This document shows, piece by piece, positions 1 through 64,000 of a stretch of DNA of 64,000 nt. The notes below the pieces were generated by a model. That model was not told the origin of the DNA. It worked only from the letters and a program-made list of their open reading frames with translations, and ran no database searches. Both the position numbers and the translations under genes were made by a program. Positions within the stretch are counted from its first letter, which is position 1. Every line of letters begins with the position of its first letter. Origin of the DNA: Planctomycetota bacterium. GTDB lineage: Bacteria > Planctomycetota > UBA1135 > UBA2386. The stretch spans positions 2,560,001 to 2,624,000 of the forward strand of contig OZ245006.1 in the NCBI GenBank assembly GCA_965223545.1, in the 5' to 3' direction.

Positions 1-1
1 G

Positions 2-2899
2 GCGCAGGAAACCGCCGAGGCTGACCTCGCCGCCAGCGTCGAGCGCCTGGAGGTCGCGGCGGGGACCGGTGAGGCTGAGGCGATCGCCGCAGCGGCACGG
101 GCGGCGGCGCGCGCGCTCGGTGAGCTGGAGCGGGAGGCCGGGGTCGCGGCGAGTGACCTCGCGGCCGTCGAGCGGCTCGGTACGCTGGCCTTGCAGGCGG
201 GTCAGCTCGAGGTCGCCGAGCAGGCGTTCACGGCCGCGATCACGGGTTGGGAGCTGGTCGGACCACCGGACAGCACGCGGGCGCTGGCGCTGACCGGTCG
301 GTTGGCGCTTTGTCGCCGCGCGCGGGGCGACGTGGAGGGCGCGCTGGCCCTGCTCGACGACGTCGTCGCCGAGCTCTCCGCGCAGCTGCCGGCCAGCGAC
401 GAGACCCTGCTGTGGAGCCAACGGCAGCTCGCGGAGACCCACTTCGCTCTGGGCGACGTCAAGGCCGCCCGCGCTGTGCTGGAGCGCGTGCTCGCGATCC
501 TCGACGGTCTCGACCTGCCGGACGGCGATGCCACGATGATGGCCGTCCTGCACCGGCTGGGCCACTACCGGCACCGCGACGGTGATCTGCCCGCCGCGCG
601 AGCCCTGTTCGAGCGGCGCTACGCGGTCCTGGCCGATGGCGCAGACCAGGACGATCCTTCTCTGCAGGTCGCGCGCCAGAATCTCGCCTCGGCGTACTAC
701 GGGCTCGGCGATGTCCAGGCCGCATACGCACTGCTACACCAGGTGTACGAGGTGCGCCGCCGCACGCTGGCCGACGACGCCCCGCGGCTGCAGTCCATCC
801 GGAGTTCGCTGGGTTTGATGGCGGCAGACCTCGGCGACGACGAGCGCGCCCGCGAGCTGCTGCAGAAGGCACACGACGTGGCGTGCGCGACGCTGCCGAA
901 CGAGCACCCGGCTCTGCAGCAAGCGCGCGACGTGCTGGCCAAGGTGCTGCGGCGCACCGGCGATCTGCAGCGGTCCCTCGCCCTGATGCAGCAGGTCTGC
1001 GAAGTCTACGAGCGCACGCTGGACGAGGATCAGCCCAAGAAGCACACGGCGCGGCTCAATCTGGGCTTCACGCTGCAAAAGCTCGGGGAGCTCGACGAGG
1101 CTCGGGGACTGCTGGAGCAGGCCCACGCGGCCCTCGCCCGGTTGCTGCCCGGCCACCACCGGGTCGTCCAGGCTGCCCGGCGCATGCTGCTCTCCGTGTG
1201 CTGGAGCCAGGGCGACCTGGACCGCGCGGTCGAGCTCGCGCTCGCCGCCGGCGCGGCGACCCGCGATGCGTTGCGGGTGCTGTTGCTGGCGCCGCGGCCC
1301 GCCGCGACGCTGGCGGAGGGCGAGTGGGTCAGCGTCCATGACTGTCTGAGTCTGGCGACAGTGGTGACCGACGCGGCCCAGCGCCGCGCGCTGGAGTACG
1401 ACGCGCTGTGGACATCGCAATTGCTCCGGGGCGTCTCGGTGCGCCTCGCGCGCGAGACCAAGGCCCTGCTCGCCGGTGCCGTCGACGGCGAATCCAGTGA
1501 GCGGCTGCTGGCGGCCAACACGGCAGTCAGCGTCGCAGCGCGCGGGCGACCTTCGCCGGCGGCGTCGGGTTCGCTCGACGAACCGCTGCGCGCGCGCAAC
1601 GAGCGGCTGCTGCGCGCAGTGCACGAGAAGGAAACCCTGGAACGGCGCCTTCTCGAGCAGGTCCGTGCCTCCACCCCCCCAACGCGGCAGCAGACTACGC
1701 CACAGCAGGTCGCGGCTGCTCTGCCGGAGGACAGTGCCGCCGTGGCGATCCTCGGCTACCGTCACCGCACCGAGCTGCCGGGCCGGCCCGGCTGGTTCGA
1801 GTACGAGAACCACCTCACCGCGCTCGTCCTGCGCCGCGGGGGCGGGTGGACGCGGGTCGACCTGGGACCGAGCTCGGCCATTGCGGCGTTCGAGGATCGA
1901 GTGGGGATTGCCGCCGACCCGGCGGAGGCGCTCGCCCTCCGCCGTCGGGTCGTCGATCCGATCCTGGCCGCGCTCGGTCCGGAGACCACCGTCTACGCCA
2001 GTCTGGACGTGGCCCTCGAGCTCGTTGCCCTCGATGCCCTGCCACTGGACTCCGGAGAGCCCGTGGGGCAGCAGATCGCCTGGCGCTTCGTGACGTCGCT
2101 GGTCGAGCTGTGCGAGCACCCCACGACCGTGCCCGGCGCAGCGGCGCAGCTGCTCGCGTTCGGTGGCATCGATTACGACGGGCCGGCGGAGTTGGTGTTG
2201 CCGGCGCTGCACCGCGATGCAGCGCCTGTGCCGGGCGCGACCCGCGGCGGCGAGCCGCGCACCTTCGCTCCGCTCGCCGCCACCGCCGGCGAGGTCCGCT
2301 CCGTCGGGGCGCTGTTTCGGCAGGACTTCGACGCCGGGCGCGCCTGGCTCGCGCTGGGCAGCCAGGCCAGCAAGGCGACGCTGCTTGCAGCGGCGCCGAC
2401 GACCACCTTCCTGCATCTCGCGACGCACGGCTTCTTCGCGCCGGAGGCCCCCGCGAACGCCACCGAGCCGGGGCGCCGGGTGAGCGCCCTGTCGCCCATG
2501 GTGCTCACCGGGCTCGCGCTCGCCGGCGCCAACCTGGGCGCCGACCGGGACGGCCGCACGCCCGGCGTGGTGAGCGCCGAGGAGCTGTTCGCGCTCGACT
2601 TGTCCGGCTGCTTCCTGGCCGTGCTCTCGGCCTGCGACTCGTCGCAGGGGGTTCGCACGCAAGGCCAGGGCCACGCATCCCTACACCGCGCCCTGCACGG
2701 TGCGGGTGCGCGCTACGTGCTGTCGTCGCGCTGGCAGGTCGGAGACCAGGAGTCCGGCCGGTTGATGGCGGAGTTCTACCGCCAGCTGTGGAGCGAGAAG
2801 CAGGCGCCCCACGATGCGCTTTGGAGCGCGAAGATGGCGCTGCGGAAGCTCGGCGCCGCGCACCGGGAATGGGCCGCGTGGGTCTTGACCGGGCTTTGA
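2..2899 (+). CDS. TPR-repeat CHAT (caspase-like) protease, 5' truncated by window edge
   Basis: Frame is open from base 2 (AQETAEAD...). Kinesin-light-chain-like TPR repeats, then CHAT catalytic motifs LHLATHGFF and VLSACDS, ending in EWAAWVLTG. Confidence 0.92.
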   Translation, partial: AQETAEADLAASVERLEVAAGTGEAEAIAAAARAAARALGELEREAGVAASDLAAVERLGTLALQAGQLEVAEQAFTAAITGWELVGPPDSTRALALTGRLALCRRARGDVEGALALLDDVVAELSAQLPASDETLLWSQRQLAETHFALGDVKAARAVLERVLAILDGLDLPDGDATMMAVLHRLGHYRHRDGDLPAARALFERRYAVLADGADQDDPSLQVARQNLASAYYGLGDVQAAYALLHQVYEVRRRTLADDAPRLQSIRSSLGLMAADLGDDERARELLQKAHDVACATLPNEHPALQQARDVLAKVLRRTGDLQRSLALMQQVCEVYERTLDEDQPKKHTARLNLGFTLQKLGELDEARGLLEQAHAALARLLPGHHRVVQAARRMLLSVCWSQGDLDRAVELALAAGAATRDALRVLLLAPRPAATLAEGEWVSVHDCLSLATVVTDAAQRRALEYDALWTSQLLRGVSVRLARETKALLAGAVDGESSERLLAANTAVSVAARGRPSPAASGSLDEPLRARNERLLRAVHEKETLERRLLEQVRASTPPTRQQTTPQQVAAALPEDSAAVAILGYRHRTELPGRPGWFEYENHLTALVLRRGGGWTRVDLGPSSAIAAFEDRVGIAADPAEALALRRRVVDPILAALGPETTVYASLDVALELVALDALPLDSGEPVGQQIAWRFVTSLVELCEHPTTVPGAAAQLLAFGGIDYDGPAELVLPALHRDAAPVPGATRGGEPRTFAPLAATAGEVRSVGALFRQDFDAGRAWLALGSQASKATLLAAAPTTTFLHLATHGFFAPEAPANATEPGRRVSALSPMVLTGLALAGANLGADRDGRTPGVVSAEELFALDLSGCFLAVLSACDSSQGVRTQGQGHASLHRALHGAGARYVLSSRWQVGDQESGRLMAEFYRQLWSEKQAPHDALWSAKMALRKLGAAHREWAAWVLTGL

Positions 2900-2981
2900 G
2901 AGGCCGGGCGCGCCACCGGTTCTTGGCCGAGCATGCCCCGCGTGACACGCGTGACGCGCGCGCCGCTCCGGTTTCGGAATT

Positions 2982-3010
2982 CGTGCCACGGCCGGGCGCC
3001 CGCGCGCTCT
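2982..3010 (+). promoter_or_regulatory. Putative ECF promoter (autoregulatory copy), CGTGYCACG-N16-CTCT
   Basis: CGTGCCACG-16nt-CTCT before the sigma gene; same bipartite motif and spacing at 4668-4696. Confidence 0.6.
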
Positions 3011-3052
3011 TCCTCGAGGGTCGTACCTCGCCCCGCGGGTGGCCCCGGCCTG

Positions 3053-3658
3053 ATGCCGCGCGACAGTATTGCTCCCGTGTCCGAGTCAGCAAGCCCGAGC
3101 ACCGACGCTCGCGACGATCCGTGGTCGCGGGCTCTTGGCGGTGACGCCGACGCCCGCACATGGCTGATCGCGCGCGCCTGGGCCCTCGCCGGAGCGCGGC
3201 TCGGCCGCCTGACGGCAGACCAGCGCGAAGAGATCCGGCAGGAGATCGCCGAGTCCGTCCTGCGGGCGTTGGCGACCGGCCTCGCTGCCACGGCGAATCT
3301 CGACGCGTTCCTCGCCTGGCGCGGTCGCGCGGAGATCACCGAGTTCCTCCGGCGGCGTGGCCGCGCGGACCTGGACCTCGATCCGGGGGACGCACTCCAC
3401 CTCGCCGGCATGGAGCCGTCGCCGTTCGAACGCGCCGCCGGCAAGGAGCTGCGCGGCATGATCGAGGCGTGCTTGCGGGGCGTGCCCAACGCCGACCACC
3501 GCGCGGCCTGGGCGGCGCGCTACCTCGAGGGTCTGGAGCCGCGCCAGATCGCGGCGGCGGGCAGCGCATCGGCCGAGACGGTGCGGACCTGGATCGCCCG
3601 CGCCGCGCGCTCGATCCGGAGCTGCCTGGAGCACAAGCTCGCCGGAGGCACACGATGA
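3053..3658 (+). CDS. ECF sigma-70 factor
   Basis: Region 2 (REEIRQEI...FLAW) and region 4 HTH (YLEGLEPRQIA...ETVRTWIARA). Start is 3053 or GTG 3077. Confidence 0.85.
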   Translation: MPRDSIAPVSESASPSTDARDDPWSRALGGDADARTWLIARAWALAGARLGRLTADQREEIRQEIAESVLRALATGLAATANLDAFLAWRGRAEITEFLRRRGRADLDLDPGDALHLAGMEPSPFERAAGKELRGMIEACLRGVPNADHRAAWAARYLEGLEPRQIAAAGSASAETVRTWIARAARSIRSCLEHKLAGGTR

Positions 3659-4605
3659 CGACGAGGAACCCGCGCAATCGGGACGACGACGAGCGCATGG
3701 TGGCCTACGCGCGGCGCGAGATGACCGAGGCCGAGCGGTTCGAGTTCGAGCAGCGGCTGTCCTCGGATCCCGCGCTCGCCCGGGCGTACGAGCGGTTCGC
3801 GCAGGTCGATCTCGTCGCCGACGTCGTGGCCCGCGAACGCACCAGCCGCGGGCGCGGCGGCACCCGCCGGTGGCTGCTGCCAGCAGCCGCGGCGGCCCTG
3901 GTCGCGGTCGCCGCACCGTGGCTCTGGGATCGTCTGCGGCCCGCCGGGATCGCCTTCGACGCGCGCGCGGTGGCAAGCGTCTCGACCGCGTCGTTGCAGG
4001 TCTACTCGGCCAGCATCGGCGTCGAGCAGCCGCAGCGCGTGCCACGGCAAGCGCTGCGCGCGGCGGAGCCGGGGCAGGCCGCGGTCGAGCCGCGGTCGGC
4101 GGCGGAGTTCGAGCGCGTGGTACGGGAAGCGGAGGCGCGCCGTAGCCGCACGGCCTTCGCGAGCCCGGCGGCGGTGCTCTCGTTGCCCGACGCGGTCGCG
4201 GTCACGCTGCGGTTCCGCACCGACGCCGAGCCGTGCTCGGCGATCGTGGTGAGCCGGTCGGTGGACGGCCGCTGGCGGCGGCGCTATCCCGCGCCTCCCG
4301 GCGAGCTCGTGTTCGCCGAGGTCGCCAACCGCTTCGCGCCAGGCGTCACGCACACGCTGCCGCGGCCGGTCGTGCTCCGCAACCCGAATTTTGCGGACCG
4401 CGTCCACGCGCACGCCGGGTTTGGCCTGGTCACGGCCGAGGGACCGACGCGGGCCTTCGTGCTGGCGCTGCGGCGAGACGCCGTCACCGACGACGTGCTT
4501 GCCGACCTCGACGCTCTGCTCGCGCGGTCTCCTGGTGAAGACGAGGTGGCGGCCTGGTTGCGGGAGCGGGGCTTCGCGCTCGAGCGGCTGGCGATGGGCT
4601 CGTAG
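3655..4605 (+). CDS. Putative membrane anti-sigma factor
   Basis: ATGA overlap with the sigma stop. N-terminal AYARREMTEAERFEFEQRLSSDPAL anti-sigma-like helix, one TM segment, extracytoplasmic C-terminal domain. Confidence 0.75.
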   Translation: MTTRNPRNRDDDERMVAYARREMTEAERFEFEQRLSSDPALARAYERFAQVDLVADVVARERTSRGRGGTRRWLLPAAAAALVAVAAPWLWDRLRPAGIAFDARAVASVSTASLQVYSASIGVEQPQRVPRQALRAAEPGQAAVEPRSAAEFERVVREAEARRSRTAFASPAAVLSLPDAVAVTLRFRTDAEPCSAIVVSRSVDGRWRRRYPAPPGELVFAEVANRFAPGVTHTLPRPVVLRNPNFADRVHAHAGFGLVTAEGPTRAFVLALRRDAVTDDVLADLDALLARSPGEDEVAAWLRERGFALERLAMGS

Positions 4606-4667
4606 TCGAGCTGGGAGGAGCCCGGCGTTCCCGCCGGCGACGCTCGTCGAGCCGTCGCGACGAGAAT

Positions 4668-4696
4668 CGTGTCACGCGCCGCGGCCCGGCGCCTCT
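4668..4696 (+). promoter_or_regulatory. Putative ECF promoter (target copy)
   Basis: CGTGTCACG-16nt-CTCT, 87 nt before the ATG at 4783. Confidence 0.6.
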
Positions 4697-4782
4697 GAGA
4701 GAGGTGTGAGGCCACCGAAGCGCGCTCGACCGGGGCGCGCTCGGCGCGGCCGCCCTTCGCTTGTTCCTACTCACACGATCCC

Positions 4783-5190
4783 ATGATTCGATTCGAGAAC
4801 ACCCATCGCTTCCTGCTCGCAGCGCTCGTCGCCCTGGCGAACGTCGCCACCCTCCTGCCCGCCCAGACACCTCCAGCGAACTCGCCCGCCGGCAAGTACG
4901 AGATCAAGAAGATGGACGGAACCCCGGTGGTCCGAGGCAAGAAAGCCGAGGTGGAGGTGAAGCAGCTGTTCGTCGGCGTCCCGATCTGGGTCGCGGAAGT
5001 CACCCTCGACGGCGAGCCGATCGAGGGTGAGAGCATGCTCATCACGGTCCGCGAAGATGGCACCGGCTACGAGTGGGTCAACAACAACGGCAACGAGGGC
5101 ACGCTGGACGACCACGGTGGCGGGGACTTCAAGTCCGAAGTCACGACCGGACCCCACGCGGGCACCGAGCGACTCTGGGACCGGCAGTAG
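4783..5190 (+). CDS. Small secreted beta-rich hypothetical protein
   Basis: Signal peptide ending LPA-Q; GC3-biased codons. Confidence 0.8.
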   Translation: MIRFENTHRFLLAALVALANVATLLPAQTPPANSPAGKYEIKKMDGTPVVRGKKAEVEVKQLFVGVPIWVAEVTLDGEPIEGESMLITVREDGTGYEWVNNNGNEGTLDDHGGGDFKSEVTTGPHAGTERLWDRQ

Positions 5191-5217
5191 CGCTCTCTCG
5201 TGGCAACGCGCAACGCG

Positions 5218-5690
5218 GAGTACCAGCCAGAGGCGTTCAGCGCCTACTTCTGCATGAGCCCGAGCCTGTCGTGGAACGACGAGGCGCTCGTCGAACAGCT
5301 CGAGGACATCGAACCCACGCACCCGATGTGCGCGCCGTTCGCCTAGTTCTCGGCGGGCGACGGGGGCGGCTCGATGAACCCGCCGCTCGAGAAGGTGGTC
5401 TGGCACTACCGCGAGCGCGCGCCGCGCCACTGTCGCTGGCACGTGGCCCGGGCGCCGCCGCCCACTTCGAGTGGGACTGGGTCGCGGCGCGCAACCGGCC
5501 CAAGCATACCAACGCCCCCACGGCGGTGACCGGTAACGACCAGGCCGTGCACGGCGGACAGACGGTGGAGCTGGACGGCAGCGGTTCGTACGACCACCGG
5601 ACCGCGTCGGAGGATCTCGAGTATCGCTGGACCCTCGCCGGGGTGGAGGGGCCGAGCATCCCGCCGTCCGCCAGCCGGCCGTTCCGGGCC
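5218..5690 (+). pseudogene. Gene debris: alpha/beta-hydrolase fragment joined to a PKD-like fragment
   Basis: PEAFSAYFCMSPSLSWND (esterase-like), in-frame TAG at 5344-5346, then a frame change into APTAVTGNDQAVHGGQTVELDGSGSYD..LEYRWT (PKD-like). No start or N-terminus. Confidence 0.55.
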
Positions 5691-6002
5691 GGTGCCGGGA
5701 CGCGCGTCGGCCCGCTCTTGGTCTTGGCCGGTGCTCCAGTGACCGGTGGCGATGCGGTGGAGCCAGCGATGCAGGTCGGGCACCGGCTTCGGTGACGCGC
5801 GGCAACCGCGCCTGCCGCTATGGATGTTGCTGCGCTCGGTCGGCCTGGATCGGATCGGCGCTTGGAGTTCGCCGCCGAGTGAGCCCAGCCCCTCTGCGAT
5901 CTTCTCCTGCAGAGCACAGCGACGGGCGCCCACCTCGGAGCGTCCTGGGTGGTCCAGGTGACAGCCAGAGCACAAAGGTTATACTGGACGTCGAGGAGAA
6001 CC

Positions 6003-8183
6003 ATGCAGCAATCATTGGCACCATGCGTCGCCCTGCTGGCAAGCGGCCTACTCATTTCTGACCGCGGCTCGGCGCAATCGTGGAGTCGCACGCCAACTCC
6101 CCGGTCGCTACAGCTCGGCGCGATGGCGTACGACGAGCGGCGCGAACGCATTGTGGCTTTCGGCGGCCACGGAGAAACGGGAGAGTGGGACGGCAACCGA
6201 TGGACCCTGCGTTCACCGGCGAACGCGCCTCCCGTGAGACGCAGCCACGTGCTGGTCTACGACGCGGCGCGCGGATGCACCGTGCTGTTCGGCGGTGCAC
6301 TCACGAGCCCCGCACCGCTGCTCGACGACCAGTGGGAATGGGACGGCGTCGACTGGCGGCAGGTGTCGCCGAGCCCGCGGCCCGCGGGGCGCATGCGCGC
6401 TGCGGCCGCGTTCGACGCCGCGCGGGGCCAACTCGTGCTGTTCGGCGGTTACACCGGGCCCGGCCAGCCCACGAACGAGACCTGGCTCTGGGACGGTCGG
6501 CGCTGGACGCAGGCTTCGCCGACGGCGTCCCCCGCGCCGCAGGCCGCCTATTTCATGTGCTACGACGAAGTCCGCGCGCGCGTCGTGTTCCACGGCCGCC
6601 TCGACGAGACATGGGAGTGGGACGGCAACAACTGGAGCCTGCGCGGCCCCGGCCCCAACGCCGAGGGCCCGCTCGTGTTCGACCGGCGGCGAGGCCGCAC
6701 GGTCCTGGTCGGTGGCACCGAGCGCAACACTGCCGGAGTCTTGGTGCAGCAGACGCACGAGTAGGACGGCAGCCGCTGGACGAAGACGACGACGGGCGCA
6801 GTGCCGGGTCGTGGCAACCACAGCGCCGCGTTCGACGCTGCGCGCGGCGTCACCCTGCTCCACGGCGGCGATTTCCTGGGCGATACTTGGACGTACGACG
6901 GCAGCTCGTGGCGACTGGCCGAGGAGACGCTGCCGAGGACCCGGATGGCCGCGGTGTGGGACGTGGCCCGTCGCGAAGTGGTCGCGGTGAGCGCGTGGGC
7001 CTCGCCACTCGAGTTCTACACTCTGACTTGGGACGGCCGTGCCTGGCGGCGCCACCTGCCAGCCAACACGCCGACCGCACGAACGGGCCCCGCCCTCGCG
7101 TTCGACGAACGCCGCGGCCGCGCCGTGTTGTTCGGCGGCTTCTTGAGCGGCCCCGGCGGCGGCTGGGCAGCCGATGAGACCTGGGAATGGGACGGCAGCG
7201 ACTGGCGCCACATCGTGCCCGCGGTGCGACCTCCTGGGCGCTGGGACCCCGCGATGGCCTACGACGTCCGCCGCCAGCGCGTGTTGTTGTTCGGTGGCAC
7301 CGATCGATTCCGACAGGCGCTGAATGACCTCTGGGAGTGGGACGGTAGCCAGTGGACCCGCGTGACGGGCGGAGTCACGCCGCCTCCGCGCTCCGCCTCG
7401 GCGCTCGCCTACGATCGATCGCGCGGAGTTGCCGTCTTGTTTGGCGGAACGGATGCGACCGGTCTCCCCAAGGCCGACACCTGGGAGTGGGACAGTGCCA
7501 GTGGCTCTTGGCGATCGGCTGCGCCTGCGCAGGCCCCGCCCGCGCGCGCGTTCCACAGCATGGCCTTCGACGAGGTCCGTGGTCGTGTGCTCGTGTTCGG
7601 TGGTGAGGCTGCTCGCAACACGCCCCTCGGCGACACTTGGGAGTGGGACGGCACCAGCTGGACCCAAGTCGCGACCGTCGGCCCGGATGCCCGGGCGGGA
7701 CACGCTCTCGTCTACGACCGCACCCGCCGGCAGACCGTCGCGTTCGGCGGCAACGCTTTCTTGTACGCCACCAACGACACGTGGGTCTTGAGCAATGCGC
7801 CGGCAGCGAAGGCAACTCTCGTGGGCAACGGCTGTGGCGGTCTCGGACTGACAGCGTACGGCCCGCCCGCGATCGGCAACGGAGCCTTCGCTCTCGATGT
7901 TCGCGGCGCACGGCAGAACGCGCCCTACGCCGTCTTGCTGTCGCCCGCAGCCGCGACGATCCCGCTCGGCGGCGGCTGCACTCTACTCGTCAACCCGACG
8001 CCGGGTGTCGCGCTGCCGGCCTGGACGAATTCGGGGGGCTTCGGCGCGTTCGCGCTGCCGATTCCCGACAATGCGAGCCTGCTCGGCGCCGTCGTGCACG
8101 GACAGGCCGCCGCGCCGACGGCGGGCGGACCGCTCATGGGCTACGGGGTGACGGGGCGCGTCGACCTCGACATCGGGCGGTGA
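6003..8183 (+). pseudogene. Secreted Kelch/beta-propeller protein interrupted by one in-frame TAG (6762-6764)
   Basis: ORFs 5949..6764 and 6801..8183 share a frame. Repeats AYD.RR..VLFGG...DTWEWDG. The stop falls at THE*DG, where the repeat has W. GGAG RBS before ATG 6003. Confidence 0.85.
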
Positions 8184-8202
8184 ACGTGCCGGGCACAGTC
8201 GA

Positions 8203-10767
8203 TCAGGGCTTCGGCTCGACTTCCACGAGGTAGAGGCTCGAGGGCTTGGTATAGAACTGGTACGTGCGGACCGAGGGATTGTTGGCACCACCGAGCTTGT
8301 AGGTGGTCTCTCCCCAGGTGCTCTTGACCTGCTGCTGCGCCGGCTGCAGGTGGGTCAGTCGGACGAGATACTCCGGTGCCGTGGGGAGCCCCATAGCGGC
8401 GAGATCGATCGTGACATCGACCAAATGGTCGACGGCAAAGGCGTTTGCCGCCGTCTCGTTGGGGGCGTCGTACGCAGACGCCGTCCGAAACAGGGGATTG
8501 CTACCGGCGCGGCTGAACGAGCGGAGCCCGACACTCAATTCAGCGAGTTGACTGACGGAAACCGAGAAGTCCAGCTCGCCGAGATCCTGGGTCGTGCCCC
8601 AATCCAACAGCACGATCGCGCCATGGGGCTTCGAGTTCTTGACGTAGCGGAATGCCGAGCCGTGCACGATCGGATCTGTCAGGTCAATCCTACGCCGGAC
8701 CTGGGTGTGGCGGTGATGCACCTCGCAACTCGGGGCGTTGATGGCCGGCATCGGCAGTAGGGTTCCGCCGAACGCCGGTGCGAGGTGACCATAGCCCCGC
8801 AAGTAGCTTTGGATCACGTCCTTCACCGGATTGGGCCCCGAGGCGAGGATCGGGTCGTGGCCCGAATCGAAGAAGAAGATCACGGGCAGGCCGCCGTCGG
8901 TCAACGACCGCAGCGTGTGCAGATCGAACAGCCAGTGCTCACCCCAATCCACGCGCGTGCCGAAGGTGAAGAGGACCTCGGGGTAGCGGATCACGTTCCC
9001 GTAGGTCATGCGAAACATCGGCGGACTCATCGGATCCTTGAACGACTCGCCGTCGGCCGAGTCGAACAGATCGAGTAGCGCCTCGGTGGGAACCTCCTCG
9101 TCGAGGACCACGTGCGGGTGAGCGCTGCGCACGGCAGCCAGACGCGAGCGCAGGCCATGGAGCTGGTCCGCGCGCACCGTCGGGTGATTGGTGCCGTGCG
9201 AGTGGTTCACGTCCGCGCAACGCAGCGACGGCGTGATGCCGTCCAAGTGTAATCCATTGAGGCCGACGCTCGGCGCCAAGGCGCCGTCGCGCACGTACTG
9301 CGTATAGATGTTGGCGATCCCGACGGCATCGAAGCACCCGGCAGCGTAGAACGGTGGTCTGTTCAGCAACGGGCTGCGTTGGCCGAGAGTATCCAGGAGC
9401 AAGTCCGCGGAGTTGAACAGCGGCCAGCTCGCGTTGGGGAACGACGGGATCGCGTAGCCCATCGCCAGGCCTCCCAAGCTCTTGGCCCAGCTGGTGAGCG
9501 CCGCGTATCCGGGCTTGATCGTGGCATAGTCGCTCGGGCCGTAGACCAATGGCGATGGCAGGGGCACCGGTCCCTCCCACTCCATCAGCCCATCGCTTTG
9601 GAAGTACAGCCCGGGTGACTGCCCGTTGACGTAGTAGTCGCCAAAGGGGCCGGGCTGCAACTTCTGCTTGATCAGGTCTTGGTATGCCCCAGACAAGTCT
9701 GCCTCGACCACGGTACCGCCAAACCGGGTCCATGGGCCGCGCGGCGCAAAAGCCAATGGCACCTGCCCGTAGAACTGCGGAATCGGGCTGGCGTTGCGCG
9801 CCAGCAGCGCCGGAGAGCTGGCCACCAGGTCGCGGTAGCGACCGATCATCCCGTACTCGTCTTGCCCGGGCGCGTCTTCGATCAACACGCTTCCGGACTG
9901 ATAGCTGTCGGCCAAGGTCCAAGGGGGGCTCAGCGACGGGTAGCGATCGGTGCGCATCCTCTCGGCCATCCAGAACTCGAGATCCCCGGCCGCGGTGCGC
10001 TCGACACTCATTTCGGCGGGCGCGAAGGCGCTCGCGACCGTGGTCCCGATGCCGTGGTCATCCCACACGAACAGCAGACCGTTCTCGGTGCCGGAAGCCG
10101 TGTTGTAGATGCCCCAGAACGACAAGTACCAGTCGCCCAGGTGCGCGTTCCGGTAGCGGAAGTCGTCCGATCGGCCGAACGGGTCCCGGACGATCTTGTC
10201 CCAGTAGGGCCACGTGCCGTACGAATCGGTCCGCGTCGGCCCGAGGCGAAATGCCGGAGTCACCGCAAAGTCGTCACTGCTGTTGGGACCGCTGGTGATC
10301 GTCACGTGCGGGACCTGAATCCGCTCGAGCTGCCAGTTCGAGATCACAGAACGGGACGTGAAGTCGACGAACACCTTGAGGCGCACTGGGAGAGGAGCGC
10401 TCTGCGGTAGCGGGCTGGTCGACTCGGGCCAGCTGGCCACGTACACGTCGAAGACCTTTTGGTCGGGCGTAGATGGCGTGAAATGCCACCAGCTACCGTT
10501 GGCCGGGACAGCCGACGTCGGCACCGGTACCTGCGATACCGGAATGGACGTGCCGGTCAAGGCCGCCGGCGCAAAGGCAGACACGGTTGCCAGCTCCCCC
10601 TCGGCCACGTCCTCGTTGCGGAACACGAGGCTCCACCAGGTCTCGGGCGGCGAGGTCGCGGACTGCTGCGCTTGGGCGTGGCGCAGCGAAAACGGCTGTG
10701 ACTGCGCGACAAGCGCGCCGACTGCGCAGAACAGCGTGCAGACGGATAGGGTTCGATGGAGGTTCAT
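8203..10767 (-). CDS. Secreted glycoside-hydrolase-like protein (DUF6259-like)
   Basis: Signal peptide from MNLHRT. Motifs GLNGLHLDG...CADVNHSHG and VVLDEEVPTE resemble DUF6259 TIM-barrel proteins. Confidence 0.6.
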   Translation of the reverse strand: MNLHRTLSVCTLFCAVGALVAQSQPFSLRHAQAQQSATSPPETWWSLVFRNEDVAEGELATVSAFAPAALTGTSIPVSQVPVPTSAVPANGSWWHFTPSTPDQKVFDVYVASWPESTSPLPQSAPLPVRLKVFVDFTSRSVISNWQLERIQVPHVTITSGPNSSDDFAVTPAFRLGPTRTDSYGTWPYWDKIVRDPFGRSDDFRYRNAHLGDWYLSFWGIYNTASGTENGLLFVWDDHGIGTTVASAFAPAEMSVERTAAGDLEFWMAERMRTDRYPSLSPPWTLADSYQSGSVLIEDAPGQDEYGMIGRYRDLVASSPALLARNASPIPQFYGQVPLAFAPRGPWTRFGGTVVEADLSGAYQDLIKQKLQPGPFGDYYVNGQSPGLYFQSDGLMEWEGPVPLPSPLVYGPSDYATIKPGYAALTSWAKSLGGLAMGYAIPSFPNASWPLFNSADLLLDTLGQRSPLLNRPPFYAAGCFDAVGIANIYTQYVRDGALAPSVGLNGLHLDGITPSLRCADVNHSHGTNHPTVRADQLHGLRSRLAAVRSAHPHVVLDEEVPTEALLDLFDSADGESFKDPMSPPMFRMTYGNVIRYPEVLFTFGTRVDWGEHWLFDLHTLRSLTDGGLPVIFFFDSGHDPILASGPNPVKDVIQSYLRGYGHLAPAFGGTLLPMPAINAPSCEVHHRHTQVRRRIDLTDPIVHGSAFRYVKNSKPHGAIVLLDWGTTQDLGELDFSVSVSQLAELSVGLRSFSRAGSNPLFRTASAYDAPNETAANAFAVDHLVDVTIDLAAMGLPTAPEYLVRLTHLQPAQQQVKSTWGETTYKLGGANNPSVRTYQFYTKPSSLYLVEVEPKP

Positions 10768-10811
10768 GGCACCAACGCTGAAAGGTCGTGGAGTTCGGGC
10801 GTGCCCCTCCA

Positions 10812-10847
10812 TGCGCTGGTGCGGCCCCGAAACGGAGCAGGAATCCG
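10812..10847 (-). promoter_or_regulatory. Putative ECF promoter CGGATTnnTGYTCCG-N17-CGC (target copy)
   Basis: Matches 16873-16908 in sequence and spacing; 45 nt upstream of the start at 10767. Confidence 0.55.
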
Positions 10848-10870
10848 CCCGCGGCGCCGGTCCGACGACC

Positions 10871-12085
10871 TCACTGCGTGAGGTTGACGACCAAGTCCGA
10901 TCGCGTCGGGACGCCGAACGCCGGCACCACCTGATCGCCCGCCGGAACCACCGTGACGTGGTCCGCAAAATCGAACATCACGCCGAAATCGGGCGCGGGT
11001 GGGCCGATGATCAGACCGAACAAGCCGAACGGTGTGGGGTCGGCAGTCTCCCGGGCGTACGTGGTCACGCCGTGACTGATCAGGTCGCTGCCAGCATTGT
11101 GCTTCAGGTTGCACTGCCAGGTTTCGTAGTCATGCAGCAGGACCTGGGAGTACACCGCCAGCCCTTGCGGGAACTCGCCGAACACACCGCCATGGAGGCC
11201 GAGCCAGAAGGTGCCCATGCCCGCTCCTTGGGCAAGACATCCGTTCTGCGGCTTCGTCGTCAGCGAGGTCGACGCGGGTCCGCATCGAGAATTGACGACC
11301 AACGACTGATCGGTCCGGTTACCGCACACATAGGCAGCAACGTCGGTAACGGTGGCGACCACTGCGTCGTGCTCGCCGTAGCACTGCTGTAGAACGAGAT
11401 CCGACTCCCGGATTGATTCATCCCAATACGGGCCGCTCGGGTACAGCGCGGCGTTGCCATGCGTCGCGGGTGTGGGAGCCATCAACGTGTAGTAGGTCCC
11501 AGGGTGGCTGGTATCCGGGCGCGCCGCGCCGTGATGGATGCAGCTGATGTGGTGCGTCAGGTCCAACCTAAAGCGCCACTCGACCTGTCCGCTGGGCAGC
11601 GGGCCGCAGTAGTAGTCGATGCTGCCGACGACGTGAACGACATCGTAGGTGGGCTCGCACGGTGGGACCGGACAGGTTCCGGACTGGCTATCGAACGTGA
11701 GGTCACCGTTGAGCAAGAATCGCCAGACCTGACCGGACTCGTACGTAAACGTGCGTGCGTACTTGGCGTACATGACGCCAGCGATCGAGTCCGCGCCGTT
11801 GATAGCGCTGACCGAGATCAAGAACTCGTCGCAGGAAGTCGCTGTCGGCGTCCCGACCGTGACATCGAGCGGGCACTGCGCGAGTTGCGTGCAGGAGCTG
11901 GGGTTGAACTGGCTGGCGAAGCTCGCGTGGCTCGCGAGAGCCGGGAAGGCCGGCAGGATCGGCGCGGGGTGCGTGCAGCACCCCACGTCGAGACCGTCAT
12001 CCGCAAGAGGTGGGCAGCTCTGCGCGGGAAGCGCGCCGGCGACCGTGAGCAGGAGAGGGAGGGGGAGAGCGAACCGGTGAATCAT
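10871..12085 (-). CDS. Secreted cysteine-rich hypothetical protein
   Basis: Signal peptide (LPA-Q), many Cys including GCC...LPAFP. Confidence 0.8.
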   Translation of the reverse strand: MIHRFALPLPLLLTVAGALPAQSCPPLADDGLDVGCCTHPAPILPAFPALASHASFASQFNPSSCTQLAQCPLDVTVGTPTATSCDEFLISVSAINGADSIAGVMYAKYARTFTYESGQVWRFLLNGDLTFDSQSGTCPVPPCEPTYDVVHVVGSIDYYCGPLPSGQVEWRFRLDLTHHISCIHHGAARPDTSHPGTYYTLMAPTPATHGNAALYPSGPYWDESIRESDLVLQQCYGEHDAVVATVTDVAAYVCGNRTDQSLVVNSRCGPASTSLTTKPQNGCLAQGAGMGTFWLGLHGGVFGEFPQGLAVYSQVLLHDYETWQCNLKHNAGSDLISHGVTTYARETADPTPFGLFGLIIGPPAPDFGVMFDFADHVTVVPAGDQVVPAFGVPTRSDLVVNLTQ

Positions 12086-12222
12086 GAAGGGTCCTCGGGG
12101 GTTGTGACGCCCGCCGCCGCTCGGCGACGCTGGCTACGCCGTCCAAGCGCGGAAGAACCTTCGTGACGGAACTCAAATCGCTCGCCGCATCGACGGCGAC
12201 GCCGCAATGCGCTCTGGGCTCG

Positions 12223-13626
12223 TCAGTGGCTGATCCCGACGACAGGGGTACTCTGCCCCGTGTTCGTGACGACCCAGACCGACATGTCGGCTCCCAGCGG
12301 TGCACCAGCGGGCCAGGAGAACTCATCGGTTTCCGCGGTTCCCGAGAGCGTCGCGGTGTGCATCAGTACGGGTTGGGTGGTCGGGTACTTCATGTAGTAG
12401 AACAGCGACGTCACGCCGAGAGGGACTTCGCTCACGCACACGGCCATGCGCGGCGGAGACACCGGGTCCACCGGCGTATGAACCAAGCCCGCGATCATTG
12501 TCGATGGGACCGCGACCGGAGCCTGCCGGCCAATGAACTTCGCGAAGTCGGGGACGCGCGGATCGATCGCGGCGATCGCGTCGATATGGACTTTCGGCAG
12601 GGGCTGAGTCCCTAGACCCAGCCGATCACGGATCGGCCGCACGATCGGAGGGATGGCCTCTTGCGGGATCTCGACTTGGAACTGAATCCTTGACGTGATC
12701 GATGACGGGGCGGACGCGCTCGCAAGCTCGCCGAACCACAGCGAAGTCGATCCGTGCTCGGCATATAGAACGTACTTCTGCCCGATATCAACCGCGAGCG
12801 CAGTGATTACCCCTCGATTGGGGTCGGCGGGGAGAAACACGCGAACCTGGTACGAGTTCGTTACTGCGTCCCATTCCGCCTCGAACACGGTACTGCCGTC
12901 CTCAACTCCCAAATTGTGCAGAGCTGCAAACGATGCCGCATCCGCATTGCTGTAGGTGAAGAAGAATCGCTTGAGATTCACAGCGGCATTCGGAAATACG
13001 TTCCATTCCGTGAGGGCCATCGCCGTGTAGGGGTCGAACGCGGTGATCTCCGCCCTCTTCCCGTTTGGATCGGCCAGATACATCGAAGTCGAGTCGACGA
13101 CCTTGATGACGCCATCGAGGAAAGGTTCAACGTCGTCGGCTTCGCTGTCCGGCCAGACGTACTGAAAGAGGTCTCCGCCAACACCGCCGCAGTTCTTCTC
13201 CGCGGCAAGAACGGACTCCGGCAAGATGCTTGCGCCTTCGGAAACCGAGAAGAGAAGCGCTGCCCATCCCGGAGTCGTTCCGGCGGTGGTTCCGACACCT
13301 TCGGACGTGCTCGCGATGTAGTCCATACCGGAGGAGAAGGACGTGACCGGGAACACGCCCCACGGAACAGAGCCCGGAGCCAACGGCGGGCGCCCTTGCT
13401 GGTTCCACAGTTGCCGCGGAGTCTCTTGCGACGACCGGAGGCCCGCGACCCTCAGGCGCCCTTCGGCGGCCGGCCAACCGTTCGCGGTCGCGGTATCGTC
13501 GTCGACGAACACGATGCCGGGGGCACCAATGAGGTGGCCCCCAGTCGGGGTCGGATCGCACTGGGCGACGGCCGCGGCCGCAAGGCAAAAGGGAGCAACG
13601 AACGGAGCGAGCTTCGGATGTAGCAT
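12223..13626 (-). CDS. Secreted hypothetical protein
   Basis: Signal peptide (AVA-Q); starts 11 nt after the kinase stop. Confidence 0.8.
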   Translation of the reverse strand: MLHPKLAPFVAPFCLAAAAVAQCDPTPTGGHLIGAPGIVFVDDDTATANGWPAAEGRLRVAGLRSSQETPRQLWNQQGRPPLAPGSVPWGVFPVTSFSSGMDYIASTSEGVGTTAGTTPGWAALLFSVSEGASILPESVLAAEKNCGGVGGDLFQYVWPDSEADDVEPFLDGVIKVVDSTSMYLADPNGKRAEITAFDPYTAMALTEWNVFPNAAVNLKRFFFTYSNADAASFAALHNLGVEDGSTVFEAEWDAVTNSYQVRVFLPADPNRGVITALAVDIGQKYVLYAEHGSTSLWFGELASASAPSSITSRIQFQVEIPQEAIPPIVRPIRDRLGLGTQPLPKVHIDAIAAIDPRVPDFAKFIGRQAPVAVPSTMIAGLVHTPVDPVSPPRMAVCVSEVPLGVTSLFYYMKYPTTQPVLMHTATLSGTAETDEFSWPAGAPLGADMSVWVVTNTGQSTPVVGISH

Positions 13627-13637
13627 CGGACGTGGAC

Positions 13638-16172
13638 CTACTTCTTGGGTGGCGGGGCAATCACGGGATCGGGCTCGTCCGCATCGGGATCCGACATCCG
13701 GATCCTGACTTGGTACTCGAGCCCCCGGAGAAACAGTCTCAGCGCCCGCACCGTGGTCGGCTTCGGTCGCTGTGGGAACATCAGATACAACCCGTCGAGG
13801 TAGCCTGGGGTGAACGGGTCGCGGGCGAGCTGCGTGAGCAGGGCCTCGACGAGCGCGTCGGGGTCACCGGAAACCACCCCCTGGCACACTGCGATGTTGG
13901 TGCGCAACAGATCGACGACGTGTGGCCCGCCGTCACAATGTTCGATCGCGGCCTCGCCGGACTCGATGCCGCGCCGGGCGTGCTCGACGGCTGCCGCGTC
14001 GTCTGCTTCGGTGCGGCTCCGCGTCAGGTGGCTCGCCCACGCTGCCTCATTGGTCAACAGCGCCGCGTGACCCCGCCACGAGCCGGACCCGGCCAAGCCC
14101 TTGGCAATCGCGTCGGCCTCTTCGAATCGCCCCTGCAGCGTGCGGAGATTGGCGTACGCCTGCAGGGTCTTCGGTGACTCCGGCCGAATGCGGCGAGCCG
14201 CCTCCAGATGGCGTTCGGCGAGCAGCAACCGTCCGGCCTGCAGCGCGATCTGGGCCAGGTTGTTGGAGATCTGCCAACTCTCGGGCGAGATCTCGTAGGC
14301 CTCGCGGAGCAGACCGACCGCCCCGCGCGCATTGCCGAGCTTGAGCTGGGTCGTGCCCGCGACGAACCGACCGATCGAGGTCGTCCTGCCGACGCGATTC
14401 TCGTAGTCGCGGGCATCGTCGTACAGCTCTTGCCACACCGCACCGGTCCCGTCTTCGTCGCGCGAGTACTGCAGCCTCACCAACAGCCGGAGTGCCGCTG
14501 CGAACCGGTCACCGGGGTCGAGCAGGCGCAGCGCTCCGCCGTAGTCGAACTGCCGCATCGCGTGGTAGCCCGCGACGTAGCGATCGGCGGCGGTCCGCGG
14601 CTTCGGCAGCGCGGAGAGGTCAAGAGCCTCCTCCGTCGCGGCGACCGCGGCATAGCGCGCCGCGAGCTCGGTCGTATAGGGGCTGCTCTGGGCCGCTGCC
14701 AGGGCGCGGATGTCGGCGGCCGCATCGTCTCGGTGACCGTGATCCCACGCGAACGCGGCACGCATCACGCGCGAGGCAGCATGGTCGGGCCGCGCTGCCA
14801 CCGCGCGATCGAGGCGGGCGGCGATCGCACGCCGTGCGCCGTCGCCGGCGACCCGGCGGACCCGCCCGAACCCCTGTGCCGGCGGCAGGGACGACAACGC
14901 CGACAGATGATCCTCGTCCAGCTGCTGCTCGCGCTGCCGCAGGTAGCCGGGGATCTGCCAAGCGGACACTGCAACCAACACGAGCAGCACAGAGACCTGC
15001 GCGGTGCGCGATTGGGACAGCCAGTCCCAACATCGGCGGACGGGACCGCGCCGTCGCACGGACACCGGAGCGTGCGCCAAGAACGCCTCGAGGTCGCGTC
15101 GCAAGGCCTCGGTGGACGGGTAGCGGTACGCCGGCGTCGCCCGCATCCCGTGCTCCAGGATCGCCACCAGATCGACCGGCAGACCGCGATGTAGACGGTC
15201 TGGGGCCGGCGGGCGCAGGCGCCGACGGCCCGACGATGTGGTCGGGTCGTCGTGGTTGCGCGGGGGACGACCGGTCAGAGCGTGGTAGAAGGTCGCGGTG
15301 AGCGAGTACACATCCACCCGCGCGAGATCCCGCGCGCGGCCGGTCTCTTGCTCCGGCGACATGTACTTCGGCGTCCCCACCACCGAGGTCCCGGTCGCGA
15401 CCGTTGCGTCGCCCTGGCGCGCCGCGATGCCGAAGTCGATGAGGGTCGCCCGGCCGCTCTGCTCGATGAACACGTTGGACGGCTTGACGTCGCGGTGAAA
15501 GACCCCGGCCGCATGGACCGCGCTCAGCCCGGCAGCGAGATCTGCAACCCAGCGGGCGGCCTGCCGAATGGTGCTGGTTTCGGTGCAGGAAATCTCGGGA
15601 AACGCCTCGCGCAACCAGCCGATCTCTCGCGCCCGATCCCACCCGCTCCGCTCCAGCTCGCGCTCGAGCTCGGTCAGGATCTCCGACAGCGGCGCACCCC
15701 GCAGCAACTCCATCACCAAGAAGCGGTGGTGCCCATCGCTCGCGCCGCGGTCGTACACCCGCACGACGTTGGGGTGCTCCAGGGCTGCGAGCGATTCGGC
15801 TTCGCGGTCGAACCTCTCCTCCGCCGCCCGCCCGCCGAACAGGTAGGGCTGCAGCAACTTGATCGCGACTTCGCGCTTGAGCGAGCTGTCCATGGCGCGG
15901 TAGACCGCGCCCATTGCCCCGGCCCCGATCTGCTCGATCAGCACGTAGCGGTCCGCCAACACGGTGCCGCGGAAGCCACCGGGCGGCGGTTCGCCTTCTC
16001 CCCAAGCGCGGAGCTGCAATCGATGCTCCAGGGCCTTCGCGACGATGCCGGCGACCTCGGGGGCATCGGCACACAGCGCCTCCAGATCCACGTCTTCACC
16101 CCGGTCGATGGCGTCGAGGGCCTGCTCGAGACGCTCCACAACGCGCCGTTCCAGTTCCCCCTTGCCACTCAT
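13638..16172 (-). CDS. Membrane Ser/Thr protein kinase with C-terminal TPR-like domain
   Basis: GAGAMG, VAIK, HRDVKPSN, DFG, GTPKYMSPE; TM segment; ATGA overlap with the sigma stop. Confidence 0.93.
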   Translation of the reverse strand: MSGKGELERRVVERLEQALDAIDRGEDVDLEALCADAPEVAGIVAKALEHRLQLRAWGEGEPPPGGFRGTVLADRYVLIEQIGAGAMGAVYRAMDSSLKREVAIKLLQPYLFGGRAAEERFDREAESLAALEHPNVVRVYDRGASDGHHRFLVMELLRGAPLSEILTELERELERSGWDRAREIGWLREAFPEISCTETSTIRQAARWVADLAAGLSAVHAAGVFHRDVKPSNVFIEQSGRATLIDFGIAARQGDATVATGTSVVGTPKYMSPEQETGRARDLARVDVYSLTATFYHALTGRPPRNHDDPTTSSGRRRLRPPAPDRLHRGLPVDLVAILEHGMRATPAYRYPSTEALRRDLEAFLAHAPVSVRRRGPVRRCWDWLSQSRTAQVSVLLVLVAVSAWQIPGYLRQREQQLDEDHLSALSSLPPAQGFGRVRRVAGDGARRAIAARLDRAVAARPDHAASRVMRAAFAWDHGHRDDAAADIRALAAAQSSPYTTELAARYAAVAATEEALDLSALPKPRTAADRYVAGYHAMRQFDYGGALRLLDPGDRFAAALRLLVRLQYSRDEDGTGAVWQELYDDARDYENRVGRTTSIGRFVAGTTQLKLGNARGAVGLLREAYEISPESWQISNNLAQIALQAGRLLLAERHLEAARRIRPESPKTLQAYANLRTLQGRFEEADAIAKGLAGSGSWRGHAALLTNEAAWASHLTRSRTEADDAAAVEHARRGIESGEAAIEHCDGGPHVVDLLRTNIAVCQGVVSGDPDALVEALLTQLARDPFTPGYLDGLYLMFPQRPKPTTVRALRLFLRGLEYQVRIRMSDPDADEPDPVIAPPPKK

Positions 16173-16855
16173 GACGTGATCCCCCGCTGCTGCAACACGA
16201 ACAGCAAGCGCGCCTCCGCCGTGCGCACCGCCTTCCGGGCGGCGTCCGCCTCCATGCCGAGCGCCGCCCCGATCTGCGGATAGGTCGACCTCAATCGAAA
16301 CCGGAGCTCGAGCAGCGCGCGGTCCCGGGAGCCGAGGCCCGCGAGCGCTTCTTGCACGACAGCCGTCTCCTCGCGAGACACTACACGCTCTACCGTACCA
16401 TTCGGATCCCCAGTGCCGATCTGCGCCACGTCCACGTCGCGCCCCGTCCGCCGACCATCGCGACGCTTGCTTTCGTGGAAGCGAATCGTGTCGATCAGCC
16501 GGTGCGTCACCGTCGCGGACACGAACCGCACGAAGTCGTCTTCGCTGTCCCCCTCGAACGAGTCGAGGTCGCGCAGCACGCCGTAGAACACTTCCTGGAC
16601 GACGTCCCCGGTACTCAACAGCGAAGCGAGCCAAGGCCGCGTGCGCCGCAGGTCGTAGCTCAGCCGGCGATGAACCGCATCCTGGACGCTCGGGTAGAAG
16701 CGGTCGACGAGATGGGATCGCGCGTAGTCATCGCCCTGCTGCGCAAGGACGACAAGATCGTGGATCGAGCGATGGTCGGAGGGCCCAGGGCCCGGTGGAC
16801 TCAGGTATGTCACGACGAGACTTGGAGCGTTGGGAACACGGGGAGTTCGTTCCAA
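16169..16855 (-). CDS. ECF sigma-70 factor, kinase-associated
   Basis: STGDVVQEV, FEGDSEDDFVRF, region 4 TYPQIGAALGMEADAARK. Start uncertain (16855 or 16813). Confidence 0.9.
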   Translation of the reverse strand: MERTPRVPNAPSLVVTYLSPPGPGPSDHRSIHDLVVLAQQGDDYARSHLVDRFYPSVQDAVHRRLSYDLRRTRPWLASLLSTGDVVQEVFYGVLRDLDSFEGDSEDDFVRFVSATVTHRLIDTIRFHESKRRDGRRTGRDVDVAQIGTGDPNGTVERVVSREETAVVQEALAGLGSRDRALLELRFRLRSTYPQIGAALGMEADAARKAVRTAEARLLFVLQQRGITS

Positions 16856-16872
16856 CGCTACCAGCGCGTCTC

Positions 16873-16908
16873 AGCGTCGTGCGGTTGTGGATCCGGAACA
16901 ATAATCCG
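16873..16908 (-). promoter_or_regulatory. Putative ECF promoter (autoregulatory copy)
   Basis: CGGATTATTGTTCCG-17nt-CGCT directly upstream of the sigma gene. Confidence 0.55.
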
Positions 16909-17201
16909 GGGAGGGGGGAGCGATTCTCGCTTGTCGCCGAGGGAACCAGCGCCGCGGAAGTTGTGCGCCGCACCCTGGGACAGGCAGCAGCCCAGAACTC
17001 CCGCGGGCAGAGCCATCGTCCACGATGACCCCAATCGCCACAACTCGCACACCTTCACGCACCGCGAACGTGCTGAACAAGCCGCCGAAGCACTAGCAGC
17101 CGGGCGGTTCACGGCGGGCGCGAGCTCAAGTGCGCCTTCGGTCCCGGGGGGTAGGAGAAGAGAGCGGTTCAGGGATCTACCAAACCAACCACGAGGACCA
17201 G

Positions 17202-17790
17202 ATGGGCAACGGGAGGCTCACGATGCATCGTCTACAAGATCTTGTCCGGCTCCACCTCCAAGGGCTGCCAGCCCGCGCAATCGCTCGGCTGCTACGGATG
17301 GGGCGCAACACGGTGTCGCGCTACTGCGAGGCGCTGAGGTCGGCCGAGCTATTCGATGGCCAGCCGGGTGACCTTCCGGACGTTGGGGCGCTGCGAGCAG
17401 CCGTGAGGCTCCACGCGCCGTCGCTGCCGGCGCCGCGGCAGCTGACGTCGATCGAGCCTGTACGTGTCAGCGCACGACACGCTCACCAAGCTCCGCGCCT
17501 CACGCGCCGACCAGAGCTACGACCGCTGCCTGGCGCGCTTCGCGACCCCGCACCTGCTGATCGTCGTTGACCTCGGCCTCCGTCCGCTCGAGAACGACGA
17601 GCCCATCGACCTCTACGAGGTGGTCCGTCAGCCCTACGAGCGCGACTGCGATGATCATCACCTCGAACCGGGCTCTGGAGGAGTGGCCGCCACTCTTCGT
17701 CGACGAGCTCCTCGCCAGCGCAGCGATGGACCGCGTCATGCACCACGCCCACGTCGCCGTCATCGAGAGGCGGTCGTTTCGACAGCCCAA
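17202..17790 (+). mobile_element. Internally deleted IS21-family remnant (istA 5' part fused to frameshifted istB 3' part)
   Basis: IstA-like HTH LVRLHLQG..ARAIARLLRMGRNTVSRY, then IstB motifs LLIVVDLG, IITSNRALEEW, AAMDRVMHH..SFR spread over two frames. Confidence 0.85.
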
Positions 17791-18316
17791 GAGCGCCTCA
17801 GGAGGCTCCACGCAGGCGGTCCTTGACAAGACAACGATTCCTGAGATGGGCAACTCACTGGACTTTCACCAATCGGACGATTATACCAACTATCTATTTT
17901 CAGTGCGCCCGGTGTGCCTGAGATATTGCTCAGAAACCACCGTTATCGACCGAGCCCCTTGACGACGAAGGCAGAGGCGCCGAGGCACAAGGATGGAAGA
18001 CTCTGTGGCGACGCGCAAGAGACGGCACTCACCTCGGCTCCTTGCACTCGCCGGCCGCGTCTTCGATACGAATGCAGAGTCGGATGCAAAAGTGCACCGC
18101 CCTCATCCTGGGAAAGGGGAGAGCGAGAGCACGGACTCGCAGCCAACCCTGTGGCGTAACGCATGATTTGACAACAACTGAATCACCAATAGCTGTTTCG
18201 TTCCTACCTTGCGGACTACGGCGGCAGCCTGAGAGTGTCGCGATCGGCAGGAAGGCGACCGCCTCGGGAACCATTTGCGCGGCTATTGCACACATCCCTG
18301 CACGGGAAGCGATACA

Positions 18317-19558
18317 ATGACACACGATCAGCTACCAGTGAGTGCCGGCGTGAGAGATGAAATTGCGCCAATAGTTCTTTCGGGTGATTACGGCCAATTC
18401 TCGTTGCGCTACTGCAACCTATGCGGGGTCGATCTTTCCGGAACCACGGGCCTCATGGCATGGTCACTCGCGGGCTCCGACCTGCGGGGAGCGCAGCTTC
18501 CGAAGGATATGGAGTTCAGCCTCCTAGAACGGGTCGAAGACGCCGCAAGACTTTGTCAGACAAGTTTCCTCGCACTACTTGCGGCCGCGTTTGTTTGCTG
18601 GTTGGTACGTATATCAACGAGTGACGCAGAAATGACGTTGGCGACAGTGCACGCCGATTTGCCCGTGGTTGCGGTAGGTGTAGATATTACGTATTTCTAC
18701 GTCCTTGCACCGTTACTGATCTTGCTGATGTACTCGTATTTCCACCTATCTCTCCAGAAGGTGTGGGAGTCCCTTGTAAACCTACCAACGTATTTCCCCG
18801 ATGGGCTGCGAATAGACAAGAAAATCTATCCTTGGCCACTAGCACGAATATCGGAGCTTGTCTTCCCGACTCTTTGGCGAGCGGCGTCATGCTATTCCAA
18901 GTGCCGCGTTGGCATTACGGTGTTGTTGTTTTGGTTTCTCGTGCCCGCCTGCCTAGTTGCGTACTGGCTGCACTACATCCAACAGCATAATCTCCTAATC
19001 TCTGGATGGCATGTAGCTCTTCTCGTTGGCGCATTGGCTCTAGACGTGTCGTTCGCGGGTCGCGCCCTGCAATTGATTACCCATAGCCGCAAAGAAACAG
19101 GGGCGCGGCCTCGTGAACTCTCGGAGCGCTGGTATACGCTCGACGCAGAATCCGTGCACAAGCGCTGGCTTAGAGTCAGGCGCTACTTGCTGAGTCTCAT
19201 TGTTGTTATAGGAGCAATCGCGACAGCTTACACGGTCGCAGTGATTCGCTACCAAGTGCACTGGCCCAGCAGACTGACAACGGTAGACATACAAAACCTA
19301 TCCTTGCAACGCGCGATGTTAGATCGGCGGGACTTAGATGGACTCAAGGCCTGTAGCGCAGACCTCCGAGACGTCAACTTGACCGGGTCAAGCTTATGCG
19401 GAGCGGATTTCCGAGGCGCGGATCTGCGTGGCGCCTTCTACTACGACTCAGACATCAGAAGATTCGTGACGAAGCAGTACTTGCTCGAGCGCGGAGCAAT
19501 ACACGACAAATACACCAAATTCGGCAAATCAAGCACAATCCAGGAAGCGCGTGACTGA
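18317..19558 (+). CDS. Pentapeptide-repeat polytopic membrane protein in AT-richer DNA
   Basis: ADLRD/VNLTG/SSLCG/ADFRG/ADLRG repeats plus an N-terminal repeat; about 5 TM helices between them. Confidence 0.82.
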   Translation: MTHDQLPVSAGVRDEIAPIVLSGDYGQFSLRYCNLCGVDLSGTTGLMAWSLAGSDLRGAQLPKDMEFSLLERVEDAARLCQTSFLALLAAAFVCWLVRISTSDAEMTLATVHADLPVVAVGVDITYFYVLAPLLILLMYSYFHLSLQKVWESLVNLPTYFPDGLRIDKKIYPWPLARISELVFPTLWRAASCYSKCRVGITVLLFWFLVPACLVAYWLHYIQQHNLLISGWHVALLVGALALDVSFAGRALQLITHSRKETGARPRELSERWYTLDAESVHKRWLRVRRYLLSLIVVIGAIATAYTVAVIRYQVHWPSRLTTVDIQNLSLQRAMLDRRDLDGLKACSADLRDVNLTGSSLCGADFRGADLRGAFYYDSDIRRFVTKQYLLERGAIHDKYTKFGKSSTIQEARD

Positions 19559-19806
19559 CACCTCGTTGTCAGGGCGGACTTGACTTTGCCCCGTTCTCGT
19601 CGAAACGAGGTTTGGTCGACCAGACTATAGACTAGTTCGCGGCGGGAGAGTTACTTCGCGTGGACCGATACTCGAGAGTCACGCCAAATGAGTCGCTGGT
19701 GCGAAAGCCACAGCAAGAGGATGGTAACTGCGCCCACAAGCATGCCGTCCATCGACACTCTCTCGGCAACAACGTAGCCATCAGTTTTGTTAGCGGACGA
19801 TGACGA

Positions 19807-20757
19807 TCAACGCGCGAACGGGTAGCCCGCGCGCAGCAATCCACCCAGGCCCAGCATCGGGTCGTCGATGTCGCAGTGCAGAGCCTCGCGGTAGACGCGC
19901 CGAATCAGGGCTTCGTCCAACACGGCGTCGCCGACTTCGGCGAGGATGCGATGGATCGCTGTGCGCCGCACGGTCTCGTTCAGGACTGTGTCTGCCGGCA
20001 ACGGCAGCTCGCCTGGTGTCGCGAGCAGGCGCTTCGGCCCTGACTCCACTGCACGCTTGGTCACGTCGCCTGGGCTCTTCGGACGGCCCTGCCCCAGCGC
20101 CGTGAGCGCCCAGATCTCGATACCCGCCTTGGTGACCCCCTGGCTCTGCAGCGAGAGCGCCGGCCCGCCGGTGGCAAGCTGCTCACCCTGCGCGCGATGG
20201 TAGGCAACGTGGGCGGCTCGCACGCGCTCGCGCTCGCCAAAGTGCGGATGCCTCGGGCGGAGCTTCGCGTACAAGCGCCCGGCCTCGACCAAGCGCGCGC
20301 GGTAGGCCTCCGGCGTGTAGACACCGCCGACCACGTCCAGCACACGACCCTCGTGGTCGAGCACGCAGGTTGCGACGTTGCCGTTGAGCGTGCGCCGCAC
20401 GGTGACGCCATTGCCGGGACCATCGCCGAAGTCGATGGTCACCTGGGGCGCCTCGCGCACCTTTCGCCAGGCGCACTCGAAGCCGGTGTTCATCAGCCGG
20501 ACGACGTCTGGATGGGAGAACAGCACGGTCCTCGCCAGGCGCGCGTTCGTTCAACAGAACTCGCGGTCGAGGTCGCCGAGTAGGAGAAACAGCAGCACCG
20601 GCCGCCCCGACTCGGCGGCGGCGGAGCGGGCTTCGGCAAGGGAGGCGTGCCAATCGACCAAACCGATGCTCGCCGGCGGATTGGCGTCAAGGGTGGCGGT
20701 TTGCGCCGGCACGGCGGCCGCGAGCACGGCGCCGATCCACAAGCTCAGGAGTTTCAT
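19807..20757 (-). CDS. Secreted thioredoxin-fold selenoprotein candidate (CU motif, selenoprotein N-like); UGA at 20551-20553
   Basis: ORFs 20551..20757 and 19807..20526 are in one frame separated only by TGA: DWHASLAEARSAAAESGRPVLLFLLLGDLDREFC-U-TNARLARTVLFSHPDV. 316 aa with readthrough. Confidence 0.85.
20518..20548 (-). promoter_or_regulatory. Bacterial SECIS-like hairpin
   Basis: Starts at the third nt after UGA: GAAC-GCGCG-CCU[GGCG]AGG-ac-CGUGC-u-GUUC, 12 bp with a G-led apical loop. Confidence 0.7.
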
Positions 20758-21068
20758 GACGAAGCAGCATGCATCGCGCGCGGCCGGCGCGGGGTCACGA
20801 GTACGTCACTGGCCGAGCGTCGGCCACACCGCGTTGGTCTCCGGCCCGGAAAGGCGACTGCACACCTGCCCGAAATCGAGGGCCATTCTCGAGAGGGGTA
20901 CCGGTGTCTTGCGCTCAAGAGAGCTGTGGTCCGGTTGGTCAAGGAAGCGGCCCATGGCCGGCCGGCTGACCAAATCGAGAGCGACTGCCGCGCGAGTGCA
21001 TCTCGAGCGAGGGATGCCATGGCCCCGTGACGCGAGGGGCAGCACTCACGCGGGACCGAGCCGACGCG

Positions 21069-24000
21069 TCAGCGGCGCAACAGCGTCTCGACGCGTCGTC
21101 TCTCGTACGGCGTGAAGTCGCGGAAACACAGCACCTCCGCCAACGCCTCCAGCTCGTCGTCGTCGATGGGCCAGATCCGAACCGCGCGATCCGAGCCCGC
21201 CGTCAACACGCGCTTGCCGTCGGGGGAGAACGCCGCCCAGGTCACGATGCCTCCGTGCGGCAGGTCGATGAACGGCCGGCCCTCACGGGTGAACACGCGG
21301 GCACGACCGTCCGCGCCGGCCGTCACGAACCGCCGACCGTCGGGGGAGAACGCCACGCACTCGATCCGGCTCTCGTGGGCTGCTTCTTGCCGTTCGATCG
21401 TCCCATCGGTCCGCAGCAGCCAGAACGAGCCGCCGACTCCAGCGGCCAGCAAGCGTTGTGGATCGAGCGGATCGACGTCGACACCCAGCAGGTATTCCAC
21501 TGGGTCCTCGGTGTGGAGTTGGCGGTGGCTGCCGGCCGCGAGCCGTCGGATCCCGTGCTTCTCTGCCAGGAACGACACTCCATTGGGACCCGTGGCGACG
21601 GCCGCGCCCCCGGTGGTGAGAGGCACGTTCCACAGCACGCGTCCGTCCGCCGCATAGCAGGTGACGCCGCCTGTGTAGTACGGCACGATGAGCTCACCGC
21701 TCGGGGAGAATCCGATCGCGTATGCCCGTCGGCCGGCTCCGTCGAGGACCGGCAGCTCGGCGAAGGGCTCGGGGTCTCCTGGCCGGCATCGGAAATGGCG
21801 CATCGGCGAGAGCGCGCCACAGGTTGCGAGGCGCACGCTGCCGTCCGGGAGCCGCTGCGGGGAGACGGCGATGCGCAGGGCCCCGCCGGCTCCCCCGCGG
21901 AGTTCAGGGAGGGGTACCTCGCCGACGATCGCTCCGGTCTCGGTGTCCCAGAGGCTCAGGGTGTTCGGCGCGGCAGCGCAGACGACGTAGCGCTCGTCGA
22001 TCCAGGCCGCGCACCACACGTACCGCTGGGCCGGGCGAAGCACCGGGAAACCGGGCACCATCGTCTTCCAGCGTCGCACCGTGTCGTGACCTGCGCTCAA
22101 GAGCTCTTGGCCGGATGCGGAGAAGGCGATGTGCGAGGGGGTTCCGCTGTGGCCGCGCAGGACCGAGCGAACTTCACCGTTGAGGCCGAGGACGTGGATT
22201 GGTCCCTGGTGAAACGCCGCGACGAGGGATCCGTCGTCGGGCGCGAACGCACAGGACTCCGGGTTGCTCTCGCCGAGGTGGGACCACTCGGGGCGGGCTT
22301 GGTTCGTCGCCCATAGGCGGACTCTGCGATCGAGGGAGCCGACGAGCAATCGAGTGCCCTTGTCGTCCATCGCGAGACAGGTGATCGTGTGCGCTAGCTG
22401 CTTGGGCTCGGCGATCGACTCGAGTGACTCGGTGTCCAGGACCTCGATCGATCGGTCCAACAGCCCCAGCGCAAGCCGTCTTCCGTCGCGTGACAGCGCA
22501 CTTCTCAAGACCTGCGTGGCTCCCACGCCACGCGAGAGCATGACGACCGCAGCGTCTCGCCGGAGTTGTTTCTGAATGACTCCGGTGGCGTCCTCGCGCA
22601 TCGCGTCGGGTCGTACCGCCGCGCGGGCAAGGAGCCTGGATCCCGAAGTCGCGTTCGTGACGACAACCGATCCGTCAGTCGCCACCGACAGCAGCTTGTC
22701 GGCCTCGGCCAACACGTACAGGGCGAGCACCTGGGCGCCATCGTCGTGCGCCGGAGCGCTCCACAGCATTGTTCCGCTGGCCGAGACGGCGTGGATACGC
22801 CCCGACGCGTCTCCCCAGAAGAGCCGTCCCGCCGGATCGAAAACCGGGCGCGTGCGCATGCCAGCTTGCGTCTGCTGCGCAGCATCGTCGCCCACAGCGC
22901 CTTCTTCTGGCAGCTTCGTCGGGAGGTCGAGCTGCTCGTCGGAGGCCGCCGAGTACAGACGTGGCCACTGCCCAGGGTTTCCTGCGACGAACCGTGTGCC
23001 GTCCGGTGACCAGGCGGCGAAACGACCGCTCCCCCGAAGAACGCGGCGCCAGGTACCCGCGGTCGACGTGAGCGACTCCGATGGCCCCCAGACGCCGCAC
23101 AGCAGCGTGCCTTCGTCGTTCGGCGACGGCGCCGCCCACCAAGCAATGTCACCGGTCCGGACCTCGTCTGTCTGGTGCATCCGCAGCAAGGCAGCGACGA
23201 GGCGCGTGCGCGTCGCGAAATTTCGAGCACGGTCGAAGGCGTCCCTAGCCAGCAGCGCTCCGAACGCCGGATCGCCACCGGACAGCTCGTTCATCGCGCT
23301 AACCTCGAGCCGCGCGGCGATGTCCGCGGCCTCCCGCTCAACCGAGACGAGCCGCGCAAGCAAGGCCAGAAGTAGCAGGACCGCGCCGACCGACGTCGCG
23401 GCGATGGGATGCCGGCGCGCCAACACAACGGCGCGCCGCAACGGCCCGGGAGCGCGGGCCGTGACGCGCTGACCGCGCGTTGCGCACTCGAGATCGTCGG
23501 CCAGAGCTCCCGCGTCGGCGTAGCGCCGCGCTCGGTCCTTCTCGAGGCAACGGTGCACGACCAGCGCCAGCGTGCGCGGGACCTCCGGGTTGTGCCGCCG
23601 CACCGGCGTCGGCTCGTCGCCGAGGATCCTGCGGTACAGGTTCTCGCGGTGCACGGCCTCGAACGGGGGCCGCAGCGCCAGGCACTCGTATAGGGTGGCG
23701 CCGAGCGACCAAACGTCGGCTCGCGGCGTGACTCTCGCGTCGCCGCGCACTTGCTCGGGGGGCATGTAGGCCGGCGTGCCGAGGGCCGAGCCGGTGCGCG
23801 TCAGGCTGGCCGCGGCGTCGCTCCAGGCCAGGCCGAAGTCGAACAGCACCGGTGCGCCGCACTCGCGCAGCATCACGTTGGCGGGCTTGACGTCGCGGTG
23901 CACAACGCCCTCGGCGTGCAGCCGCGCCAGGCCGCGGGCGATCTCCGCGACCCAACGGGTCGCCGCACGCCAATCCGGCGCGCCGGCAGCGACGTGACGC

Positions 24001-24518
24001 CGCGCTCGCGCGAGCCGGTCGGTCAAGGTCTCGCCGGCCAGCAGCTCCATCGCCAGAAACGGCGTGCCGTCGACCGCGCCGATCTCGTGAACGCGGCACA
24101 GCGCTGCGTGCCGGTGACGCGCCAGCACCTCCGCCTCGTGGCGGAACCGCCGCTCGGCCGCGGCACTCTCGATCAGCTCGGGACGCAGTACCTTCAGCGC
24201 GACCGTCTCGTCCGTCCGACGGTCCACGGCGCGGAACACCACGCCCATCGCTCCAGCCCCGAGGAGCTCGTCGAGGCCGTAGTCCCCGAACTGGCTGCCG
24301 CTCCGGAGCGCCACCGCAGGAGCGTCGTCCGGGGCAACGCCGAGCCGCTGCAAGTAGCGGAACCGCTGCCGCAAACCCCGGGCCCGCTCCGGGTGCTCTC
24401 GACACACTCTGTTGAGCGCGCCGCTCCACTCGGCTTCGGGCGCCGACAGCACTCGGTCGAGGAGCCGGTCGAGTTCGTCCTCGAACCACGGCGACGGTAC
24501 GGCGTCTGGCATGGGCAC
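21069..24518 (-). CDS. Membrane Ser/Thr kinase with WD40 repeats
   Basis: GAGAMG, HRDVKPAN, DFG, GTPAYMPPE; TM segment; repeats such as AFSPDGKRVLTAGSDRAVRIW. Confidence 0.93.
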   Translation of the reverse strand: MPMPDAVPSPWFEDELDRLLDRVLSAPEAEWSGALNRVCREHPERARGLRQRFRYLQRLGVAPDDAPAVALRSGSQFGDYGLDELLGAGAMGVVFRAVDRRTDETVALKVLRPELIESAAAERRFRHEAEVLARHRHAALCRVHEIGAVDGTPFLAMELLAGETLTDRLARARRHVAAGAPDWRAATRWVAEIARGLARLHAEGVVHRDVKPANVMLRECGAPVLFDFGLAWSDAAASLTRTGSALGTPAYMPPEQVRGDARVTPRADVWSLGATLYECLALRPPFEAVHRENLYRRILGDEPTPVRRHNPEVPRTLALVVHRCLEKDRARRYADAGALADDLECATRGQRVTARAPGPLRRAVVLARRHPIAATSVGAVLLLLALLARLVSVEREAADIAARLEVSAMNELSGGDPAFGALLARDAFDRARNFATRTRLVAALLRMHQTDEVRTGDIAWWAAPSPNDEGTLLCGVWGPSESLTSTAGTWRRVLRGSGRFAAWSPDGTRFVAGNPGQWPRLYSAASDEQLDLPTKLPEEGAVGDDAAQQTQAGMRTRPVFDPAGRLFWGDASGRIHAVSASGTMLWSAPAHDDGAQVLALYVLAEADKLLSVATDGSVVVTNATSGSRLLARAAVRPDAMREDATGVIQKQLRRDAAVVMLSRGVGATQVLRSALSRDGRRLALGLLDRSIEVLDTESLESIAEPKQLAHTITCLAMDDKGTRLLVGSLDRRVRLWATNQARPEWSHLGESNPESCAFAPDDGSLVAAFHQGPIHVLGLNGEVRSVLRGHSGTPSHIAFSASGQELLSAGHDTVRRWKTMVPGFPVLRPAQRYVWCAAWIDERYVVCAAAPNTLSLWDTETGAIVGEVPLPELRGGAGGALRIAVSPQRLPDGSVRLATCGALSPMRHFRCRPGDPEPFAELPVLDGAGRRAYAIGFSPSGELIVPYYTGGVTCYAADGRVLWNVPLTTGGAAVATGPNGVSFLAEKHGIRRLAAGSHRQLHTEDPVEYLLGVDVDPLDPQRLLAAGVGGSFWLLRTDGTIERQEAAHESRIECVAFSPDGRRFVTAGADGRARVFTREGRPFIDLPHGGIVTWAAFSPDGKRVLTAGSDRAVRIWPIDDDELEALAEVLCFRDFTPYERRRVETLLRR

Positions 24519-24537
24519 GAAGATAGGCGCTGGATCG

Positions 24538-25995
24538 TCAAAGGATGGTCACCCTCAGGCCCTCGGTGGCGTGCACGCCGGTGCCGGCGAGGTGGAGGGA
24601 CTGCAGGAACAGGGCGGCCCCGAGGGGGGCAGAAGTAGGGAGCGGGAAGCTCAGCACGCTACGCCGGCTGCCTGGCTGCAGGATCATGGGGAGGGACAGC
24701 AGTGCCGCGGGATCGAGCAGGAGGCTGACGCCGAGGCTCGGGATCGGGATCGGCTGCGCGGCCTTGGCCACGCCAGCGAAGCACACGCCCAGCGCTGGCG
24801 ACGTCGCCGGCGCCGGCCACGCGACGTCGACGAAAAAGGCCGCGTTGCCCGCGCGCGGCAGGCGATCCGGGTGAGGGGAGGTGGACCAGCGGTAGGTGGG
24901 GCTCGGGCCCGAAGGCGTGCCACACCGCACGGGGGCAGGCGCCACAGCGATGCCGGACAACGGCCCGCGGGCCCCGCACAGAGTGAGGTTTGCCAGCGGC
25001 GTGATGGCGCCGGTCGCCTGCTCGAACCAGTGTACGCCACCCGTCGCCGTGCTGGCGAGCAGGCGGCTGCCCGCCAACGCCAGCGCGCCGGTCGTCGGCT
25101 CGACGGCGACTGCGCGGACGTTCGCCCAGGTCGTGCTCAGCGCCGTGGTGGCGAACGGTGGATCCGGGTCGACGCGCAGGAGTGAGGGCAGTCCCGCTCC
25201 ATTGAGCTGCACCGAACTCACGATCACGTTGCCGTCGGATTCGACCGCGAGATTCCGGCACGCGCCACTCATCCCTGGCAACATCGTGCTGACCTGCGCC
25301 GGGGCCTGAAGCGGGAAGCGGTACAGCGCACTGCTCGTTGGCGTTTCGACCCCGAGATAGGCCATCCCCGATACACGGTCGTAGGCCACGGCTCGGACGG
25401 CACCGGTGGGGTTCCAGCCACCGAAACTCAGAGGCGTCACAGCGCCCGTGGTCAGGTTCGTGGTGAACACCTGGACCCACGTGGTCGGCCCGGTGCCAGC
25501 GGGCAGCCCTGCGAGGTTGTTGGCCGCCACCAGCACCACGTCGGGCTGGACGAACGCGAACTGCAAGATCGCGCCGCCCGGGTTGCGCGCCCTGCCCAGG
25601 GGGATCGTCCGCACGACAGTGCCGGCCGTCCCGGTGAGCGACACGACGTGGAGGCTGATCGGCTGTCTGGCCGGCGCGGTCGTGCCCACGACCAGGTGGC
25701 CGGTGGACGGATCGAGGACGATCCCCGAGGCGCCCAAGGACCCGGAGCCGCCGTAGCCGGCGCCGGTGAGGGCGGCCGGCAGGCCGGTGACGCAGAGCAG
25801 CGAACCAGGCCGGCGGGGGTGCGCGAGGTAGATGCCCCCATCGCCCGTGAACACAGACGCGGGCTGGCGCCATGAGCTGACCGCGTAGTACCCGTCCGGC
25901 ACCTGCGACGAGGCAGGTGCCGCCAGGGCGGCGGCGGTCACGACGAGGGAGACGAGGCCTGCGTTGCGGAGGCTCGGGATCGACTGCGAGTTCAT
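24538..25995 (-). CDS. Secreted beta-propeller protein with conserved C-terminal domain
   Basis: Signal peptide from MNSQSI (ASS-Q); blade-like repeats (IVLDPSTG, VAYDRVSG, LAVESDG, VAVEPTTG). Confidence 0.8.
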   Translation of the reverse strand: MNSQSIPSLRNAGLVSLVVTAAALAAPASSQVPDGYYAVSSWRQPASVFTGDGGIYLAHPRRPGSLLCVTGLPAALTGAGYGGSGSLGASGIVLDPSTGHLVVGTTAPARQPISLHVVSLTGTAGTVVRTIPLGRARNPGGAILQFAFVQPDVVLVAANNLAGLPAGTGPTTWVQVFTTNLTTGAVTPLSFGGWNPTGAVRAVAYDRVSGMAYLGVETPTSSALYRFPLQAPAQVSTMLPGMSGACRNLAVESDGNVIVSSVQLNGAGLPSLLRVDPDPPFATTALSTTWANVRAVAVEPTTGALALAGSRLLASTATGGVHWFEQATGAITPLANLTLCGARGPLSGIAVAPAPVRCGTPSGPSPTYRWSTSPHPDRLPRAGNAAFFVDVAWPAPATSPALGVCFAGVAKAAQPIPIPSLGVSLLLDPAALLSLPMILQPGSRRSVLSFPLPTSAPLGAALFLQSLHLAGTGVHATEGLRVTIL

Positions 25996-26022
25996 GTCGT
26001 CTTCCAGTTGAGAGAAGCGTTC

Positions 26023-26062
26023 CCCGTCTCGGACGGATTCCTCGCGGGCGGCGTAACGGCGC
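26023..26062 (-). promoter_or_regulatory. Putative ECF promoter GCGCCGTKACG-N14-TCCGTCCGAGACGGG
   Basis: Upstream of the 25995 gene; 25 of 26 motif bases match 26766-26805 while the spacer differs. Confidence 0.7.
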
Positions 26063-26098
26063 GCGATCGAGAAACCCGGATGCTGACGGCTACCTGGG

Positions 26099-26731
26099 TC
26101 AGGGCCGGCCAACGCCACCCTGATCGATCCGCTCGAGCTCGCGGGCCAGGTTGACCATCCCGCGCCGCAGCAGCATGCGGGACGCGGGCTCGGTACGACC
26201 GAGCGCTGCCGCAATCTCGCTGTGTGGCATACCGAGAAGCCGCGCCATCGTGACCGCCTGCCTCTGGTCCTCGGGGAGCCTTTCGAGCGCGCGCTCGAGG
26301 ATGCGCGCGTCCTCGGCGCGCATCGCTTGGGCGCTGGGCGTCGACAGCGCGCGGACGGCGGCCGCGAGGTCGAAGTCGCCCGCGACCGACGGCGACACGC
26401 CAGCCTCGCGGTGCACGTCGCGCTTGCCGGCGCGGTGGTGCCGCTGCTTGTCGATGATTTTGTTGAGCGCCGCCCGCCGCAGCCACGCGCGGAAGCCAGC
26501 GCGGTCAGCGAAACTCTCGCGCCCGAGCTCGGGCAGCAGGTCCGCGGCCACGGACTGCGTGACGTCGCTGACCGACTCGCGAGCCAGGACGTCGGGGCCG
26601 ACATTGAGGCGTACGAACACCGACAGCTCGGGCAGGTGGGCGGCGAGCAGCGTGCGCAGCGCGGCAACGTCGCCTTCCTGCGCGCGTCGGGCGAGGTCTT
26701 CGGGCCAGGGGACCGCCGGATCCTCCGTCAT
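26099..26731 (-). CDS. ECF sigma-70 factor, kinase-associated
   Basis: RESVSDVTQSV, FRAWLRR, STPS, LPEDQRQAV..GMPHSEIAAALGRT. Confidence 0.92.
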   Translation of the reverse strand: MTEDPAVPWPEDLARRAQEGDVAALRTLLAAHLPELSVFVRLNVGPDVLARESVSDVTQSVAADLLPELGRESFADRAGFRAWLRRAALNKIIDKQRHHRAGKRDVHREAGVSPSVAGDFDLAAAVRALSTPSAQAMRAEDARILERALERLPEDQRQAVTMARLLGMPHSEIAAALGRTEPASRMLLRRGMVNLARELERIDQGGVGRP

Positions 26732-26765
26732 GCCCCGCCAAGCATAGCACCGGCTTCTCGGCCTT

Positions 26766-26805
26766 GCGCCGTGACGGCATCCGAGTGAAGTCCGTCCGAG
26801 ACGGG
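26766..26805 (+). promoter_or_regulatory. Second copy of the same ECF promoter motif, divergent from the sigma gene
   Basis: GCGCCGTGACG-14nt-TCCGTCCGAGACGGG. Confidence 0.65.
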
Positions 26806-26995
26806 TGGGTCGAATACTCCGGTGCGGTCGGAAGCCCTATGGCGGCGAGGTCGACCATGAGATCGACCAAGTGGTCAGGTCCTGCGCCGGATTTGGACGT
26901 GACGATGGTGGACCTCGAAAGGCCGGCGAGGAGTTCGGAGCCCAAGCGGCTTCGATCACGTCCTTCACCCAATTGGACCCCGGCGCCAGAATCGA
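26804..26995 (-). pseudogene. Relic fragments of a paralog of the 8203-10767 gene
   Basis: DHLVDLMVDLAAIGLPTAPEY versus DHLVDVTIDLAAMGLPTAPEY, and ILAPGSNWVKDVI versus ILASGPNPVKDVI. Confidence 0.75.
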
Positions 26996-27341
26996 AACGT
27001 ACTCCGCACGGCACCCGGAACAGAGCGGCGCTGATTCACCTCAGTCAGTCAGTCAAGCCATCCACAATGCTGGAGTGCTCCGTCGGGTCGGGGATCCCCA
27101 GCTGGGCTCCGCCGCCACCGACCAGGCGTGGAACAACCCACGTCAAGGCGCTCCGCGTCCGATCGGGGCACCTGCCGGAAAGCTCCGATCGAGCGTTGCG
27201 CGTGGTTCGCGCTCGAGCACCTGCGGACGATGGACAACGCAGAGTCGCGGCAAAGCAGACGGCGATCGCGGTAGAGTGCGGTCCCAGCGCGTCCCCCTTT
27301 CCCTCATCCAGCGAACCAAGGCACGCTTCCGCCGATTCCGC

Positions 27342-28352
27342 ATGACGACGACGGCCAACGACACCTCCACCCTCTCGCGTTGGGGGGCACTCCGGCCCTA
27401 CGTGCAGATCGCGAGGGTGGATCACTGGTTCAAGAACGCCTTCATGCTGCTGGGGGTCGTCATCGCGCTCTTCTACCGACCGGAGCTGGTCGCGTGGTCG
27501 AGTGCGACCTCGATGCTTATCGCGGTGGCCGCGACTTGCTTGATCTGCTCGAGCAACTACGTGCTCAACGAGGTGCTCGATGCGCAATACGACCGCCTCC
27601 ATCCAACCAAGAGGTTGCGCCCGGTGGCAGCCGGGCTGGTGCGTCCTCGCATCGCACTCGTCGAGTTCCTCGCCCTGGGCGCAGTGGGTTTTTGGGCGGG
27701 CACCGCAGTCAACACGCCCTTCGTCTTGTCGCTTGTTGCGCTGTGGCTGATGGCGTGCGCCTACAACATTCCCCCAATCCGCACGAAGGACGTCCCGTAC
27801 CTCGACGTCCTCTCGGAATCGGTCAACAACCCCATCCGGCTGCTGCTGGGCTGGTTCGCCCTGATCCCGGACGTCCTGCCCCCGGTGTCGCTGATGCTCG
27901 CGTACTGGATGGTGGGCGCGTTCCTCATGGCAGCCAAGCGCCTCGCGGAGCTGCGGAGTCTCGGCGATCCCGCCGTCGCCGCGCGCTATCGCCACTCGTT
28001 CGCGCACTACAACGAGAACCGCCTGCTCGTCAGCATGATGTTCTACGTCAGCTCGGGGGCGCTGTTTTCCGGGATCTTCATCGTCCGCTACAAGCTGGAG
28101 TTGATCCTGAGCGTGCCGATGATCGCCGGGTTCTTCGCATACTACATGTCGCTCGGGCTGCAACCGGACAGCGTCGTCCAGACGCCGGAGAAGCTGCACC
28201 GCAAGCGCGGGTTCTTGCTGTACTCGATGCTCACGACCGGCGTGTTCGTCTGCCTGATGTTCCTCCAGATGCCGTGGCTCTATGAGCTGTTCGGTGTCGC
28301 GCCGCAAACGTTCGGCGGGCAGGTCTTGTGGCGATTGCCGGGGGGCGAGTGA
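27342..28352 (+). CDS. UbiA-family polyprenyl-phosphate phosphoribosyltransferase
   Basis: RVDHWFKN, SSNYVLNEVLDAQYDRLHPTKRLRPVAAG, KRLAEL; polytopic membrane protein. Confidence 0.9.
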   Translation: MTTTANDTSTLSRWGALRPYVQIARVDHWFKNAFMLLGVVIALFYRPELVAWSSATSMLIAVAATCLICSSNYVLNEVLDAQYDRLHPTKRLRPVAAGLVRPRIALVEFLALGAVGFWAGTAVNTPFVLSLVALWLMACAYNIPPIRTKDVPYLDVLSESVNNPIRLLLGWFALIPDVLPPVSLMLAYWMVGAFLMAAKRLAELRSLGDPAVAARYRHSFAHYNENRLLVSMMFYVSSGALFSGIFIVRYKLELILSVPMIAGFFAYYMSLGLQPDSVVQTPEKLHRKRGFLLYSMLTTGVFVCLMFLQMPWLYELFGVAPQTFGGQVLWRLPGGE

Positions 28353-29767
28353 GCACGCCCTCTGAGAAACCGGGACTGCCTGACGACGCCACCCGACGTG
28401 CGGTCCACCCGTCGCCGGCGCAATGGAGCCGGGTGGCGTGGTGCGTGATCGTCTTGGCGCTGGTCACCGGCGCGGCCCTGCGACTCTCCCCCGAGCTGTT
28501 CGAGATCCCGCCCGTCCGCTGGGACGCGATGGAGTATCACCTCGCGGCCCACGAGATCCTCGAGACCGGCGTCTACGCCAACCACTCCCGCGAGCCGCTG
28601 TTTCCCTACCTGCTCGCACTCAGCTACCGCGTGCTCGGCGACGATCTCGTCACCCAGCTGCGCGTGCTCGGCATGCTGTCGATCCTGTCGATGCTGCTCG
28701 GCGTTCTGCTGATGCGACGCACGTTTCCCGACCGCAGCGGTTGGCTCGCCGCGGCCGCGGTCATCCTCTGGGCCGTCGACGGCGATCAACTCGCGTTCGT
28801 GCGTGAGCTGTATTCGTCGTCGCTGCAGGGCGTGCTGCTGGCCGCGGCCCTGCTGGCCCTGGTGAGCGGCGTGCAGCGCGCGAGCGTGTCGCGGTGTATC
28901 GCCGCAGGCGTCTGCATCGGCCTGCTCGGCTTGACCCGAGGGGTCTGGACGGCTCTGGCGTTCCCCGCAGCACTGCTGGCGATCCAAGGCAGTGCGGAGG
29001 GGCGGTGGCGGCGCGGGTTCGCGGTGCTGGCTGCCACGGCGGTCCTGGTCCTGCCGTGGATGGTGCGCAACCAGACGGTGCACGGCTTCTTTGCGCCGGC
29101 GTCGTTGTCGGGCGTGCAGGCCTTCCTGCGCACCTGGCATCTGAAACCGGACGGCGACGAGGGACGGGTCGTGCGCGAAACCGCCGCAGTCGTCCGCGAG
29201 CGCTTCCCCGACCGCGACGGACCCGGGCTGAGTGGGGACATCGCGTTCGTGGTCTACGGCGAGCTGATCGAGCGGGGAATGTCGCGGACCGAGGCGAACG
29301 AGCAGTTCATGGCCATGGCCCGGGAGAGCCTGCTCGCCCGGCCGGGGCCGTACCTCTTCGAGAGCGCGGTCACGCTGACGCGTTTGCTCGGGACCTATGA
29401 CTTCACGTGGCTGTCCGACGACTACCTCGAGGCGATGGACCAACCGATCGAAGTCTCGATCGAGCAGGGCCGATGGCCAATCGCGGCGGCCGAGGTGTTC
29501 TTTCGCTTCGCGGTGCCGCTCCTCGCGATGGCCGCGCTGCTCGTCGGTCTGGCCCTCTCGCTCCGCCGGCGGCAGGCCGGACGGGTGGTGCTGATCGGCA
29601 TGGCGCTCGCCCTCCTCTTTGGCCTGGCCCTGGTCGCGAACGCGGTCGCGATCCGACGCTACCGGAGTGACCTCGACGTCGTGCTCCTGCCGGCAATCGC
29701 CCTGGGGGTGGCGGTCACCCTCGAGCGATTCCGGCGGGCCGCCCCCGGTCGGGTGCAGTCGCGATGA
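28349..29767 (+). CDS. GT-C fold glycosyltransferase (ArnT/PMT-like)
   Basis: WDAMEY, REPLFPYLLA, LPWMVRN, RRYR; many TM helices; GTGA overlap with ubiA-like gene. Confidence 0.8.
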   Translation: MSTPSEKPGLPDDATRRAVHPSPAQWSRVAWCVIVLALVTGAALRLSPELFEIPPVRWDAMEYHLAAHEILETGVYANHSREPLFPYLLALSYRVLGDDLVTQLRVLGMLSILSMLLGVLLMRRTFPDRSGWLAAAAVILWAVDGDQLAFVRELYSSSLQGVLLAAALLALVSGVQRASVSRCIAAGVCIGLLGLTRGVWTALAFPAALLAIQGSAEGRWRRGFAVLAATAVLVLPWMVRNQTVHGFFAPASLSGVQAFLRTWHLKPDGDEGRVVRETAAVVRERFPDRDGPGLSGDIAFVVYGELIERGMSRTEANEQFMAMARESLLARPGPYLFESAVTLTRLLGTYDFTWLSDDYLEAMDQPIEVSIEQGRWPIAAAEVFFRFAVPLLAMAALLVGLALSLRRRQAGRVVLIGMALALLFGLALVANAVAIRRYRSDLDVVLLPAIALGVAVTLERFRRAAPGRVQSR

Positions 29768-30013
29768 AGTTACGGCCCGCCTCCCGACGCTACCAACACA
29801 TTTCGCCGGGCTTCCGTCTTGTACGGACTGAGTGGGGCGAGCTGCTGTAGCCGCGCACCATCCCTCTCCAAGCCTCGAGAGGTTGCCAGCGGCTTCGCCG
29901 CCGACGCCGGGAACCAGAACCAACAGCTACGCTGCAGAAGGAAGAACCAGATCCTTCCAAACCGCCGGATTCGCGCGAACTCACGCAGCCGTCGACACGT
30001 CCGCTACGTGGTT

Positions 30014-32266
30014 TCACTCGGCATCGAGAAAGCTGGCGAGATAGTCCTTGAGCTTCGTTGACACATCTCCGCGGCGGAGGGCCTGCCAGTCGATGCCAAC
30101 CAACTCGGCCGCGATCGACGGCCTCCAGTGGTAGAACTTGCCCTCGATGGCAAGCAGACCGTCCCTGGTCATCCTGGCTAAGAGCTCTTGTCCAAGCTCA
30201 CCTTGCAGAATCCGGGCGTGCTCGACCTTGTCTCGATATCGGGCGAGGCTGCCCTTGCTATGGGAACGGAGCGTCATGACGATGCGCCGGAAACGGCGGT
30301 AGGCAGCTGACATCCGTGGGTCGGTATCGAGAGTCGCCAGGTCATGGCGATAGAAATCCACCCACGGATAGGCCGCCCCGTCGGGCCAGTGGATTCCCAA
30401 CTTGCCGTGGACGACCGGGGGGACGGCTACGGAACTGATGCATCGAAGTGCTTCGAGCAGCACGCCTTGGTCTGCATCTTCCTTGATGCCCGCGTGCGCG
30501 GGAGCATCCTTCACGACAATAGACTTGGCCCGAATGTCCAGGAGACGGCAACGCACGTGGACCGACGGACCGAGGTCCATATCTGCGTCGGAAGCACCGA
30601 GGTCGACTATGCAGGGGACGACGAGCGAGGCATCTCGAAGCTGCCGAGGAAACCGAAGACGATCTTCATAGCTGAGTATCGTCTCGAAACTCTTGTCCGC
30701 GATGGGGGACAACTCGTCGCCTTCCACGAGCAGGATCTCGAGTTCCCCCACGGTCTCCGCCAAATCCTCCGGATCTACGTCCTGCGGGTCGGCGCCCTCA
30801 AGGGTGAACCGGACGCGAATCGTGTCCGTCTCCGCAGACGACAGCGAGTCATACAGAATACCGATCAGTTCGGCCGGAACGAAATCGGCAGCAAGGTCGG
30901 AACGGCTTCCGAAGTAGAAGTCCGCCAGTAGCCGAGATGGCCGATAGGTCGGCTCCTGAACTCGACTTCGCACGGCTTGAAAGAGATCATCTCCTAGCTC
31001 GGTACCCAATGCCCTTGCGACGAGGTAGGAACTGAAGACGGTGTTGGCGATCGTGTGTCCATCGCGAAGGAAGGGGTGCTCGGGAACCCAAGTAGCGATT
31101 TGGAGCTCGTACTGCGCACGAAGACTGCTCGAGCCGTCGAATGGGATCTCCGGAGCGATCCCCAGGACCTGCCCCAACACGCGCTTACACTGCTCGTCCG
31201 GTGTATAGAGGCTGTCCCAATCGGACCAATTCGACGTGTCCGCAATACTCTCGAGAGCCGGGCGCAGGTTTCTCTGGACCTTCTCGACCCTTTCGCGCTC
31301 AAGGATTCGTTCCACAACGTTGCGGAGCAGATTAAGTGGAGCATCCTTGTCGACACCTACGAGCTGTTGCTCGAGGGTCGATCGCAGTTCCGAGTAGTTC
31401 CGTTCGCCGGCGAGCAGGATCGCGACGGCCTCAAGAACAGGTGCGTAGCCGAGGAACTCCCGAGCGGCCGCGGCTTGCGCCGCGCCAGCGGGCCCCTGGA
31501 TCGCCTGCTCGAGATGGCGAAACATAAGGTCGCGCGCACCCTCGAAGGGTTGCCGGTGCCTACGGATCCGATCCGCGGCTCCTGCGAAGGCTTGCTCGCT
31601 GCCAGCATACCGGCGACCCAGGCCCTCGATTCTCCGGTCGATGAACAGCATGGCTTCTGGTCGCGCAAACGGCTCGATCACGAGGAAGCGCGCAGAGACA
31701 CCACGTTCCTGAAACAGGAGCCACGTGTGCTCGCAGATGTTGGTTCGGCCGAACAGGAGCGTGCCGGGCCCGCGACGTGCCTCGACGATCTCCACCAGGT
31801 CCTGCAGAAAGGCCGCGTAGGAAGCTTCGTTCGACTTCAAGCGGGCTTCGTCCAGGGCGTCCACAACGAGCGGCAGCCGTCCTGCGGAGATCTCCCCGAG
31901 CACATCGGCGACATGTTCCACCCCGAACGCTTCGAGAAGGGCGCCTTTGAACGAGTCTGCGGCGAGTGGTCCTCGTGCGGCCAAGTCCCAAAGCGGACAT
32001 CTCACGCGCGCGGCGATCTCTCGCGCAAGTGTGGTTTTGCCTACTGCGCCTGCGGCAGACACGATCACGACGTGTGCTTCCCGGGGTTGCTCGACGTCGC
32101 GGCGCAGTGCTAGCTGAGGAGGAACGAACTCCGGCAGCCCGCGCTCTATGTAGGTGATCCCGGGATTCTCGTTCTGAATCTCGAATCGGGATGCGAGCGT
32201 GAAGCCAGAAATCCCTGATATGAACTCCTCAAAGCTGAGCAAACGGTCATCCTGATTCTCACGCAT
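30014..32266 (-). CDS. Large P-loop NTPase (NACHT/STAND-like)
   Basis: Walker A SAAGAVGKTT, Walker B LVVDALDE, sensor-like LLFGR; composition differs from flanking genes. Confidence 0.75.
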   Translation of the reverse strand: MRENQDDRLLSFEEFISGISGFTLASRFEIQNENPGITYIERGLPEFVPPQLALRRDVEQPREAHVVIVSAAGAVGKTTLAREIAARVRCPLWDLAARGPLAADSFKGALLEAFGVEHVADVLGEISAGRLPLVVDALDEARLKSNEASYAAFLQDLVEIVEARRGPGTLLFGRTNICEHTWLLFQERGVSARFLVIEPFARPEAMLFIDRRIEGLGRRYAGSEQAFAGAADRIRRHRQPFEGARDLMFRHLEQAIQGPAGAAQAAAAREFLGYAPVLEAVAILLAGERNYSELRSTLEQQLVGVDKDAPLNLLRNVVERILERERVEKVQRNLRPALESIADTSNWSDWDSLYTPDEQCKRVLGQVLGIAPEIPFDGSSSLRAQYELQIATWVPEHPFLRDGHTIANTVFSSYLVARALGTELGDDLFQAVRSRVQEPTYRPSRLLADFYFGSRSDLAADFVPAELIGILYDSLSSAETDTIRVRFTLEGADPQDVDPEDLAETVGELEILLVEGDELSPIADKSFETILSYEDRLRFPRQLRDASLVVPCIVDLGASDADMDLGPSVHVRCRLLDIRAKSIVVKDAPAHAGIKEDADQGVLLEALRCISSVAVPPVVHGKLGIHWPDGAAYPWVDFYRHDLATLDTDPRMSAAYRRFRRIVMTLRSHSKGSLARYRDKVEHARILQGELGQELLARMTRDGLLAIEGKFYHWRPSIAAELVGIDWQALRRGDVSTKLKDYLASFLDAE

Positions 32267-32639
32267 TGTGTGGACCTGTATCGCGAAGTAGAGGTCTCTG
32301 ACGGCGGCGTCACTGTGCACCGTTGGTGGTCGTTGTCGAGCCAAGATTCTACGCTCCTGACCGCGTAGAACTCACGGTTCTCAGCACGCGCAGCCCTCGA
32401 CACATGCTTCGATCGCATCGACCGCCGCCTCAAGGGAGCCTCGAGGGTGTCCTTCATGCTCTCGGCGAGGTCGGAGTGGTCGGAGAACTTCGCCGACCTC
32501 AGCGCGCGGAGTTCCTGCTCCAACCCCTCGGGCCAGTCGACGGACGCTTGGGGGAGGGGGGACCCATTGCGGAAGAAGCTACGGCGAGCCCCCCCAGCCC
32601 GAACATGATGGTTGTCATCGTCAGGTTCGTCATTGTCAA

Positions 32640-32805
32640 CAGACGCCTTACTCTTTGGACGAACGACGCTCTCACCGCTACCCGTCGAATCTACGAGCAA
32701 GCCGGGTTCCGCTTGGTGAAGGAAGAACCCCACCACAGCTTCGGCCACGATCTGGTTGGTCAAGACTGGGAGCTCGACTTGACCAACCGTCCGCACGTCC
32801 GCTGA
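32640..32805 (+). pseudogene. C-terminal remnant of a (MarR-)GNAT acetyltransferase
   Basis: [45 protein letters not shown] with no GNAT N-terminus upstream. Confidence 0.8.
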
Positions 32806-32879
32806 CCGATCGTCAGCGGAGCACGTCTCCCTACATCTCGAACTCGCGACACTCGGCCAAGCGGCCGTCGGAGCCGCAA

Positions 32880-33611
32880 TCAAACACTCGGCGGCGACCG
32901 CCGCCAATTGATCGCGCTCCGCAGCACACCGCGCGGCGCGTTCACCGCGGGAGTCGGCAATGCAGCGTCCTGCGCGCGCCGCTCCAGCACCTCACCCCAC
33001 GCCCATTCCTCGCCCACCGGGCAAGCGCAGCGCGCCGCGCACCGCGTCACACAGCCACCGGCACGCCGGTGCTGACCGCAGCGCTCTTCGTCGAGCACGC
33101 CGCTGTCCAACGCACCGGCCGGACACGCGACCACGCAACGACGCTCGCGGCAGTCGGTGCACGGCGGATCGGTCTCGCTCGCTCCTATGCCCGCCGGCGG
33201 AGCCTCGTCGACGAGGAGCGCACCGAGCACCCTCACCCAAGGCCCGAACTGCGGGTGCACCGGCCCCCGCAACAGCGGCGACACCGCCGCGATCCCGGCC
33301 TCCTCCGCCAGAACCCCGAACCGCAGCCACGCCTCGCGCCGGGGACACACGGCCACCACCGACGGTGCTCCGTCGGTCCGCGGCGCCAATTCAGCCTGCA
33401 GGCGGCCGGGCAGATCGGGATCGACCTCCCGATCGCCCGCGACGGCGAGCACCAAGGCGGTGCGCAAGTGCGGCCAGTGCTCGCCGATCCGATGCCCCGC
33501 CGATTGGCAGCGGTCGAACTGCCGCACGTCGACCACGCCAATCAGGTCGACGCCGTGCCGCGCAGCACGGCGGTGCGCGTCCTCCAGTAGAGATCCGGGC
33601 GAGAGCAGCAT
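32880..33611 (-). CDS. QueG-like Fe-S protein
   Basis: HPQFGPWV, CTDCRERRCVVACP, C..C...C..RCACPVG. Confidence 0.75.
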   Translation of the reverse strand: MLLSPGSLLEDAHRRAARHGVDLIGVVDVRQFDRCQSAGHRIGEHWPHLRTALVLAVAGDREVDPDLPGRLQAELAPRTDGAPSVVAVCPRREAWLRFGVLAEEAGIAAVSPLLRGPVHPQFGPWVRVLGALLVDEAPPAGIGASETDPPCTDCRERRCVVACPAGALDSGVLDEERCGQHRRAGGCVTRCAARCACPVGEEWAWGEVLERRAQDAALPTPAVNAPRGVLRSAINWRRSPPSV

Positions 33612-33743
33612 GAGCCGGCAGGGCGGCGCGCTCGCGCACGCCGGGCCCCGTCTTTATTCGCCATGGACGACGCCGAGGCAACCCCCGGACTCCCAGCCCC
33701 CCGGCCGATTCCGCTGGACGGCCGCCGCCGCGACGGGCTAGCC

Positions 33744-33902
33744 TTGGTGCTTCGTTCGTGTGCCAGGGAAGTCCGGTGCAAGGCCGGCGCTGTCCCGCAG
33801 CTGTAACCGAGGACGAAAGCCGTGGAATGCCACCGGCGCGCGTGTGTCACCGCGCCGGGAAGGTGCGGTGAGTAGGACGATCCGGAAGCCAGAAGACCTC
33901 GG
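33744..33902 (+). ncRNA. Cobalamin riboswitch
   Basis: AGGGAAgtcCGGTGcAAggCCGGcgCTGtCCCGCAgCTGTAA...GCCACcG...GGGAAGG...AGCCAGAAGACCT follows the B12-element consensus; ~57 nt before an ATG. Confidence 0.93.
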
Positions 33903-33958
33903 CGCGCATCGTTTCAACCCATGGAGCCGCGGCGCGAGGAAACGCCGCGGGTTGTGTC

Positions 33959-35281
33959 ATGCGACGACTCGCCTACGCGATGTGGGCTACCGCGGCCGGT
34001 CTGTCCGCCGCCCAGCCGATTCCCCAGGTGCGCGAGGGCTACGCCCAGGAGCTGCGCCTCGACGAGAGCACCAATCCGACCGCGTTCACCACGTTTACCG
34101 TGGACCGGAACGGTCTGGTCTACGCCGGCATCGCCGGCCAGGTGGTGGCAATCGATGCCACCGGCAACCGCACGCTGGTGCACGCACTGCCGCCGAACAG
34201 CAGCGTCGGCTTCCTCCACATCACGCCGACCGAGCTCGTCTTCGGCGACTTCGGCACGTCGATCTGGCGGCTGGATCTGGCCACCGGTGCCGTCCAGTCC
34301 GGCAGCATGCCGGCGTTCACCTATGACGTCGTGGTCACCCCCGGCGGGGCACTGTTGGCCAGCGCTGTACCCGGCCTGCTGTCCGGCGGCGACGCCGGCA
34401 TTTGGCTGGTGGACATGGCGGGCGGGCAGCACCGCGAGGTCGTCACCCTTTCCGGACCCTCGGGACCGATCACCATGGGCCCTGGCGGGGAGCTCTACTA
34501 CGCGACCCAGGTGTGGACCTTTCCCACGCCGGCGGGCAGCGTCGACCTGCTGCGCTTCGACGGCGCGACCCTGGCGGCGGCGATCGCCGGCGGGCCACCG
34601 CTGACCAGCGCAAGCGCGAGCGTCGCGGTGCGCGGATTGGATGGCGCCTTCGACCTGGCACGCGACGACCGCGGCCGCATCTACATCAGCGATCCGCAGC
34701 ACGGCGACGTGCGCCGCACTCTGCCGGGAGCCGCCGGCGTCGATCCGAGCGCGTTCGTACCGCGCCCGACCGGCCCGATCGTGCCCGGCGCCCTGCACCT
34801 CAGCTACATCGAGGCCGGCGCCGCCACCTTCGATCCGTTCCAACCCGACACCGGCGGCACGCTGTACGCCTCGTTCTCCGACTTCGCATCGATTGCCGAA
34901 GTGCACCAGGTCCGCACTGCCCGTCCGGGCTTGGTGTCGGCGCCCTCCAGCCCGGCGCCGCCCGGCAACGTGCAGTTCGGCCTCGATGGGCTGCCGCCGC
35001 TCGCCGCGGTCGCGCTCTGCTTCAGCGACCGCCCCGCCGTGCCCGAGTCTCCCCTGCTCGTGCTGTCCGGCACGCCGGTGTGGAATGGGCTCGACTGGCG
35101 CACTCCGCCCGTAGTCGTCCCGCTGCTCGCGTCGAGCACCGGCCTGGCGAGCACCGTCATCCGCAACCCCGGTGGCACGGCATTGACCTTGGCGTGCCAG
35201 GCCTACGCCCTGCGTTCGGTCGCCGGGAGTGGTAACGAAGTCGGCAGCACACCGGTCTACACTCTGACAGTGCTCCCCTGA
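33959..35281 (+). CDS. Cobalamin-regulated secreted beta-propeller protein
   Basis: Signal peptide (SAA-Q), blade repeats (TVDRNG, VVTPGG, TMGPGG, ARDDRG), shared C-terminal domain. Confidence 0.8.
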   Translation: MRRLAYAMWATAAGLSAAQPIPQVREGYAQELRLDESTNPTAFTTFTVDRNGLVYAGIAGQVVAIDATGNRTLVHALPPNSSVGFLHITPTELVFGDFGTSIWRLDLATGAVQSGSMPAFTYDVVVTPGGALLASAVPGLLSGGDAGIWLVDMAGGQHREVVTLSGPSGPITMGPGGELYYATQVWTFPTPAGSVDLLRFDGATLAAAIAGGPPLTSASASVAVRGLDGAFDLARDDRGRIYISDPQHGDVRRTLPGAAGVDPSAFVPRPTGPIVPGALHLSYIEAGAATFDPFQPDTGGTLYASFSDFASIAEVHQVRTARPGLVSAPSSPAPPGNVQFGLDGLPPLAAVALCFSDRPAVPESPLLVLSGTPVWNGLDWRTPPVVVPLLASSTGLASTVIRNPGGTALTLACQAYALRSVAGSGNEVGSTPVYTLTVLP

Positions 35282-35318
35282 CCCCGCCGGGTGAGCCGGC
35301 CACTGACGATCGCCTGAC

Positions 35319-38033
35319 TTGCTCCGCATCACCGCCGTCGCGTGCCTGATCATCGCCCTGGTAGTGGCGGTCTGGCTGTCCGCAGGTGCGGTCGGCGATG
35401 CGCCGGTCGAACCGACGCGCGCGGCGACGCCGACCGGGGCGTCGGGCACAGCGATCCCCATCGCGGGCGGCGAGCCCGAGCGCGTCGCGGTGGCCGAGCC
35501 CGGCGCAAGCGAGTCGGGCGCGGGGAGCCGCGCCACCGCCACAGCACAGCTCGAGGTACGTGGCAGGGTCCTCGGCGCGGGCGATCAACCGCTCGCGGGG
35601 GCGACCGTGCGCTGCCGGACGAGGGCCACCGCCGCCAGTCCGGACGGCGCGCCGGCGGCTTCCGATTCTTGGTCGGAAGCGACCACGGCCCGCGATGGCG
35701 GCTTCGCACTGTGGGCGCCGCACTTGGCCGGGGCCACGCTGACGCTCTTGGTCGCGCACGCCGAGCACGCCCCGTTGCACGCGATGCGCACCAACGTCGC
35801 ACCCGACGCGCGCGCCGTCGACTTCGGCGACCTGCGGCTGTCGCGCGGGGGCGAGGTCGACGGGCGCGTGGTCGATGCGCACGACAATGGAATCGCGGGC
35901 GCAAGAGTGCGACTCGATGCCGAGCACAGGTCGGGCTCGAGCCGGCGCCGCGCGGAGGGCCTGCAACCGGTCGAGGTGACGACCGACGCCAGCGGCGGGT
36001 TTCACGCGCGTCATCTGCCGGCCGGCAGCTACCACGCCGATGTCCGCGCCGACGGCTACCTGCAGCGGCTCGGTGAGCCGTTCGAGATCGCCGAAGAACA
36101 GCGCACCACGCTGCCGGCGATCCAGCTGGCCGCCGGTGCAGTGCTGCACGGCGTGGTCACCGACGATCGCGGCGCGGCGATCGCCGACGCCGAAGTGCGC
36201 ATCGATTTCACCACCGACAGCGGCAGTCGCCGCAACCACCGCGTCGACACCGACGCGCACGGGAGCTTTCGCTTGCCGCACTGCCCGGCGGCCGCCGTCG
36301 AGTTGCGCGTGCGCGCAACCGGCTATCTCAGCTTCGAAGAACGCGCAGCCGATCCGCGGCGCAGCCCGTGGACGATCACGCTGCAGCCGGGCTTGGCCGC
36401 GCGCGGCCGCGTCGTCGACGCGCGCACGGGCGCTCCCGTGCTGCACTACGCCGCCGCGATCCGGCGGATCGCGGCGCTCACCGACGCCGACCGACGGCGG
36501 GCCCGGCTCGACAGCGAGCTGGCGACGCTGGCCGGCGCGGCAGCGGAGGCGCAGCGCCGCGGTGACGCGCGGGCCGCCGCCGCGCTGGAGCGGCGGATCG
36601 AAGAGCTGCGCGGAGTGCGCGACCGCAGCGTGGCCAGCGCCGACGACGCGCTGCGTTACTCCCCGCGGCGGCCGCGCCGCCGCGCGCTGCCGCCGGCGGC
36701 GGCGCATCCCGGCGGCGCCTTCGAGTTCTCGGGGCTCGACGAGGGCATCTACGTCGTCGACGTGGCGTCCGACGCCCACATCCTGACCTGTACTCCGCCG
36801 TTCGCGTTGACGCGACATCGCGCGCTCGACCCGCTGCAGGTCGCCCTCGAACCCGGCTTGCGCGTCGCGGGCGTCGTGTCGGCGGCGCCGGGTGGCGACG
36901 GGATCGCCGGCGTCCGCATCGGCCTCGTCGACCTGTCGGAGGCGACCGACCGCCCGCGGCTGGAAGTCGGGAGCACGCCGGAGCGCCGAGCGCCGATCGG
37001 CCGGACGATCGCCGAGTGCGAGTCCACGGCCGACGGCAGCTTCGCGTTGCCGCCGGTCGAGCCGGGGCGCTATGCGTTGCGGGCGGTCCGCGGCCGGTTT
37101 GCCGCCACCGACACGGCTCCATTCGAGCTGCGCACCGACCGCAGCGACGTGGTCCTCGAGCTGCGCGCGCTGGCCGCGCTGTACGGCACGGTGCACCGGC
37201 CGGCACCCGGTGCGACGGTGCGCGTGACGGTGTTTGGCGGCGCCGGCCGGTCGCGCAGCACGACCGCGCACAGCGACGGCTCGTTCGTGTTCGAAGAGCT
37301 CGAACCGGGCGGCTACCTGGTGTTCGCCTACTCGACCTCCTTTCAACCCACCTACCTGCGCCGACTCGTCGACGCGTACCGCGAGAGCGCGGTGCCGCGC
37401 GCTGACGTGGTGCTGTCCCCGGGCGCGCGCGTCCGGTTCGATCCGCCCCTGCACGTCGAGCACCTCGGCATCGTCGCCGGCACGGCACTCGTCGATGGGG
37501 CGCCGCGCGCGGGGCTGTCGGTCGAGCTGTTGCCCGAGCGACAGGCGCGGCACCCGGTGGCCGCCGAAATGGAGATCGGCATTCGCTCTCGGGCGACCAC
37601 CGACACCGAAGGCGGATTCCGCATCGACGCGGTCCCCGAGGGCTCGTACCAGCTCATCGTCCGCACCGGCGAGAGCCCGTTCTTGGTGCTGCACGCGCGC
37701 GACGTGGCAGTCGCGCGCGACGCCGAAACCTGGCTTTCGCTGACGATCCAAACCGCGCAGATCCGGCTGCAGCTCGTCGACGCGGCGAGCGAACCCGTCG
37801 ATGCGACCGGCCGCATGCTCCTGCGCGGGGGCGCCGAGGGACCGGACACCGACGCGCGGGCATTTCCAATTCGCGCCGGAGTCGGCACCATGGTCGATCT
37901 GATGCCGGGGCGGTACCAAGCTCGACTGCAGCTCGACGACGGTCGCGTCGTCGAGCGCGAGATCGTGCTCCACCCCGGCGACAATCAGACGTCGTATCCT
38001 GTCGTTGCCCCGGCATCGCGCCGCCAGCCGTGA
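35319..38033 (+). CDS. Membrane-anchored carboxypeptidase-regulatory-like repeat protein
   Basis: Repeated GRVVD..G..IAGA.V ... TD.DG.F....L.PG.Y units. Confidence 0.85.
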   Translation: MLRITAVACLIIALVVAVWLSAGAVGDAPVEPTRAATPTGASGTAIPIAGGEPERVAVAEPGASESGAGSRATATAQLEVRGRVLGAGDQPLAGATVRCRTRATAASPDGAPAASDSWSEATTARDGGFALWAPHLAGATLTLLVAHAEHAPLHAMRTNVAPDARAVDFGDLRLSRGGEVDGRVVDAHDNGIAGARVRLDAEHRSGSSRRRAEGLQPVEVTTDASGGFHARHLPAGSYHADVRADGYLQRLGEPFEIAEEQRTTLPAIQLAAGAVLHGVVTDDRGAAIADAEVRIDFTTDSGSRRNHRVDTDAHGSFRLPHCPAAAVELRVRATGYLSFEERAADPRRSPWTITLQPGLAARGRVVDARTGAPVLHYAAAIRRIAALTDADRRRARLDSELATLAGAAAEAQRRGDARAAAALERRIEELRGVRDRSVASADDALRYSPRRPRRRALPPAAAHPGGAFEFSGLDEGIYVVDVASDAHILTCTPPFALTRHRALDPLQVALEPGLRVAGVVSAAPGGDGIAGVRIGLVDLSEATDRPRLEVGSTPERRAPIGRTIAECESTADGSFALPPVEPGRYALRAVRGRFAATDTAPFELRTDRSDVVLELRALAALYGTVHRPAPGATVRVTVFGGAGRSRSTTAHSDGSFVFEELEPGGYLVFAYSTSFQPTYLRRLVDAYRESAVPRADVVLSPGARVRFDPPLHVEHLGIVAGTALVDGAPRAGLSVELLPERQARHPVAAEMEIGIRSRATTDTEGGFRIDAVPEGSYQLIVRTGESPFLVLHARDVAVARDAETWLSLTIQTAQIRLQLVDAASEPVDATGRMLLRGGAEGPDTDARAFPIRAGVGTMVDLMPGRYQARLQLDDGRVVEREIVLHPGDNQTSYPVVAPASRRQP

Positions 38034-38052
38034 GGAGCCTCTCATTCGAAGT

Positions 38053-38817
38053 GTGACTGCGGTCCTCCTGACGCTGCTGATCGCTGCTCTCGCGGCGGTT
38101 GCCGGCTACGCCGTTCTCCACCTGTGGAACCGAGCGGCGGTGCCGACCACTGAGGAGTGGCAACTGCTCTCGCCGCCGGAGTCGACCCGCCCACCGCCGG
38201 TCGAGCTGAGGTTGGGCGAGGCACGCGTCGCGGCCGACGCCTCGGCGAAGCCCGCAGCGGCGCGCATCCGCGCGCCAGTCCGCCTGCAGCTGACCGCCGA
38301 AGGCGGCGGCGGGGTCGGGGTCGGCATCGTCGACGGCCACTCGGGCGCGCTGCTGGCCTGGCAGTCGATCGAGGACGGGGAACGCGCGGCGGAGCTGCGC
38401 GTCCCGCCGGGCGAGCACTTCGCCGTGGTGGCCGAGCGCCGCGATCGCGCCAGCGTGTCGTACTTGCACCGCGTGCCGGTGACGGTCGGCGAAGGGGCCG
38501 AGCCGGCGACCGCAACGCTCGACCCGCGCCGCCATCGGCTCAGCGTAGCGCTGGAGTGGCCCGCACTGCCGCCGGCGACGGTGCCCCTGCTGGTGGCCGA
38601 GCTGCGACGCAGCGACGACCCCGGCTGGTCACCCGGTCGTCGCGGTGGCGCCGCGGTGCCGCTGGCGGCCGGCGCCACGGGTGCACAAGCGACGCTGGAG
38701 CTCGGTGCCGGCCGCTACCAGTTGCTGCTCGACGGGGTCGCCGTCGACGACGGTGGGGTGCTCGAGTTCTCGGTGCCAGAGGACGCGGCGGTCACCGCGC
38801 GCTGCACACCGCGCTGA
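38053..38817 (+). CDS. Membrane-anchored hypothetical protein
   Basis: N-terminal TM helix, GAGGAG upstream; start approximate. Confidence 0.7.
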   Translation: MTAVLLTLLIAALAAVAGYAVLHLWNRAAVPTTEEWQLLSPPESTRPPPVELRLGEARVAADASAKPAAARIRAPVRLQLTAEGGGGVGVGIVDGHSGALLAWQSIEDGERAAELRVPPGEHFAVVAERRDRASVSYLHRVPVTVGEGAEPATATLDPRRHRLSVALEWPALPPATVPLLVAELRRSDDPGWSPGRRGGAAVPLAAGATGAQATLELGAGRYQLLLDGVAVDDGGVLEFSVPEDAAVTARCTPR

Positions 38818-38840
38818 ACCCGGCGGAGGAGGAGTTGAGA

Positions 38841-38874
38841 TGATGAGCGGGAGCCTGGCTCCGTACGTTCACTC
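38841..38874 (+). repeat. ~34-bp REP/MITE-like repeat, copy 1
   Basis: TGATGAgcGGGAGCCTGGCTCCGTACGTTCACTC with internal hairpin GGAGCC-T-GGCTCC; inverted copy at ~58193-58226. Confidence 0.75.
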
Positions 38875-39741
38875 GTCGCGGGAGACTCGGGCTAGCTCGC
38901 CGTTGGTCATGCGGTAGAGGTTGGGGGTGATCGGGTGCGCGGATTGGGCCGCCTGCTTTTGGTTGAGGTCCATCAGGGCGGACACGTCGGACTCGCTCTC
39001 GGTCCCCAGCCAGAGCACGTCGCGCTCGGGCATCGCGACCAGGAGGCCCTCGACCTGCTCGGGATCGAGCAGGAGGACGCGCGCCGCGTCGAAGCCATCG
39101 CCGGTGCGCAGGAGCACCGGCTCGCCCTCGGCGTCGGGCAGCGGCACGGCCGCGCCGGCCATCTGGTGCAGGTTGCGCGTCGCAAGGTGGAAGAGGTCTT
39201 CCTCGCAGCGGCCCCACTGCCGCAGGTGGGCTCGGCAGATGAAGGTCATGCACCAGGGCTCGTCGATCACGTAGCACACGACGAGGTCGTCGGTGAACGG
39301 GCGGTGGACCAACGCGCGGTCGCCGAATTGGCCGCCGTGCTCCTCGACCCAGGACCGCGACCGAATCTGCGGCAGCACGTTGGCGGCGGCGTCGGCGAAG
39401 TCGTGGTCGGAGGGCTGGTCGACCCCCTCCTGCTCGAGCTCGGCCAAGAAGCGCGTCACCGACTCCGAGAAGTTGTCGGGAAACGCCTCATACCGGCGAA
39501 ACAGGTGGTGCAGCGACGCCGGCAACTCCTGGCCGCGCACCGCGAACACCGCGGCGAAGCGGCCGGGGATCATGCCGCGCAGCTCGAACTGGGGGTGCTT
39601 TCGGACGTGCTCCTCGAGCACTCGCAGAAAGGCCTGCACCTCCTTGGGGATCGTCACCGGCCGGTAGCGACGGCGGGCAGCCGAGAACACCATCGCCCCG
39701 CAGAACGACAGTGCGACCCAGCCGGCGATCACCCAACCCAT
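38869..39741 (-). CDS. DUF1444-like protein with N-terminal TM helix
   Basis: LPQIR...[10 protein letters not shown]...LFHLATRNL...[10 protein letters not shown]...VAMPERDVL...HPITPNLY. Confidence 0.75.
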
Positions 39742-39919
39742 GCGCTCCCCATCGGCGTTCGGGCGGCATGGCTGGAATCCGGCCCTGAGAAGTCTCACAT
39801 CCGTCCCGCCGCAGCTCTCGACAGCCCGCCACCGGGCCGGCGATGGCATGGTCGGATGGGCATCGCGGATCGATGGCTGGCACCCCGCGCCGGGCGCGGC
39901 TCAAATGCCGGCAAGCACC

Positions 39920-41074
39920 ATGGGCCAAGAGCCGATCTACCTGGACAACGCCGCCACCACGCGGCCGCTCGAAGCCGTCGTCGACGCGATGCGCCGCGTC
40001 CACTTGGACCACTTCGGCAACCCCTCGTCGACGCACGCCTTCGGGCAAGCCCCGAGGAAGGCGTTGTTGGATGCGCGCGAGTTCTTGCGCGGCACCGTCG
40101 GCGCCGCGCAGCTGACGTTCACGTCGGGCGGAACCGAAGCCGACCTGCTGGGCTTGCTCGGCGCCGTCGCCGAGCGCCCGCCGGGACGCGTGCTGGTCGG
40201 CGCCGCCGACCACCCCGCCATCCTGGCGCAGCGGCCGTGGCTCGCGCGCGGCCGCCATCGGCTGACGCCGGTGCCGGTCGACGCCGGCGGCACCATGGAG
40301 CCCGAAGCGCTGTTCGAGCTGCTGGGCAACGACGTCCGTGCGGTCGCCATCCTGCACGGCCACAACGAGCTCGGCGGCATGGCGCGCGTCGAGGAGCTGG
40401 CCTCGCTGTGCCGCCGGGTCGCGAAAGACGCGCACGTGCACGTCGACTTGGTGCAGACCTACGGCAAGGTCGCGTTCGACCTCGACCTCGCGGGGGTCGA
40501 CTCGGTCGCGGTTTCGGGGCACAAATTGCACGGTCCACGCGGCATCGGCTTCTTCGCCACCTCGAGCACAGCCAGGGTCACGCCCTTGCAGGCCGGCGGT
40601 GGACAAGAAGGCGGCCTGCGCGGCGGCACCGAGTACGTCGCGGGCGCGGTGGGGTTGGCCATCGCCGCCGAACAAGCCCTGAGCCACCTGTCGGATTCGG
40701 CCGCGCGGATGGAACGTCAACTGGACGATCTGCTGGCGGCCGTGCGCCGTGCACGACCCGACGCGGCACGGCTCGGTATCGAAGAGCGCCGGCTGCCGCA
40801 CATCCTGTCCTTGCACATTCCCGGCGTCGTTGGCGAGACGCTGCAGGAGCGCTGCAGCGCGCACGGGGTCGCGTTCTCCATCGGCTCGGCCTGCCACGCG
40901 GGCAAGGACACCGACAACCCCGTCCTGCGGGCCGCCGGCCTGTCGCGCCGCGAGGCGCGCGAAGTGATCCGCCTCTCCGTGTGCCCGCACACGAGCGACT
41001 CCGACTGCGACCGTGCCGGCACGGTGTTGGCCGACCAGGTCGAAGCGATGCTGCGGCAGGGGGTTCGTCGATGA
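39920..41074 (+). CDS. iscS: Cysteine desulfurase (IscS/NifS family)
   Basis: [25 protein letters not shown] (PLP lysine), [16 protein letters not shown]. Confidence 0.92.
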
Positions 41075-43671
41075 GTCCAGCCAAGGCGGGCAGCTCGACC
41101 CCGGCGATGGCGCAGTACCGCGCCGCCAAGAAGCAGCACCCCGACTCGCTGCTGTTCTTCCGCATGGGAGACTTCTACGAGCTGTTCTTCGACGACGCCA
41201 AGGAGGCCAGCCGGGCGCTCGGCATCACGCTGACGGCGCGCAGCAAGGGCGAGAGTGCGGTGCCGATGGCGGGCGTGCCGGTGCGCGCCGCCGACAATTA
41301 CCTCAAGCGGCTGGTCGACAGCGGCTACAAGGTCGCGGTCTGCGAACAGATGGAGGATCCGCGCACCGCCAAGGGCGTGGTCAAACGCGAGGTGGTGCGG
41401 GTGATGACGCCGGGCACGCTGACCGAAGACAGCATGCTGGTCAGCTCGCGCGCCAACCACCTGCTGGCGGTGACCACCCACCGCGGCCGCGCCGGCCTGG
41501 CGTGGATCGAGCTGTCCACCGGCGCGTTCGTCGCCACCGAGTGCGCCGAGACGCGGATCGCCGACGAGCTCGCCCGGGTCGAGCCGCGCGAGGTGTTGAT
41601 CCCCGAGGACGACGAAGCGCTCTGGATCCTGGTGCGACAGACCGGTGCCGCGGTGAGCCGGCGGGCGCCGTACGACTTCGGCCACGACACCGCGCACCAG
41701 GCGCTGACCGAGTTCTTCCGCACGCAGACGCTGGAGGGCTTCGGCGTCACCGATCTACCCATGGCGGTCGGCGCCGCCGGCGCGCTGATCGGCTACGTGC
41801 AGGAGACCCAGCGAGCAGCGCTGCCGCACATCCGCCGCATCGAGGTGTTCCAGCGCGGCCACGTCATGGCGCTCGACCGCGCGACCCGCGCCAGCTTGGA
41901 GCTGGTCGACACCATGCGCGGCCAGGACGGCGGCACGCCGTTGCTGCAGATCCTCGACCGCACGTGCACGCCGATGGGCGCCCGCGTGCTGCGCGACTGG
42001 CTGCTCGCCCCACTGATCGACGTCGCCGCGATCCAGCGCCGGCAGGACGCCGTCGCCGAGCTGCACGACCAGCCTTCGCTCAACGAACGGCTGCACGACG
42101 AGCTGCGCGGTGTGCTCGACCTGCAGCGGCTGACGACCCGAATCTCGTGCGGGCGCGCCAACGGCCGCGATCTCGTCGCCCTGTGCCATAGCCTGCAGCG
42201 AGTGCCGGTGCTCATCGACGCGCTGCGCGAATGCCGCTCGGAAGAGCTCGCCGCATTCCACCGCGGCATGGATCCGCTCGACGACGTCGCCGCCGAGATC
42301 GAGGCGGCGATCGCCGACGAGCCACCGGTCACCATCCGCGAGGGCGATCTGATCCGCGACGGCTACGATCCAGCGCTCGACGAGCTGCGCAGCCTGACGC
42401 GCGACGGCAAGTCGTGGATGGCGGACTTCCAGGCGCGCGAGGCGGAGCGCACCGGCGCCGCCAACCTGAAAGTCGGCTACAACAAGGTCTTCGGCTACTA
42501 CATCGAGATCACGCACGGCAACAAGGGCGCCGAGATCCCCGCCGACTACGTGCGCAAGCAGACGACGAAGAACGCCGAACGCTACATCACCGAGGAGCTC
42601 AAGGACTTCGAGACCAAGGTCCTGACCGCCGAAGAGCGCAGCCGCGACCTCGAGTACGATCTGTTCTGCGCGCTGCGCGAGCGCGTCGCCACCCACACCG
42701 AGCGCCTGCAGGCGACGGCGGCGGCGATCGCCGCCCTCGACGTGTACACCGGCCTGGCGCGGGTGGCGACCGAGCGGCGCTACTGCCGGCCCCATGTCGA
42801 CGACTCCCGCGTGCTGCACATCGAGGACGGCCGCCACCCGGTGATCGAGGCGACCCACGCCGAGGGCTCGTTCGTACCCAACGACACCGCCCTGGATCCG
42901 CCCGCGCAGCAGCTGGTGCTGCTCACCGGACCCAACATGGCCGGCAAGTCGACCTACATCCGGCAGAACGCGCTGATCGTGCTGATGGCGCAGATCGGCA
43001 GCTTCGTGCCGGCGACCGCCGCCCGCATCGGCGCGGTCGATCGCATCTTCACCCGCGTCGGCGCCGCCGACGACATCAGCCGCGGCGCCTCGACCTTCAT
43101 GGTCGAGATGACCGAGACCGCCAACATCCTGCACAACGCCACCGCGCGCAGCTTGGTGATCCTCGACGAGGTCGGCCGCGGCACCAGCACCTTCGACGGC
43201 CTGGCGCTGGCCTGGGCCATCGCCGAGGACCTACTCCAGCGCACCGGCTGCCGCACCCTCTTCGCGACCCACTACCACCAGCTCACCGACCTGGCCGGCC
43301 CCGGCCGCGGCGTCGTCAACCAGCGCGTGGCGGTCAAGGAATGGGGCGACGAGATCGTCTTCCTCCACCGCATCGAGAACGGCGGCACCGACCGCAGCTA
43401 CGGCCTGCACGTCGGGCGGCTGGCGGGGCTGCCAGCGTCAGTGCTGACCCGCGCTCGGACGATTCTCGCCCAGCTCGAGGAAGACGGCGACACCGTCCGC
43501 GCTGCGCTGCAGACCGAATCCGAGGCCCCGGCGCAGGCCCGGCAACTCGACTTGTTCCAGTCCCCGCGCGAACGCGTGCTGCAGGAGATCGCCAAGCTCG
43601 ACCTCGACTCGATGACGCCACTGCAGGCAATGCAAGCGCTCGCGGGTTGGGTCGAGCAATTGCGCGAGTGA
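41071..43671 (+). CDS. mutS: DNA mismatch repair protein MutS
   Basis: [51 protein letters not shown]. Confidence 0.98.
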
Positions 43672-43698
43672 GGCAGGGCACGGGTAGCGGAGCTCCCT

Positions 43699-44709
43699 AT
43701 GACCATGACCCGTTTGGTGACGATCGCGCTTCCGGTTGCCGGGCTCGCCGCCGCCTGCAACACGCACGAGCCGGGCACGCCATCGAGCAACGACCCACTG
43801 GTCGCCTTTCAACGTTTCACGGAGAGCACGTGGCGGGTCACGCTCGACAGCGGGACCAGTCAACGCGCAACCTGGACCTGGGGCCCGGGACGCCGCTCGC
43901 TGCGCAACGACACCACGGGGCAAGGCGCCGCTGGCGAGCCGTGGCGCGCTCTCGACCTCTACTACTGGGATGCCGAAGGCGAGGAGATCCGCCTCCTCGG
44001 CCTGCGGCCCGCGATCCCCACGCTCGGCCGCGGCGTCGCCACAGGCACCATGCGCGTCGACGCGACGGGTGGCAGGGGTCGGTTTGATCTCTACCAGCCC
44101 GGGCACCCCCGCCCCCCGAGGAAGATGGGGCTCGAGTGGCACTTCGGAGCGCCGGATCGCTACCGAGAGACCCTGCTCGAGGTTTCCCCGGGGGAGCAGA
44201 TGAGCCCACTGGCTACGCGGGACTTCGTCCGCGCCGACCCCGGTACTCCACCGGCCAAAGCCACGAACGCGAGCCCCACTGGCCCCATGTCGCCATTCGC
44301 GTCCTGGTTCCGTGGCGACTGGGTGGCACCCCGCGACCTTGGCGTGGGTCTGCCCGCCGACCTGCGGTTCCGCTGCCGCTGGCTCCCCCTGATCGAGGTC
44401 CTCACCGTGCAGGTCGCAGCCGCCGACTGCGAAGTGCTGTTGCTCGAGGCCTACCTCTATCACCACCCGACCGATGACACGGTGCACTGCACCGCGTTCA
44501 CGGCGGATGGATTCCACGACGGCGTCGCCAAGATCCAAAGCAACGGCGACATCGAAGCCGATCTCTCCGGAGACCAACGCGGCTCGCCGACGCGCGCCGG
44601 GCTTGCCGTGGCAATCACCGCACAGGAACGACCGCGAGTCCGCTGCTGGTCGTCCAGACAGGGCCACCGAGAACTCATCTTGGACGCGTGGCTCCGACCG
44701 ATGCCGTGA
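43699..44709 (+). CDS. Hypothetical lipoprotein
   Basis: Lipobox LAAAC; GGAG RBS; two loosely similar beta-rich halves. Confidence 0.75.
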   Translation: MTMTRLVTIALPVAGLAAACNTHEPGTPSSNDPLVAFQRFTESTWRVTLDSGTSQRATWTWGPGRRSLRNDTTGQGAAGEPWRALDLYYWDAEGEEIRLLGLRPAIPTLGRGVATGTMRVDATGGRGRFDLYQPGHPRPPRKMGLEWHFGAPDRYRETLLEVSPGEQMSPLATRDFVRADPGTPPAKATNASPTGPMSPFASWFRGDWVAPRDLGVGLPADLRFRCRWLPLIEVLTVQVAAADCEVLLLEAYLYHHPTDDTVHCTAFTADGFHDGVAKIQSNGDIEADLSGDQRGSPTRAGLAVAITAQERPRVRCWSSRQGHRELILDAWLRPMP

Positions 44710-44719
44710 ACCACGACTG

Positions 44720-45814
44720 TCCACCTCACCGCACTTGGCGTGTGCTCGGTCACTCCCTTCCCGGCGCGCGACCAGTGCAACGACGTAGGACTGCAGCGCG
44801 GCCGATACCGAGCCAGTCGGCGGATCCAGAGACGCGTTGAGGAGCGTTGACAAGGCGGCATCGGTGCCGGTGCAGGCCACGATCCACGCGGCTTCCTCCG
44901 CAACGGGAGCGTAGAATCCACCGCCGTACAACGCGCGGTCCTGGAACAGCGCGCGGCTGGCGAGGTCGAAGTGCTCCGCGGCATCGAGCTCGCCCAGCCG
45001 ACGGAACGCTTCGGCACGGGCTAGCACCGTGCCAGCATCGGTCGCGAGGCGGCGCAACGCCGGAACGCACCGCGCATCACCCGTGGCCGCGAGCCACCCG
45101 AGGGCATTCGCACGGACACGTTCGTCGGGATCCTTGGCGAGTGACCGGACCCAAACCGGTGCTACCGGGCCGACACGTCGACTGCCAAACAGCGCGGCCA
45201 AGCGACAAGCAGGCCAAGGGGAGACCGAGACAACTACGCGAACGCCGCGGCATCCGCGGGCGATGCCCGCCGAGCCAAGGCGAGCGCGACCGTGGCGATC
45301 GATTCCGCGTGAAAGCCACCCGGCTCCACCGAGAGCGCCCACTCGCGAGCAGCGACGAGGTCCCGGCCGACCCAGGCGTTGACCAAGACTTTGCGCAGGT
45401 GTGGAAGAAGGTCGGCATCCTGCGCCAGCTCGGCAACCCGCCGCGGCCAATTGCCCTCCGCCAGCAAGGACGCGGCGCGCTTGGCCTGCTCGTGCCGGTG
45501 CACCTGCTCCTCCCACCACCACCGATACGTGGCGCTACAACGTAGCGCAGCCGCGGCACGTCGGATCGCACGAGACGCTCCAAGCGCTCCCCCAAGGCCT
45601 CGTCTCCGAACTCGTCCACGAGCAACTGCAGCGGGAGCTCCAGTGCCTCTGCGGCCGCGCGCCGCGCTTTCGGTGACCCCGCAAACAGCGCCGACACGAT
45701 CTCGGGCTTCACGTCAGCGTGGAAGTCAAACCGCGCGCAAAGGAGTGGCGATGCTGTGCGCGGATAGAACGCCCGAGGAGCGTCTTGATCGGACACCGGG
45801 CGAACGCTCAACAA
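44720..45814 (-). pseudogene. Degenerate HEAT-repeat gene (3' part)
   Basis: Protein-like text spread over three frames with a TAG at 45234; DPDERVRANALGWL and ARAEAFRRLGEL repeats. Confidence 0.65.
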
Positions 45815-45967
45815 GTGCTGAGACGATCAGCCCGCTCCGCGGGCGGGGCAGTAGGGAGAGGAGTGGTGTTGTCGGCGATTCCCTACACGTAGTCGCTCAG
45901 CGGAGCGATCATGGTGGGCCCCGACCTGGTCAGCTACTCAGCTTTGCTGGGGGGCCTCAGAGAATCA

Positions 45968-47023
45968 ATGACCGTAGACCTCTTCAAAGAACTCCGCTCC
46001 GACGATGAGCGATGGTGGTGCCTTCTCCCCCAAAACCTCGTGCTCCAGCATGATTGGCTGCTCAAGAGCCACTCGGTAGCGAAAGGCCTCACCTCTGATG
46101 AATTGAGGCCTTTCCTCGCGGCTGCGGTGTACCTCTATTCGCGCAGTATGCAGTCGGTACGGCACGGCGACGGCTTCTATGCGGCGTTGACGCTTCGGTC
46201 GTTGGTAGAGCGAGTCTGCCTACTGTGGACCGACTCGCCGAGCATCCCCTTGAAGCCCGCCGACATCCTTGCGGACCTCGAGTGCTCAGATGTGAAGAAG
46301 CGGCGCCACGCGACTCAAGAGATGGTCGCCGCAGCTGCTAGTGAGGATTCGGATGTCGAGTTCGTCTACCACGACCTGCTGTCACGCTACTTCTCCCACG
46401 TTAGCCATTTCGATCTAGTGCAGAGGCAGTACAGCCAGGAGTTATCGCCGAGCGATCCTGAGTTCCGACTCCGCTACGTGCCCTTCCTTCTGCTTCACGA
46501 CGTCGGGGAGCGCTTGGGCCGCTGGTTCGACGGCTTCTCGACGCGGCATTCGCTCGGGCTTCCACGCAGAACCCAGGGGAAGGCTGGCTTCGAGTACAGC
46601 ATCGAGACTTTCACGCGGCTAGCCGCCATGGCCTTCTGTGAGAAGCACAGTCCCTCGACACCGTTCGAGCTCAGGGTTCTCTTCACCAACTTGGCTGAGG
46701 TCAAGGGGAAGGTCGGGCTCACCCGACTATATCGCGGGGGCATGGAGGTTTACCGGTACGGCCTCCCCGAGGACGCGCCGAACAATGCCGACATGGCTGG
46801 TTTCGCCCTCTTCGCGATCGGGAAGCACAACCCGAAAACCGTGAGGGTCAAGCGCACCGATGTAGGCGCGAAGGGAGAGCGATACGAGTTCTCGTGGCCG
46901 AAAACCGTCGAGGTCTGCACGTTTCCCCTCAGCATGGGCGCGCGGAACATCGAGCTCGGCCACGGACAACCACCACCCTTCATCGACTACGTGACCGAGT
47001 TCCGAAGAGTCCTCGCCCGATAG
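45968..47023 (+). CDS. Hypothetical protein, possible HEPN/DUF5677-like N-terminal domain
   Basis: ALTLRSLVER ... YHDLLSRYFSH pattern; AT-richer codons; start 45968 or 45911. Confidence 0.55.
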   Translation: MTVDLFKELRSDDERWWCLLPQNLVLQHDWLLKSHSVAKGLTSDELRPFLAAAVYLYSRSMQSVRHGDGFYAALTLRSLVERVCLLWTDSPSIPLKPADILADLECSDVKKRRHATQEMVAAAASEDSDVEFVYHDLLSRYFSHVSHFDLVQRQYSQELSPSDPEFRLRYVPFLLLHDVGERLGRWFDGFSTRHSLGLPRRTQGKAGFEYSIETFTRLAAMAFCEKHSPSTPFELRVLFTNLAEVKGKVGLTRLYRGGMEVYRYGLPEDAPNNADMAGFALFAIGKHNPKTVRVKRTDVGAKGERYEFSWPKTVEVCTFPLSMGARNIELGHGQPPPFIDYVTEFRRVLAR

Positions 47024-47058
47024 TCCCGGTCTTGCGGCTGGCGCGAAAGACCCAAACA

Positions 47059-48496
47059 GGCGCTTCAGGAATCTGTGTGGGTAGCTGAAGCTGGATAGAG
47101 GTCGAGGCCGCCGAGATGGAAGAGGATGGCGTTGCGAAAGCGGTCGCGGTTGCGGAAGCCGCAGGCCATCTTCTTGACACGCTGAATCTTGGCATTGATC
47201 GACTCGCTGAGGGCGTTGGACACGCCCTGGGTCACGGCGTTGACGATGCCCCAGAGATGATCGCGGATCATCCGGGCCGCTTGCTTCATCGGTTCGATGC
47301 GACTGCGCATGGCCCAGCCGATCCACTTCTTCCAGGCTCTGCGTGCGTTGCCGGGCCTGAGGTATGTCCAGAGCTTGGTGGCGGCCTCCTTGATGGCCCA
47401 AGCCTTGGCGGTCTTCAGGCCAGCCTGGCGCAGGATGTCGACGATCTCCTCCTGATGGTCGTCGAGCGAGTCGCCGCGTCGCAGCAGGAGGTGCTTGGTT
47501 CGCGTGAGGGTCATGTCGCCCATTGCCGACAGAGCCTTGTGCTCGTCGCACCGGACCTTGTTCAAGGCATCGCCGAGAGCCTTGGAGACATGGAAACGAT
47601 CGAAGGCGATCTTGCGATCGGCGTCGGGGACGTGATCCCTGGTCGACGCGATGTAGGACTTGCTCATGTCCATCGCGACGATCTCGAGGCCGGCCAGCCG
47701 CTCTGCGCCTTCCGCCTTGTAGAAGCCGTCCAGGGACGACTTTCGGCGGTGGTCCGCGACATAGATGACATCGGAGGTCGTGAGATCCGTGACGACCGTG
47801 ACGTACTCGTGCCGCTTCTGGAACGAGGTCTCGTCGACGGCAATGGCGATGAGGTCGCGCTTCTCGCGCCGTGCGAGGCCACGGTCGACCGCCCGTTTCA
47901 TCACGCCATCGACTTCGTCCCAGGTCAGATCGAGCCGTCGAGCGACCGCCGAGATCGTGGCCTCCTTCAGCCAGTCGATGATCAGAGCCTCGTAGAGCGC
48001 CGTGAAGGGAGAGCCAGGAGCTGCCCACGGAACGTCGATCTGTCGGACGCCGTGTTCCGCGCATTCCACCCGCGGCACCTCCGCTTCGAGGATGGTTTGG
48101 TACTGACAGGTGTCGAGGTGGCGCCAGCGGCGATGCCGCGTGTCATACCCCGGGCAGTCCTTGCCGCATTCCGGGCAGATCAGCACAGACCGATTGCCTG
48201 CCTCGACCTTCACCGCGACCAGCTCGAGCTTCGGGTCCAAGTCGACGTCGGTCACCTTCCACGGTGCCTTCAGCCCAAGAATCGTGGCGTAGAGATCACG
48301 GTCGCGCATCCGTGCAATCTACCGGCACACGCCACCAGCATCGCTCCTCGCTCACCCGCAGCTCCGTCACCCTCGGCGTCGGTCGCACCCTCCAAGGCCG
48401 GCGCCGAGGGTGGCGGAGCGAAGGGTGAGCGCCCGTCAGCTCTTGATCCTGAGGAAGAGGGAGTCACCGTCTACCCACACGAATTCCTGAAGACCT
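47059..48496 (-). mobile_element. ISL3-family insertion sequence
   Basis: Terminal IRs GGCGCTTCAGGAATCTGTGTGGGTAG and AGGTCTTCAGGAATTCGTGTGGGTAG; no target duplication seen. Confidence 0.92.
47065..48309 (-). CDS. ISL3 transposase
   Basis: CPECG zinc finger, WRHLD, AVDET, AMDM, DRFHV, SNALSESIN, GFRN. Confidence 0.96.
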   Translation of the reverse strand: MRDRDLYATILGLKAPWKVTDVDLDPKLELVAVKVEAGNRSVLICPECGKDCPGYDTRHRRWRHLDTCQYQTILEAEVPRVECAEHGVRQIDVPWAAPGSPFTALYEALIIDWLKEATISAVARRLDLTWDEVDGVMKRAVDRGLARREKRDLIAIAVDETSFQKRHEYVTVVTDLTTSDVIYVADHRRKSSLDGFYKAEGAERLAGLEIVAMDMSKSYIASTRDHVPDADRKIAFDRFHVSKALGDALNKVRCDEHKALSAMGDMTLTRTKHLLLRRGDSLDDHQEEIVDILRQAGLKTAKAWAIKEAATKLWTYLRPGNARRAWKKWIGWAMRSRIEPMKQAARMIRDHLWGIVNAVTQGVSNALSESINAKIQRVKKMACGFRNRDRFRNAILFHLGGLDLYPASATHTDS

Positions 48497-48501
48497 CCCT
48501 T

Positions 48502-49341
48502 TAGCGGGGTGGGGTGGCCCGATCCGAAGGAAAGTGGTCGCGGACAATGCCCGCAACTTCTTCGCGTCCGTCGCCTAGGGCTGTCCCAACGAGGATTTCC
48601 AGCTTGGTCAGGAGAGCGAAGGGCATGTCGCCTGCGCCTTCCTTTGGTGACAAGGAGCGAGGATCGTCCATGAGCTTCGTGTTGATCCAGACTCCGTCGA
48701 GCCAATCGACGAGCTCGGCGTCGAGGCCTTCGACCTCGCTGTCGGCGAGCAGGCCGGCACGGGCTGCGGCTGTCGTGTTCTCGAGAAAAGCACGCAGGAC
48801 CTGCGCACCGGAGTCAATGGACTGGACGATGACATCCAGGCCAAACGACTCGAACCACGCGCCTCAACCCACGGAGTCCAGACACGACTTCCGCCGTGGC
48901 CACTCATCGAGGAGCAACGCAACCTCGTTCTCCGCGAGATCGACGTCGAGCAAGCGCAGGCCGTCCAAGCTACGACGCCGCACCCACACATCCTCGCCTT
49001 CGTCGAGGGCGAGCGCGCGCAACGCCGGCACGAGTTCGCGTCGCGTCCAAGCATCGTCGCGAAACTCGCCGAGCGGAGCGTCGTCCGTCGCCCCGGTGCC
49101 AAGCGTCACGAGAAGGTCGGCGACTTTCGCACGGAGGTACCTCTCCGGCGAAACGACCACGGAGGACTCCGCACGGGGCGGCTCGGTGGAGCGAAGAAAG
49201 TGGATAAAGCGTTCACACAGCGCCGGCCGCGACGACAAGCGCAACGGAAGCAAGTTGTTCAAGGCGACGGCGTGCTGCGTGGGCGACGCCGATTTGTTTG
49301 GTCTGCTGAAGGCGTCCGAGGCTCTCCTCGAACACCCTCAT
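48502..49341 (-). pseudogene. Degenerate helical/HEAT-like gene (5' part)
   Basis: ATG overlaps the upstream stop; frameshift near 49300, in-frame TGA at 48864; protein-like sequence continues to the IS end. Confidence 0.55.
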
Positions 49342-49895
49342 GGTTGCCCCCGAGACTCCCCGCTGTCAAGACTCCCAAGCCAATCGCTGGCAAGCGCACG
49401 CACGTGTCGGTCGAGGCGCTCGATGGCTTCATCGCCATACGAGCCATCGAAAGAGACTTCGCTCGGTCGTTCGAGCAAGTCGTCGTAGGCCCAGTAGGCG
49501 CCGTATAGCTCATGCAAGCCGAGCGAATCGCATGCGTAATCCTTCGACGTAATGACTCCCCGCGATCGTCCGGGATCAACCACTTCGTCGATCATCAGCT
49601 GCAACCCCTCTCTTGGCGGTAGCTCGCCCCGAGCCAGTCGCCCCACACAATCCCGAAGCAACACCATCACCGCCTCCTCGTCCCCAAGGGGCCGACAGTC
49701 CAGGCTCTCGAGGGCACGTCGGAGGAGAGGCTCGACTTCAGACATCACGGGGTTGGACTCCGTCGCGAGCACACCGAGCTCCGGCGCGTCGTGACCTTCC
49801 TCCAAGAGCCTCACTGCCAAGGCAGGAAACTCGTGGCTTCGCAGGACACCCAACAGGAGTCGCGCCCTGAGCACTCGAACGTCGGTCGCCGACAT
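49338..49895 (-). CDS. Hypothetical acidic helical protein
   Basis: GGAG-like RBS before MSATDV; ALAVRLLEEGHDAPELGVLA. Confidence 0.65.
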   Translation of the reverse strand: MSATDVRVLRARLLLGVLRSHEFPALAVRLLEEGHDAPELGVLATESNPVMSEVEPLLRRALESLDCRPLGDEEAVMVLLRDCVGRLARGELPPREGLQLMIDEVVDPGRSRGVITSKDYACDSLGLHELYGAYWAYDDLLERPSEVSFDGSYGDEAIERLDRHVRALASDWLGSLDSGESRGQP

Positions 49896-49974
49896 CTCGC
49901 CTCGAAGATAGCGCCAACACGCGCCCCCCTCACGCAGATGCGGCGCTCCTCGGTGCGATCCACACCAACGTATC

Positions 49975-51258
49975 TCAGCGCATCGCCCGGTTGCGCTCGT
50001 CAGGTGACACCCAATACCGCTCGGCGGGTGGCACACTGGCGGGATCGCGGAGCGACCATCCCAACCGGGCGGCGGTGTGCTCGTTCGGAGTGAAGTCCGG
50101 ATTGAGCGTGCCGTTGTCGACCAGAATCTGACGCACGGCCGGTGGGTACTGCTGGCCGAACGGCACGCCACGAACCGTTGGCCGAAAGGCCCGGTTGTCG
50201 GTCCGCAGCGGAACGTCGGCGAACCCACGGCGCACGCCGTTGACGAAGTAGTCGAAGGTGCAGTCGTCGTCACCGACCACGACAATCCGCTCGCGACTCT
50301 TCTCCCAGATGCCGATCCGCGCCAGGCTTCGGATCGGCGTCACCTGCACGGTGATGCCGGTGTCTTCCGACACCAACTGCCAATCCTCGGGGATCGGGAT
50401 CTCGGCGCGACCGCCGCGCAACTGCATCGTGCCCCGAAAATACGTCCCCGACTCGTTGCCCTCCAGGCAGACGAAACGGATGTTGGTGGCCGCATCGGCC
50501 GGGTGTGGCTGAACGAACGACTTGATGCCGGTCGCGCCGAGCCCGCCCTCGGCGAACACGCCATAGCCACTCCCGTTGTGGGTACCAACAACGCCGGCGA
50601 CGGACCCGGTCCAGCCAAACCCCTGCACACCGGCTTGGGCACCGACGCCGACCGCACCGCGCCCCGCCTTGCCCGGGCCATGGCCCCATACGCCAACACC
50701 ACTGGTGCCCTTGGCAAAGCCATGCACGCCTTGGCCACCCATGGCGGTGGAGATGCCCATCACCGCTGGCGCGGGTGAACTGGCGATTCCCTTGACGCCG
50801 ACACCCCCCGACGTGCCCGATGCCTCGCCCTGAACACCGACCCCGAGAATGGTCGTACCCAACACCCCGATGGCACCCGGCTCGTCGCTCCGATTATCGC
50901 CTCTGACTCCGATCGCCGCTGCCGACCCAGCACTCCCGCGAACACCACAACCGGTGGAGTCGGCTGCCGTGGTCATGCCGAGCACGCCGCTTGCGGAGCT
51001 CCCGTCACCCCGCCCAAAGACCGCGTAGGCAGGGCTCTTCGCCCCGTACGCGTTGGCGTAAACCGTGTACTTCTCGACGAAGCTCCTGACGTGCAGCATC
51101 GAGCCCACGTAAGGCGCCGGCGTGCCAATCCCGACATGGCCGGCGTCGAAGTAGATGTCGTTGCCGCTCGGCAACCACTGCGCAACGGTGTCGGCACTGA
51201 TCGACACGGTGCAGAGTGGAACGAGAACGAGGGTTCGGGAGATCGATGTCCAGAGCAT
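49975..51258 (-). CDS. Secreted Gly-rich GVxG-repeat protein with tail-fibre-like C-terminal domain
   Basis: AGGAGG RBS, signal peptide, GHVGIGT, repeated GV.G units, KSFVQPHP...CLEGNESGTYFRG. Confidence 0.8.
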   Translation of the reverse strand: MLWTSISRTLVLVPLCTVSISADTVAQWLPSGNDIYFDAGHVGIGTPAPYVGSMLHVRSFVEKYTVYANAYGAKSPAYAVFGRGDGSSASGVLGMTTAADSTGCGVRGSAGSAAAIGVRGDNRSDEPGAIGVLGTTILGVGVQGEASGTSGGVGVKGIASSPAPAVMGISTAMGGQGVHGFAKGTSGVGVWGHGPGKAGRGAVGVGAQAGVQGFGWTGSVAGVVGTHNGSGYGVFAEGGLGATGIKSFVQPHPADAATNIRFVCLEGNESGTYFRGTMQLRGGRAEIPIPEDWQLVSEDTGITVQVTPIRSLARIGIWEKSRERIVVVGDDDCTFDYFVNGVRRGFADVPLRTDNRAFRPTVRGVPFGQQYPPAVRQILVDNGTLNPDFTPNEHTAARLGWSLRDPASVPPAERYWVSPDERNRAMR

Positions 51259-51433
51259 GTGGTCCTCCTGTTTGGCTCACGCCAGTGTGAAACCCAGCAT
51301 CTCGACGGCGTTACTGGCCAGGTGAACAAATGCACGCGCTTGTCAGCCGTTGCTGTCGCCTTCGCTCCGGGCGTTCCTCCCCGATCCCCCACCCCACGCC
51401 CCCACCGCTCGCCTCGCCCACGCCCACCCGGGT

Positions 51434-52783
51434 ATGCTTGGCCTCCTTCGGCGCGCTCCGCGATCCGGTCACGGTCAGGCCACACGACGCGGAGTGCTCC
51501 ACTGCGGTTCGCGCCACGCGCGGGAGGACAACACGAACACGGCAACGCGCCAGGACTCGGGCGCCGATGCGGGCCCGTGGGCAGCTTTCGATGACGCTGC
51601 GTGGCGGCAGCGCATGCGGCGGGCCGACGTCGCCGACGAGCTGTTCTTGCCGCTCGACAACAGCCGCTGGAACCGGTCGCGGTTGCGGCTGGTGCCCGGG
51701 GAGCGCGGTGCGGCGCGGACGCGGATCACCGGCGTGCGGTTCTTGGCCGCCGACCCGGCGCGCGAGGATCTCGAGCCCGAGCGCGCGGTGCAGAACGACT
51801 TTCATCGGCTGCTGAGCTCGCTGATCAAGCTGCGCGACGAGCCTTCGGGGCACGGGCTGGCGCTGTCAGGAGAGACCTTCCGCACGTCACCGCGCGGGGA
51901 CGTGCGGCGGTTGCGCTTCGGGCTGCGGCGGCCGCGGCCGGATGCAGCGAAGAACGACGAGCGCCGCGACGCGCGGCGTTGCTATCGGGCCGCGCGGCGG
52001 GCGATCCGGCGCGCCGGCTTCGTCGTCGAGCACCCCAGCACGGGGTTCGACAGCCGTACCGGGCTCGCCGGCTTGCGGGAGTGGACGGACCAGCTGCGGC
52101 TGCGGCGACGGCGGGTGTGGTGGCCCTGGCTTCTGCTGTTGCCGTTGTTGGCGTTGATTCCCAAGTGCGAGCCCGACGCGGCGTTCTTCGGCGCGCCGAT
52201 CGACACCGGTGGCGTGCTGCTGCTGGTCGACCGCAGCGGCAGCATGGAGCAGCACTTCTCCTCGCTGCGCGCCGAGGCCGGCCGCGTCCTCGACGAGCTG
52301 ATCGAGGGCGGGGGCAGCCACTTCAACGTCATCGCCTACGACTCCGGCGCGGAGAGCTGCTTGGGCAGCATGTTGCCGCTCGACGAGAGCACGGCGGAAC
52401 GGCTGCGGGCGTTCCTCGAGGGCCTGCGCTCGGGCGGCGGCACCAACCTCGCCTCGGGGATGGAGGTCGCCGCCCGCGAGGTCGCGCAATTCGGCAAGCC
52501 GACCACCCTGATCGTCCTCACCGACGCGCAGGACGGCAGCATCGACCAGATGCTGGCCGACGGCACGGCCACGCGCGGCGCGTTCGCCGGCATCGAGACG
52601 CGCACCTACGGCCTCACCCCGCGGCTCTACGCACCGGCCAACGCCGTCACCGACGCCAACGCACCAGCACCATCGCCCGCGCCTGCCGCGGCGTCGCAGC
52701 CACAGAGCCAAGAGGAAGAACGGCTCGGCCGGCTCGCCGAGCTGCTCGGCGGCCACTTCGGCGCGCGCGCCCCAACGCAATAG
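51434..52783 (+). CDS. Membrane vWA-domain protein
   Basis: TM helix WWPWLLLLPLLALIP; MIDAS DRSGS...GGTN...LTDA. Confidence 0.85.
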   Translation: MLGLLRRAPRSGHGQATRRGVLHCGSRHAREDNTNTATRQDSGADAGPWAAFDDAAWRQRMRRADVADELFLPLDNSRWNRSRLRLVPGERGAARTRITGVRFLAADPAREDLEPERAVQNDFHRLLSSLIKLRDEPSGHGLALSGETFRTSPRGDVRRLRFGLRRPRPDAAKNDERRDARRCYRAARRAIRRAGFVVEHPSTGFDSRTGLAGLREWTDQLRLRRRRVWWPWLLLLPLLALIPKCEPDAAFFGAPIDTGGVLLLVDRSGSMEQHFSSLRAEAGRVLDELIEGGGSHFNVIAYDSGAESCLGSMLPLDESTAERLRAFLEGLRSGGGTNLASGMEVAAREVAQFGKPTTLIVLTDAQDGSIDQMLADGTATRGAFAGIETRTYGLTPRLYAPANAVTDANAPAPSPAPAAASQPQSQEEERLGRLAELLGGHFGARAPTQ

Positions 52784-52823
52784 CCCAGCACCAGCAACCA
52801 GCCCCGCACCGAACGCCCAGATC

Positions 52824-54905
52824 ATGATCCCCGAAGCGACCATCGAAGCGATCAACGCGGTGCGCACCGCGTTCCTCGACGCCGTGCAGACCGCGCGGGA
52901 GACGCCCAGCTTCCGCACGCTCTGCAACACCTCGGCCGAGCTCGCCGCCGAGCTCGACCGCATCGCCGCGATCGGCGAGCACCGGCACGTGCGCGGCACC
53001 TGCACCGGCGCGATGACGTGCGCGGTGATCGGCTCGAGCGGGCACGGCAAGACCACGATCCTCGACGAGATGTTCCCCGGGCTCGGCGCCCGCGGCTGGC
53101 TCGAGACCGACGTCACCGACACCACGTCGCAGGCGCTGCGGCTGCGCTACGCGCCGCCCGGCGACCCGCGCGCGGACGAGGTGCTGGTCAACTCCTGGTC
53201 CATCCGCCAGATCAAGCACCTGCTCGACCACGACGACGTGCGCCAGCAGAACGAGAACGACAACATCGAGGTCAGCTTCCTCGAGGATTCGGTGATCGTC
53301 GACGGCACCGGCACGACGCTGGATGCGCGCGACCTCGCCGACTGGCGCTATCCGCGCCGCGTCGAGCTGCACCCGTTTGCCGCGCCGTACGAGGCCGGCG
53401 CCAGCGAGAGCCGGGACCGCAAGTTCATCCGCTCGCTGACCGTCAAGGAGCAGTCCGCGGTGCTCGACCCCGGCCCCGTCCTGACGCACGGCGGGCGCAG
53501 CTACAACGCGCTGCAGCTGCGCGCCCTGGTCGAGTCCGTCGACCTGCGCGACGACTTCTCCCAGCTGCGCCAGTGGGCCGGCGAAGGCGCGGCGCGCAGC
53601 GCGGTGGAGACGCTCACCTTCGTCGACACGCCGGGATTGGCCGTCAGCAGCGTGGTGAAGGACGAGGTGCTGCGCCACTTCCTCGGCAAGAAGAGCAACC
53701 AGATCGCGCTCGAGCTGCTGCGCAACGACGAGCTCGACATCGTGGTGCATCTCGTGCTGTGCGGGCAGAAGTCGCAGTTCGACGCCCTGTGGACCGAGAT
53801 CGAGCGCGAGTGCGGCCGGGCCGAGATGGAGGGCATCGCCGAGCGCCTGATCCTGGCGATCAACGGCATGAACATCTACTTCACCAACCCCGACATCCGC
53901 GCCAAGTACACCGATCCGGCGACCACCGCCCGCGAGGGCGACCACTTCGCCGCCACGCTGGAGGACAACATCCTGCAGCGCATGAGCCCGCGCGGGCACC
54001 TGCGGCCGGCGCGCATCGTGTTCCTCGACTCGGCCAACATCGTCAACGCGTTCGGCGACTACAAGGAGTTCTACGCCCGCCACCGGCCGACGATGGAGGC
54101 GTGGGCCGAGCCCGGCGGCGCCGGCCACGACACGCTGGCGCGGCTGGGCTGCGCCGAGGCGTTCCGCGAGAACATCGACGCCCTGGCCGACCCCGAGGAC
54201 CGCGGCCAGGGCCACCTGGTGCGCACCTTGCTCGCGCTGATCGGCGAGCGCGGCACCGGCATCCTGGCGCGCAAGCACTTGGCGCGCACCGGCCTGCTCG
54301 AGGGCATCGATGCCCTGCACGAGCTGCTCGGCCGCTACTACGACGCGCGCGGCCAGCTCAACACCGCCGCCGCGGACGAGGCGCTGGCGCAGTGCCTCGG
54401 CTTCCTCGACCGGCGCGACCTCACTTGCATCGAGCAGTTCGCGCGCGCCGAGATCGATCCCTACATCGACGGGCTGGTGTGCCAGGAGGACGAGGACGCC
54501 GGTGACGACTGGGTGCGCCAGGCGTTCGAGCGCACCTGCGAGCTGGTCAAGGAGGCGATCATCGACGCCAACCAGAGCAAGCTGCCGGCCGCGATTTGGA
54601 CCGAGTTCGGCCGCCTGTTCGACGAGCGGGCGAATGCGTGGTGTGCTCGCTGGGGCTACGCCGAGAGCGAGCTGCCGCCGCCGGACAGCGGCGCCGGCAC
54701 GCGCGACTTGGTCGCCCACAGCCTGAGCCTGCACGCCCGCGAGATTCTCTACCAACTGCTGACCAGCGAGACGGGGGGCGATGCCACCCGCAGCTTCGCT
54801 CAAACCGAAGCGGACCGGGCGGCGATCGAGACCACGCTGCGCGCGCTCGAGCAGGCGCGCACCGACGGCCAGACGCTCTGCACCAAGCACGGGGTCCAAG
54901 CATGA
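52824..54905 (+). CDS. Dynamin-like / SrfC-like P-loop GTPase
   Basis: G1 GSSGHGKTT, G2 DTTS, G3 FVDTPG, long helical C-terminus. Confidence 0.75.
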   Translation: MIPEATIEAINAVRTAFLDAVQTARETPSFRTLCNTSAELAAELDRIAAIGEHRHVRGTCTGAMTCAVIGSSGHGKTTILDEMFPGLGARGWLETDVTDTTSQALRLRYAPPGDPRADEVLVNSWSIRQIKHLLDHDDVRQQNENDNIEVSFLEDSVIVDGTGTTLDARDLADWRYPRRVELHPFAAPYEAGASESRDRKFIRSLTVKEQSAVLDPGPVLTHGGRSYNALQLRALVESVDLRDDFSQLRQWAGEGAARSAVETLTFVDTPGLAVSSVVKDEVLRHFLGKKSNQIALELLRNDELDIVVHLVLCGQKSQFDALWTEIERECGRAEMEGIAERLILAINGMNIYFTNPDIRAKYTDPATTAREGDHFAATLEDNILQRMSPRGHLRPARIVFLDSANIVNAFGDYKEFYARHRPTMEAWAEPGGAGHDTLARLGCAEAFRENIDALADPEDRGQGHLVRTLLALIGERGTGILARKHLARTGLLEGIDALHELLGRYYDARGQLNTAAADEALAQCLGFLDRRDLTCIEQFARAEIDPYIDGLVCQEDEDAGDDWVRQAFERTCELVKEAIIDANQSKLPAAIWTEFGRLFDERANAWCARWGYAESELPPPDSGAGTRDLVAHSLSLHAREILYQLLTSETGGDATRSFAQTEADRAAIETTLRALEQARTDGQTLCTKHGVQA

Positions 54906-57316
54906 AGCCCGCACCACCACAGTCTTCCACCGCCGCCAACCGCCCCAGCAGCTACCACTGGATCGTCCTGCCCAACACCGGGGTGCAAATCTGCCGCGGC
55001 TTCCCGATCGCGGGCTCGCTCGAGCAAGAAGCGGAGCGGCTCTTCGAGTCGGCGACCAAGCTGGCGAACAAGCAGACCGAGAGCGAGGCGTTGCGACTGA
55101 TCGAGGAGCACATCGCCTGCAACCAGGACCTCGACGCGACCCCGTGGGTCCAGTGCGACCCCAACGAGTTCGTGTTCTACCGGCTGCGGCGCGCCGGCGG
55201 CGAGCTGCAGCTCGACCTGGTGATGGACACCTGCAACGGCGCCGGCGCGCAGGCCGGCAACCGTGTGCCGCTGCGCGTCGACGGCCGCGCGCTCTCGCTG
55301 CGGCGGCCGCAACCGTTGGCCGAGATCTACGTCGAGCACCACCAGAACGCCCGCAACGAGCTGGGCAGCTTGATCGTCGACTTCGGCAACACCGGCAGTG
55401 CTTTCGTGTTCTCGCGCGACGGGGCCGGCCCGCTGCAGGCGCGCATCGTCGAGGCCAACAACCCGTTCGACCCCGACTACCGCAGCCGCGGCGACGCCGA
55501 GCGCCACGTGCTGCGCTCCAACATGATCGTGCTCCGCGTCAGCCCCAACGAGCACGAGACGCCGTGGATCGTGCTCGGCCAACGCGCCGAAGAGCTCATC
55601 AGGAGCCACCCGCTGACCAGCTACCTGTACGCGCCGAAGAAATACGTGCGCGACTGGCCCGAGGCGCTGCGCGCGCCGGAGCCGACGATGAAGTTCCGCG
55701 GCATCTGCGGCCAGCGCGTCGGCCTGCACCCGATGCTGCACTTCGTGCGCACGACGCTGGACCAGATGTTCCAGCACGTGCTGGCCTCGCTCACCAACCC
55801 GCAGTTCACCTCGGACGCGCCCGACTTCTATCCGCAGATCGGGCGGGTGATGCTGACCTATCCGCTGACCTGGCGGCGGGTCGACCGGCAGCTGTTCCAG
55901 AAGCTCGTACACGACACCGCGACGCGGCTGCTGGCGCACGAGGGCGAGCGCGGCGAGCAGTTCGAAGTCGAGCTGATCTGCAGCGAGCCGGTGGCGGTCG
56001 CCGCCTACGTGCTGTGGGAGACGATCTTCCACTACGAGGCCCCCAACCTGCGGCTGGCGGCGGCTACCCTGGGCAACACAACCGGCGCGCCCAACCTGCG
56101 CATGCTGGTACTCGACATCGGCGGCGGCTCGACCGACATCGCCTGCGTCGACATCGGTTGGAACGTCAAGACCGAGGACGGCTCCGTCGACGTCACCTTC
56201 AAGATGATCGAGTCGATGCGCTTCAACCGCGCCGGCGACCGGCTGTCGCACATCATCGCCACCGCGATCGTGCGATTCTTGGCCGAGAAGTACGACCTGC
56301 AAGAGCCACTGGACTTCCTGGCCGAGTCGCGCGAGCCCGCGTTCACGCTGACGCAGAAGCGCCAGGCGGTGTCGCGGATCTCGCTACTGGCGGAAGAGTG
56401 CAAGCGCGCCGTCGCCGGCGCGGAGGGCGAGTGGCAGCTCGAGGCCGAGGCCGAGCAAGAGCTGGTGGCCTGCTTCGCCCCGCTCCTCGATGGCGAGGGC
56501 TGGCGCGACCGCGCGGCCCAGCGCCCGTTCTTGCGCATCACCGAGGACACCCTGCGGACTTGGTTGAGCCAAGACAGCCAGTCGCTGTCGCTGGAGACCA
56601 ACGGCGAGCCGGGCTTCCAGGACATCTTCGTCTACCTGGGCGAGCTGCGCCGCTCGCTGGCCGCCAAGGGGCGCGACCCGCACGTGGTGATCCTCAGCGG
56701 ACGCACCACGCGCCTCGGCCTACTGCGCACGCTCGCCGCCAAGAGCCTGCGCCTGCCGCTGCACCGCGTGCGCACCTTGGACGGAATCCTGCCGGATTCC
56801 CTGCGCCGCAACGGCCAGCTCAGTTTGGACAAGCTGGCGGTCGTGTTCGGCGCCCAGCGGTTCCGCTTCGGCGACCACATCCGTTTCATCGCGCTGCCGG
56901 AAGAGGCGATCTTCAACCGCTACATCGGCACCGTGCGCGAGAGCCGCACCGGCCTGCGCCTCAATCGCATCCTGATCGAGCCCGGCGACAGCACACCGCG
57001 CTCGATCCGCGTCACCGTCGAGCCGGCGCGCGACGTCCGCATTGGGCACGCCTTTCGCAACAACGGCAGCGCCCAAGTCATCGCCAACCTGTCCAACCGA
57101 TCGCACAGCGAGGCGTTCGAGGTCGAGCTCGAGGTGCTCGACGACTTCTCGGTGCGGATGGCACCGCACGACCACGTCCTGCTCAGCGAGTGGGTGCCCG
57201 GCGGCAACGACTTCGTGGTCGACAACTTCAACGACACCGGCCGCATCGACCGCGAGCCCGCGGGGCTGCTGAGCGGGGTCGTCGACGCCAACCGCGACGC
57301 CTGGCTGGTGGACTGA
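54902..57316 (+). CDS. Actin/Hsp70-fold ATPase, SrfB-like
   Basis: VDFGNTGS, LTYP, SEPVAVA, LDIGGGSTD, FNRAGD, ILSGRTTRL; ATGA overlap with the GTPase. Confidence 0.8.
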   Translation: MKPAPPQSSTAANRPSSYHWIVLPNTGVQICRGFPIAGSLEQEAERLFESATKLANKQTESEALRLIEEHIACNQDLDATPWVQCDPNEFVFYRLRRAGGELQLDLVMDTCNGAGAQAGNRVPLRVDGRALSLRRPQPLAEIYVEHHQNARNELGSLIVDFGNTGSAFVFSRDGAGPLQARIVEANNPFDPDYRSRGDAERHVLRSNMIVLRVSPNEHETPWIVLGQRAEELIRSHPLTSYLYAPKKYVRDWPEALRAPEPTMKFRGICGQRVGLHPMLHFVRTTLDQMFQHVLASLTNPQFTSDAPDFYPQIGRVMLTYPLTWRRVDRQLFQKLVHDTATRLLAHEGERGEQFEVELICSEPVAVAAYVLWETIFHYEAPNLRLAAATLGNTTGAPNLRMLVLDIGGGSTDIACVDIGWNVKTEDGSVDVTFKMIESMRFNRAGDRLSHIIATAIVRFLAEKYDLQEPLDFLAESREPAFTLTQKRQAVSRISLLAEECKRAVAGAEGEWQLEAEAEQELVACFAPLLDGEGWRDRAAQRPFLRITEDTLRTWLSQDSQSLSLETNGEPGFQDIFVYLGELRRSLAAKGRDPHVVILSGRTTRLGLLRTLAAKSLRLPLHRVRTLDGILPDSLRRNGQLSLDKLAVVFGAQRFRFGDHIRFIALPEEAIFNRYIGTVRESRTGLRLNRILIEPGDSTPRSIRVTVEPARDVRIGHAFRNNGSAQVIANLSNRSHSEAFEVELEVLDDFSVRMAPHDHVLLSEWVPGGNDFVVDNFNDTGRIDREPAGLLSGVVDANRDAWLVD

Positions 57317-57370
57317 CGCTCTTCGAATCCAGGCGGCCGAGGGCACGCGCGGCTACGATGCGCAGCCACG

Positions 57371-58192
57371 ATGACCGACGACCAATCTCCGGGCTACGTG
57401 CACGGCTTCACGCCCGAGGAGCAGGACCGACTGTACCGCCAGGCGCGCAAGCTCGAGTTCGAGATCCACGACCGACTGCCGTTCCGCCGCGCCCGCCAGC
57501 TATTGGAGATCGGCTGCGGAGTCGGCGCGCAGACCGAGATCCTGCTGCGGCACTTCCCCGACATCCACGTCACCGGCGTCGACCGCAACCCCCAGAGCCT
57601 CGAGCGCGCGGCGCAGCACCTGGCGGACCTGCCCTGGGCGACCGACCGCTACCGGCACGAGCTGGTCGACGCCGAGGGCCTGCCGTTCGAGGCCGCCAAG
57701 TTCGACGCCGCCTTCTTGTGCTGGATCCTCGAGCACACCGGCGACCCCGCGCGCGTGCTGTCCGAGGCGCGCCGCGTGCTGCGCCCCGGCTCGCCGATCG
57801 TCGTCACCGAGGTGCAGAACGCGACCTTCTTCCTCGACCCGTACAGCCCGGCGACGTGGCGCTATTGGATGGCGTTCAACGACTACCAGCTCGAGCTGGG
57901 CGGCGACCCCTTCGTCGGCGCCAAGCTGGGCAACCTGCTGCAGGCGGTCGGCTACCGCGACATCGTCACCGAGGTGCGGACGCTCCACCTCGACAACCGC
58001 CAGCCGGGCGAGCGCGCCGAGCTGATCGCCTCCTGGAGTGAACTCCTGATGAGCGGCGCCGACGGCATGGTCGACGCCGGCCGCATCCCGCGCTCCGACG
58101 TCGACGAAATGCGGCGCGAGCTACAGCGCGTGTCGCGAGACCCCAACGCCGTGTTCTTCTACTCGTTCGTGCAAGCCCGCGCGACGGTCTAG
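57371..58192 (+). CDS. Class I SAM-dependent methyltransferase
   Basis: YVHG, LEIGCGVG, LPFEAAKFD, RRVLRPG. Confidence 0.93.
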   Translation: MTDDQSPGYVHGFTPEEQDRLYRQARKLEFEIHDRLPFRRARQLLEIGCGVGAQTEILLRHFPDIHVTGVDRNPQSLERAAQHLADLPWATDRYRHELVDAEGLPFEAAKFDAAFLCWILEHTGDPARVLSEARRVLRPGSPIVVTEVQNATFFLDPYSPATWRYWMAFNDYQLELGGDPFVGAKLGNLLQAVGYRDIVTEVRTLHLDNRQPGERAELIASWSELLMSGADGMVDAGRIPRSDVDEMRRELQRVSRDPNAVFFYSFVQARATV

Positions 58193-58226
58193 AGTGAACG
58201 TACGGAGCCAGGCTCCCATTCATCAC
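58193..58226 (-). repeat. ~34-bp REP/MITE-like repeat, copy 2 (inverted)
   Basis: Reverse complement TGATGAatGGGAGCCTGGCTCCGTACGTTCACTC. Confidence 0.75.
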
Positions 58227-58248
58227 GTTCGCGCGACCCTCACCGGAA

Positions 58249-58371
58249 TCAGGGCTCGCCGGTGGCGACGGCTTGGATGCCGAACCAAACCGCCGCGAGG
58301 ATGCCGATCAGGATCAACACGAACACGAAGCCCGGGACGCGGACTTCCGGTGACTGCTGTGGGTCGCTCAT
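58249..58371 (-). CDS. 40-aa single-TM small protein
   Basis: MSDPQQSPEVRVPGFVFVLILIGILAAVWFGIQAVATGEP; ATGA overlap with the lptG stop; below the ORF-track cutoff. Confidence 0.65.
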   Translation of the reverse strand: MSDPQQSPEVRVPGFVFVLILIGILAAVWFGIQAVATGEP

Positions 58372-59450
58372 GTGCGCATACTCGAAAACATCACCAGGCC
58401 CAGCGACGAGAACACGATCATCGGCGCCCAGGCCGCGACCACCGGGTGCAAGAACTCACCCCGGCCGAGGTTCTGGAACGCGAGGTCGGCGATCAAGTAG
58501 GCGGCGCAGATGGCGATCGCCAAGATCACGCGGCCCACTTTACTGCCCCGTTCGAAGTGCACCGCGAATGGCAGCGCCAACAGCAGCAGCACGACGTTGG
58601 CCAACGGCCAGGTGAAGTGGTAGTGAAACGATATCTCTAGATCGGTGCGGCCAGGACTCATGCGGCGCAGCGCGACCAGGTCGGAATAGCTCAGCACCGA
58701 GGCCATGTCGGCCTCCTTGCCGACCAGCTCGACCAACGCCGGCGTCGCGCCCTCCAACATGACCTCGGCCTCCGGTGAGCTGAGGTCGCCGACCTCCCGC
58801 TTGCCGTCGACCAGCTCCCACACACCGCGCTCGGGATTCCAGTCCGCCAGCTGCGCGGTGACCACGGTGTGGTCGCCCTGACCGCTGCCGCGATCGAGCA
58901 CCAACACGTCGTGCATGCGCTGCCGCTGCGCGTCGTAGCGCGTGGCAAACAAGCGCTGACCGCGGTTCGCGCTGACCAGCGTCAGCGGCCGCGGCGGCAG
59001 CTCGTCTTCGTTGTCCAGCGTGCTCCCCAGCTGCTGGATCGAGCCGGCGAGGGGCGGCAGCACGAACTCCCACACCGCCGCCATGCTCGCCGCGGACAAG
59101 AGCGCCACGGTCACCGCCGGCCGCAAGATCCGCATCATGCTGCGGCCGGTGAACACCATCGGCCCGATCTCGTTCGAGCCCATCAGCCGCGAAATCGCGA
59201 ACATGCTGGCAATCACGGTGACGAAGGGCGCGACGATGACGAAGACCAGCGGCACCCGCACCAGCTGGAGCTCCAGCCACACCAACAAGAGCTCGAACAT
59301 GCCGAGGTCGTTGCGCTCGGCAGCTTCGCGGTACTTGCTCATACCGAGCAGCAAGTCGTAGACCGCCCACAGCACCATGACGAACAGCAGGGTGGCGCCG
59401 TACGAGCCGAACACCGCGCGCGCCACGTAGCGATCCAGCCGGCCGAACAT
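58368..59450 (-). CDS. lptG: LPS export permease LptG
   Basis: LDRYV, NEIGPMVFTGRSMMRILRP, LSYSDL, HPVVAAWAP. Confidence 0.85.
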   Translation of the reverse strand: MFGRLDRYVARAVFGSYGATLLFVMVLWAVYDLLLGMSKYREAAERNDLGMFELLLVWLELQLVRVPLVFVIVAPFVTVIASMFAISRLMGSNEIGPMVFTGRSMMRILRPAVTVALLSAASMAAVWEFVLPPLAGSIQQLGSTLDNEDELPPRPLTLVSANRGQRLFATRYDAQRQRMHDVLVLDRGSGQGDHTVVTAQLADWNPERGVWELVDGKREVGDLSSPEAEVMLEGATPALVELVGKEADMASVLSYSDLVALRRMSPGRTDLEISFHYHFTWPLANVVLLLLALPFAVHFERGSKVGRVILAIAICAAYLIADLAFQNLGRGEFLHPVVAAWAPMIVFSSLGLVMFSSMRT

Positions 59451-60490
59451 CACACTCTCAGCAAGCGCCAGCAGAAGGGGGCACCGAGCAGACCGATCAC
59501 CATCGCCGGCAGCCAGGCCAACCACGGCTGGTCCCAGCTGCGCACCAACGACGGTGCGATCAACACACAACCGTAGAACAGCACCAACGGCACCATGGCG
59601 AACAGGATCGCCGTCATGCGCCCGCGGTCCCGCGCCAACACACCGATGCAGAAGCCGATCGGCGTCAGCAGAAACGGCATCAGCGCGAAGCACGAGCGCT
59701 GGTGCACGGTGTAGCGCGCGCCACCGGGGTTCTCGTGCACGCCGCGCTCGACCTCGGCCAGCAGCTGGTCGCTGGTGATGTCCTTGTCACCCTCGTTGCG
59801 CCGCTTGCCTTCGTTGAACTCGCGCATCGAGAACGACAGCCCCGACCGCCCCGACAACCGCCCGGTGGCGCCGTGCAGCAGCTCCAGCTTCTCGGTGGCA
59901 AGCGTCATCGTCTCGCCGTCGGCCGACAGATCCAGCCAAGCCTCCTTGGCCGAGATCAGCTGGCCCGGCCGACGGATCAAGACATCGTGCAGGTGGCCGC
60001 GCTCGTCATCGCGCTCCCAAGTGATCACGGTGCGCCCGAAGGCGACCTTGTTGCCCGACATCTGCGTGTTGACCAGGAAGTTGCGGATGATCTCGCTGGT
60101 CACGCGGTACTTGTAGTAGTGGGCCCAGGGGATCATGTAGTGCTGGGCGTAGCTGCCGCCGATCGAGAACAAGAGCCCGATCAGCACGGCGGAGACCATC
60201 GGCACGCGCGGGCTGATGCCGGCGGCGCGGATCGCGGTGATCTCACGGTCCTGGGAAGCGCGGGCGAAGGCCAGTACCGAGGCCATCAACAGCGAGATGG
60301 TCAGCAGGTGCGGGAAGGTGTCGGCGGCGTAGAAGAAGGTGATCGCCGCAGCGGACACGAGGTCCGCGCCCTTGGCCCGGTCGATGCCGCGGTAGACCAT
60401 CGCCACCAGCACGATGCCGAACAGCACCGCGAACGTCAGGAACGCGTTCGCCGCCACTTCCTTGAGGTAGTATCGGTGCAGCTTCCACAT
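59450..60490 (-). CDS. lptF: LPS export permease LptF
   Basis: KLHRYYLKE, DREITAIRAAGIS, AWLP; TGATG overlap with lptG. Confidence 0.85.
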   Translation of the reverse strand: MWKLHRYYLKEVAANAFLTFAVLFGIVLVAMVYRGIDRAKGADLVSAAAITFFYAADTFPHLLTISLLMASVLAFARASQDREITAIRAAGISPRVPMVSAVLIGLLFSIGGSYAQHYMIPWAHYYKYRVTSEIIRNFLVNTQMSGNKVAFGRTVITWERDDERGHLHDVLIRRPGQLISAKEAWLDLSADGETMTLATEKLELLHGATGRLSGRSGLSFSMREFNEGKRRNEGDKDITSDQLLAEVERGVHENPGGARYTVHQRSCFALMPFLLTPIGFCIGVLARDRGRMTAILFAMVPLVLFYGCVLIAPSLVRSWDQPWLAWLPAMVIGLLGAPFCWRLLRV

Positions 60491-60503
60491 CGTGGACGGC
60501 CGG

Positions 60504-62048
60504 ATGATTGACCAGGCGATGGCGCAGAGCAACGGTGTAGTCGAGAACGGCGCCGACCCGACCGCGGTCGTCGAGGTTCGCGGCGCGCAGTTCGCCGCTC
60601 TGGTGGCCGGCGCGCACGCCGACCGCGTCGCGCCGCTGCTGCGCGCCGGCGATCCCGCCGACTGGCCGGTCGACGCCGAGGTCAAGCGCTCGAACGTCCG
60701 CCGGGTCGTCACCAGCCGACTGCCCGCCACCGGCGACGATGGCGAGACCGCAGTACATCTCAAGCTCTACCGCGCGGTGCGGCTGTCCGACCGCGCCCGG
60801 GACGCGATCGCCGGCGGCCGCGCGGTGCGCGAGCTGCGCAATCTCCTGGCGGCGCGCGGCCGCGGACTGCCGTGCGTCGAGCCCATCGCCGCCGGCACCT
60901 ACTGGGGTAGCTTCGGCGCCCGCAGCTTCTTGCTCACCCGCAGCGAGCCTGGCGCGCCGTTGGCGCGCGGCCCCCTCGCCCCCGACGTCGCGCAGCGCGC
61001 CGGTCAGCTGCTGCGCCGCGCCCACGACGCCGGCCTGCACGCCCGCGACCTCCACCCGGAGAACATGCTGCAGCGACCCGATGGCAGCCTGTTGTTGCTC
61101 GACCTGACCAGCGCCGCGCTGGCCAACCCGCTCGAGCACGCCGAGCGCGCGCGCGCGCTCGCGTTCTTCGCCGCCGGGCTCGACGGCGGCATGACGGATC
61201 CGCTCGCAGAGCCATTGGCCGAGGGCTACGGCGCCTCGGACTCCCTGTGCGCCCTCGCGGCCCGCGCCGGCCGCCGCCTGCGCCACCGCGGGTTGTCGGC
61301 CTTCGGCCGCCGCGCGCAACGCCCTTGCCGCGACACCGAGGTCCAACGCAGTCGCACCGAGCAGTGGTTCTGGCACCGGCCGGCAGCCGGCCTGCGCGCC
61401 GCCGCGCGCGCGCTGCTGGACGCGCCACCCCCCGCGGTCAAACGCGGCCGACGCGGCAGCGTGCACCTCGGCGACGCGCTGGTGCTCAAGGAACGCACGG
61501 CCGCGGCAGCACGACGTCTGTTCCGCGCGGCGTACTGGCTGCGCTATGCCGGCGTGCCCCACGCGACCCCCGTCGTCCTGCACGTCGCCCGCGGCCGCGG
61601 CCGCGTGGTGAGCGAGCGCCTGCCGTGGCCCACCCTGGCGGACGAGCTCGAACGCGGGCTCTCGGCGGCCGACGTCGTCCGCGCCGCCGCCGCACTCGGC
61701 GACGCGATCGGTCGCCTGCACGGCCACGGGCTGCGCAACCGCGATCTCAAGCTCGACAACCTGGTGCGCGATCCGCACACGAGCCACGTCCTGCAGATCG
61801 ATCTCGACGGTGTGCGCCGCAAGGCGCCGATCGACACGCGCGGCCAGGCCGCCGATCTCGGGCGGTTGCTGGCGGCATTCCGCGCCGCCGGGGCGCCCGG
61901 CGGGATGCGCGCCCTGGCGGCGTTCGAGCGGCGCTATACTCGGGCGCGCTCGTGTCTGCTTCACCCGGCGAAACGCAAGCTTCTCCGACGGCTTACCGCG
62001 GCGCGCGCGCGCGCGTGGGCAAGCGCCCATCCGATCATGGACGCGTAG
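60504..62048 (+). CDS. Tandem-domain LPS kinase (Kdo/WaaP/InaA family)
   Basis: Two catalytic sets: HARDLHPEN..LLDL and NRDLKLDN..IDLD. Start uncertain (60504 or 60519). Confidence 0.8.
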   Translation: MIDQAMAQSNGVVENGADPTAVVEVRGAQFAALVAGAHADRVAPLLRAGDPADWPVDAEVKRSNVRRVVTSRLPATGDDGETAVHLKLYRAVRLSDRARDAIAGGRAVRELRNLLAARGRGLPCVEPIAAGTYWGSFGARSFLLTRSEPGAPLARGPLAPDVAQRAGQLLRRAHDAGLHARDLHPENMLQRPDGSLLLLDLTSAALANPLEHAERARALAFFAAGLDGGMTDPLAEPLAEGYGASDSLCALAARAGRRLRHRGLSAFGRRAQRPCRDTEVQRSRTEQWFWHRPAAGLRAAARALLDAPPPAVKRGRRGSVHLGDALVLKERTAAAARRLFRAAYWLRYAGVPHATPVVLHVARGRGRVVSERLPWPTLADELERGLSAADVVRAAAALGDAIGRLHGHGLRNRDLKLDNLVRDPHTSHVLQIDLDGVRRKAPIDTRGQAADLGRLLAAFRAAGAPGGMRALAAFERRYTRARSCLLHPAKRKLLRRLTAARARAWASAHPIMDA

Positions 62049-62995
62049 GGATTCGCTGGCAGCGCCGGCTGCGCAATTTCCGGCGACGCGTGTACGGATT
62101 CGCCGCGCGCGGGCTGCTGGCAGTCCTGGTGCGGCTACCCTACGGCGCACTGCGACCGACGCTGTCGGCCCTCACCCAACCGATCCTCTGGTGGTCGTTC
62201 CGCGCCAAGATCGACCGCCACCTGCAGTTGGCCCTGCCCGAGCTGAGCAACGGCGAACGCAAGGCGACCGCGGGCGCCGTGGTCCGCAACACGGCGCTGG
62301 TCGCGCCCGAGTGCTTGGGCTTCGCGGCCCAGGGTCCGCTTTTCCTGCGGAAACGATGCGACGATGCCGCCGCTCGGGAAATGCTCGAGGGCTTTCGCCG
62401 CGAATGGGACGGCGGCTGGATCGGCGTCACCGGTCACCTCGGCAACTGGGAGCTGATGGGCCAGTGGCTCGCCTGCCATCCCGACCTCGACTACGCGGGC
62501 AGCGTCGCCCGCCGCACCTCCAATCCGCACCTCGCGCGGGTCGTCGACGACGTCCGCGGCCGCCACGGCATGCGCACGCTATACCGCGAGGACAGCTCCT
62601 CGCAGCTGGTGCGCCAGCTGCGCGCGGGCAAGGTGGTCGGCATGGTCCCCGATCAGGACGTCGCCGCGATCGGCGGCGTCTTCATCGACGTCTTCGGCCG
62701 CCCAGCCTATACGCCGGTCGGTCCGGCGCGGCTTTCCCTGGCCGCCGGCGTGCCGATCGTGGTCGGCGCCATGCTGCGGAGGGACAATGGCTTCGAGGTC
62801 GTGGTCAGCGCGCCGATCCATCCCGACCGCCGCGCGCCGCGCAACCAGGAGATCCTGCGCCTGACGCGGGCTTGGAGCGCCGACATCGAGGCGATCATCC
62901 GCTCCGAGCCGGCGCAGTGGGCCTGGTTCCACGACCGTTGGCGCACGACACCGGCGCGGCTCGAGGCTCGGCAACGCCAGCGGCTCGAGCTCTAG
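62015..62995 (+). CDS. Lipid A acyltransferase (LpxL/HtrB family)
   Basis: GHLGNWE, VPDQD, FGRPAYTP, PAQWAWFHDRWR; GTG start inferred. Confidence 0.9.
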   Translation: MGKRPSDHGRVGIRWQRRLRNFRRRVYGFAARGLLAVLVRLPYGALRPTLSALTQPILWWSFRAKIDRHLQLALPELSNGERKATAGAVVRNTALVAPECLGFAAQGPLFLRKRCDDAAAREMLEGFRREWDGGWIGVTGHLGNWELMGQWLACHPDLDYAGSVARRTSNPHLARVVDDVRGRHGMRTLYREDSSSQLVRQLRAGKVVGMVPDQDVAAIGGVFIDVFGRPAYTPVGPARLSLAAGVPIVVGAMLRRDNGFEVVVSAPIHPDRRAPRNQEILRLTRAWSADIEAIIRSEPAQWAWFHDRWRTTPARLEARQRQRLEL

Positions 62996-63004
62996 TGGTG
63001 TGAA

Positions 63005-64000
63005 TCAACGCGCGTCGAGCGCGGCCCGCAGCGGCTGCAACCGCGGTCCCCAATCCGCGAGACCGTGCTCCTCCAAGTGCGCCAACTCGTCGGCGGCCAG
63101 CGATCGCTCGCCGCGCTCCAGCAGCGCCTTGATGCGGCCCACCTGGTCCTCCAACCATGCCTCCGCCTCGACCAGGAGCTGCGCGCGCAGCGCGCGCACG
63201 GGCTGCCGCTCCGCTTCCGTGGCGGCGGTGTAGCCGTCGAGCTCGGCCAACGCAGCAGCGTACCGCCTGCGCTTGAGCCGCACGGCGTGGCGCGCGCGAA
63301 ACAGCACGTCGTCGACCCGATCGGGCTCGCCAAGGCGCGCCACCGTCGCGTGGCGCGCGCGCAGCGCGCGCACTTCGGTGAGCTCCGCCTCGCCGCCGGC
63401 GACGCGCTCGCACACCGCTGCGTGGCGCGCCAACCAGCGATCGATCATGCGCACCAGCTCGCGCGCCGGCTCCCGCGCCGCCGCACCCTCGCGCGCCGCG
63501 TAGGCCCGCTCGAAGTTGCGCAGCGTCTGCAGCTCGTTGCGCGCTGCGGCCAGCGCGACCTCGCCGGACCGCCGGCGGCGCTCGACCTCGACGCGTTCGA
63601 CCAACGCGGTGAGCCGCTGACGCGCAGCGCCCACGGGTGCCATCGCCTCCGCCGCCGCCAGCACGCTCTCCGCGCGCGACACCTCGCCGCCGGCGACGAA
63701 CCGCTCGGCGGAATCGAGCAGGCCGTCGACGGTGGTCCGCCCCTGCGCCACCTGATACCAAACCGCCGCGCCGCCGATCGCGATCGCCACCATCGTGCTG
63801 ACCCAGAGCCCGGAGCGACCGCGCCGCGGTCGTGGCGCGGAAGCGCGGTGCCGCGACCGCACCGGCGCGCGCAAGCCGAGATCGGACGCGATCGAATCGG
63901 CCGCCGACGACAGGTCGGCCGCGGTCGCGGACTCCGCTGCCGCCTCGAACACGATGCGCACCTCACCCACTTCGAGGACGTCGCCATCGGCGAGCTTGTG
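63005..64000 (-). CDS. FHA-domain membrane protein, 5' truncated by window edge
   Basis: HKLADGDVLEVGEVRIVF (end of FHA), TM helix, helical C-terminus. Confidence 0.75.
   Translation of the reverse strand, partial: HKLADGDVLEVGEVRIVFEAAAESATAADLSSAADSIASDLGLRAPVRSRHRASAPRPRRGRSGLWVSTMVAIAIGGAAVWYQVAQGRTTVDGLLDSAERFVAGGEVSRAESVLAAAEAMAPVGAARQRLTALVERVEVERRRRSGEVALAAARNELQTLRNFERAYAAREGAAAREPARELVRMIDRWLARHAAVCERVAGGEAELTEVRALRARHATVARLGEPDRVDDVLFRARHAVRLKRRRYAAALAELDGYTAATEAERQPVRALRAQLLVEAEAWLEDQVGRIKALLERGERSLAADELAHLEEHGLADWGPRLQPLRAALDAR

What the first reader, a model, noticed from the sequence alone, without database searches (positions are those of the whole stretch)
51434..57316. Three-gene vWA / dynamin-like GTPase / actin-fold ATPase operon: divergent SrfABC-like machine
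Seen: tightly spaced genes for a membrane vWA with full MIDAS, a 693-aa P-loop protein with a non-canonical G4 region (AINGMN) and an 804-aa ATPase whose DIGGGSTD, AGD and LSGR motifs resemble SrfB. Known: SrfB/SrfC are of unknown mechanism. Inference: a two-NTPase membrane-remodelling or conflict system with a vWA sensor in place of SrfA, in a probable non-pathogen.
Basis: partly seen in the sequence, partly recalled or inferred. Interest (0 to 1): 0.7.

Follow-up and report, generated by a model that had tools for sequence, protein, structure and literature searches.

The report
Hsp70–dynamin–vWA membrane operon, SrfB-related
Three adjacent genes encode a membrane-anchored adhesion-type (vWA) protein, a dynamin-like GTPase and a stripped-down Hsp70 ATPase distantly related to the "virulence factor" SrfB; they travel together across unrelated environmental bacteria and probably form an untested membrane-remodelling machine with its own chaperone.

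The parts
51434..52783 (+). Gene A: conserved N-terminal domain + basic run/short hydrophobic segment ending in Cys + vWA domain with MIDAS (start codon uncertain; homology begins near residue 50)
51581..52111 (+). A-N domain (res. 50-226), family-specific, predicted cytoplasmic; no Pfam, NCBIfam or Atlas hit; fold untested
52115..52168 (+). Hydrophobic segment (res. 228-245) preceded by an Arg run and closed by Cys245 (Cys at or beside this position in 21 of 25 members); matches the SrfA membrane segment
   Evidence: hhalign 65%, 24 columns, low complexity
52214..52762 (+). vWA domain, MIDAS D266/S268/S270/T337/D364, predicted periplasmic
52824..54905 (+). Gene C: dynamin-like NTPase; G domain with inserts, N- and C-terminal helices, helical trunk (462-647), no TM paddle; G4 is N-G-x-N
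54902..57316 (+). Gene B: SrfB-related Hsp70-like ATPase with a 150-aa N-terminal extension
55358..56899 (+). B nucleotide-binding domain (res. 153-666), Hsp70 fold
56900..57196 (+). B beta-sandwich (res. ~667-765) aligning with the Hsp70 substrate-binding beta domain; no helical lid follows
   Evidence: BiP 5e84 model 154-764 vs 28-527; DnaK 4b9q 154-765 vs 2-505; rmsd about 6

Best explanation
A self-contained inner-membrane module in which a dedicated, lid-less Hsp70 (B) controls a dynamin-like NTPase (C). A sits in the membrane with its N-domain inside and a metal-dependent vWA outside, and localises the machine where the vWA binds an envelope ligand. C lacks its own membrane paddle, so it is recruited through A/B, oligomerises through its G domains and tethers or reshapes membrane. 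B's ATP cycle primes or dismantles the C polymer. In the commoner five-gene form, a membrane-anchored, possibly GrpE-like protein (D) and a TM coiled-coil protein (E) complete the cycle; the window's lineage runs without them. The likely role is envelope remodelling or repair. SHOWN: folds (predicted models), motif conservation, gene linkage, absence of a TM in C. INFERRED: all interactions, topology, nucleotide use, membrane activity and the physiological role.
Against: No interaction or activity was tested. G4 lacks the Lys/Asp of [NT]KxD, so GTP use is uncertain. The substrate-domain match has rmsd about 6 and is secondary to the NBD match. No J-domain partner recurs in the loci. The vWA is dispensable in 2 of 29 loci (L006, L018) and D/E are absent in several lineages, including this genome. 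The GrpE reading of D is weak. Patchy spread (4 of 60 relatives) and nearby IS elements suit an accessory or defence module as well as a housekeeping one.
Confidence: 0.45

Rival explanations
1. An anti-phage or conflict system: the vWA senses a phage or contact signal, B acts as a threshold switch, and C seals or ruptures the membrane.
For: Bacterial DLPs defend against phage (DynA, PMC8844932, listing abstract; two-gene dynamin system, bioRxiv 2022.05.11.491447, passages). Hosts include filamentous or aggregating taxa (Parabeggiatoa, Desulfonema, planctomycetes; Thiohalocapsa for a distant relative), as for the GTPase/HSP70 conflict systems of PMC7159879 (passages). The distribution is patchy. 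One canonical srfBC locus abuts BREX genes.
Against: PADLOC: 0 hits for the three proteins; 5 of 135 neighbours hit, and these look generic (kinase, methyltransferase, desulfurase, helicase-like, PDC). Named neighbours are mostly metabolic or housekeeping. There is no variable effector gene. The vWA is not hypervariable (median 41% identity vs 39% A-N, 46% C, 59% B).
Confidence: 0.25
2. An assembly or export machine: B and C fold, present or release the vWA (possibly as a lipoprotein at Cys245) or shape vesicles that carry it, serving adhesion or aggregation rather than repair.
For: A basic run, hydrophobic segment and conserved Cys resemble an internal lipoprotein-type signal. In canonical srf loci the SrfA-N anchor carries interchangeable outer domains: lipocalin (bioRxiv 10.64898/2026.09.18.752743, passages), vWA, trypsin and subtilase. 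That preprint proposes vesicle export.
Against: No ABC transporter/permease or FGE gene recurs beside this family, unlike canonical loci. The residues before the Cys are not a canonical lipobox (recalled consensus). Two loci lack the vWA.
Confidence: 0.15
3. A secreted tripartite toxin against eukaryotes, as proposed for Xenorhabdus SrfABC.
For: B is homologous to SrfB, and SrfABC was reported cytotoxic to insect and mammalian cells (PMC6950479, passages).
Against: Hosts are environmental. No toxin domain was found. B and C look like cytoplasmic NTPases. A preprint doubts the 'secreted effector' label for SrfA. C and A are not demonstrably SrfC and SrfA.
Confidence: 0.07

Closest known systems
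SrfABC (Salmonella, Xenorhabdus, Enterobacter; Pfam PF07520 SrfB, PF10139 SrfC)
   Same: B is a remote SrfB homologue (hhalign 99.94%, E 2e-37, 552 columns against SrfB-like proteins; 98.2% against 13 canonical SrfB). Both pair it with a P-loop GTPase-type protein and a single-pass protein with N-domain, basic-Trp-Leu segment and often Cys. vWA genes occur in srf loci.
   Different: B scores below the Pfam SrfB cut-off (16.3 vs 27.1 bits) and is about 200 aa shorter. C-SrfC similarity is 18% (P 0.0013), below that of a generic DLP cluster (46%). A-N vs SrfA-N is not significant. Order is A-C-B, not A-B-C. No ABC transporter or FGE module; extra genes E and D.
'Chaperone clade' of cyanobacterial dynamin-like proteins (Jilly et al. 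2018, PMC5827413)
   Same: DLP gene directly followed by a DnaK-domain gene; the authors link membrane remodelling to Hsp70 activity (passages).
   Different: No vWA anchor or D/E genes are mentioned in the passages seen. C lacks the extended P-loop motif GKS/TxL/INALL/I described for cyanobacterial DLPs (C reads GKTTILDEMF). Sequence relationship to that clade was not tested; their supplement was not read.
Bacterial dynamin-like proteins SynDLP, BDLP1, IniA, Campylobacter DLP1/2; mitofusin
   Same: G domain plus helical neck and trunk.
   Different: 10-14% identity, no TM paddle, N-G-x-N at G4, a single DLP rather than a pair, obligate linkage to an Hsp70-like ATPase.
DnaK/Hsp70 with GrpE
   Same: NBD fold and motifs, linker and beta-sandwich; D may echo GrpE.
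   Different: 150-aa N-extension, about 130 aa of NBD inserts, no lid, no recurring J protein; below HSP70 Pfam detection.
DO-GTPase/GAP1 conflict systems with HSP70 and GrpE (Kaur et al. 2020, PMC7159879)
   Same: TRAFAC GTPase, HSP70, GrpE, vWA and TM components, in planctomycetes and multicellular bacteria (passages).
   Different: No GAP1, no zinc ribbon, no Walker-B Glu (C has DTPG), no variable effectors.

Membership tests
SrfABC system | SrfB-family ATPase | tested here: met
   Remote homologue: (an SrfB-like profile picks B in the own genome, E 1.7e-16); below the Pfam cut-off itself.
SrfABC system | SrfC (PF10139) orthologue | tested here: inconclusive
   No PF10139 hit. Collinear but weak hhalign, 18%, 468 columns, not better than a generic DLP cluster. 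No SrfC model was built.
SrfABC system | SrfA-N (kinase-like) domain | tested here: inconclusive
   hhalign P 0.45 vs SrfA-N and 0.094 vs kinases; the test is insensitive, since SrfA-N vs kinases gave only P 0.03.
SrfABC system | Gene order srfA-srfB-srfC with lipocalin outer domain | tested here: not met
   Order A-C-B, outer domain vWA.
Dynamin-like proteins | TRAFAC G domain (G1, G2 Thr, G3) with helical neck and trunk | tested here: met
Dynamin-like proteins | G4 [NT]KxD (recalled consensus) | tested here: not met
   N347-G348-x-N350; lowers certainty about nucleotide, not the fold.
Dynamin-like proteins | NTP-dependent oligomerisation and membrane remodelling | not testable with these tools
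   needs biochemistry
Hsp70 family | Hsp70-type NBD with phosphate-1, catalytic Glu, phosphate-2 and adenosine motifs | tested here: met
Hsp70 family | Substrate-binding beta domain | tested here: inconclusive
   Aligned to BiP/DnaK residues up to about 505-527 at rmsd about 6; the domain was not folded alone.
Hsp70 family | Alpha-helical lid | tested here: not met
   Only about 40 residues with short helices follow the sandwich.
GrpE (gene D of related loci, absent from the window) | Helical hairpin plus C-terminal beta head | tested here: inconclusive
   No Pfam GrpE hit in 19 members. Atlas GrpE cluster 0.83, rank 7. Full-length hhalign P 0.02-0.07. Head-only global score 18.1 vs best of 100 shuffles 10.6, region chosen after the fact.
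Two-gene dynamin anti-phage system (LeoABC-like) | Two consecutive DLPs, beside defence genes | tested here: not met
   One DLP; no PADLOC hit; 5 of 135 neighbours with generic hits.
DO-GTPase/GAP1 systems | GAP1 gene, Walker-B Glu, variable effectors | tested here: not met
   DTPG at G3; recurring neighbours limited to A, C, B, E, D. No GAP1 profile was available to scan.

The most novel reading that the evidence does not exclude
This family is a minimal, non-pathogen version of the SrfABC machine and shows that the whole 'Srf virulence factor' class is a trans-membrane signalling and remodelling device. An outer ligand-binding domain on an SrfA-type (pseudokinase-like) anchor triggers a membrane-bound Hsp70 cycle, with its own membrane-tethered GrpE-like exchange factor, that assembles and disassembles a paddle-less dynamin with altered nucleotide specificity. 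That would be a bacterial dynamin under dedicated chaperone control, coupled to an extracytoplasmic sensor.
Probability: 0.25. Interest if true: 0.8.

Novelty: new variant of a known kind. Interest (0 to 1): 0.52.

Why it matters
SrfB and SrfC are widespread and labelled virulence factors with no assigned function (PMC11942329, passages). This compact 3- to 5-gene family from environmental bacteria, including a cultured strain (Rubripirellula obstinata, L013), gives a small, testable model for what an SrfB-type Hsp70 does with a dynamin-like partner. It also offers a natural loss experiment (E and D present or absent) and a dynamin with a conserved non-standard G4. In planctomycetes, known for complex envelopes (recalled), it is a candidate membrane-shaping module, though its patchy spread rules it out as a core one.

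Full report
Observation. The three ORFs exist as described, tightly spaced, with C and B overlapping by 4 bp. GC is about 70%, like most of the window, whereas the upstream 46-50 kb region is 62-64% and holds an ISL3 transposase. Library hits are thin: VWA_2 for A (above cut-off), Dynamin_N E 0.003 for C and SrfB E 0.003 for B, both below cut-off. There was nothing in PADLOC. The closest homologues are labelled Planctomycetota, so the host is probably one (inference).

Conservation. Protein searches gave 145 relatives of B and 127 of C (120 of each listed, lowest listed identities 40% and 33%). Of 31 genome loci fetched with the B alignment, 29 hold A-N, C and B. The two others are a contig edge (L016) and a B fragment (L030). 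27 have the vWA, L006 and L018 end after the membrane segment, and L026 has A moved downstream. Several loci carry frameshifts or a truncated C (L006, L012, L022, L031). 27 metagenome loci give the same picture where contigs allow, some duplicating the first set. Hosts span Planctomycetota, Verrucomicrobiota, Omnitrophota, Thiotrichaceae and Competibacteraceae, plus Desulfonema. Among 60 relatives of the host, 4 have B; these are not independent of the closest loci above.

Extra genes. Clustering all neighbour ORFs found one further recurring family, D, in 19 of 31 loci, with a variable TM/coiled-coil gene E between B and D. D has an N-terminal hydrophobic helix followed by basic residues, a helical part and a conserved C-terminal beta motif. 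It resembles GrpE only weakly. D was not found in this genome or in 5 others tested. In a quick tree of 46 B proteins the window's D-less clade (6 rows, support 100) nests among D-bearing lineages, which suggests loss; deep forks are open and the root is for drawing only.

Protein A. The layout is a conserved N-domain, an Arg run, a short Trp/Leu segment ending in Cys, then a vWA with MIDAS; the positive-inside rule suggests N-in, vWA-out (inference). A preprint describes SrfA as a kinase-like N-domain, TM and periplasmic lipocalin, modelled as the platform for SrfB (10.64898/2026.09.18.752743, passages). In canonical loci I found SrfA-N paralogues fused to vWA, trypsin or subtilase domains. 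A fits this grammar and its membrane segment matches, but A-N itself showed no significant similarity to SrfA-N or kinases in a test too weak to exclude it. The vWA diverges no faster than A-N, which argues against an arms-race sensor.

Context. Of 236 called neighbours, 135 were scanned with PADLOC, giving 5 hits of generic kinds. 91 were scanned with NCBIfam at E 1e-30; named hits were mostly metabolic, with a few mobile elements. Other SrfB-like branches in the same phylum lie beside a DLP (1 of 6 loci examined) or a protein with a GrpE-like C-terminus (3 of 6, one family).

Mechanism and comparison. The best-supported reading is a membrane-tethered Hsp70 that controls assembly of a paddle-less dynamin at sites marked by the vWA anchor (0.45). 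Rivals are phage defence (0.25), export or adhesion (0.15) and a secreted toxin (0.07). It works like the cyanobacterial DLP-DnaK pairs (PMC5827413, passages) and, by analogy, Hsp70 control of VIPP1 (PMC12798727, abstract). It is related to SrfABC through B but is not filed as SrfABC, because gene order and outer domain differ and A and C orthology is unproven. Earlier AI notes of this scan report similar themes in other genomes; they are leads, not support, and none covers look-alike DNA. Verdict: real, conserved, untested; new variant of a known kind; interest 0.52.

Noticed in passing
L040:6061-7329, L039:5804-7669, L041:14744-17338: Canonical srf loci carry SrfA-N paralogues joined to different outer domains (vWA, trypsin, S8 subtilase), so SrfA-N plus TM looks like a modular anchor.
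   Followed up: partly
relatives searched: In the host's family the 5 genomes with B are 8.1-10.3 Mb and the 32 without are 3.6-7.9 Mb; kin are not independent and many are incomplete.
   Followed up: no
L181:8379-18433, L182, L185: A different SrfB-like branch (10 of 11 genomes of one family) lies two genes from a 1,300-aa protein with a GrpE-like C-terminus (E about 2e-6).
   Followed up: partly
L180:3338-16061: An SrfB-like gene sits between a 1,199-aa protein with a tubulin-like start motif (recalled motif) and an 1,140-aa protein with signal peptide and vWA-like motif.
   Followed up: no
L144-L147, L149, L150: Divergent GrpE-domain genes, some 600+ aa, directly precede second Hsp70 genes of about 580-600 aa in Planctomycetota-phylum genomes.
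   Followed up: no
window:49975-51258 (-): Divergent 427-aa ORF with a signal-peptide-like start and Gly-rich GxGVxG repeats; no Pfam hit.
   Followed up: no
window:43699-49900: Lower-GC stretch with an ISL3 transposase (47065-48309) and orphan ORFs (43699-44709, 45911-47023) between mutS-like and the operon.
   Followed up: partly
L006:9219-9986; L009:5567-9968; L129:98-2030; L134: Rearranged or decaying copies: C truncated in L006, large gaps between genes in L009, part of C inverted in L129, D displaced about 6 kb in L134.
   Followed up: no
L154 (G000:C1:4440000-4457000): The host genome has a separate 620-aa Dynamin_N-family gene unrelated to this operon.
   Followed up: no
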